Source: a virus (lineage: Duplodnaviria > Caudoviricetes). Taken from it: a stretch of 31,556 bases of DNA. The translations under genes were made by a program, and so were the position numbers. The stretch covers positions 1 through 31,556 of IMG/VR virus record IMGVR_UViG_3300031519_000134, one strand, 5' to 3'. The notes below the pieces were generated by a model. It searched no databases. It had not been told where the DNA came from and saw only the letters and a program-made list of their open reading frames with translations. Of this stretch, positions 1 to 31,556 are shown one piece after another (positions within the stretch are counted from its first letter, which is position 1; each line of letters starts with the position of its first letter).

Positions 1-123
1 ATACTAGGGCAAGATGATTTACCTACAAGTAATCATAGAAACAGTATTATGAAGGGTAAGACGTATACAGACAAAGTTCTTATAACTTCTATTAAAAACG
101 TAAACAAAGATAAAGAAAGATAA
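1..123 (+). CDS. 3' end of a hypothetical phage protein (truncated by window start)
   Basis: Frame 1 is open from base 1 (ILGQDDLPTSNHRNSIMKGKTYTDKVLITSIKNVNKDKER) to TAA at 121-123, followed by the next ATG at 125. Not in the ORF track. Confidence 0.7.
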   Translation: MLGQDDLPTSNHRNSIMKGKTYTDKVLITSIKNVNKDKER

Positions 124-124
124 T

Positions 125-325
125 ATGAATCCACTAACACAAGCAGGAGCAATTGACCCAACAACTGGAATGACAAATGTACCACCTAAACCTTCAAGTT
201 TAGTAGATCCTTTTAGCATTCAAACACAACAAGCAGCCCAAGGGATTTACGGAGGTCTTGAACAAAGACAGAACTCTGTAAACGCTACTCCTATGTTTAA
301 GAAAAAATGTAACAAAAAATACTAA
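125..325 (+). CDS. small hypothetical protein (66 aa)
   Basis: ATG ORF packed tightly between neighbours, with a basic C-terminus. Confidence 0.75.
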   Translation: MNPLTQAGAIDPTTGMTNVPPKPSSLVDPFSIQTQQAAQGIYGGLEQRQNSVNATPMFKKKCNKKY

Positions 326-326
326 T

Positions 327-530
327 ATGAAAAAAGATATTAAATCATTAGCTAATCAAAAGCTACAAGGACAAGTAGGTGAAAATGCTGTATGGGATGG
401 ACCATTAAGCAAAGAAGGTTTTCCAATGGGTGTAGGATCAAGCTCAGGTATAACAGGTATGCAAGTATCTAAATATCCTTGTGAGTACAAAGCTGGACCA
501 ATTACTCAATTAGCTAAAGCATACAAGTAA
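327..530 (+). CDS. small hypothetical protein (67 aa)
   Basis: ATG one base after the previous stop; TAATG coupling to the next gene. Confidence 0.8.
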   Translation: MKKDIKSLANQKLQGQVGENAVWDGPLSKEGFPMGVGSSSGITGMQVSKYPCEYKAGPITQLAKAYK

Positions 531-1063
531 TGAGTTCGCCATTTCAAAAAAACTTTTCAGCTAAAAGTCCAATAACAACATCACCTCTTAAAGCAGGTGG
601 CTATGCTTCAGGAGTAGACGGCATGCGATATGTTTCGCCAAAGCAGCCAAAGTCTAACACACTACCGGCTTCAAGACCTAAAAAAGATAAAACTCCTGAA
701 AGAGAAAAAATAAAGCCAATGGAAAAAACAATTGAAACCAACATTGTTACTCCTGAAACCAAAATAACAACAGAGGGTTTTCCTAGTGAAAAACAAATAA
801 TAAGTTTTAGAGGCGTATCTAACGAAAGACTTACCTATAAAGAAGCTTGGAAACGTGATTTAGAGGGCGTGCGCGGTAAATATAAAGATTATAAATCATA
901 TGTTGCCGATAGAACTGGGCAAAAGAAAGCTGATTCAAAAGGATATGAAGCAGATTTACTAGAAAAAACTGGCCGAGAAGATATTGGAGCGAGTGCAGCT
1001 ATTTTTTATGACAAACAAGATGGCGAAGGTGAACAAATATGGGGCGGTATATTTAATAAATAA
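530..1063 (+). CDS. hypothetical Lys-rich protein with N-terminal SP motifs (177 aa)
   Basis: TAATG overlap with the upstream gene; begins MSSPFQK..KSPITTSPLK. Confidence 0.8.
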   Translation: MSSPFQKNFSAKSPITTSPLKAGGYASGVDGMRYVSPKQPKSNTLPASRPKKDKTPEREKIKPMEKTIETNIVTPETKITTEGFPSEKQIISFRGVSNERLTYKEAWKRDLEGVRGKYKDYKSYVADRTGQKKADSKGYEADLLEKTGREDIGASAAIFYDKQDGEGEQIWGGIFNK

Positions 1064-1074
1064 TATAAATAATT

Positions 1075-1302
1075 ATGCATAAAGGACATTACGGAGAATA
1101 CAGCGGAAACGCAAAGCACTCAAAAGTTACAGCTTCTAATATGGGAGCTACAAAGAAAGACGACGAAGCACATATGAAGTATCTTAAAGAAGATATTGAT
1201 TATGATAATAAACACGGGCATAGCGATGAAAAAATGACAGCTGACGAAAAGCATATTTCAAAATTAGCTGGTGATTTAAAATACGACGAAAAAAAACACT
1301 AA
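1075..1302 (+). CDS. small His/Asp/Lys-rich protein with an internal helical repeat (75 aa)
   Basis: 8 His; repeats DDEAHMKYLKEDIDYDNKH and ADEKHISKLAGDLKYDEKKH. Confidence 0.8.
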   Translation: MHKGHYGEYSGNAKHSKVTASNMGATKKDDEAHMKYLKEDIDYDNKHGHSDEKMTADEKHISKLAGDLKYDEKKH

Positions 1303-1321
1303 CTAACTAAAAAATACAATT

Positions 1322-1555
1322 ATGCCTTACGGAAAAAAAGACTCAGCAATGAAAATGAAAGGATCTTGGATGTCAAAGCACGTTCAAAACCTATTTAAAG
1401 AAATGCCAATAGATAATAAAGCTTCAGCTCTAGAAATGGATAAAGGATCAGCTGCTTATATGAAAGACGATAAAGAATTAACAGCAGGTCAAAAAAAACT
1501 TGACAAAAACGGAAATGGTAAAATAGACGGAGAAGATTTCTCTATGATGAAATAA
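1322..1555 (+). CDS. small protein with a C-terminal EF-hand-like loop (77 aa)
   Basis: DKNGNGKIDGEDF fits the Dx[DN]x[DN]GxI Ca-binding loop pattern. Confidence 0.75.
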   Translation: MPYGKKDSAMKMKGSWMSKHVQNLFKEMPIDNKASALEMDKGSAAYMKDDKELTAGQKKLDKNGNGKIDGEDFSMMK

Positions 1556-1624
1556 TAAAACAGAGAGGACTGTACAAACCTCAGCCAAACATAAACACTA
1601 ACATAAACTTAAACAAAACAAAAA

Positions 1625-1987
1625 ATGGCAAAATTTTTAAAGATTGTATCTAGCGATGCAACAAACCCAGAAGTATTAATCGGAATTGATCAGATTACTC
1701 ACATTAAAAGAGACGTTACAAATCCAGACAGTGAAATTGAAATAGTCTATGGATCTGGAGCAGGCGCGGCTACTTGCACAATAACTTTTACAGGAGGAGC
1801 AGGAGTTGCGGTTGACGTGTTAAAAGCTTTTAATGCAGCCTTAACAGCAAATCCAGGTGGAATTGTTTCAACAGTAGGATCTCCGCTAGTATCAGCTCAA
1901 ACATTTGTGGGTGGAGCTATTGACGGAAGAATGGTTATTGACGATGCGGCAGTATACGTAACTTATACAGTCGTAACATTCGCGTAA
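1625..1987 (+). CDS. hypothetical beta-rich protein, possibly virion structural (120 aa)
   Basis: A-rich leader before the ATG; Gly/Ala/Thr/Val-rich composition. Confidence 0.75.
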   Translation: MAKFLKIVSSDATNPEVLIGIDQITHIKRDVTNPDSEIEIVYGSGAGAATCTITFTGGAGVAVDVLKAFNAALTANPGGIVSTVGSPLVSAQTFVGGAIDGRMVIDDAAVYVTYTVVTFA

Positions 1988-1989
1988 TT

Positions 1990-2145
1990 ATGAAATCAAC
2001 AGGTTTAGGAGACAGCGTAGAGAAGTTTACTAAAGCTACTGGTATCAAAACAATGGTAGACACAATAAGCAAGGGGCTGAACGTTCCTTGCGGTTGTGCT
2101 GCTAGAAAAGGAGCATTAAACAAGATATTTCCTTACAACAAATAA
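1990..2145 (+). CDS. small protein with GLGD and CGC motifs (51 aa)
   Basis: Translated by hand as MKSTGLGDSVEKFTKATGIKTMVDTISKGLNVPCGCAARKGALNKIFPYNK. It fills the gap between 1987 and 2149 and is absent from the ORF track. Confidence 0.8.
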   Translation: MKSTGLGDSVEKFTKATGIKTMVDTISKGLNVPCGCAARKGALNKIFPYNK

Positions 2146-2148
2146 CAT

Positions 2149-2457
2149 ATGGCTTTTAAACTATCAAACCCTCCATACAATTGCGATAACACACCAGTGT
2201 ATAATGTAGACATGGAAGATGGCGTAATGGGTAAAGCTAATAATAATGGTACTATAATCATTAATAAAGATTTAGATCCAAGTAAAGTTCACGATGTAAT
2301 CGCTCATGAAAAAGTTCATTTAGATCAAATGAAAAGAGGTGATTTAGATTACGATGATGATTTTGTATATTGGAAAGGTAAAAAATATTCACGAGCTGAT
2401 ATGGAAGAAGGGGCAAAGAATTTGCCTTGGGAAGCTGAAGCATATAGAAAAGCTTAA
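2149..2457 (+). CDS. zincin-like metallopeptidase (102 aa)
   Basis: AHEKVH (HExxH) preceded by a GTIIIN strand and followed by PWEAEAY, which can supply the third Zn ligand (Glu). Confidence 0.75.
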   Translation: MAFKLSNPPYNCDNTPVYNVDMEDGVMGKANNNGTIIINKDLDPSKVHDVIAHEKVHLDQMKRGDLDYDDDFVYWKGKKYSRADMEEGAKNLPWEAEAYRKA

Positions 2458-2856
2458 ATGAAAAAGATCTGGGAATGGTTAAGCGGTAACGTTATTAAAG
2501 ACGTTGGCGATGTAATCGATAAACTTACAACTACTGATGAAGAGAAACTTGAAATCAAGAAAGAGATACAGGTTATAGTTGAAAAAGCTAGTGCAGAAGC
2601 TGAAGATCAAATAAGCAAACGCTGGGAATCTGATATGACATCTGATTCGTGGCTTAGTAAAAACACGCGTCCTATGGCGCTTATATTTTTGTCATTTATG
2701 GCTATAGCTTTTATATGGGTTGATAGTCATCATGAAATATCATTTACTGTAGAACAGGAATGGATAGAATTATTAAAACAACTATTAACAACTGTGTATG
2801 TAGCTTACTTTGGTTCACGCGGTTTTGAAAAATATAAATCAATAAGTAACAAATAA
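2458..2856 (+). CDS. holin-like membrane protein (3TM/GTA-holin type)
   Basis: RWESDMTSDSWLSKNTRP followed by hydrophobic segments and YFGSRGFEK, the pattern of 3TM GTA-type holins. Confidence 0.65.
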   Translation: MKKIWEWLSGNVIKDVGDVIDKLTTTDEEKLEIKKEIQVIVEKASAEAEDQISKRWESDMTSDSWLSKNTRPMALIFLSFMAIAFIWVDSHHEISFTVEQEWIELLKQLLTTVYVAYFGSRGFEKYKSISNK

Positions 2857-2861
2857 AAAAA

Positions 2862-3737
2862 ATGGGACAATATCCAATAACAGCCGGAGTATTCGGCAAA
2901 GCTTTAGCAATACCTGGTACTGGTAATGGTGGTACAATCACTACGCCATCTGCTTGGTTATTTGAAAATCAATCAGGAACCTTAGGTACAAATTACAATA
3001 GCTCTCAAATATATGTTGGAGTAACAGGTGATGTTGTTGCTATATTATCAGATACTGTAGGAGCTCAAGACACAGTAACCGGTTTAAACTTACAAGCAGT
3101 ATTTACAGGAGCTAATCCTTCTTATACAGGTTTTGCAGCAGGATCAGGCTATGATGCGGCAACAAATGTAGCTACAACAGTTACTAGTTCAGTACATAAA
3201 TCACCAGCTAAACAACCAACTGGTTTAACAGTAGATATAACAGTACCTGTGCCAGCAGCTATTGCAAATCCAACAACAGCAGGAACTGGGTATAACGCAG
3301 GAGCAGTTACTTCAACAGCGGTAAATCCAAGTGTTGGAACAGGAATAACAGGAACTGTAACAGTTACAGCAAATGAAGTTACTGGGTTTACATTTACTTC
3401 TGGAGGTACAGGATATGTGATAGGAGATGTTGTAACTTTAGATCAAGCAGCTTCTGGAAACGATGCTACTATAACTTTAACTGAAGTAACTAATGGAGCT
3501 GTAACAGCTGTAACAATAGGAAACGCTGCAGGAGCTAATTACTCTGTAGGAGATATTATAACAGTAGCTCAAGGCGGTAGCGGATTAGACTGTAAGCTAG
3601 TAGTTGCTTCAGTAAGCAGTTTACTACCTGTTATAGGAGATGCTATAACATTTAAAGACGTTCAAGCGGGTTCAATTTTACCAGTAGCAATCGATTACGT
3701 GGTAACTTGTCCAGCTAATTCAGTAGCGTTAAAATAA
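2862..3737 (+). CDS. virion decoration / head-spike-base-like protein with inserted GxGY beta repeats (291 aa)
   Basis: IYVGVTGDV...ITFKDVQAGSILPVAIDYV resembles the small RcGTA spike-base family. It is interrupted by about 190 aa of Gly/Thr-rich GxGY...GD repeats. Confidence 0.6.
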   Translation: MGQYPITAGVFGKALAIPGTGNGGTITTPSAWLFENQSGTLGTNYNSSQIYVGVTGDVVAILSDTVGAQDTVTGLNLQAVFTGANPSYTGFAAGSGYDAATNVATTVTSSVHKSPAKQPTGLTVDITVPVPAAIANPTTAGTGYNAGAVTSTAVNPSVGTGITGTVTVTANEVTGFTFTSGGTGYVIGDVVTLDQAASGNDATITLTEVTNGAVTAVTIGNAAGANYSVGDIITVAQGGSGLDCKLVVASVSSLLPVIGDAITFKDVQAGSILPVAIDYVVTCPANSVALK

Positions 3738-3787
3738 TAATAAAACGTGTAACTATATCAATATAAACAATTAAATAAAATCAAATT

Positions 3788-4051
3788 ATGAGTAAAGAAA
3801 AACAAATGGTAAAAGCAATGATTACTGAAGAGCAATTAAAAACTGTTCAAGATCAACAAGCTAAATTAACTGAAGGGTTGAGAACACTAGGAGTATTAGA
3901 TGTTCAAAAACAAAACGTTCACGGGCAAATAGCTGAGTTATCTAAAGAGATTGAAGATACAAAAAAAGAGCTAGAAGATGAATATGGTCAAGTAAACATT
4001 GACTTGAAAGACGGTTCTTATACTGAGATCGAAAAAGAAGATGACAAATAA
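3788..4051 (+). CDS. hypothetical coiled-coil protein (87 aa)
   Basis: Heptad-like Leu/Glu/Gln pattern; C-terminal EYGQVNIDLKDGSY. Confidence 0.8.
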   Translation: MSKEKQMVKAMITEEQLKTVQDQQAKLTEGLRTLGVLDVQKQNVHGQIAELSKEIEDTKKELEDEYGQVNIDLKDGSYTEIEKEDDK

Positions 4052-4268
4052 TATAAGAAAAATCAGCATAGGTTCTGATTATAAAAATGATGCTATGCAT
4101 TATTCTGTAGGCCAACAGGTTTATGGAGGACATGAGATATCACATATTTTATTAAATGAATCTGATGGTTCTTATAACATTCACATTAAAAAAAACAACG
4201 AGGTAATGCCATGGAAGAAGTTTAATTCTAACATGGCAATATCCGTTGAATACGATTTAGAGTATTGA
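4041..4268 (+). CDS. hypothetical protein (75 aa)
   Basis: Overlaps both neighbours by a few bases; globular composition. Confidence 0.8.
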   Translation: MTNNIRKISIGSDYKNDAMHYSVGQQVYGGHEISHILLNESDGSYNIHIKKNNEVMPWKKFNSNMAISVEYDLEY

Positions 4269-4873
4269 TGAGAAGCTTGTACGATTTTATTGTTGAGCCA
4301 TTAGGTGAAAAATACAGTAATAAAGTCAAGGTTGGAGATAAAGAGTTAATTATAAATACAAAAATAGAAGATTTTAAATTTGTAAATAGATTAGCTAAAG
4401 TTTTAGAAACACCCAAGGCATTTAATACGGGTATTGAAATAGGTGATATAATTGTTATACACCAAAACGTGTTTAGAGTATTCTATGACATGAAAGGAAT
4501 TAAAAAGAAAAGTAGATCTTGGTTTAAAGATGACTTACATTTTTGTGCTATAGATCAAATCTATTTATATAAAAATAAAGAAGGTTGGCATTCATTTGGT
4601 GACCGCTGCTTTATAACTCCAATAAAAGACAATCAGTCTTTAACGCTAGATAAAGAACAAAGCCTTATTGGTATATTAAAATACGGCAATAGTTCCTTAA
4701 AAGCACTCGGTATTAATCCCGGTGACCTTGTAGGTTATACACCTAATGGTGAGTGGGAATTTTTAATTGATGGCAAGCGTTTATATTGTATGAAATCTAA
4801 TGATATTGTAATTAAATATGAATACCAAGGAAACGAAGTTGAATATAATCCAAGCTGGGCAAGTAGCAGTTGA
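4265..4873 (+). CDS. co-chaperonin GroES-like protein, apparently two tandem domains (likely start ATG 4268)
   Basis: Two GroES-like units: LYDFIVEP..AKVLETP..IEIGDIIVI and FGDRCFITP..GILKY..INPGDLVGY..LYCMKSNDI. Confidence 0.55.
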   Translation: MMRSLYDFIVEPLGEKYSNKVKVGDKELIINTKIEDFKFVNRLAKVLETPKAFNTGIEIGDIIVIHQNVFRVFYDMKGIKKKSRSWFKDDLHFCAIDQIYLYKNKEGWHSFGDRCFITPIKDNQSLTLDKEQSLIGILKYGNSSLKALGINPGDLVGYTPNGEWEFLIDGKRLYCMKSNDIVIKYEYQGNEVEYNPSWASSS

Positions 4874-5093
4874 GGAACTGATCAAGGTAGCTAAAGAAGC
4901 TATTGTTGATTCAGGAGACGATATAACGGCAGATAGATTAAAAAATGCAGCAGCTACAAAAAAGCTAGCTATATTTGATGCTTTTGAAATACTAAGTAGA
5001 TTAGAAGCTGAAGAAAACTTGTTAAATGAAAAACCTGAAGAAGTAAAAGAAGAAAAGTCTTTTAGAGGTTTTGCTGAAGGAAGATCTAAGTAA
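4818..5093 (+). CDS. putative terminase small subunit (91 aa)
   Basis: Small helical protein directly upstream of terL and TAATG-coupled to it. The function call is positional. Confidence 0.5.
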   Translation: MNTKETKLNIIQAGQVAVEELIKVAKEAIVDSGDDITADRLKNAAATKKLAIFDAFEILSRLEAEENLLNEKPEEVKEEKSFRGFAEGRSK

Positions 5094-7306
5094 TGTACGA
5101 GCAAACTTTATATGAAGTCTTAAAAGACTACGTTAAACCTAAAGTTCTTAATAGAATGAATAGGTATAAGAAATGGGAATATGGTTACAATGCTGAGCAT
5201 GATTTAATAGTTATTAGTAAAACAGGTGAAATAGGTGAGATATATAAGATACAAAACCTTGTAATTGCTTTACCTAAAGAGAAAGATGTTGTAGAGTTTA
5301 AAGACGACAAATGGTCTTACACACAATATCCTAAAGAATTAAGTGTAATCAAATCCGTATTTGATTGGGAAGAATACCCTTTGGATTTTAAAGAAAAATG
5401 GTATGACTACATCGATAAAGAATTTACAAGACGTGAAGAAGGTTTTTGGTTTGTTAACAAAGGTAAGTCTACTTATATTACTGGTACTAACTACATGTAC
5501 TTGCAGTGGAGTAAGATTGACGTCGGGCAACCGGACTTTCGTGAATCAAACAGATTATTCTACATATTTTGGGAAGCTTGTAAATCCGATGTTAGATCCT
5601 ATGGAATGTGTTACCTTAAGAACAGGCGATCCGGTTTTTCGTTTATGGCAAGTGGGGAAACCGTTAACCAAGCAACGATATCTACAGATGCTAGATTTGG
5701 TATACTCTCTAAATCTGGACCCGACGCAAAGAAGATGTTTACTGACAAAGTTGTCCCGATATCGGTCAATTACCCTTTCTTTTTCAAACCAATACAGGAC
5801 GGTATGGACAGGCCAAAGACAGAGCTTGCGTACAGAGTCCCAGCCTCCAAGTTTACCAGAAGAAAACTTGATTCAAATGAAAAATTACAGGAAATTACCG
5901 GTCTTGACACGACCATCGATTGGAAAAACACCGGCGACAACTCCTATGACGGGGAGAAGCTTAAACTTCTCGTCCACGATGAATCGGGGAAATGGGAAAG
6001 GCCGACGAACATCCTCAACAACTGGCGAGTAACAAGAACTTGTTTACGATTAGGTTCTAGAATTATAGGTAAATGCATGATGGGGTCAACCTCAAATGCT
6101 TTAGATAAAGGAGGCGGTAACTTTAAAAAACTATACAATGACTCAGACGTTACGCAAAGAAACGCCAATGGACAGACACGCTCAGGACTCTATTCTTTGT
6201 TCATACCTATGGAGTGGAATTACGAAGGATACATTGATTCTTATGGCTTTCCTGTATTCAACACACCCAAGAAAGAAATTGAAGGACCGTTTGGTGAAAA
6301 AATAACACAAGGCGTAATAGAGTATTGGAACAATGAAGTAGAAGGTTTAAAGTCTGATCAAGATGGTTTAAATGAATTTTACAGACAGTTTCCACGCACA
6401 ACTAAGCATGCATTTAGAGATGAATCAAAACAATCTCTATTTAACTTAACAAAAATATACGAGCAAATAGATTTTAACGAAGATCTTAAAAACTCAATTA
6501 AAGTAACAAAAGGAAGTTTTCAATGGGAGAACGGACAGCAAGATACTAAAGTTATATTCATACCAAACAAAGACGGTAGATTTTTAGTTAGCTGGGTTCC
6601 ATCTGAAAACTTACAAAATAAAAGATATATAAAAAATGGCACTAATTATCCTGGTAATGAACATTGCGGAGCATTTGGTTGTGATCCATATGATATATCA
6701 GGAACTGTGGACGGTAGAGGATCCAAGGGCTCTCTTCATGGTTTAACTAAGTTTTCAATGGAGGATGTACCTCCTAACCATTTCTTTTTAGAATATATAG
6801 CTAGACCACAAACAGCTGAGATATTTTTTGAAGATGTTTTAATGGCTTGCGTTTTTTACGGCATGCCAATACTAGCTGAGAACAATAAGCCTAGATTGTT
6901 ATATTATTTTAAACGAAGAAACTATAGAGGGTTTTCAATTAACAGACCTGATAGAAAATACAACAAGTTGTCAGTCACAGAAAGAGAGTTAGGTGGTATA
7001 CCAAATTCAAGTGAAGACATAAAACAAGCACATGCTGCGGCTATAGAAACTTACATAAACGATTTTGTAGGTTTAAAAGAAACAGGTTATGGAGATGTAT
7101 ATTTCCAAAGAACATTAGAAGATTGGGCTACGTTTAATATTAATAATAGAACAAAGCATGATGCATCTATAAGTTCAGGACTTGCTTTAATGGCTTGTAA
7201 TAAACATAGATATGCTCCAAGCAGTCAAAGACCAAAACCTCAACCTATGGATTTAGGTATTAAAAAGTACGATAACAAAGGTTCAACATCAAAAATAATA
7301 AGTTAA
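5093..7306 (+). CDS. terL: terminase large subunit
   Basis: Walker A-like KNRRSGFS, Walker B LLVHDE, coupling motif GSTS, RNase H-like nuclease motifs FGCDPYD and KHD; followed by the portal gene. Confidence 0.9.
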   Translation: MYEQTLYEVLKDYVKPKVLNRMNRYKKWEYGYNAEHDLIVISKTGEIGEIYKIQNLVIALPKEKDVVEFKDDKWSYTQYPKELSVIKSVFDWEEYPLDFKEKWYDYIDKEFTRREEGFWFVNKGKSTYITGTNYMYLQWSKIDVGQPDFRESNRLFYIFWEACKSDVRSYGMCYLKNRRSGFSFMASGETVNQATISTDARFGILSKSGPDAKKMFTDKVVPISVNYPFFFKPIQDGMDRPKTELAYRVPASKFTRRKLDSNEKLQEITGLDTTIDWKNTGDNSYDGEKLKLLVHDESGKWERPTNILNNWRVTRTCLRLGSRIIGKCMMGSTSNALDKGGGNFKKLYNDSDVTQRNANGQTRSGLYSLFIPMEWNYEGYIDSYGFPVFNTPKKEIEGPFGEKITQGVIEYWNNEVEGLKSDQDGLNEFYRQFPRTTKHAFRDESKQSLFNLTKIYEQIDFNEDLKNSIKVTKGSFQWENGQQDTKVIFIPNKDGRFLVSWVPSENLQNKRYIKNGTNYPGNEHCGAFGCDPYDISGTVDGRGSKGSLHGLTKFSMEDVPPNHFFLEYIARPQTAEIFFEDVLMACVFYGMPILAENNKPRLLYYFKRRNYRGFSINRPDRKYNKLSVTERELGGIPNSSEDIKQAHAAAIETYINDFVGLKETGYGDVYFQRTLEDWATFNINNRTKHDASISSGLALMACNKHRYAPSSQRPKPQPMDLGIKKYDNKGSTSKIIS
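5403..6032 (+). CDS. candidate overprinted ORF in the +1 frame of terL (209 aa from ATG 5403; frame open from 5361)
   Basis: 224 codons without an internal stop in AT-rich DNA, with a local shift of terL codons to CTT/ATC/GTC and C/G endings. Confidence 0.4.
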   Translation: MTTSIKNLQDVKKVFGLLTKVSLLILLVLTTCTCSGVRLTSGNRTFVNQTDYSTYFGKLVNPMLDPMECVTLRTGDPVFRLWQVGKPLTKQRYLQMLDLVYSLNLDPTQRRCLLTKLSRYRSITLSFSNQYRTVWTGQRQSLRTESQPPSLPEENLIQMKNYRKLPVLTRPSIGKTPATTPMTGRSLNFSSTMNRGNGKGRRTSSTTGE

Positions 7307-9694
7307 ATGGGTATATATACTAACACCAATAGCGCTTTCCCTAGTCAAGTAGTTAGCGATGCAGAAAAAGCAAGCTGGGAATACGGAACGCAGGTTGGAC
7401 AAGCTATCGAATACGAGTGGTTTGGCCAAGGGCGTACTAATGGTAATAGATACTTAACTAGTTGGAATCAATTTCACCAATTAAGATTATATGCTCGAGG
7501 TGAGCAATCAATACAGAAGTACAAAGATGAATTGTCTATTAATGGTGATTTATCTTATTTAAACTTAGACTGGAAACCAGTACCAATTTTATCTAAGTTT
7601 GTAGATATTGTTGTTAATGGTATATCAGCTAAAGCTTATGATATTAAAGCTTACGCTCAAGATCCTCAGTCAATAAAGAAAAGAACTGATTACGCTTCTA
7701 TGCTTTACGAAGATATGGTATCTAAAGAATACTTGGATAGTCTTCAACAAACGCTAGGTATTAATTTATATCAAACTCCAAACATTGATACAGTACCTGA
7801 ATCTAAAGACGAACTAGAGCTTCACATGCAGTTGAGCTATAAGCAGTCGGTTGAAATAGCAGAGGAAGAAGCTATAGCATCTGTACTTGCGCAAAACAAA
7901 TTTGATCTTACTAGAAGAAGATTAAATATGGATTTAACTGTATTAGGTATGGCAGTGGCTAAAACTAGCTTTAATACTGCAGAGGGAATTACAGTTGATT
8001 ACGTAGATCCTGCTTATGTTGTTTATTCTTACACTGAAGATCCAAACTTTGATGATGTATACTATGTAGGTGAAGTAAAGTCTATAACAATACCTGAGCT
8101 TAAAAAAGAGTTTCCAGACATTGGAGAAGAAGAACTTGAAAGAATACAATCAATGCCAGGCAACAGTCAGTATATAACAGGCTGGGGTAATTATGATGAA
8201 AACACAGTTCAAGTATTATACTTTGATTACAAGACATACCATAACCAAGTATTTAAAATAAAAGAAACACCACAAGGATTAATGAAAGCTTTAGAAAAGC
8301 CTGATTCATTTAATCCACCAGAAAATGATAACTTTGAAAGAGTATCAAGATCTATTGAGGTATTATATAATGGAGCTAAAGTATTAGGTTCTAATGAAAT
8401 GATAAAGTGGGAGCTAGCAGAGAACATGTCTAGACCTACCGCTGATACAACTAAAGTAGAAATGAACTACGCTTTATGTGCGCCTAGAATGTACAAAGGT
8501 CGTATTGAATCTATTGTAAGTAAATGTATTGGCTTTGCTGACATGATTCAGTTAACACATTTAAAACTGCAACAAGTTTTATCTCGTATGGTACCAGACG
8601 GTGTTTACTTAGACATGGACGGGCTTGCGGAAGTTGATTTAGGTAACGGAACTAATTACAATCCAGCGGAGGCATTAAATATGTATTTCCAAACAGGTTC
8701 TATAGTCGGTAGATCCCTTACTCAAGACGGTGATATGAATCCAGGTAAAGTACCTATTCAAGAACTTAACAGTTCATCTGGCCAAGCTAAAATATCTGCT
8801 CTTATACAAACGTATCAATATTATTTACAAATGATACGTGACGTAACCGGGCTTAATGAAGCAAGAGACGGCACGGCTATGGATAAGAACTCGCTTGTAG
8901 GGCTTCAAAAGATGGCCGCTAACGCGTCCAATGTAGCGACTAGACATATTAATCAGTCTAGTCTTTATATCACTCTTAAACTAGCCGAGAACGTTGCGCT
9001 TAAAATAGCTGATGCATTAGAATTTCCACTAACTAGAAGTGCTCTACAAAATTCTATATCTACATTTAACATTAAAACTTTAGACGAGATAGTAAACTTA
9101 AATCTTCATGACTTTGGTATATTCTTAGAATTAGAACCAGATGAAGAAGAGCAAGCTCAGTTAGAAAACAATATACAAGTCGCACTGCAACAAGGGGGTA
9201 TTGATCTTGAAGACGCTATAGATTTAAGAAATATTAAGAATCTTAAGCTAGCAAATCAAATGCTTAAGATAAAACGTAAAGCTAAAGCTAAGCAAGATCA
9301 AGTTAACCAACAAGCTAATATTGCAGCTCAAGGGCAGTCGCAAGCTGATACAGCAGAAAAAACTGCTATGGCTGAAGTTCAAAAACAAGAAGCTATAATG
9401 GGTGCAAATGTTCAGTTTGAACAGTCTAAAAATCAAATGGAAATTCAACGTATGGAAATTGCAGCGCAATTAGAAGCGCAAAAAATGCAAACAAAATTTC
9501 AATACGATATGCAGCTTAAGCAGCTTGATGTTCAAAACACACAGCAAAAAGAAAAAGCTATTGAAGATCGTAAAGATACTCGTAGCAAAATGGAAGCTTC
9601 ACAACAAAGTGAGCTTATAAGTCAAAGGCAAAACGATGGTTTACCTATAGACTTTGAAAATCAACCCGACCAGGGTATGCAGGCTTTCATGTAG
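7307..9694 (+). CDS. portal protein
   Basis: 795 aa directly after terL; helical, with a long Gln-rich coiled-coil C-terminus like the barrel of podovirus portals. Confidence 0.8.
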   Translation: MGIYTNTNSAFPSQVVSDAEKASWEYGTQVGQAIEYEWFGQGRTNGNRYLTSWNQFHQLRLYARGEQSIQKYKDELSINGDLSYLNLDWKPVPILSKFVDIVVNGISAKAYDIKAYAQDPQSIKKRTDYASMLYEDMVSKEYLDSLQQTLGINLYQTPNIDTVPESKDELELHMQLSYKQSVEIAEEEAIASVLAQNKFDLTRRRLNMDLTVLGMAVAKTSFNTAEGITVDYVDPAYVVYSYTEDPNFDDVYYVGEVKSITIPELKKEFPDIGEEELERIQSMPGNSQYITGWGNYDENTVQVLYFDYKTYHNQVFKIKETPQGLMKALEKPDSFNPPENDNFERVSRSIEVLYNGAKVLGSNEMIKWELAENMSRPTADTTKVEMNYALCAPRMYKGRIESIVSKCIGFADMIQLTHLKLQQVLSRMVPDGVYLDMDGLAEVDLGNGTNYNPAEALNMYFQTGSIVGRSLTQDGDMNPGKVPIQELNSSSGQAKISALIQTYQYYLQMIRDVTGLNEARDGTAMDKNSLVGLQKMAANASNVATRHINQSSLYITLKLAENVALKIADALEFPLTRSALQNSISTFNIKTLDEIVNLNLHDFGIFLELEPDEEEQAQLENNIQVALQQGGIDLEDAIDLRNIKNLKLANQMLKIKRKAKAKQDQVNQQANIAAQGQSQADTAEKTAMAEVQKQEAIMGANVQFEQSKNQMEIQRMEIAAQLEAQKMQTKFQYDMQLKQLDVQNTQQKEKAIEDRKDTRSKMEASQQSELISQRQNDGLPIDFENQPDQGMQAFM

Positions 9695-9706
9695 AAAGTA
9701 AACAAT

Positions 9707-9728
9707 TATTTAATTATATTATATTATG
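9707..9728 (+). promoter_or_regulatory. shared leader motif TATTTAATTWTATTATATTATG, copy 1
   Basis: Matches 12482-12503 at 21 of 22 nt; both copies end at a start codon. Confidence 0.5.
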
Positions 9729-10916
9729 TCAGAAGTAAAAACAAATGAACCTGTTAAGCAGGAAGGCGAGTTTAAAATTAAAAAGAAAACTCCTAAAAAA
9801 TTAACAACACCTAGTGACGAACCGGTAAAAGTAAATATCAAAGAACCTTTGGTTGAGCTTCCACCAGAAGTTACAAAAGTGGTAATACCAAAAGAAGATG
9901 CCATTCAAGTCGGAGAAACAAAGGAAGTATCTGTGGAAGAACCATCCGGAGATAGCGCAGAGGTGGGAGAACCTGTACAAGAGTCCAACGAAACTCCTGA
10001 AGGGTTTTCTGCAATCAAAGAAGTAACTGAAAAAGAAGTTAAAGAAGTTGAAGCTCAAGTAGAAAAAGCAGTACAAGATGAAAGAATTCTTGGTAAAGCT
10101 TTGCCTGAAAACATTGAAAAACTAGTTTCATTTATGGAAGAAACAGGTGGGACAATAGAGGACTATACTAGGCTTAACGCTGACTACTCTAAAGTAGATG
10201 ATGTTACATTATTAAAAGAATACTATAAAAAAGAAAAACCTTATTTAGAAGGTGAAGACATTGATATGTTACTAGAAGACTTTATCATTGATGAAGATAT
10301 CGACGAAGATAGAGATGCACGCAAAAAAAGAATTGCGTTTAAAGAAGAAGTTGCAAAAGCCAAAAACTATTTGGAAGAGACGAAGAGTAAGTATTATGAC
10401 GAGATCAAGTTGAGACCGGGCACTACTCAAGACCAACAAAAAGCTATGGACTTTTTTAACCGATATAATAAGCAGCAAGAAACAGCTGAGCAACAACATG
10501 CACAATTCAAGGAAAGTACTAAAGAGCTTTTCAACGACAATTTCGAAGGTTTCGATATTAAAGTCGGCGAAAAAAGTTATAAGTACAATATTCAGAATCG
10601 TGATAAAGTTGCAGAGAGCCAATCGAATATTAACAACCTTGTCGGGAAGTTCCTAGACTCAGATGGTAATGTTAAAGACACGAAAGGTTATCACAAAGCT
10701 ATGTACGCTGCTGACAATGTAGATAAGATCGCAGCTCATTTCTATGAGCAAGGAAAAGCGGATGCCGTAAAAGAAGTTGTAAACAGTTCAAAAAACTTAA
10801 GTAATACCAAAGCTAGGTCTACTCAAGGTGATGTGTTTGTAAACGGACTTAAGGTTAAAGCAATAAGCGGTTTAGACTCTTCAAAACTAAGAATTAAAAC
10901 AAAAAAATTTAACTAA
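9726..10916 (+). CDS. putative capsid scaffolding protein
   Basis: Very acidic, low-complexity N-terminus and helical C-terminus; lies between portal and major capsid genes. Confidence 0.65.
   Translation: MSEVKTNEPVKQEGEFKIKKKTPKKLTTPSDEPVKVNIKEPLVELPPEVTKVVIPKEDAIQVGETKEVSVEEPSGDSAEVGEPVQESNETPEGFSAIKEVTEKEVKEVEAQVEKAVQDERILGKALPENIEKLVSFMEETGGTIEDYTRLNADYSKVDDVTLLKEYYKKEKPYLEGEDIDMLLEDFIIDEDIDEDRDARKKRIAFKEEVAKAKNYLEETKSKYYDEIKLRPGTTQDQQKAMDFFNRYNKQQETAEQQHAQFKESTKELFNDNFEGFDIKVGEKSYKYNIQNRDKVAESQSNINNLVGKFLDSDGNVKDTKGYHKAMYAADNVDKIAAHFYEQGKADAVKEVVNSSKNLSNTKARSTQGDVFVNGLKVKAISGLDSSKLRIKTKKFN
9898..10026 (+). CDS. nested 42-aa basic protein (MPFKSEKQR type) in the +1 frame of the scaffold gene
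   Basis: Translates as MPFKSEKQRKYLWKNHPEIAQRWENLYKSPTKLLKGFLQSKK*. A at -3 of the ATG, local GC rise, and resemblance to a recurrent small phage protein pattern (PFKSxKQRxY.W...PEIA.RW). Confidence 0.7.
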   Translation: MPFKSEKQRKYLWKNHPEIAQRWENLYKSPTKLLKGFLQSKK

Positions 10917-10930
10917 AAAAACAAAAAATT

Positions 10931-12415
10931 ATGGCTTTAAGTCCTCAATTTGGTAGTTTAATTCCTTCTGGAACTCAGGAAGTATTAAATAGTAACTACC
11001 TACAATTTAACGGTGGCGCTGCTGCTGGACCAGGCGCTGGTGGTGATTCATTCGCTCAGCAGTATTTACCTGAAATTTATGAACAAGAAGTAGAGCGTTA
11101 CGGAAACCGTACAATCTCTGGATTCTTAAGAATGGTTGGCGCTGAAATGCCAATGACTTCAGATCAAGTAATTTGGTCAGAACAAAACAGACTACACATT
11201 AGCTACGCTGGCGTATCTGTTGTTAACGCTGCTGGATCAACTAGCACTGTTACATTATTTGCAGCTGGTACAGCCGGTTTACAAAATGTAATATCAATCA
11301 ACGATACTATTGTTTTCTTAAACCCTACAACTGGGGCTGAGAGTAAAGCAATTGTAACTGATTCTGGTGCATACACTGGATCTGCTCTTGCTGCTACTGA
11401 TATTGTTGTACAACCTTTTGACAATAATCAAATTGCCGGTATTGGTGCTGGAGCAGCTGCTGCTACAGGCGCTAAGGTATTTGTATACGGTTCTCAATAT
11501 ACAAAAGGACAAAGTACTGATGGAGCTTTTTTAGTTGGCGGACAAAACCAAGGAAGAATCTCAATTGATCCTCAGTTAACTCAATATTCTAATTCGCCAA
11601 TTATATTAAGAAGCCAATACGTAGTTAATGGTTCTGACATGGCTCAAATTGGATGGGTTGAAGTTGCAACTGAAGATGGAACATCTGGGTACTTATGGTA
11701 TTTAAAAGCTGAATCTGAAACTCGTTTACGTTTTGAAGATTACTTAGAAATGTCTATGGTTGAAGCTGAATATGATCAAGTAGGTGGTGTTACATCTCCA
11801 GGATCTGAAGGTTTATTTGCTGCCATCCAATCTCGTGGAAACGTAGAAGTAGGATTTACTGCTGCTGCTGGACTTGACGAATTTGATGCTATTCTTAAAA
11901 ATTTAGATACTCAAGGAGCAATTGAAGAAAACATGTTATTCTTACAGAGACAAACATCTCTTGATTTTGACGATATGTTAGCTTCTATTTCTGGCGGATT
12001 TGCTGGAGGTACTGCTTTTGGATTATTTGAAAATTCTGAAGAAATGGCTTTAAACTTAGGATTTAGCGGATTTCGTAGAGGATCTTACGATTTCTATAAA
12101 ACTGACTGGAAATACTTAAATGACGCTTCTACTCGTGGCGCTGTTACAGGTATTAGCTCAATCGAAGGTGTATTAATACCAGCTGGAACTTCTACAGTTT
12201 ACGATCAGATCTTAGGAACTAATATCCGACGACCATTTTTACACGTGCGTTACAGAGCTTCACAATCTGATGACAGACGTATGAAGTCTTGGTTAACTGG
12301 TTCTGCTGGTGGTGCATTTACTTCAACTCTTGATGCTATGGAAGTAAACTTCCTATCTGAAAGATGTTTAGTAACTCAAGCTGCTAACAACTTTGTATTA
12401 TTCAAAGGAATCTAA
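10931..12415 (+). CDS. major capsid protein
   Basis: 494 aa after the scaffold gene, with strongly biased codons (GCT/GGT/CGT) and a downstream terminator. Contains an Ala/Gly-rich beta insertion. Confidence 0.8.
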   Translation: MALSPQFGSLIPSGTQEVLNSNYLQFNGGAAAGPGAGGDSFAQQYLPEIYEQEVERYGNRTISGFLRMVGAEMPMTSDQVIWSEQNRLHISYAGVSVVNAAGSTSTVTLFAAGTAGLQNVISINDTIVFLNPTTGAESKAIVTDSGAYTGSALAATDIVVQPFDNNQIAGIGAGAAAATGAKVFVYGSQYTKGQSTDGAFLVGGQNQGRISIDPQLTQYSNSPIILRSQYVVNGSDMAQIGWVEVATEDGTSGYLWYLKAESETRLRFEDYLEMSMVEAEYDQVGGVTSPGSEGLFAAIQSRGNVEVGFTAAAGLDEFDAILKNLDTQGAIEENMLFLQRQTSLDFDDMLASISGGFAGGTAFGLFENSEEMALNLGFSGFRRGSYDFYKTDWKYLNDASTRGAVTGISSIEGVLIPAGTSTVYDQILGTNIRRPFLHVRYRASQSDDRRMKSWLTGSAGGAFTSTLDAMEVNFLSERCLVTQAANNFVLFKGI

Positions 12416-12431
12416 TTGATTCAACATTAAT

Positions 12432-12476
12432 GTAATTCTTACCCTCGTTGAACTGACGGGGGTAATTATTACTTTT
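12432..12476 (+). terminator. Rho-independent terminator after the capsid gene
   Basis: Stem TTACCCTCGT/ACGGGGGTAA (12439-12465), extended by GTAAT/ATTAC and followed by TTTT. Confidence 0.7.
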
Positions 12477-12481
12477 ATAAC

Positions 12482-12503
12482 TATTTAATTTTATTATATT
12501 ATG
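12482..12503 (+). promoter_or_regulatory. shared leader motif TATTTAATTWTATTATATTATG, copy 2
   Basis: Near-identical to 9707-9728. Confidence 0.5.
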
Positions 12504-13325
12504 GCTAAACAAGCTAAAGCACAACAAGTTGAGGTTGCACCTCAAGAAGAAGTGGTAACAAAAGTTGCTGCTCCAGTAAAACCCGCAAAACCAGAGTGGG
12601 AAATTAAAGATAGAATATATTATTTAAAAGGTAATAAATCACCTTTAACATTAACAATACCAGGCAGGCATACAAGAAAGCATGCTTTGCTCTATTTTGA
12701 CAAAATAACTGGAAAACAAAGAGAAATAAGATATGCAACTAACCAAAGCTCACCTCTTGTAGATGAGCAAAAAGGAGAATGCACAATGGGTCACATTAGA
12801 TTTAAAGATGGATCTTTATCAGTACCAAAAGAACAACAAAATTTACAAAAACTAATGTCTATATATCATCCTTTAAAGGATAAACTGTATCAAGAATTTA
12901 GTGCTGTTACTAAGGCTACGGATGATTTAGATATTTTAGACATGCAAATAGATGCATTAAATGCAGCTAGAGCTATGGATGTAGATCACGGTGAGGCAAT
13001 TTTAAGAGTTGAACTTGGATCTAAAGTAAATTCTATGAGTTCTAAAGAACTTAAAAGAGACTTAATGTTATTTGCTAGGCAAAACCCAGCATTGTTTATT
13101 GAGCTAGCTAATGACGATAATGTGCAATTAAGAAACTTTGCCATTAGAGCACAAGAAGTTGGTATTATAAGTCTATCACAAGACCAAAGAACATTCATAT
13201 GGGTATCAACTGGTAGAAAATTAATGAACGTTCCTTTTGATGAAAACCCTTACTCAGCGTTTGCGGCTTTCTTAAAAACAGACGAAGGAGTAGAAATCTA
13301 TAAGTCTATAGATAAAAAACTATAA
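12501..13325 (+). CDS. hypothetical protein of the head module (274 aa)
   Basis: Long ORF immediately after the capsid gene; no motif recognised. Confidence 0.8.
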   Translation: MAKQAKAQQVEVAPQEEVVTKVAAPVKPAKPEWEIKDRIYYLKGNKSPLTLTIPGRHTRKHALLYFDKITGKQREIRYATNQSSPLVDEQKGECTMGHIRFKDGSLSVPKEQQNLQKLMSIYHPLKDKLYQEFSAVTKATDDLDILDMQIDALNAARAMDVDHGEAILRVELGSKVNSMSSKELKRDLMLFARQNPALFIELANDDNVQLRNFAIRAQEVGIISLSQDQRTFIWVSTGRKLMNVPFDENPYSAFAAFLKTDEGVEIYKSIDKKL

Positions 13326-13344
13326 AAACAAGTAATACTAATAC

Positions 13345-13366
13345 AGGGCTCGTCTACTCGGGCCCT
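13345..13366 (+). terminator. intergenic GC-rich hairpin (terminator or processing site)
   Basis: AGGGCTCG-tctact-CGGGCCCT, an 8-bp stem with one G-U pair in an AT-rich spacer; weak U tract. Confidence 0.5.
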
Positions 13367-13387
13367 ATATTATAACAAAAATAAAAA

Positions 13388-14146
13388 ATGGCGGTAAATA
13401 TAAATACAGTATATCAAACAGTCTTGTATATATTAAACAAAGAACAAAGGGGTTATATAACACCTGCTGAATTCAATAGTTTAGCAACTCAAGTTCAAGA
13501 CGAGATATTTCAATCATATTTTCCTGACGGTAACCAGGTAAATCGTCAAAACCAAAACAATACACAAAACGATACGGAGTTTTTTAATATGTTTAAAGAC
13601 ATTTCTTATAAATTATATCCTTTCGAAAAAGAAGCCGCATTTACTTATAATGCTGCTAACGATGGTTTTATATACACTGGAGGAGGTATTATATATAAAC
13701 TAGGTGAAATTATTTCTACATATAACACCACTAATCCTATTTATAATTCTATAACACAATTAGCAAGCAAAAGCGATTATTCTCAAATAACAAGGTCAAA
13801 TCTAACGACGCCAACTGTTAATTATCCTATATGCTTTACTACAAACGCGATTATTGCACCAGCAACTATAAGTCAGCTTTTGTTAAAAATAGCGCCTACG
13901 CCTAACGCTTTAAACGTGAATTGTTTGTTTAAACCAACAAATCCAGCTTGGGCTTTTACAGTAGGAACTTTAGGTCAATATTTATTTAATTCATCTTTAT
14001 CTGCAAATTTTGAACTTGATATATCTGAACAATCAAATATAACAACAAACATATTAAGATATTGTGGTATTATAATAAACGATCCTACAATTATACAAAC
14101 TGCGACTCAAGAAGCTCAGCGAACTTCAATTAACGAAAAATCATAG
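13388..14146 (+). CDS. putative head-tail ring/adaptor (tail tubular) protein (252 aa)
   Basis: N-terminal LNKEQRGYITPAEFN helix pattern like crAss-type ring proteins; position in the module. Confidence 0.55.
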   Translation: MAVNINTVYQTVLYILNKEQRGYITPAEFNSLATQVQDEIFQSYFPDGNQVNRQNQNNTQNDTEFFNMFKDISYKLYPFEKEAAFTYNAANDGFIYTGGGIIYKLGEIISTYNTTNPIYNSITQLASKSDYSQITRSNLTTPTVNYPICFTTNAIIAPATISQLLLKIAPTPNALNVNCLFKPTNPAWAFTVGTLGQYLFNSSLSANFELDISEQSNITTNILRYCGIIINDPTIIQTATQEAQRTSINEKS

Positions 14147-14152
14147 TAACAA

Positions 14153-15394
14153 ATGGGTTTAATAACTGAAACAAATCAACAATATTACCAAGGGTCCCAG
14201 GGTTTTTCATCGCTAGCGGTATTACCGACTCCTCCGACTCCTAACACACAGGCATTTACTACTACTTTCGATACGGACTTAATATTTGGTAGTTGGAATC
14301 CAGCAGATGCTAACTACGCTTTAAACAATTTTAAAGTTTATACAAGCCCTACCGGAATTCCAGGTACATATAGTGAATATGTATTAGCTTATACCGTTGT
14401 AAACAACATTATAACGTTAACAGGTTTACCTTCTAGCACTAAAGTTGTAATACAATTAAAAGTATTAACTGGCGGTAAGTACGGTCAAACAGAAGCTGAG
14501 AAAGCTTATGGAGATACTGTAGAAGATAATTACGGAAGCTATGAATATATAAAACTAACAGATGCTATAGACAACTTTATGGTTGGTTATGTGGGTGATG
14601 GTAAATTAATACAAAACGCTAAAAAATCTGATGTATTGTTTTTTGCTAAAAGAAGTTTGCAAGAATTTAGTTATGATACTTTAAAAAGTATTCACTCTCA
14701 GGAGCTAAATATACCAGCTAGCTTAAGCGTTATATTGCCTCAGGATTATGTTAACTATGTAAGAGTGTCTTTTATAGATCATTTAGGCGTAAAAAGAATT
14801 ATATACCCAGCAAATAATTTAACTATAGCCCCTTTTGAAACACCTATACAAGATCAAGCAGGTGTACCAACTCAAGATAACTTTGGAGAAAATGTCGAAG
14901 GAACTTCGCTAACCGTCGAAAGATGGAAAAAAGCTAACGACAATTTAATAAACGGTCAGCTAGTTAACAATATAGATGAAGCTGTTGACTTTCAAAATGC
15001 TTATGGCTTTGAAGGTAGCTGGAACTGGGGAAGACAATACGGTCTTGATCCACAGACGTCACAAATGAATGGCTGGTTTAATATGGATGAAAGAGAAGGT
15101 AAAATGTCTTTCTCTAGCAATTTAGCCGGAAAGCTTATTGTGTTAGAATACATCTCTGATGGTTTAGCTTATGACTCAGACACTAAAGTACCTAAACTAG
15201 CGGAAGACGCTCTATACGCTTCTATATTACACTCTATAATATCCACAAGATCTGGTCAACAAGAGTATTTAGTTCAAAGATTGCAGAAAGATAGAAGAGC
15301 TAAACTTAGAAATGCAAAAATAAGATTATCAAATATTAAGCTTGACGAAATAGTTCAAGTTATGAGAGGTAAATCTAAATGGATTAAACACTAA
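14153..15394 (+). CDS. putative ring / tail tubular protein (413 aa)
   Basis: LPQDYVNYVRV and the C-terminal VPKLAEDALYA helix are typical of adaptor/ring proteins. Confidence 0.55.
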   Translation: MGLITETNQQYYQGSQGFSSLAVLPTPPTPNTQAFTTTFDTDLIFGSWNPADANYALNNFKVYTSPTGIPGTYSEYVLAYTVVNNIITLTGLPSSTKVVIQLKVLTGGKYGQTEAEKAYGDTVEDNYGSYEYIKLTDAIDNFMVGYVGDGKLIQNAKKSDVLFFAKRSLQEFSYDTLKSIHSQELNIPASLSVILPQDYVNYVRVSFIDHLGVKRIIYPANNLTIAPFETPIQDQAGVPTQDNFGENVEGTSLTVERWKKANDNLINGQLVNNIDEAVDFQNAYGFEGSWNWGRQYGLDPQTSQMNGWFNMDEREGKMSFSSNLAGKLIVLEYISDGLAYDSDTKVPKLAEDALYASILHSIISTRSGQQEYLVQRLQKDRRAKLRNAKIRLSNIKLDEIVQVMRGKSKWIKH

Positions 15395-15400
15395 AATTTA

Positions 15401-18400
15401 ATGGCTAAAGTTCAAAATACTTTTTTAAAATCCAAGATGAACAAAGACTTGGATGCGCGTATACTACCTAATGGTGAATACAGAGATGCTAGAAATATTC
15501 AAGTTAGTAGATCAGAAGGATCTAAAGTTGGAGCTTTAGAAAACGTATTGGGTAATAAAGAAATATTAAACTTTCAAACAATTACTGGCGTAGCGGGGCT
15601 GAAATGCATAGGTCAATTGGCTGATGAAATAAACAACACTGTTTATTTATATTTAACAACTAACATTAAGGACGGTTATGTTCCAAGTGCTAGTAATTTT
15701 ATTATATCTCATAACACTTTAAATAGTCAAACGCTTATACTTGTTAAAGGCGCTTATCTTAATTTTTCCACTTTAAATCCTATATATGGAATAAACATAT
15801 TAGAAGGTTTTTTGTTTTGGACTGACAACAGAAATCAGCCAAGAAGAATAGATACTACTGTTGCAAATCCTACTGGTTTAGCCAATCCTATATACTATGT
15901 AAATGAAGACCAAATATCTGTAGCTAAATACAATCCTTACCAATGTATCGAACTTTACCAGTTTAGCAATGAAGCTCCTGACAACGCGATTCCTTACGAA
16001 ACCACAATGAAAGATGTAACTAGCAAAGCATTTCCAAACGGAGGCGTTGGGACAGTGGCGGGTGACGGAACTACTGGAACAACCACTTTAAATATATTAG
16101 CTGGAAACGTAGAAGGGGACATAGTAACTGGTAGTCCTTATGGCTCAGGAGCAACTATTGGGTACATAGCTTCTTTGTCGGCTAGCATAGTAATGATTGA
16201 AACTGGTGGCGTAAACGCTACTGTAGCTTCTAGCACTTACGTTGTACCTACAACTCCTGTAGGAAATCCAGATCCTCCGTACTTTACAGTTGTAATAACT
16301 GGAGGAAATTTTCCTACTATACCAGTGGGCTCTTCATACGACATAGTATTTAATCCAAACCCTTATTATAACCCTCAGTTTTCTGGAGATCCTGATTACC
16401 TAGAAGATAGGTTTGTAAGGTTTAGTTATAGATTTAAGTTTGAAAATAACGAATATTCTATATTTGCGCCATTTACTCAAACAGCCTTTATTCCTAAGCA
16501 AGATGGTTATTTTATGTATTTGGACGAAGATGGGTTGCCTAAAGTAGATGACCAAACAAACACATATCGTAGTACAGTTGCTTCATTTGTTGAAAACAAA
16601 GTGGATGACATAAAATTAAGAATACCTATACCTTTTAAAAATTATAACTTAGTTAATAATTTAAAAATAAAAGAAATAGACATATTGTATAGAGAGTCTG
16701 ACGGAGCCTCTGTTAAAGTTGTAGAAACGTTAGATTCAAACTTTATATTAAACGCAGCAGCAACGTGTATTTCTTCTCAAGTTGGAGGATTGGCTACATT
16801 TGCTATTACTGGAATTCTTGGAGGTATAAAAGTTGGTGACAGCGTAACCGGGCCTGGGCTAGGGTCAGGAGCCTTAACAACGTATCCAGCTAAGGTACTT
16901 TCTTTTGCACCTACGGACCCAAGTAATCCGGTTGCTGGAAATATTACTTTAGATCAAAATGTTACTATTCAATCGGGCGTTACTTTAACTATAAATGATC
17001 CTGATTATTTAGTTTATGATTATCAATCAACAAAACCTTTTAAAACATTACCAGAATTTCAAACTACTAGAGTTTATGACAAAGTTCCAGTAAGAGCTTT
17101 TGCTCAAGAAATATCAGGAAATAGAGTTATATATGGTAATTACCAAGATAAACATACACCTCCGGCTGCTATAAACTACAATGTAGCATGCACCGATAAA
17201 AATCAATTCTCCATAAACGAAATAGGAGCAACCGCTTCCGCTACTTATACAAACGTTAATAGTAATATTATTTTAGACATAACAGACGCTAAAGATGTTT
17301 CATCGGTTGTGGCGGGTATGATATTTTTTTCTGATAGCATCTTAGTTAATATACCAGAAGGCACTTTTATATCTAGTGTTGTTGCTGGACCTGGTGGAAA
17401 TCAAGTTACAATAACTTTAACTAACAACGTTACTATAGCAAGCGGCGATATAATAATACTACTACCTGGAGGCAATGTAGAGAATTCAACATCTATAATA
17501 GAATACCCAAATCATTCAATTAAAACAAACAGAAACTATCAAGTAGGTTTTGTTCTTTCTGATAGATATGGAAGACAATCAAGTGTTATACTTTCTAATA
17601 ACACAGAAGAGCTTTTAGCTCCTGGAGGAGGAACTTATTCGGGTTCAACTTTGTACTCACCTTATATAAGTGAGTCAACAGAACAAGATATATGGCCTGG
17701 AAATTCTTTAAAAGTTTTAGTAAACGATCCCATAACTACAAACCAATATAATGGAGATGTAACAAGCACTAAATATAATCCAACAGGATGGTATTCTTAT
17801 AAAGTTGTAGTTAAACAAACAGAGCAAGAATATTACAATGTATACTTACCTGGAATTATGGCGGCGTATCCTGACAAACCAACATTGGAATTAGGAAATA
17901 CATCTCATGCCGTGCTTATAAATGATAATATAAACAAAGTTCCTCGAGATTTAACAGAAGTAGGTCCTCAACAAAGACAATTTAGAAGTTCTGTAAAACT
18001 ATTTGGAAGGGTTCAAAACACTTCAGTGCCTGTCACGTCTTCAATTTTTGGAGATTCAAATAAGCAGTATTATCCTGGCCGTAATTCAGATACTGTTTCT
18101 ACTATATCTACTGTTAATGATTTATTTGACTACGATCCTATTAGCCCTAATCAGCCTGATTATTTTCCTCAATTTTATAACTTAAACTCAAACCCATTAA
18201 TAGCTAGAATAAGCACTCAAACGCAAATAGGACAAGTAGCAACAACTAATTTTTCGCCTTCAAGCGCTACAGTTGAACAAGCTGTTGATAATTTTTGGAA
18301 AATACCTTTGACTAGCATAACCGGAGAGCCCGGAGTAGGTTCTAACCCAGACTTAGTTTCTGGTAAAGGAATTCCTGACAATATATACGTAAATTCTTTT

Positions 18401-20152
18401 ACTGCTCCAATTGGTAGTAACGGTACTGCTATAACAAATGGAGCTGTTGGTGGAAGTGGAAATAGAGATGTTGTTTTGTCTTCAGGATCTATAACTGGCG
18501 GAGATCCAACTCCTGGGTCTTCTGTTACAGGAGAAGGCGTACCTCAGTACACTATAGTCGATGAATACGTTATAGCAACAAACACGCTGCGCTGTGAACA
18601 ATCTATACTTGGTGTTGTAGAAGGTACTGTTTTAACATTTACTCAAGGGCCTGGTGAAATTGAAGTAAAAGATGCCGCAGGTGCTCTTTTTAGATTGTCT
18701 GTTGATTCAGGTGTTTCTTTAACTTTTACAGAAACAATAGGAGGTTTTCCCGGTGTTGCAAATGTTCCTGGCATACAATACTTAGCTGTTTATGAAACAG
18801 AACCTGTGGAAAGCTTATTAGATATATTTTGGGAAACAAGCACAGCTGGATTGATAAGCGAATTAAATGACGCTATATTAAACGCTAGTGATGCAGCAGC
18901 CACATTTAGTGACTTTAACACTAATGCATTTACAGAAGGGCTAGTTAGCGGAGCTGCTATTTTACAAGCTCCTTTTCAATTAACAACTACATTTGGAGAT
19001 GTAATAACGGGTGGAACGCTAGTTTTAAACTCTGTTACTGAAATGCTAAATGGGGTTCTGGGTGCAGACGTGCAACTTACTGAGAACGGAGGACCTTTCT
19101 TTACGTTAGACGGATCAGTTACTGATTTTTGGACAATAAAAACAACGCCTGCTTACTATAGTGAAATATACTATTTTAATAATGAAGAAGCTCAAAGAAG
19201 ACAATTTAGATTTAACTTTACAGCAACAGTAGCAGGTCAAGATAATGTTATAAGCCAAGATGCAAATTTAGAAAACGTAGAGCCTGTAATAACCCAATGT
19301 CCTAGCGCAACTATATATACAAATATAAATGCTTCAGGGCCTTTACTTCCGCAACCTGTTAAAGGAGTTAATGGAGCAAATAATGTAAACCTTAGAACTT
19401 TGCAGTGTGATTTTAGCGTAGGTTATGTTAGAAAAGGAGTTGATTCTGCAGCTAATGACGTAACTTCAGATCAATTTTTCTTGCTAAGTCAAACTATAAA
19501 TGGAACGGATAATACAATAGAAGCCCAAATATCTATAAATACACAAAGCCCAACTGAAATAGAACCTGACATATATTATATAAGTTTAGATTTAATAGAT
19601 GGTGGAGACAATGCAACACCTTGCTTAATAGTTATAGACATGAGCTTTTTTATTCCCCCTGGTAATATATGTAATGGCAATATATCTGGAATTTGCCAAG
19701 GAGATGAAGAAGAGGGTTTAGTTAGAGAAGGGGTAACAATTATAACAATTGATTCTAATGTTACCGGCGCGGATCCAGCTACACAGTATGGTGTTTATGT
19801 TTATACTGGAGGTTTTTTTACGGACTATAGCGCATTACCAGATTGTAGTGGTTATTTTGGTCTTGGTACACCTTTAGACGAATATTCAGGCGGCTCTAAT
19901 GCTGTTATAACTATACCTAGAACAATAGCAGATGGCGCTGGCAATGTATGCGTGACAGCGGCTGGAGTACCTGATACTTGCCCTGTTTGGTTTTTTGCTC
20001 CTACGTTTAATTTAGTAGAAGCGTTAATAATTGATTCATATCAATGTAATTGCACATACGGAAACACCGGAGGCTTAGGTTGCGGAACAGGTAGTGGATG
20101 TTCATATCCTACTACCCCAGAAACAAGTTCATCTGTTTTTCAAATAACATAG
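15401..20152 (+). CDS. tail muzzle/nozzle (stabilization) protein, N-terminal part, with inserted beta domains and a Cys-rich C-terminus (1583 aa)
   Basis: N-terminal KMNKDLDARILPNGEYRDARNI and the LFWTDNRNQPRRI propeller motif, as in crAss-like muzzle / P22 gp10-like proteins. Confidence 0.6.
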   Translation: MAKVQNTFLKSKMNKDLDARILPNGEYRDARNIQVSRSEGSKVGALENVLGNKEILNFQTITGVAGLKCIGQLADEINNTVYLYLTTNIKDGYVPSASNFIISHNTLNSQTLILVKGAYLNFSTLNPIYGINILEGFLFWTDNRNQPRRIDTTVANPTGLANPIYYVNEDQISVAKYNPYQCIELYQFSNEAPDNAIPYETTMKDVTSKAFPNGGVGTVAGDGTTGTTTLNILAGNVEGDIVTGSPYGSGATIGYIASLSASIVMIETGGVNATVASSTYVVPTTPVGNPDPPYFTVVITGGNFPTIPVGSSYDIVFNPNPYYNPQFSGDPDYLEDRFVRFSYRFKFENNEYSIFAPFTQTAFIPKQDGYFMYLDEDGLPKVDDQTNTYRSTVASFVENKVDDIKLRIPIPFKNYNLVNNLKIKEIDILYRESDGASVKVVETLDSNFILNAAATCISSQVGGLATFAITGILGGIKVGDSVTGPGLGSGALTTYPAKVLSFAPTDPSNPVAGNITLDQNVTIQSGVTLTINDPDYLVYDYQSTKPFKTLPEFQTTRVYDKVPVRAFAQEISGNRVIYGNYQDKHTPPAAINYNVACTDKNQFSINEIGATASATYTNVNSNIILDITDAKDVSSVVAGMIFFSDSILVNIPEGTFISSVVAGPGGNQVTITLTNNVTIASGDIIILLPGGNVENSTSIIEYPNHSIKTNRNYQVGFVLSDRYGRQSSVILSNNTEELLAPGGGTYSGSTLYSPYISESTEQDIWPGNSLKVLVNDPITTNQYNGDVTSTKYNPTGWYSYKVVVKQTEQEYYNVYLPGIMAAYPDKPTLELGNTSHAVLINDNINKVPRDLTEVGPQQRQFRSSVKLFGRVQNTSVPVTSSIFGDSNKQYYPGRNSDTVSTISTVNDLFDYDPISPNQPDYFPQFYNLNSNPLIARISTQTQIGQVATTNFSPSSATVEQAVDNFWKIPLTSITGEPGVGSNPDLVSGKGIPDNIYVNSFTAPIGSNGTAITNGAVGGSGNRDVVLSSGSITGGDPTPGSSVTGEGVPQYTIVDEYVIATNTLRCEQSILGVVEGTVLTFTQGPGEIEVKDAAGALFRLSVDSGVSLTFTETIGGFPGVANVPGIQYLAVYETEPVESLLDIFWETSTAGLISELNDAILNASDAAATFSDFNTNAFTEGLVSGAAILQAPFQLTTTFGDVITGGTLVLNSVTEMLNGVLGADVQLTENGGPFFTLDGSVTDFWTIKTTPAYYSEIYYFNNEEAQRRQFRFNFTATVAGQDNVISQDANLENVEPVITQCPSATIYTNINASGPLLPQPVKGVNGANNVNLRTLQCDFSVGYVRKGVDSAANDVTSDQFFLLSQTINGTDNTIEAQISINTQSPTEIEPDIYYISLDLIDGGDNATPCLIVIDMSFFIPPGNICNGNISGICQGDEEEGLVREGVTIITIDSNVTGADPATQYGVYVYTGGFFTDYSALPDCSGYFGLGTPLDEYSGGSNAVITIPRTIADGAGNVCVTAAGVPDTCPVWFFAPTFNLVEALIIDSYQCNCTYGNTGGLGCGTGSGCSYPTTPETSSSVFQIT

Positions 20153-20189
20153 GGGTGTAATTTAAAATAAAAATAAGTAATAATTAAAT

Positions 20190-21647
20190 ATGGCTGGAGC
20201 GATAATAGAAGTTAAGTATTTTAATACGTTCTTGTTGAAAAAAACAAGTAAGAGCAGTGAACCTATCTGGAATGGTTCTTTTGGTATTCCCGGCGGCCTT
20301 AATGGTCTTGGTGGTTATCCCGTTGTATCTTCAACAGATACGGATAATTGGGTCATAGAAGAGTCTAGAATTAGAGGTGGTTACAACAACACAACGGTTG
20401 ATTTTGGAGTTAAAGCTTACTTGGTTGAAGACGAACCGAATGCAGCTTTTAGAGTTAATTCTTTAATATATTCAGGTATATTTAATTCAAGAACAGGTAT
20501 AAACCAAACAAATGTTTTTTCAGTTGCTGAAGATATAACTAAGTCTGCAGATCCTGTTAATGGATCTATACAAAAACTTTATGCTGAAGATACTAATCTA
20601 ACTATACTTCAGGAACTTAAATGTTCTAGAGCGCTAATAGACAAAGACGCTATATACTCAGCTGAAGGTGGCGGTACTGTTACTTCTAGTAATTTAGTTA
20701 TAGGAGTTATACAGCCTTATGTAGGTGAATATGGCATTAGTAAAGATCCTGGAAGTTTTGCTGTTTATGGATATAGAAAATATTTTTCTGATAGAAATAA
20801 CAACGTAATATTGCGACTGAGCAGAGATGGCTTAGAAGAAATATCAAAATATGGAATGAATGACTTTTTTAGAGATGAGTTAAACAGCATAGACACTCAA
20901 TTCAGCGTTGGTGAAATTATAGGCGGATATGATATACATAATAGCCAGTATGTTATATCTACACAAGGAAGAAGCGATTATGAAACACTTGCGTTTGATG
21001 AAAAACCAAAAGGCTGGACTAGCTTTTTTTCCTACAAGCCAAGTCAAATGTTTAGTTTAAGAAATAAGTTTTACACTATTAAAGAAAATAAACTTTGGCA
21101 GCATTATTCTACAGACGTTAACAGAGGTAGTTTTTACAGCGTTAACTACAAAAGCTCTATAACATCTGTTTTAAATCCAAACCCTACAAATTCTAAAAAC
21201 TTTCAAACCATTGCATACGAAGGTAGTAATGGCTGGGAAGTGGAAAGCATGATATCAGACTCCACAGGAATGGATAATAGCTCTAACTGGATAGCTACTA
21301 ATGATAGTATTGCTTTTGTTTATAGTTATTATGACGGGGAGTATGTAATAAATCCAGCTACTGGAAATGCGGTTTCTAGGGCTAATTATTTAGCTGTTTT
21401 AGGAACTTCAAATCCACCGTACCCTAGAGAACATGCTGGGTTTGATAGAAAAGAAAATAAATACGTAACAAACGTTGTCAATGTAAGCACCGCTTCTGAA
21501 GGTGAAATAATATGGGGTAATTCAATGAGTGGTATTAAAGGCTTTTATAGCACAGTGAAATTATCAACAGATAACACTACTGATTTTGGAGGTGAAAAAT
21601 CTTTATTTTCAATAGAAAGTTCTTACACAATGAACAATGGATATTAA
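20190..21647 (+). CDS. tail muzzle/stabilization protein, C-terminal-like part (485 aa)
   Basis: GEYGISKDPGSFA..YFSDRNNNVILRLSRDGLEEIS..GWTSFFSY propeller motifs typical of the C-terminal half of this family. Confidence 0.55.
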   Translation: MAGAIIEVKYFNTFLLKKTSKSSEPIWNGSFGIPGGLNGLGGYPVVSSTDTDNWVIEESRIRGGYNNTTVDFGVKAYLVEDEPNAAFRVNSLIYSGIFNSRTGINQTNVFSVAEDITKSADPVNGSIQKLYAEDTNLTILQELKCSRALIDKDAIYSAEGGGTVTSSNLVIGVIQPYVGEYGISKDPGSFAVYGYRKYFSDRNNNVILRLSRDGLEEISKYGMNDFFRDELNSIDTQFSVGEIIGGYDIHNSQYVISTQGRSDYETLAFDEKPKGWTSFFSYKPSQMFSLRNKFYTIKENKLWQHYSTDVNRGSFYSVNYKSSITSVLNPNPTNSKNFQTIAYEGSNGWEVESMISDSTGMDNSSNWIATNDSIAFVYSYYDGEYVINPATGNAVSRANYLAVLGTSNPPYPREHAGFDRKENKYVTNVVNVSTASEGEIIWGNSMSGIKGFYSTVKLSTDNTTDFGGEKSLFSIESSYTMNNGY

Positions 21648-21665
21648 CAACAAAAAAATAAAATT

Positions 21666-22364
21666 ATGATACCATTAGTAGCAGCTGGTATAATCGGCGG
21701 AGCAGGATCTGTACTTAGCGGTCTTTTCGCTAGTGGAGCAGCAGGAAAAGCTAAAAGAGCAGCAGAAAGAGAAAAAGCTAGGCTTCAAAAGAAATTAAAC
21801 CATCTAGAAGCTAATAGGCAAGAAATAATAAATCCTTATGACGCTGTTGAAGATTTAAGCGGTTTAATAAGTAATCCTTTTGCTAATCTATCAGTAGCTA
21901 CTGGGGCTGCAGAAATGCAAATTGAAGAAGCTGACATATCTTTAGCTAATACTTTAGATACAATGAGAGCTACAGGAGCGGGTGCTGGAGGAGCAACAGC
22001 TTTAGCTCAAGCTGCATTGAGATCTAAAAAAGGCGTATCCGCAAGTATTGAGGCTCAAGAAAAATCTAACGAAGATAAAAGAGCGCAAGGACAACAATTT
22101 ATGGAACAACGTCAAGTTGGTGAACAAAAAAGACTACAACAAGCAGATGCTTCAGGTAGAGCTTTTGTATATGGTGAGCAAGAAAAAAGAGAGCAACAGC
22201 AATTAGATAGAACCGCATCTTTAATAGGTATGGCTGAAACCGTAAGGGCTCAATCTCAAGCAGACCAAACAAGTGCAGGACTAAGTATGTTTGGAGGAGT
22301 TACAGATGCTCTTGGTGGAATTGCGGCCGCCGGCGGTTTTAATAAACCACCATCAAATCAATAA
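21666..22364 (+). CDS. putative DNA ejection / internal virion protein (232 aa)
   Basis: Gly/Ala-rich hydrophobic N- and C-termini around a Gln/Ala coiled coil, typical of podovirus ejection proteins. Confidence 0.55.
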   Translation: MIPLVAAGIIGGAGSVLSGLFASGAAGKAKRAAEREKARLQKKLNHLEANRQEIINPYDAVEDLSGLISNPFANLSVATGAAEMQIEEADISLANTLDTMRATGAGAGGATALAQAALRSKKGVSASIEAQEKSNEDKRAQGQQFMEQRQVGEQKRLQQADASGRAFVYGEQEKREQQQLDRTASLIGMAETVRAQSQADQTSAGLSMFGGVTDALGGIAAAGGFNKPPSNQ

Positions 22365-22370
22365 AAAAAA

Positions 22371-23471
22371 ATGGAAAACGAAAATTTATCTAAAAACCTT
22401 TACTTAAGGCAATTTAACGAAAGTAACGCTATTGCTTATAGTAAAACATTTGTATCTAACGCAAGCGACTATAATTTTCAATTATTAGACAATGCTTATA
22501 GAAACGCAGGTAAGATATATGCAAAATTAAAAATAGCAGTTGAAACTAATAAGTGCCAATCAGAACATTGTTCTATAGAGTTATCGCAATTAAAACAACT
22601 AGAAGAAGCTCCTCAAGTTTCTTTAGATTTTTTATCTTCTTTAGTAGCGGATTTAGCTATTACAGACGAGCCTAATTTTGATTTAAATAATGACTATAGA
22701 TATACAGTTGCAAATAGCTTAATGAATGGTAAGCCTGGTTATTCTAAAACAGATGGTTATAATGCTTATTTAGATATTATGCCGGATGGTTCTCAGCAAG
22801 TGGTTTTTACAGGTCCTGCTTTTTACATACCTTTAATTATTAACAGCTCTGCGCTAAATTCATTAACTGCCTCTGGCACTTCACTTATTGCATCTACTCC
22901 TGATATAAACTCTGAAATGCTAAGACTTTTAACTGAGATTGGTGTTTTTGCTGCAGATGCAGTAGATCAAGAAGGAGGATTGAAGCCTGGAGCTAAAATT
23001 ACTGAAGAATATGTAATGATGAATACAGATGGTTCTGTTGATTACGAGATAATAGACTTAGGTAACGGTAAGGGTAGAAACGTGTTTAAATATGACATAG
23101 ATAAAATAGAGAAAAAAGTTACTCCATTTATAAACGCTGAGGTTGCTGGTTTAATGAGCTCTGAGCAAGACGCAGTTGCTGCTTGGAACGTTTATATATC
23201 TAAAGGCACAAGCGTTGAAGAGAACGCTCAAATGGTGCAAGACGCTAACGCTGGGTCATCTAGCTGGAGCTATGAAGAAGACTTACCACTACAGCAAGAC
23301 AAAAAAGTTTTATTTGAAACAAAATACAAAGAATACTTTATGAATAATTATCTAAAACAATTTATTACTAACCAAATACCTACGGTTAAAGAAGATGCAG
23401 CTGTTTTTGATTTAGCAGAAGCTAAAAAGGCAAAGGCTCAGAAGTTTTTAGATGATAACGATTTAAATTAA
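22371..23471 (+). CDS. hypothetical protein, probably internal virion protein (366 aa)
   Basis: Acidic protein between the ejection-like gene and the giant gene; the function call is positional only. Confidence 0.6.
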   Translation: MENENLSKNLYLRQFNESNAIAYSKTFVSNASDYNFQLLDNAYRNAGKIYAKLKIAVETNKCQSEHCSIELSQLKQLEEAPQVSLDFLSSLVADLAITDEPNFDLNNDYRYTVANSLMNGKPGYSKTDGYNAYLDIMPDGSQQVVFTGPAFYIPLIINSSALNSLTASGTSLIASTPDINSEMLRLLTEIGVFAADAVDQEGGLKPGAKITEEYVMMNTDGSVDYEIIDLGNGKGRNVFKYDIDKIEKKVTPFINAEVAGLMSSEQDAVAAWNVYISKGTSVEENAQMVQDANAGSSSWSYEEDLPLQQDKKVLFETKYKEYFMNNYLKQFITNQIPTVKEDAAVFDLAEAKKAKAQKFLDDNDLN

Positions 23472-23476
23472 ATTAA

Positions 23477-26400
23477 ATGAACGAATTACAAGCATACGTA
23501 GATTCACTGCCTTCAATGTTACTTGAAGAGGAAAAAAAGAAACTTGTTAAGCAGTGGAAAATAGATAATAAATGGGGCGAAGAAAAGCCTGAGCCAGTAG
23601 GAACTGGTACTGTTCTTAAATCTGAAGACATAACATACGGAGGAGAAGCAGTGAAAGAGGTTATTGAGGCGGTAAAGACGGAGGGCGATGCAGCGGGTGC
23701 AGGTGTGGAGCCAGTAAAAACAGAAGCACTGGTAGATCTTACGGATTCAGCATCGGAAGATGGTTCATCGGAATTAAAAGAATCTAAAGAAAAAAATATA
23801 TATTCAAGATTTGACACGGATGAAGAGCTTGACAAAAAAAGAGAAATAGCTACCATGTCTTTTGGTGATAAGCTTTTAGTTGATATAAAAAAAGGTAGCA
23901 CGACTCTTGGTGAAATGATAGCTTCTGTTCCCGAAACATTATATGACATTTTTGCTTTACCCCAAAACATTTTAGCTAAAGCAACAGGTTTAAATATAGA
24001 AGCTAGTTCTAAAAAATTCAAAGAAGACAATAGTCTTGGGAATCCAGTATTAGAGTTCTACGAAGCTGAAAGCACTAAACTTGGAGAAACACAAGATATT
24101 TACAATAATGCCAATTATGATTATCAAGGTATTTATAATAATTTTTCAAAAGGAAATTACGCAGATGGATTTAAGCAATTAGCTAGTGGTATAGTAGAAA
24201 GTGCTCCAGTGAGTATGTCTATGATGGTTGGAGGCGCTGCTGTTAGTACGGGAAAACTAGCAGCTGGTAGTACAGTAGCTTTTGCTGGTCCTGAAATAAA
24301 AGAACAACGCGAAAAAAATCCTGGACAATCAGAAGCCGAAAGTATAATAAAAGGATTAGGGCTAGCGGGTGCTGAAAGCGTTTTTAGCTCTATAGGTACC
24401 GGAACAATTGGTAAAGTATATAAAGATATACTTTTAAAAGAAGGAAAAGAAGAAGGTGTTAAAATTTTTAGACAAGGTCTTATTGACATGTATAGATCAG
24501 CACTAACTAAATACGGAGCCCCAGCTTCTATGCTAGGTGAAGGTCTTGAGGAAGTTGCTACTACAATAACGCAAAACATGATAAATGGCGTGCCGGCGTT
24601 TAATAACGTAGCGGATTCTTTTATACAAGGTGTTGGTGGAGGTGTAGTCTATGGAGCGCCAGTTAATGCTGCTCAAGCAAAAAGAGCTATTAAATCAGGC
24701 ATAACTAATTCTAAAATAAATAGCGAGTTAGGTAATTCAAATTATAACAATATTACTGATGCTTTTAACGTTGAAACAAGTACGTCATCTACGGAAATAA
24801 ATATATCTCAAATAGCTGGATCTCAACAAGCTATTGACGCTAAAGTTGATAAGCAGTTAGAAGCTGGTGAAATAACTGTAGATCAAGCTAATAGTGTTAA
24901 GTTAAGAGCTAGAGAAGTTCAAGGATCTGTAAATAGATTAAAACCTTTAAGTATTAGTATAGAAAATCAACCAGCTTTGGTTGACTTAATGATTGAGCAA
25001 AAGAATTTAAAAAATACTATAAAACAAGTAGATAATTCTAGTTTAACAAAAGCAGAGTCTGAAAGATTAACTGAAATAGACAAAGAGTTAAGTGACATAG
25101 TTGTAGCCGACAGAACAGCTAAAGTAGAAAAAGGAGCCAAGGTTATAGCTGAACAAGTTGGAACTGGTTTTGAAACTTTTGATAACGAAGCTGACATGGC
25201 TTCTGCTATAGAAACTTTAAAAGAACAAGGCGGTAAGGTTGATACTAAAAACTCTCAAGACTACGGTAGCTTTGTTGTTATGCCTGACGGTAAAAGAATT
25301 GTAATTTTAAACAAAGAATCTGCAGCTGAAGACAATGTAATGGACACGGCTGGTCACGAGGTTGGTCATGCTGTTTTATTTGAAACTGTAAAAAATAAAC
25401 CCGAAGCTGCAATAGCTTTAGGTACTTCTCTTTTAGAAGAACTAAAGAATAGTAAAGATATTACATTCACAAACTCTAGGTTTTTAGATAGATTTAATCA
25501 GTACGTTGAAGATATAGATATATCTAAAGCAGATACTATGGAAGAGGTTTTAACTCTTGCTAGTGAAGGTTTAAGTAATGGTGATATAGTTTTTAATGAA
25601 AAAGCTTCTACTAAAATAGGTGATTTTATACGTAGAGCTTTAAGCGCTATGGGTTTAAATGTTAAGTTTAAAACTGGAAAAGATGTATTAAACTTTGTTA
25701 GAGACTACAATAGAAGCGTGCAAAAAGGTAAAGGTCTCTCTAAAGGTCTTGAAAAAGCAGCTACAAAAGGAGCTGAAGTAGATATAAAAATTCCAACAGA
25801 TATAGAAGCTGAAGTTGCAGATGTTGTAACTAAGGAAAGTAAAAAAGATACAGGCGTTGAAGCGTCTGCTAAAGTGCAAGAAATATACGACACGCAAGGT
25901 GAAGATGGAGCTTTGGATATTATAGAACAATTTAAGCCTATAGTAAAAAGAATAGTAGAAAAAAGAAGTGAAGCACCTAATTTTGATCGTCAACTTTTAA
26001 CAGACGAAATTGAAACAGGTAAGCGTGGAATATTTGATTTAATAAAAGAATATAAGCCAGAGTCAGGTGTGCCACTAGCTGCTTATATAAATAAGTTTTT
26101 ACCAGCTAGAGCTATTGAAGCTTCTCAAAGAGTTTTAGGTGAAGAATTTACTAGCGACGTTACAGAAGCTAGAAACGTGATGGCTGAAGAGGTCGAAACT
26201 GAGGTTGCTGCAAAGCCTACTACTAGAAAAATAAAACCTAGCTCACTTATATCTAACGATGCAGCAAGTAAGATTAAAGAACAAGTACAAGATAAGATTA
26301 AAGGCATCGATACTAAAAACTTAACGTTTAAAAAACTAGGTGACTTAGCTCCTGAAATTATTGCAGCTGAAATTGGAATACCAGTTAAAAAACTAACTAG

Positions 26401-29400
26401 TCCAACAGCTAACTTATCTAAAGGCGATGCGACTGCTATTCAGCAATTTGTCAATAAGAACGCAGATAAGTTATTAAAGATATTACCAGAAGGTGCAGTT
26501 GTAGAAGCTGCAACAGACAAGCTCTTAGGCACATCTACTGGCGTGCCAAAAGGTTTGCTTAATGCTTTTTACACTAAACAAGCTAGATTAGGTAAAGGAG
26601 CTGGACTTGCTCCGTTTAAATTAAACAAAGGAATTAGTAAAGCTGATTTCTTAGAAACTTTTGGTATTGTCGAAGGTAAGAAAGCTGAAGGTTTTGACGC
26701 TAGGTCACCACAAGCTCAAGCTTTAAAAGGTATTGCTAGTTTATACGGAAAGCTTGTAACAAACGAAATTGTAAGATCAGATACTGATTTAAGTTTAGAA
26801 GCTAAGCAAGATGTTGCTGCTGGTAAGAGTAAATCTATGGCTAGCAAAAGAGACGCTGGATCTCAATATAACGTAGATTCAAATGTTGTTAACGCAGGTT
26901 ATAAACCTATAAAACCTGGAGTTGAAGGTGTTAATGATTTAAGTAATTTTCTTATTGATGATTTAACTAAAGTTTTTGGAAAAAACGCTAGCTTATTTGC
27001 GGTTGCATCAAACTTAGCGGGCGCTGGGAATTCTTACATAGGCAGCAAACCAACTAGTGGAGCTAAAGGTAGAAAATTTTTGTTTATAAGTGATGCTAAT
27101 AAGACTAAAAGATATATAAAAGAAACCAAAGAAGCTTTAGAATCTGGACAATTAGGAGATTTAAAAGTAATAAACAATACTATAAGTGCTTTAGAAGGTT
27201 TAGATGCTATATCAGAATCAGATTTAAAAGCTATAAAGCAAGCTATATCTAGCCAAACCATAAAAAACATAGAAGGTAATCTTAAAAATAAATCACTACA
27301 CAACAAAGGCGTTAGACTTATTATAGAAAAGTTTGCTGAATTATATAAATTAGATCCTAAAAACATTAGAGGTATAGCCTCTATAATATATAATCAAAAC
27401 GCTAACTATAGTTTTGGTAGAAAAATGGCAGCTGTTCTTGGTTTAGAACAGGGTGTAGAACCTGGTTCTAAATCTTGGGAAGAACATGTTTATCAATTTG
27501 GTAATTTTGCCAATAGAACACTTGAAGCTATATCTAGCGATAACCCAAAAGTTTTAGATGGCTGGGTTAAATGGGTTAATGATAATTATTACCAAGAAGT
27601 TACAGGTAAAGAAACTCAAGCTATAGTAGATGCTACTTATTTTAAAGATGGTATTACGTGGAAAGCTAAGTCTGAAGAGCATCCGTATCTTAATGAAAAA
27701 CTAAACGAAGCTTTTAAGACCGGCGATTTCAGTGAAGTACCTCCTGCAGATATAAGAAAATACAATGAATACTTTGCGTTAAATCCAAACAACAGATCTA
27801 TAGATAATGTTTCAGACGCTGCTAAATACAATGTAGAAGTTGACGCTAAGTTTAGAGATAATTTAGATGTTCAAGCGGAACAACAGAGATTAATATACGA
27901 GCAGTTCATAGGTGAAACTACAGCTGAAAAAGCTAAGCAAGACATTAAAGCATATACAGAGTTAGCAACAGGAAAAGCAATGGCTTCTAAGCGTGATAGC
28001 AATTTAATTCCTGACGCTATAAAGTATAGCGAACCTATAACTGTGCAAAAAGCTATAAACGCTTTAGAAAAAACTGACAAAGCTTTAAATAACGCTAGGA
28101 AATTAGATCAACCTGTTAAGAAAATTAGAGTGTTTGACTTCGATGACACATTGGCAAAATCAAAAAGCATGGTTATCGTTAATATGCCTGATGGTTCTAA
28201 CACTCAAATAAACGCTACGCAGTTTGCTCAACAAGCGTCTGATCTTGAATCACAAGGCGCTGAGTTTGATTTTACTGAATTTAGTAAAGTAGTAAAAGGA
28301 AAAAAAGGACCTTTGTTTAGTGTAGCTCAAAAAATAGCAGATGCTCGTGGTACTGAAGATGTGTTTATACTTACAGCAAGACCACAAGCTGCCGCAGGAC
28401 CTATAAAAGCCTTTATGGAAGCTAATGGTATTAATATACCTTTAAAAAATATAACCGGCTTAGGTGACGGTACAGCTGAAGCAAAAGCAGGTTGGATAAT
28501 GGGTAAAGCAGCTGATGGCTATAATGATTTTTACTTTGCAGATGATGCTATTAAAAACGTTAAAGCCGTTGAAGATGTACTTAGCCAAATAGATGTTAAG
28601 TCAAAAGTTCAACTAGCTAAAGCTAGTAAAAGACAAACCTTTGATACTATCGTAAATGATATGATTGAAGACTCTTCTGGCATAGCTACATATAAAGAAT
28701 ATTCTGCAGCTAGAGCTAAAACAATTGGCGCTAACAAAGGCAAATTTAATTTCTTTATTCCACCATCTGCAGAGGATTTTACAGGGTTATTATATAAAAT
28801 GATAGGTAAAGGTAAAAAAGGAGATTCTCAAATGGCTTTTCTTAAGACAAACTTACTTGACACTTACGATAGAGCAGAGTCTGCTGTAACACAAGCTAAG
28901 ATAGCCGCAGCAAATGATTTTAAAGCTTTAAAATCAGAGTTAAAAACGCTACCTACAAGTTTAAGTGTACCTACCGGTATTGGAGGTTTTACTTATTCTC
29001 ACGCAGTTCGCGTAGCTATATGGTCAGCTCAAGGTATGGATATACCAGGGCTGTCTAAAAGAGATATTAAAGAATTAAATGACTTTATACAAAACGATAC
29101 TGAGCTTAGAGTTTTTGCTAACGAGTTAATTAAAATACAAAAAGGTAAACCTTACCCAAAGCCAGGTCAAAACTGGTTAGGTGGTAACATCACTAGCGAT
29201 ATTATCAATGATATTAACAAAGTTAATAGAGCAGAGTATCAACAAGAGTTTAGAGAGAATGTGGATATAATATTCTCAGAAGATAACATGAATAAAATGG
29301 AGGCTGCGTACGGAAGCAGATGGCGTGAAGCCTTGGAAGATTCTTTACGTAGAATGAAATCAGGTAGTAACAGACCTCCTGGGGGCAATAGAGTTACAGA

Positions 29401-31042
29401 TCAACTATTAGACTGGTTAAACAACTCTGTTGGTGCTGTTATGTTCTTAAACACACGTTCTGCGCTATTACAGACTATATCCGCGGTAAACTTCATAAAT
29501 TGGGGTGACAATAATATAGTGAAAGCAGGTTTAGCGTTTGCAAATCAAAAACAATTTTGGTCTGACTTTATGACGCTTATGAACTCTGATTACTTAGTTG
29601 AAAGAAGAGAAGGTCTTAAGATAAATGTAAGTGAATCTGAAATAGCAGACGCTGTTAGAGATTCTAAGAATAAACCTAAAGCAGCTATAGCTTTTTTACT
29701 TAGCAAAGGTTTTGTTATGACAAGGTTTGCAGATAGTTTTGCTATTGCAACTGGTGGCTCTACTTTTTATAGAAATAGAGTCAAAGCTTTAGTAGGTAAA
29801 GGTATGGAACAAAAAGCTGCAGAAGCGCAAGCGTTTGAAGACTTTAGACAAATAGCAGAAGAAAGTCAGCAGTCAAGTAATCCAAATAGAATTAGTCAAC
29901 AACAGGCATCAGCTGCTGGTCGTGTTGTTTTAGCTTGGGCAAATACGCCTATGCAATATGCTCGTATACAAAAAAGAGCTGGTCAAGATCTTATAAATGG
30001 TCGTGGTGATTGGAAAACAAATGTATCTAAGATAGTTTACTACGGTGCTATTCAGAATTTAATATTTAATTCACTACAACAAGCGGTGTTTGCTTTAGGG
30101 TTTGGTGAGGATGATGAAGATGATGATGCTAAGAAAAACGAAAAAATATCTAGAGTAGCAAATGGTATGATTGATTCTCAGCTTAAAGGATTAGGTATAG
30201 GTGGCGCAGCAGTGGTTGCACTTAAAAATACTTTAATGACCTTAGGTGAGGAACATGCTAAAAACCGAGCTGAATATGAAAAAGCTGTAGCTGATTTACT
30301 AGGCTTTTCACCGCCTCTTGGATCTAAAGTACAAAAAATAAAAGGTGGTCTTAGAAGTTTTAGCTGGAATATGAAAGATATTAAAGAACAAGGTTTTAGC
30401 TTAGACAATCCAGCTTATTTAGCAGGTGCTCAAATAGTAACTGGTCTTACCAATATACCTCTTGATAGAGTAGCTAAGAAAATAAATAACGTACGTGGTA
30501 TGATTAACGAACAGTCAGCGCTTTGGCAAAGAGTTGCTTTAGGTCTTGGTTGGTCTACCTGGGATGTAGGTCTTGGTTATTACGGAGGGTTTGACGCGGC
30601 AAAAGTTTTAACGCCTGAAGAAGAAAAAGTCAAAGAAATTGACGATATGAAGAAGTTAACTAAAACTAAAGAACAAGTTGATATGCTTCTTGATTTAGGA
30701 TTAACTAAAAAAGAAATAAAAGCTTTAGGTAAAGAACAAGCTAGAGTTGAAAAAATAATTGAATTACAAAATGCTGAGTCTAAGCCTAAAGAAGAGGCTA
30801 AGGTTAAGGAAGAAATAAAAGAAGAAACTAAGCCAACGCCAAAAGTAGAAGCAAAGCCTAAAACCGAAAGCGCTGAGAGAAGACTTAGAAGACAGTTTGA
30901 TTCTATTAAAGATGAAAACAAACCTGATCAAGTAAAAACATTACTTAAATTTGGACTGTCTAAAAAAGAAATAAGAGATTTACAATACGAAAAAAACAGA
31001 GTAGAAAAAATATTAGAATTAATGAATAAAAATAAAAAATGA
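23477..31042 (+). CDS. giant multidomain (polyvalent) internal virion protein: zincin + sigma70-r2-like + HAD phosphatase + helical C-terminus (2521 aa)
   Basis: HEVGH at 25355-25369; sigma-like segment at 25910-26135; HAD motifs DFDDT (28136-28150), ILTAR, K and FADD. Confidence 0.75.
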   Translation: MNELQAYVDSLPSMLLEEEKKKLVKQWKIDNKWGEEKPEPVGTGTVLKSEDITYGGEAVKEVIEAVKTEGDAAGAGVEPVKTEALVDLTDSASEDGSSELKESKEKNIYSRFDTDEELDKKREIATMSFGDKLLVDIKKGSTTLGEMIASVPETLYDIFALPQNILAKATGLNIEASSKKFKEDNSLGNPVLEFYEAESTKLGETQDIYNNANYDYQGIYNNFSKGNYADGFKQLASGIVESAPVSMSMMVGGAAVSTGKLAAGSTVAFAGPEIKEQREKNPGQSEAESIIKGLGLAGAESVFSSIGTGTIGKVYKDILLKEGKEEGVKIFRQGLIDMYRSALTKYGAPASMLGEGLEEVATTITQNMINGVPAFNNVADSFIQGVGGGVVYGAPVNAAQAKRAIKSGITNSKINSELGNSNYNNITDAFNVETSTSSTEINISQIAGSQQAIDAKVDKQLEAGEITVDQANSVKLRAREVQGSVNRLKPLSISIENQPALVDLMIEQKNLKNTIKQVDNSSLTKAESERLTEIDKELSDIVVADRTAKVEKGAKVIAEQVGTGFETFDNEADMASAIETLKEQGGKVDTKNSQDYGSFVVMPDGKRIVILNKESAAEDNVMDTAGHEVGHAVLFETVKNKPEAAIALGTSLLEELKNSKDITFTNSRFLDRFNQYVEDIDISKADTMEEVLTLASEGLSNGDIVFNEKASTKIGDFIRRALSAMGLNVKFKTGKDVLNFVRDYNRSVQKGKGLSKGLEKAATKGAEVDIKIPTDIEAEVADVVTKESKKDTGVEASAKVQEIYDTQGEDGALDIIEQFKPIVKRIVEKRSEAPNFDRQLLTDEIETGKRGIFDLIKEYKPESGVPLAAYINKFLPARAIEASQRVLGEEFTSDVTEARNVMAEEVETEVAAKPTTRKIKPSSLISNDAASKIKEQVQDKIKGIDTKNLTFKKLGDLAPEIIAAEIGIPVKKLTSPTANLSKGDATAIQQFVNKNADKLLKILPEGAVVEAATDKLLGTSTGVPKGLLNAFYTKQARLGKGAGLAPFKLNKGISKADFLETFGIVEGKKAEGFDARSPQAQALKGIASLYGKLVTNEIVRSDTDLSLEAKQDVAAGKSKSMASKRDAGSQYNVDSNVVNAGYKPIKPGVEGVNDLSNFLIDDLTKVFGKNASLFAVASNLAGAGNSYIGSKPTSGAKGRKFLFISDANKTKRYIKETKEALESGQLGDLKVINNTISALEGLDAISESDLKAIKQAISSQTIKNIEGNLKNKSLHNKGVRLIIEKFAELYKLDPKNIRGIASIIYNQNANYSFGRKMAAVLGLEQGVEPGSKSWEEHVYQFGNFANRTLEAISSDNPKVLDGWVKWVNDNYYQEVTGKETQAIVDATYFKDGITWKAKSEEHPYLNEKLNEAFKTGDFSEVPPADIRKYNEYFALNPNNRSIDNVSDAAKYNVEVDAKFRDNLDVQAEQQRLIYEQFIGETTAEKAKQDIKAYTELATGKAMASKRDSNLIPDAIKYSEPITVQKAINALEKTDKALNNARKLDQPVKKIRVFDFDDTLAKSKSMVIVNMPDGSNTQINATQFAQQASDLESQGAEFDFTEFSKVVKGKKGPLFSVAQKIADARGTEDVFILTARPQAAAGPIKAFMEANGINIPLKNITGLGDGTAEAKAGWIMGKAADGYNDFYFADDAIKNVKAVEDVLSQIDVKSKVQLAKASKRQTFDTIVNDMIEDSSGIATYKEYSAARAKTIGANKGKFNFFIPPSAEDFTGLLYKMIGKGKKGDSQMAFLKTNLLDTYDRAESAVTQAKIAAANDFKALKSELKTLPTSLSVPTGIGGFTYSHAVRVAIWSAQGMDIPGLSKRDIKELNDFIQNDTELRVFANELIKIQKGKPYPKPGQNWLGGNITSDIINDINKVNRAEYQQEFRENVDIIFSEDNMNKMEAAYGSRWREALEDSLRRMKSGSNRPPGGNRVTDQLLDWLNNSVGAVMFLNTRSALLQTISAVNFINWGDNNIVKAGLAFANQKQFWSDFMTLMNSDYLVERREGLKINVSESEIADAVRDSKNKPKAAIAFLLSKGFVMTRFADSFAIATGGSTFYRNRVKALVGKGMEQKAAEAQAFEDFRQIAEESQQSSNPNRISQQQASAAGRVVLAWANTPMQYARIQKRAGQDLINGRGDWKTNVSKIVYYGAIQNLIFNSLQQAVFALGFGEDDEDDDAKKNEKISRVANGMIDSQLKGLGIGGAAVVALKNTLMTLGEEHAKNRAEYEKAVADLLGFSPPLGSKVQKIKGGLRSFSWNMKDIKEQGFSLDNPAYLAGAQIVTGLTNIPLDRVAKKINNVRGMINEQSALWQRVALGLGWSTWDVGLGYYGGFDAAKVLTPEEEKVKEIDDMKKLTKTKEQVDMLLDLGLTKKEIKALGKEQARVEKIIELQNAESKPKEEAKVKEEIKEETKPTPKVEAKPKTESAERRLRRQFDSIKDENKPDQVKTLLKFGLSKKEIRDLQYEKNRVEKILELMNKNKK
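30647..31027 (+). repeat. two copies of a ~35-42 aa protein repeat at the C-terminus of the giant protein
   Basis: EQVDMLLDLGLTKKEIKALGKEQARVEKIIELQN versus DQVKTLLKFGLSKKEIRDLQYEKNRVEKILELMN. Confidence 0.8.
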
Positions 31043-31200
31043 GCATATCAGACATCAAGCTATACGCCATGAACGCTGGCGCTATAGGAGTTACAACTTT
31101 TACACAAATTGAAGACGGTTTGAAAATATTTCTACTCTTAATCACCATAGGGTACACATTGACTAAATGGGTAAAACTTAAAAAAAAGAAAAATGAATAA
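31039..31200 (+). CDS. small membrane protein, holin-like (53 aa)
   Basis: Translated by hand as MSISDIKLYAMNAGAIGVTTFTQIEDGLKIFLLLITIGYTLTKWVKLKKKKNE. ATGA overlap with the giant gene; TM segment plus basic tail. Not in the ORF track. Confidence 0.7.
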   Translation: MSISDIKLYAMNAGAIGVTTFTQIEDGLKIFLLLITIGYTLTKWVKLKKKKNE

Positions 31201-31480
31201 GCAATCACCATTTCAAATAAAAGAAGCTGCTTACGAAAAGCAAAATAAAAAGATGCGTAAAGACTACACATCTGAAACAGGTAAAAAACTAGGATCAAGA
31301 CAAACTTCAGGCACAGGAAAACGTAGAGTTTCATTTGCATGTAGATTTGCGGGCATGGCAGGCGCTATGAAAGATGCTAAAGGAGAACCAACAAAGAAAG
31401 CTATGGCTTTAAAAAAATGGGGTTTTGGTAGCGTTGGTGCGGCTAAAAGCTTTTGTAATAAAAATAAATCTAAAAAATAA
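31193..31480 (+). CDS. small basic phage protein (DUF6321-like, 95 aa)
   Basis: RRVSFACRFAGMAGAMKDAKGEPTKKAMALKKW resembles the recurrent phage pattern 'RKSFCARM..MKD.KG.PT.KALAL.KW'. Confidence 0.65.
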   Translation: MNKQSPFQIKEAAYEKQNKKMRKDYTSETGKKLGSRQTSGTGKRRVSFACRFAGMAGAMKDAKGEPTKKAMALKKWGFGSVGAAKSFCNKNKSKK

Positions 31481-31484
31481 AAAT

Positions 31485-31556
31485 ATGGAATCAGGACTTT
31501 ATAATAAATATATAGGATCACCTTGTAAAAAAAATATAGACCCTAAGTTAATAGTG
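31485..31556 (+). CDS. 5' end of a hypothetical protein (truncated by window end)
   Basis: ATG after an A-rich leader; MESGLYNKYIGSPCKKNIDPKLIV is open to the end of the window. Confidence 0.55.
   Translation, partial: MESGLYNKYIGSPCKKNIDPKLIV

Follow-up and report, generated by a model that had tools for sequence, protein, structure and literature searches.

A probable gene of a widespread phage mini-protein family, nested in +1 within a putative scaffold gene of an Elemovirus-related phage

The DNA analysed here (the window) is a 31.6-kb fragment of a marine, Elemovirus-related Bacteroidota phage, in which GroES, terminase and portal genes are followed by ORF 9726-10916 (hereafter the host gene) and a capsid-like gene. 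Cultured Flavobacterium Elemovirus has the same gene order (GroES, terminase, portal, gp27, capsid). The features referred to below are as follows.

4265-4873: phage gene for a GroES-like co-chaperonin, preceding the terminase gene
5403-6032, + strand: second candidate for a nested gene (209 aa), in +1 relative to the gene for the terminase large subunit
7307..9694, + strand: portal gene (phrog_6547, E 5e-140)
9726..10916, + strand: host gene, putative scaffold (396 aa), homologue of the Elemovirus gp27 'structural protein'
9726..9896, + strand: host codons 1-57, which precede the nested gene and are conserved in frame 0
9884..9897, + strand: putative A-rich initiation region of the nested ATG, of the Bacteroidota type
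9897..10025, + strand: dual-coding segment, host codons 58-100, acidic and predicted to be disordered in frame 0
9898..10026, + strand: probable nested gene for a 42-aa member of the MPFKS family, in +1 relative to ORF 9726-10916
10002..10008, + strand: +1-frame heptamer G GGT TTT, at which a -1 slip could lead into the host frame; it is not kept in all peptide types
10931..12415, + strand: virion structural gene (phrog_13704, E 3.5e-85)
23477..31042, + strand: giant ORF (2,521 aa), without a nested copy

The product of 10931..12415 is read as the major capsid protein from its position and size. A near-invariant AT-rich stretch (9696-9725) lies directly before the host gene start in 120 relatives, and a 20-mer very similar to it is present at 12481-12500, before ORF 12501; the two are candidates for a late promoter or start signal. 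Matches to a sigma-70-like promoter, a consensus that is not the Bacteroidota one, occur at about shuffle level (4 vs 2.0 +/- 1.4), and a terminator search found none. Upstream of the holin gene, 125-2457 contains small ORFs (51-177 aa) that are mostly unassigned and in some cases repeat-like, and a family search gave no match for most of them.

The host protein is 35.5% identical to Elemovirus gp27 over residues 123-380. It is encoded between the portal and capsid genes, is acidic, and is predicted to have long helices and a disordered N-terminus; its position, acidity and predicted helices make it a putative capsid scaffolding protein. Comparison with PHROG, Pfam and PDB sequences and a fold search gave no significant match, the best Z of 5.7 being within the range of common helical arrangements. 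A first-pass annotation made from the sequence alone had described the scaffold N-terminus as disordered, and residues 1-121 are indeed predicted at pLDDT < 50. Codons 1-57 carry host-silent changes at 45/69 sites and +1-silent changes at 18/65, and the start context of the gene is conserved among relatives. The host frame is open through the peptide in 75/76 loci in which the peptide was found, the exception being truncated by the contig end. Because codons 1-57 are conserved in frame 0, the host gene is likely read through the overlap, and its frame is open and conserved as a coding frame there.

Within this gene the first-pass annotation had recognized a complete 42-aa ORF, and translation of the +1 frame from ATG 9898 to TAA 10026 gives a peptide identical to the one quoted. 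The ATG lies 172 nt (57 codons + 1) into the host gene, and host codons 58-100 are covered. The composition of both products is as described, with 12 D/E and 2 K/R in the acidic host segment 58-100 and 11 K/R and 3 D/E in the basic peptide; across 181 nested copies the peptide charge is +7 to +19. The reported local GC anomaly is also present (0.50 in 9900-9999, compared with 0.23-0.43 in the other 100-nt windows of 9000-10999), although this peak is local and not unique, as the start of the capsid gene reaches 0.45-0.47. GC is raised in the dual-coding segment because +1 codons ending in T before AA, AG or GA stop the host frame. The Phe3 codon is TTC in 172/181 nested copies and TTT in 40/50 free copies, and T before AA/AG/GA is seen in 0/1,366 cases in nested copies; both figures are in part a consequence of the definitions of nested and free copies and are used only to explain the GC rise. 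In an AlphaFold model (pLDDT 77) the peptide is predicted to form a helix (6-15), a Pro kink, a second helix (17-27) and a looser basic tail.

An open frame of this length can occur by chance alone. Five alternative-frame ATG ORFs of at least 42 aa are present in the window's 30,558 coding nt, and in 20,000 trials of synonymous recoding the nested frame stays open in 7.2%, or in 4.9% if the ATG is included. The length of the open frame is therefore insufficient, and it is conservation that sets the nested gene beyond chance. Another +1 ORF in the same host gene (10498-10656) is not conserved, being open in 10/120 relatives.

Purifying selection acts on the +1 protein. In 120 aligned relatives, codons 59-87 have alleles that are silent in the +1 frame and change the host protein at 22/39 possible sites, alleles that are silent in the host and change the +1 protein at 9/58, and +1 stops at 0/19. 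The C-terminal core of the host gene has the reverse pattern in the same relatives (+1-silent at 65/408 vs host-silent at 302/405), and host-silent +1 stops are seen there at 17/22. Codon-position entropy (first/third) is 0.53/0.31 inside the nested gene, 0.58/0.96 upstream of it and 0.38/0.91 in the core. The proposal that the scaffold N-terminus hosts a real nested gene is supported by this selection on the +1 frame and by both of the checks suggested with it, which were a search for free-standing homologues (described below) and persistence of the ATG and frame in related scaffold genes. In a scaffold-only search the ATG and frame are kept in 76/76 scaffold ORFs recovered from 80 loci, the portal having been taken instead of the scaffold ORF in the other four. 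From these comparisons the nested ORF is almost certainly a real, translated gene. Three metatranscriptome contigs from two studies (X15, X16, X17) cover the region; contigs of this kind cannot show transcription or frame.

The context of the nested ATG points to independent initiation. The A at -3 noted in the first pass is present, and A is also found at -6, -11 and -13. In Flavobacterium, adenines at -3, -6, -12 and -13 are positive determinants of initiation and adenine is enriched at -14 to -11, according to the passages on start context in Baez et al. (PMC6847099). Scaffold-nested ATGs have A at -3 in 172/181 copies, at -6 in 160/181 and at -11 in 166/181, this last being a host third codon position with a background A of 0.53. 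For ATGs nested in very long ORFs (see below) the corresponding counts are 18/18 at -11 and 14/18 at -3. Scored with a matrix derived from the window's own starts, the nested ATG ranks among the best 14 of 382 out-of-frame ATGs, itself counted, but is weaker than the median of the true starts.

The nested gene is present in 181/255 unique complete host ORFs, a set partly gathered by peptide search, and its presence follows host identity: 77/77 at 80% or more, 37/38 at 70-80%, 67/79 at 50-70% and 0/61 below 50%. At least six divergent peptide types, including Cys-pair forms, occupy the scaffold slot, most with indels that keep both frames, and a single type is found at separate places in the host tree. 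This is a quick version of the tree (31/75 inner branches weak, midpoint root) in which the patchiness of the peptide types is visible and the order of events is not. Three pairs of loci (L373/L367, L371/L368 and L065/L073) have near-identical flanks with different middles. The 12/79 scaffolds at 50-70% identity without the nested gene include one with an in-frame fusion (L375) and one (L364) whose N-terminal region has a decayed copy, with the start lost, internal stops and a recognisable tail. The gene is lost or swapped in some close relatives, and it is dispensable in some lineages. A single further locus (L135:4780-5300) has a short host N-terminus in frame with the peptide and the core in another frame, possibly an assembly error.

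A second candidate nested ORF is present in the terminase gene (5403-6032). Among 34 relatives this stretch has 0 stops in 22, 2-4 in 4 and 7-15 in 8, and the rest of the terminase gene has ~30 stops per 424 codons in the same comparison. The recoding null gives a mean of 10 stops, with 0/3,000 trials stop-free; GC3 is ~0.5 in open alleles and ~0.2 elsewhere, and the ATG is kept in 15/15 open alleles and 5/13 closed ones. The sequence drifts, with 46/209 columns conserved. The product has a hydrophobic stretch and a Cys near its start and an S/T/R/P-rich tail, and a membrane protein or lipoprotein would be our guess. A family search with it gave no match, and the best Atlas match (0.76) is a lead only.

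The first-pass annotation had named the peptide as a recurrent stand-alone phage protein, and the homologue search bears this out, with copies in five isolate phages and at 44 distinct IMG/VR loci. Searching with the peptide gave 82 short proteins at E<=10, and a profile search gave 3,366 clusters (50% identity) at E<=1e-3; the MPFKS family is a very large, unnamed phage mini-protein family. It is free-standing in Streptomyces phage FlowerPower, 023Pt_psg01, P-RSP2, C75C1 and S-CBS2, where the -1 frame is closed within 3-5 codons, and of these five copies only those of FlowerPower and 023Pt_psg01 are annotated. The N-terminal core is near-invariant among members from phages that infect Streptomyces, Prochlorococcus, Synechococcus and Flavobacterium, and the identity between phages of different host phyla is 60-70%. 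All 44 free-standing loci were collected with a single pelagiphage-type query, so that one phage group is over-represented in the count that places 39 of them no more than 4 kb from a portal, terminase, GroES, phrog_28737 or capsid gene. GroES is directly downstream of many free-standing members; one free-standing copy (L174) adjoins a DNA polymerase gene, and the Streptomyces phage copy sits among lysis genes. Matches in cellular genomes comprise 19 loci, mostly on MAG contigs and some of them weak partial matches only, and their organism labels were not taken as hosts. One family member (L414:3342-3490) has a -1 frame open for 109 codons without scaffold similarity, a possible further small overlap.

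Where not nested, family members are free-standing, mostly close to head genes, or form the N-terminus of proteins hundreds of residues long. The module starts at residue 1-3 in 142 of the best 150 matches, and in proteins of at least 100 aa it is N-terminal in 63/64 and then followed by a GG motif in 52/63; a lysozyme and a DUF2213 protein are among the proteins to which it is fused. The window peptide has no match in PHROGs, Pfam or NCBIfam. PHROG 1375, which is function-less, weakly matches 31/51 short family members (best E 4.7e-5) and does not match the window peptide. A PDB sequence search with two family profiles returned only noise or repeat-summed designed beta-propellers, a fold search of the peptide model gave no match at E<=1e-3, with family members as the top BFVD rows, and an ESM Atlas search with the peptide gave hypothetical clusters only. 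In a literature search over the main texts of accessible papers, we found none on the MPFKS family and nothing on a nested gene in Elemovirus.

New here is the presence of the same family nested in a very long ORF where the scaffold lacks the nested gene. Among 15 records of distant relatives with such scaffolds, 12 carry the family elsewhere (13 matches) and 3 have no match to it, and 13/13 of the matches lie in the +1 frame of an ORF that is open to both edges of the fetched locus. Five further long-ORF hosts came from other searches (L398, L403, L424, L425 and L453). The long host ORF of L425 is homologous to the giant ORF of the window (38% over 457 aa) and, in part, to gp18; long hosts other than this one and gp18 were not individually identified. 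In the cultured phage elemoE 6-9C (Elemovirus, Flavobacterium phage elemo; NC_055854.1) a copy of the family is present at 52512-52637, in the +1 frame of the gene for gp18, a 'structural protein' of 3,694 aa, and this stretch carries no annotation of its own. Elemovirus thus shares with the window its gene order, the host homologue and the +1-nested peptide family, but nests the family in gp18 and not in gp27, in which no nested copy was found. In all, 68 cultured Elemovirus records match the family, which they have in gp18 without annotation, and their host is Flavobacterium sp. BAL314.

Four of the 18 long-ORF-nested peptides, two of them clearly, are closer to a scaffold-nested peptide than to any long-ORF-nested one. 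These scores suggest more than one move of the MPFKS gene between host genes. Five intermediate records without a scaffold copy (14-78% complete) were also searched, and 0/5 carry a nested gene elsewhere. One 99.6-kb record (G011; L484, L487) has two different nested copies and may be two genomes joined. The C-terminal part of the L403 host ORF has phrog_14770/616 matches and a weak match to a DarB-like antirestriction family, which is in keeping with an injected protein.

Out-of-frame nested phage genes are of an already known kind, as with lambda Rz1 nested in Rz and T7 19.2/19.3 nested in the terminase gene, and the D protein of phiX174 is an external scaffold. These genes, and phiX174 E within D, an overlap described in PMC8227390, resemble the arrangement reported here in being complete same-strand +1 ORFs that have their own starts, lie within morphogenesis genes and are missed by gene callers. 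In the overprinting model, as set out in that source, a nested frame is a novelty of narrow distribution for which remote homologues are usually lacking. Here, in contrast, the nested frame is widespread, with free-standing members in unrelated phages, the host-frame stretch is a local derivative, and one family is present in two host genes. Under the Keese and Gibbs criterion (as presented in PMC8227390), the free-standing homologues in unrelated phages speak against a de novo overprinted gene. The distribution criterion in the same passages takes the wider-spread frame as the ancestral one, and since the wider-spread frame is here the nested one, the peptide gene would be old and absorbed. 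Absorption is very probably the correct account, in preference to birth in place.

The best explanation of the whole, and one that we regard as somewhat probable, is a +1 nested gene with its own AUG on the late mRNA, which encodes a head-packed basic protein and descends from an old gene that was absorbed. Ribosomes on the late structural mRNA would start at the nested AUG alongside synthesis of the host protein, and the product would be a 5-kDa basic two-helix protein, packed inside the head and binding nucleic acid or an acidic surface. The old free-standing gene would have been absorbed into the host gene as an acidic linker, with the Lys/Arg-rich +1 peptide reading in frame 0 as a Glu/Val/Thr-rich disordered linker. 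Such an overlap would be cheap because Lys/Arg +1 codons read as Glu, Val and Thr within the predicted disordered linker. Once open in both frames, the stretch could then be swapped, lost or moved between virion genes.

The chances that the nested product has a head-packed role seem to us evenly balanced; the case for it comes from gene context, charge and the use of the module at N-termini. Both host genes (the scaffold-like gene and gp18) are virion-module genes. In T7, the genes for gp6.7 and gp7.3 adjoin the portal gene. These are small podovirus structural proteins, and gp6.7 is a core protein in the head (PMC11784390). They are encoded by separate genes, and no sequence or fold match between them and the MPFKS family was seen; the analogy is functional only, not one of homology. 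Conservation across phyla and dispensability in some lineages count against the head-packed role, and the 60-70% identity kept between phages that infect different phyla could reflect a conserved target in the host as readily as DNA.

The gene could be real and its product act late in infection on some conserved part of the host machinery, such as the ribosome, a chaperonin or a protease, possibly in the manner of ArfA, instead of forming part of the virion. ArfA binds stalled ribosomes and recruits RF2, and it is short and basic, as is the MPFKS peptide. A small, basic product with a near-invariant N-terminal core in phages of diverse hosts would fit such a role, as would the frequent position of the gene just upstream of a phage GroES gene. 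The peptide is unlike ArfA, however, in its predicted helix-kink-helix core and invariant N-terminal M-P-F. The ArfA model (PF03889) was unmatched by 40 family members at E<=1, and no ArfA chain is among the PDB matches of the two family profiles at E<=10, the sensitivity of both searches being limited by the short sequences. Moreover, a module that heads long proteins and is followed by GG in 52/63 would suit a loading or processing signal better than a peptide of the ribosome channel. We consider action on a host machine unlikely.

Less probable again is that the nested AUG mainly yields a fusion, through a -1 slip near the end of the ORF that would give an MPFKS-tagged scaffold core or giant-protein C-terminus. 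G GGT TTT/C is present in the +1 frame of 99/120 MPFxSEKQ-type copies, and natural N-terminal fusions of the module occur elsewhere; but an X XXY YYZ heptamer is found in only 111/181 scaffold-nested and 0/18 long-ORF-nested copies, and the G GGT TTT at 10002..10008 is probably incidental. There is no stable downstream structure (z -0.40), although not all phage frameshift sites need one. The F-x-P-I-K-E motif of the host protein persists even in copies in which the peptide stops sooner. Four records have the module in frame with the scaffold core (L375, P0001, P0003 and P0302), but these are singletons in which the frame switches at differing points, as sequencing errors would. In the single contig L375 (2643-2875) the host frame stops within the nested region and the peptide continues in frame into the scaffold core, and this form is either a natural fusion or a sequencing error.

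It is slightly less probable still that the peptide is an N-terminal capsid-loading signal, relevant only when fused, with the short forms as by-products or as a control of stoichiometry through translational coupling. The module is at the extreme N-terminus of 63/64 long proteins, and some of its partners carry repeated motifs, detected by eye, that may be prohead-protease sites; the short forms, however, are very common and are themselves under strong purifying selection. Finally, the idea that there is no second protein, the conserved stretch being an RNA or DNA signal, or the scaffold starting downstream with the small gene as an ordinary upstream gene, is very improbable and already largely refuted: a frame can be open by chance, and for some scaffolds in the databases a later start was chosen (P0137, P0211), but variation concentrates on +1-synonymous sites, the slot holds at least six divergent peptide types with most indels keeping both frames, host codons 1-57 are conserved in frame 0 behind a conserved start context of their own, and nesting in the middle of ORFs of 2,500-3,700 aa cannot be a start-call error.

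A broader form of our preferred account, which we put forward tentatively and at a little below even, is that the MPFKS gene is a mobile dual-coding cassette. It would be a universal phage head-loading or genome-binding module whose DNA, shifted by one base, encodes an innocuous acidic linker, so that it could be inserted into, exchanged within or transferred among the essential virion genes (scaffold, giant internal protein) and leave them intact. The whole Elemovirus-like lineage would then have a hidden near-core gene missing from its annotations, with overlap arising by repeated capture instead of overprinting.

The usual account of viral gene overlap would here be reversed, with the hidden frame old and widespread and the annotated frame its passenger. 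At least two host genes harbour the same nested family, near-identical neighbours differ by its exchange or loss, and a very large unnamed phage mini-protein family of 3,366 clusters is brought to light. The unannotated gp18 copy is in a cultured Elemovirus with a known host, so that direct testing is possible. Synonymous recoding of structural genes such as these would destroy the nested gene unnoticed.

Follow-up and report, generated by a model that had tools for sequence, protein, structure and literature searches.

Introduction

Phage polyvalent proteins have been suspected of processing themselves since 2017, when Iyer, Burroughs, Anand, de Souza and Aravind, in the available text of their paper, proposed their autoproteolytic release and drew an analogy with the polyproteins of RNA viruses (PMC5512222). 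The same text relates that the N4 vRNAP, ArdC and TraC1 travel unprocessed despite their MPTase (PMC5512222), a point that counts against self-cleavage in the protein described here. A second related system is found among crAss-like phages: in the accessible part of a preprint, the virion cargo proteins gp65–gp67 of phi14:2 have a zincin domain, and the preprint calls the fused forms “likely cleaved” (10.1101/2020.03.07.982082). We found no paper that gives a site or a substrate rule for the self-processing of polyvalent proteins.

The window analyzed here, a 31,556-nucleotide stretch of a tailed-phage genome, encodes a giant protein that resembles the phage-type polyvalent proteins as the available text of PMC5512222 presents them: it is large, it lies beside virion genes, and it joins unrelated domains to a peptidase with HExxH and a distal Glu. 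The main text of that paper does not use the word “linker” and names no site, with “cleavage site” occurring only in a reference; here, we describe a candidate site, the five ways in which it is spelled, and a residue that may set the specificity. From comparisons among relatives, we consider it probable that the giant protein’s own zincin recognizes short tags in its linkers and cuts the chain there.

Gene setting of the giant protein

The open reading frame at 23477–31042 (+) encodes a polyvalent protein of 2521 amino acids and closes the structural gene block; upstream of it lie the terminase, portal and virion structural genes. Structure models and a fold search revealed a makeup of the polyvalent type: a zincin, a sigma-2 domain and a HAD domain, which are unrelated, in one large polypeptide. 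The protein as a whole matched no Pfam or PHROG family, and tblastn of the whole protein against annotated phages gave no match at 1e-3. PDB sequence searches with both alignments yielded nothing informative. Given its synteny, and given that a “structural protein” of a cultured phage is homologous to it, the giant protein is presumably packed in the virion. Elsewhere, the window encodes a crAss muzzle-like domain and, at 2149–2457, a 102-aa HExxH protein with weak metalloprotease matches. Public collections hold many relatives of this phage group.

The peptidase domain and the two end regions of the giant protein are as follows, “tag” denoting the motif [A/E]SK[R/K].

23477..25126, + strand: N-terminal region (aa 1–550), variable and linked to the zincin; tags no denser than expected by chance
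25127..25804, + strand: zincin-like metallopeptidase domain (about aa 551–776), with H627, E628, H631 and the second-helix Glu 689/690
28625..31042, + strand: conserved C-terminal region (aa 1717–2521), nearly tag-free, holding the non-covarying control GLSKRD

Tag density was 0.04 per 1000 aa in the C-terminal region vs. 3.64 in the middle region.

The four tags

The initial annotation had reported four boundary copies of the motif, and all were located at the positions given.

25832..25849, + strand: tag 1, KESKKD (Ser788), in a segment with pLDDT < 50 (aa 774–792) and within the breakpoint cluster at 780–799
26837..26854, + strand: tag 2, MASKRD (Ser1123), with low pLDDT in both models, though at the construct ends; 42 breakpoints in the 1120 bin
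27980..27997, + strand: tag 3, MASKRD (Ser1504), with pLDDT < 50 at aa 1499–1511, internal to the model; 45 breakpoints at 1490–1509
28619..28636, + strand: tag 4, KASKRQ (Ser1717), immediately past the last HAD strand; its spelling tracks the zincin

It had also been suggested that such motifs should fall in linkers; indeed, all four lie within low-pLDDT segments of two AlphaFold models. MASKRD is the sole repeated 6-mer of the giant protein. The pattern [AE]SK[RK], which was picked after the sequence had been viewed, occurs four times vs. 0.43 expected, a count reached in 4 of 5000 shuffles, and it is absent from eight other large open reading frames of the window. When 6-mers were ranked by BLOSUM similarity with no preset pattern, the tag came only seventh among the best eight listed; a single protein would thus not prove the tag, and it is the comparative data that carry the case. 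Across relatives, Ser is the near-fixed residue of the tag. A further candidate site, IEASQR at aa 880–885, which a few relatives spell ASKR or ASRR, was rejected: it lies inside a predicted helix of the sigma domain.

Modules between the tags

The tags had been said to bracket a sigma-like module, an unnamed module of ~380 aa and a HAD module, and these labels hold.

25838..26842, + strand: module 1 (aa 788–1122), a sigma-70 region-2 fold (about aa 792–889), a tag-free disordered linker (894–916) and a further domain
26843..27985, + strand: module 2 (aa 1123–1503), a 381-aa cassette with an invariant EH (227–228 of alignment A4)
27986..28624, + strand: module 3 (aa 1504–1716), a HAD phosphatase of the T4 Pnkp 3'-phosphatase type

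In the VIA search, module 1 matched sigma70 with a Z of 9.4 (rmsd 2.8, 90 aligned), which is moderate for a helical domain, and SigB with a Z of 8.8; the best 15 matches listed were all sigma factors. For aa 920–1115 of the two-domain model, no good match to sigma region 4 was obtained, and only region 2 was detected.

Module 2 had only four near-length homologues. Family and profile searches returned no family or fold for it, and its structure match lists were filled by the HAD domain. An assignment as a lysozyme or SLT was considered and not accepted, as the Atlas matches (< 0.9) provided only a weak lead. One relative (L012) carries module 2 at 95% identity over exactly aa 1123–1502.

Module 3 displays DFDDT at aa 1554 and DD at aa 1689–1690. 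Its VIA match to 5uj0 (Z 13.1, rmsd 2.5, 128 aligned) ends at aa 1716, and it matched the PHROG polynucleotide kinase with an E of 1.4e-4.

Module exchange at the tags

Breakpoints were defined, blind to the motif, as the change points in identity of relatives against the window protein. They cluster at 780–799 (36), 1120–1129 (42) and 1490–1509 (45). In 64 proteins (those with HExxH, a mapped tag 4 and a C-region identity of at least 60%, from 188 non-redundant proteins), 116 of 142 internal tag copies fell no more than 15 aa from a blind breakpoint, against a background of 16–19%. A cassette of 164–167 aa is bounded on either side by ASKR in three proteins and by KFS in another (L215).

The initial annotation had proposed a check of relatives for module gain or loss exactly at the tags; the tags proved to be conserved and to mark module swaps. 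Not all swaps involve a tag: the largest breakpoint cluster, at 890–919 (51 counts), is without a tag, an AAA_33 kinase is inserted within the HAD domain of one relative (L025; E 4.5e-14), and a LysM domain has been added beside the zincin, before tag 1, in three others (L079, L153 and L221). Among ASKR proteins, a tag was present at only 107 of 298 blind breakpoints.

Tag spelling follows the zincin

Relatives spell the tag in five ways (ASKR, FS, SKLE, SKE and SKG), and the copies within a protein mostly change together: tags 2 and 4 were of the same class in 83 of 87 proteins, and tags 3 and 4 in 86 of 104, with tag 3 lacking from the corresponding position in 15 of the 104 and of another class in three. 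The class of a protein tracks its zincin, about 1100 residues from the tag in question, rather than the domains that flank that tag. On trees of 140 proteins (242 with the zincin motif were reduced to 145, of which three of class “other” and then two that were too short were removed), class changed 7 times on the zincin tree, 21 times on the HAD-end tree and 26 times on the C-start tree, vs. about 40 when shuffled. The nearest zincin predicted the class in 141 of 145 proteins, and the flanks did so in 126 and 123. Pairs whose zincins were at least 70% identical shared their class in 95 of 96 cases; where the two flanks were each at least 85% identical and the zincins distant, pairs shared it in 105 of 250. 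Because the spelling changes in step with the zincin across relatives, the tag is likely to be the zincin’s cut site. The C-terminal motif GLSKRD (aa 1858) was rejected as a site, as it did not co-vary with class; this control, LSK[RK]D, was unchanged in all 5 SKLE and 14 of 20 FS proteins.

Since swaps do occur at tags, the tag could be conceived of as microhomology for recombination at the DNA level, or as something left behind by gene conversion, devoid of function in the protein. The codons speak against this. The window’s copies were said to use different codons, as they do (Ser = AGT, AGC, TCT, AGT), and a constraint at the protein level had been deduced; in accord with this, codon identity between tag copies was 560 of 1084 (51.7%) vs. 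51.5% expected. This chance-level value led us to reject DNA-level homogenization of the tags and largely refutes the microhomology account. In the 16 proteins inspected, moreover, tag 3 (in ASKR, SKLE and SKE forms) uses TCN Ser codons and tag 4 uses AGY. Finally, class follows the zincin, whereas synonymous sites barely do: synonymous identity around tag 4 was 0.69 for pairs with the same zincin and distant flanks, 0.73 for pairs with different zincins and close flanks, and 0.65 for unrelated pairs. We regard this account as exceedingly improbable.

Cutting at the tags might instead fall to a protease encoded elsewhere: an enzyme of the host, a prohead protease or the window’s 102-aa HExxH protein (2149–2457). 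The dibasic pair within the tag and the weak metalloprotease matches of the 102-aa protein would suit such an arrangement, but the pair is absent from the FS, SKLE and SKG spellings, and class is uncoupled even from the immediate upstream gene, with 16 class changes vs. 4 for the zincin in 53 proteins; an outside protease thus appears very unlikely.

Linkage within the giant protein itself is broader. Whichever part of the stretch between HExxH-600 and +200 is considered, pairs with at least 70% identity there shared their class at 0.97–1.0. Because the whole N-terminal block is linked to class in this way, the zincin is the best, and not the only, candidate reader. Some other part of aa 1–550 might read the tag, or the invariant Ser might cleave its own chain by an N-O acyl shift, the mechanism of Nup98-type autoproteolysis, with the zincin merely hitchhiking. 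The near-fixed Ser agrees with the second variant; however, self-cleavage at Ser would need no spelling tied to a distant domain, and the pre-zincin region underwent 8 class changes vs. 4 for the zincin (61 proteins). We judge both variants, taken together, to be quite improbable, and the co-variation points to the zincin as the tag reader.

The zincin-like domain and residue 619

HEVGH at aa 627–631 (nt 25355) and EE at aa 689–690 lie where they had been annotated. The His, Glu and His of the motif and the distal Glu are invariant in 64 of 64 relatives, a set selected for HExxH. In the model, three strands (E20–24, E53–57 and E63–68; model numbering) are followed by a short helix and two further ones, with helix H80–93 bearing HEVGH and helix H140–157 bearing EE. 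The best Foldseek matches of the two-domain model were zincin structures, at a weak E of 0.019, and Pfam Peptidase_M78 matched the domain weakly (E 0.19); no zincin was among the best 50 matches listed for the two-domain model in the VIA search. In the Atlas, the zincin matched at 0.96 a cluster with LPD23 in 18% of its members, and the Pfam search matched no LPD family. From the conserved ligands, we infer that the zincin is active.

One position near the active site stood out.

25331..25333, + strand: Asp619, candidate specificity residue (HExxH minus 8), the best class-predicting column

Column 619 predicted the tag class in 60 of 64 proteins; among the proteins of the held-out test were numerous close relatives and one that matched the window at 100% identity across the region searched. 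Asp619 was paired with ASKR in 93 of 94 cases and Arg619 with SKLE in 10 of 10 (a single clade), so that charges are complementary: Asp619 goes with S-K-R, and Arg619 with S-K-L/I-E. When 12 independent pairs that differ at Asp619 were compared on the flank tree, a mean of 8.1 went in the same direction and 0 in the opposite one (median p 0.008); on the C-start tree alone, this test was not significant (p 0.125). Exceptions occur: a clade of six (L101, L096, P0054, P0056, P0063 and P0117) combines an FS-type zincin (Val619) with ASKR tags, and P0116 has Asp619 yet FS at tag 4.

EExxH replaces HExxH in 10 of 133 5'-complete relatives, and all ten keep their tags; accordingly, either this form retains activity or no catalysis is required. 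In the latter case, the zincin might bind the tag without cutting, organizing the chain in the head or feeding it through the tail, while its catalytic site would be idle or would act on another substrate, e.g., peptidoglycan. Binding alone would explain the same co-variation. The LysM domain added beside the zincin in three relatives fits this account, as does the available text of a preprint on phi24B, which suggests a peptidoglycan role for that phage’s polyvalent metallopeptidase. On the other hand, even the EExxH sequences inspected retain the catalytic Glu, the second His and the distal Glu, residue 619 adjoins the active-site helix in the model, and tags are found only between would-be independent enzymes. 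Binding without cutting is, in our estimation, unlikely.

Proposed self-processing

Cleavage by the zincin at the tags would yield five products (about 85, 36, 42, 23 and 90 kDa), either in the head or after ejection. The putative cut would fall between [A/E] and S-K-R, and the basic residue on the primed side would be read by Asp619; this register is based on the geometry of zincins and the bacterial N-end rule. The freed pieces would act early in infection: a sigma-2 handle on the host RNA polymerase, another enzyme, and an RNA-end-healing phosphatase.

We also lean, with less assurance, toward a protease-site code, in which the zincin and all of its cut sites would co-evolve as lock and key, one residue adjacent to the active site would flip the charge that is read, and the sites would double as cassette borders. 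Given such borders and such a code, effector modules would move between phages and be rewritten to suit the resident protease: a module acquired from a phage that spells the tag differently would have to undergo point mutations in its tags, and the observed pattern matches this expectation.

In this family, there are candidate sites, naturally occurring variants of specificity and the exchange of a single residue (Asp/Arg 619 vs. SKR/SKLE), and with these the self-processing proposal of 2017 becomes testable. The tags also define the borders of this phage group’s effector modules. If the code is true, it would predict the mature injected proteins from sequence alone, including a free sigma-2 handle on the host RNA polymerase.

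Comparison with known systems

The crAss-like cargo resembles the giant protein in being a putative virion protein with a zincin; the accessible part of the preprint gives no cut site. Unlike that cargo, the window’s has no detected RNA polymerase and carries sigma-2, module 2 and a HAD phosphatase instead.

Closer kin are found among cultured phages. The order of genes that runs from GroES and terminase up to the giant one is shared with Elemovirus gp18 (NC_055853.1, “structural protein”, 3694 aa) and with related giants of Pervagoviridae and Pachyviridae. TerL and portal are 44% and 41% identical between the window and Elemovirus; the zincin profile matches the syntenic gp18, which has HExxH, at an E of 7e-8. 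The giants of phi38:1 (gp101) and phi19:3 (gp129) differ from the window’s in being without HExxH. The tag was not found in the cultured giants of Elemovirus (gp18), phi38:1 and phi19:3 by a pattern-free test that is weak even on the window protein. PMC7077304 contains nothing on Elemovirus proteomics.

Module 3 shares the fold of the T4 Pnkp/Pnkp1 3'-phosphatase, and its predicted activity is here embedded in a polyprotein. Module 1, likewise embedded, shares the fold of sigma-70 region 2, with no region 4 detected and its function a prediction.

Polyproteins of RNA viruses that infect eukaryotes contain an embedded protease and a repeated junction motif that is spelled differently from lineage to lineage. 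The giant protein differs from these in that it belongs to a DNA phage, that its candidate processing enzyme is a zinc peptidase, and that its putative junctions double as points of module exchange.

A repeated boundary tag with several spellings

The giant polyvalent protein of the window (2521 aa; 23477–31042, plus strand) comprises a zincin domain (~aa 551–776), modules 1–3 (aa 788–1122, 1123–1503 and 1504–1716) and a C region (aa 1717–2521). The initial annotation held that the zincin cuts at an [A/E]SK[R/K] tag at the module borders. The positions that it assigned to tags 1–4 (KESKKD, Ser788; MASKRD, Ser1123; MASKRD, Ser1504; KASKRQ, Ser1717), to HEVGH (aa 627–631) and to EE (aa 689–690) all match the window sequence. 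Four copies were present versus 0.43 expected, a count reached in 4 of 5000 shuffles. Because this pattern was picked post hoc and placed only seventh in a pattern-free ranking of the protein's motifs, we regard the comparative data as the evidence that counts.

Among 145 proteins, the classes of tag 4 were ASKR (99), FS (22), SKLE (10), SKG (7), SKE (4) and other (3). Tags 2 and 4 agreed in class in 83 of 87 proteins. Tags 3 and 4 did so in 86 of 104; 15 had no tag at the aligned place, and three had one of another class. In ASKR proteins, the pattern was concentrated in the module region, at 3.64 occurrences per 1000 aa; its density was 0.16 on the N-terminal side of the zincin and 0.04 within the C region. 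Codon identity between tag copies was at chance (560/1084 vs. 51.5% expected); the concerted changes in spelling are thus attributed to parallel point substitutions rather than to gene conversion.

Predicted anatomy of the modules

AlphaFold2 models were obtained for aa 545–1135 (mean pLDDT 77) and aa 1110–1760 (mean pLDDT 74). As had been predicted, all four tags lie in linkers (segments with pLDDT < 50); tags 1 and 3 fall within the body of a model, while tags 2 and 4 constitute weaker evidence because they are close to construct ends. The earlier sigma-like and HAD labels were borne out by structure comparison: the first part of module 1 matches sigma region 2 in fold (Z 9.4), and module 3 has a T4 Pnkp-type phosphatase fold (Z 13.1), the alignment stopping at aa 1716, one residue before Ser1717. 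The sigma-2 domain is followed by a tag-free disordered linker (aa 894–916; window 26156–26224) and then another domain. In the zincin domain, secondary structure and ligands are as expected, but the fold match is weak. Family searches matched module 2 (window 26843–27985) to no known family. Across 14 aligned sequences, it has an invariant EH plus further invariant residues (Q, HP and R) at scattered positions, which look like an enzyme active site and may resemble that of His-Me nucleases.

Swap points and inserted domains

From 225 loci, 188 non-redundant giant proteins were retained. Breakpoints were called, blind to the motif, at points where identity to the window changed.

Breakpoints along the giant protein (plus strand; residue numbers of the window protein)
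aa 780–799: cluster, 36 counts
aa 890–919: cluster at the linker aa 894–916, without a tag, 51 counts; largest swap point of the module region
aa 1120–1129: cluster, 42 counts
aa 1490–1509: cluster, 45 counts
aa 1520–1539: cluster just within module 3, 48 counts
aa 1710–1729: sparse, 12 counts

The scarcity at aa 1710–1729 arises because the HAD module and the C region usually travel together. The proposal that modules are swapped at tags was supported: of the 142 internal tag copies in 64 close relatives, 116 were within 15 aa of a breakpoint (background 16–19%). In the other direction, a tag was present at just 107 of the 298 breakpoints of ASKR proteins, and the aa 890–919 cluster has none. 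Module families occur across different tag classes. An insert of 164–167 aa has MASKR at both ends in three loci (L205, L211, L220) and KFS at both ends in a fourth (L215).

Two domains were acquired without tags. A AAA_33/Zeta-like P-loop kinase lies inside the HAD module (L025:8738–10000, also P0023, P0024 and others), giving a predicted Pnkp-like kinase-phosphatase within the polyprotein. A LysM domain lies next to the zincin (L153:6916–7155, L079, L221); being placed between the zincin and tag 1, it would remain on the N-terminal fragment, and it hints at cell-wall contact.

Tag spelling follows the zincin

Tag 4 sits between the HAD module and the C region, ~1100 aa from HExxH. On FastTree trees of 140 proteins, its class had to change 7 times along the zincin tree, compared with 21 times along the HAD-end tree, 26 along the C-start tree and ~40 when shuffled; in the first 64 proteins (HExxH, mapped tag 4 and C-region identity of at least 60%), the counts were 5, 12, 15 and 24. 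Similar pairs shared a class at rates of 0.97–1.0 from HExxH −600 to +200, 0.64–0.77 across the modules and 0.40–0.44 at and beyond tag 4 (background 0.41). The pre-zincin region fitted the class worse (8 changes vs. 4), and the upstream gene was decoupled from it (16 vs. 4). Among 71 pairs with similar zincins and different flanks, tag 4 identity was 0.94 at position −1 and 0.92 at +2; among 316 pairs with near-identical flanks and different zincins, it was 0.50 and 0.29. Synonymous sites at tag 4 scarcely differed between these groups, and a look-alike of the tag in the C region showed no co-variation with class.

The best class predictor (60/64 proteins) was column 619, which lies after the short helix of the third strand and before the HExxH helix. 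Among 142 proteins, Asp619 accompanied ASKR in 93 of 94 and Arg619 accompanied SKLE in 10 of 10. Residue 619 is accordingly a candidate specificity residue, whose charge reversal matches the tag change. In 12 independent pairs on the flank tree, a mean of 8.1 changed in the same direction and none in the opposite (median p 0.008); p was 0.03 on the HAD-end tree and 0.125 on the C-start tree. Against this rule, however, the Arg619 clade is a single event, a Val619 clade carries ASKR tags, and P0116 has Asp619 yet FS at tag 4.

The active-site motif in 133 5′-complete proteins was HExxH in 122, HExxxH in one and EExxH in ten (L007, L031, L065, L132, L164, L173, L176, L181, L183, L184; giant ORF, ~aa 980–1150). 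The EExxH clade, in which the second His is retained along with the distal EE, has S[KR]G tags in eight members and FS-like tags in two; it may be an active variant with a Glu ligand, or else a pseudo-protease.

The simplest account of this co-variation is that the zincin would take the tag into its cleft and cut there. In zincins, residues just ahead of HExxH line the primed side, and Ser is stabilizing under the bacterial N-end rule; these two points would place the cut at [A/E/F]|S, and the zincin's activity and the timing of cutting are likewise inferred. Cutting at the four tags would yield pieces of 85, 36, 42, 23 and 90 kDa. The main rival is that the zincin binds the tag without cutting it. 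On the sequence data, we consider it probable that the giant protein is cleaved by its own zincin.

Probable virion setting and comparison with known systems

The structural block of the window runs on one strand through holin, GroES, terminase, portal, virion structural proteins and a crAss-muzzle-like protein to the giant gene. Immediately ahead of the holin, 2149–2457 encodes a protein of 102 aa that contains HEKVH and weakly matches metalloproteases. ORFs 15401–20152 and 20190–21647 match different parts of phrog_14478, and the latter carries crAss muzzle domains, which suggests a split or extended muzzle gene. The tail of the giant protein (window 30676–31039) has two related ~35-aa units (aa 2400–2432 and 2485–2520), present in one or two copies in relatives; in L024, L027 and L057, the giant ORF is broken near the C-region start, through either an assembly error or a real split.

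The nearest terminase and portal matches were to an uncultured spring phage, followed by cultured Flavobacteriia phages; identities to the window were 44% (terminase) and 41% (portal) for Elemovirus and 34% for the phi38:1 portal. Parts of PMC8776804 were the source for taxonomy. The cultured phages have the same gene order, their block likewise ending with a giant gene annotated as structural, and the zincin profile matched Elemovirus gp18 (E 7e-8). From these three observations, we infer that the giant protein is located in the virion. Nothing on Elemovirus proteomics was found in the accessible part of PMC7077304.

Searches of the openly available literature turned up neither a description of this motif nor one of protease-site co-variation, and the word "linker" is absent from the accessible main text of PMC5512222. 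The accessible portions of the preprints on phi14:2 and phi24B put forward cleavage or a role in peptidoglycan, and they name no sites for the giant proteins. Autoproteolysis was proposed for polyvalent proteins in PMC5512222, which, in the part available, describes P1 as a processed case and N4, ArdC and TraC1 as unprocessed. Judged from its relatives' sequences, the tag is a real feature, and the giant protein appears to be a polyvalent protein whose junctions follow a defined code that varies by lineage and is tied to the zincin it carries.
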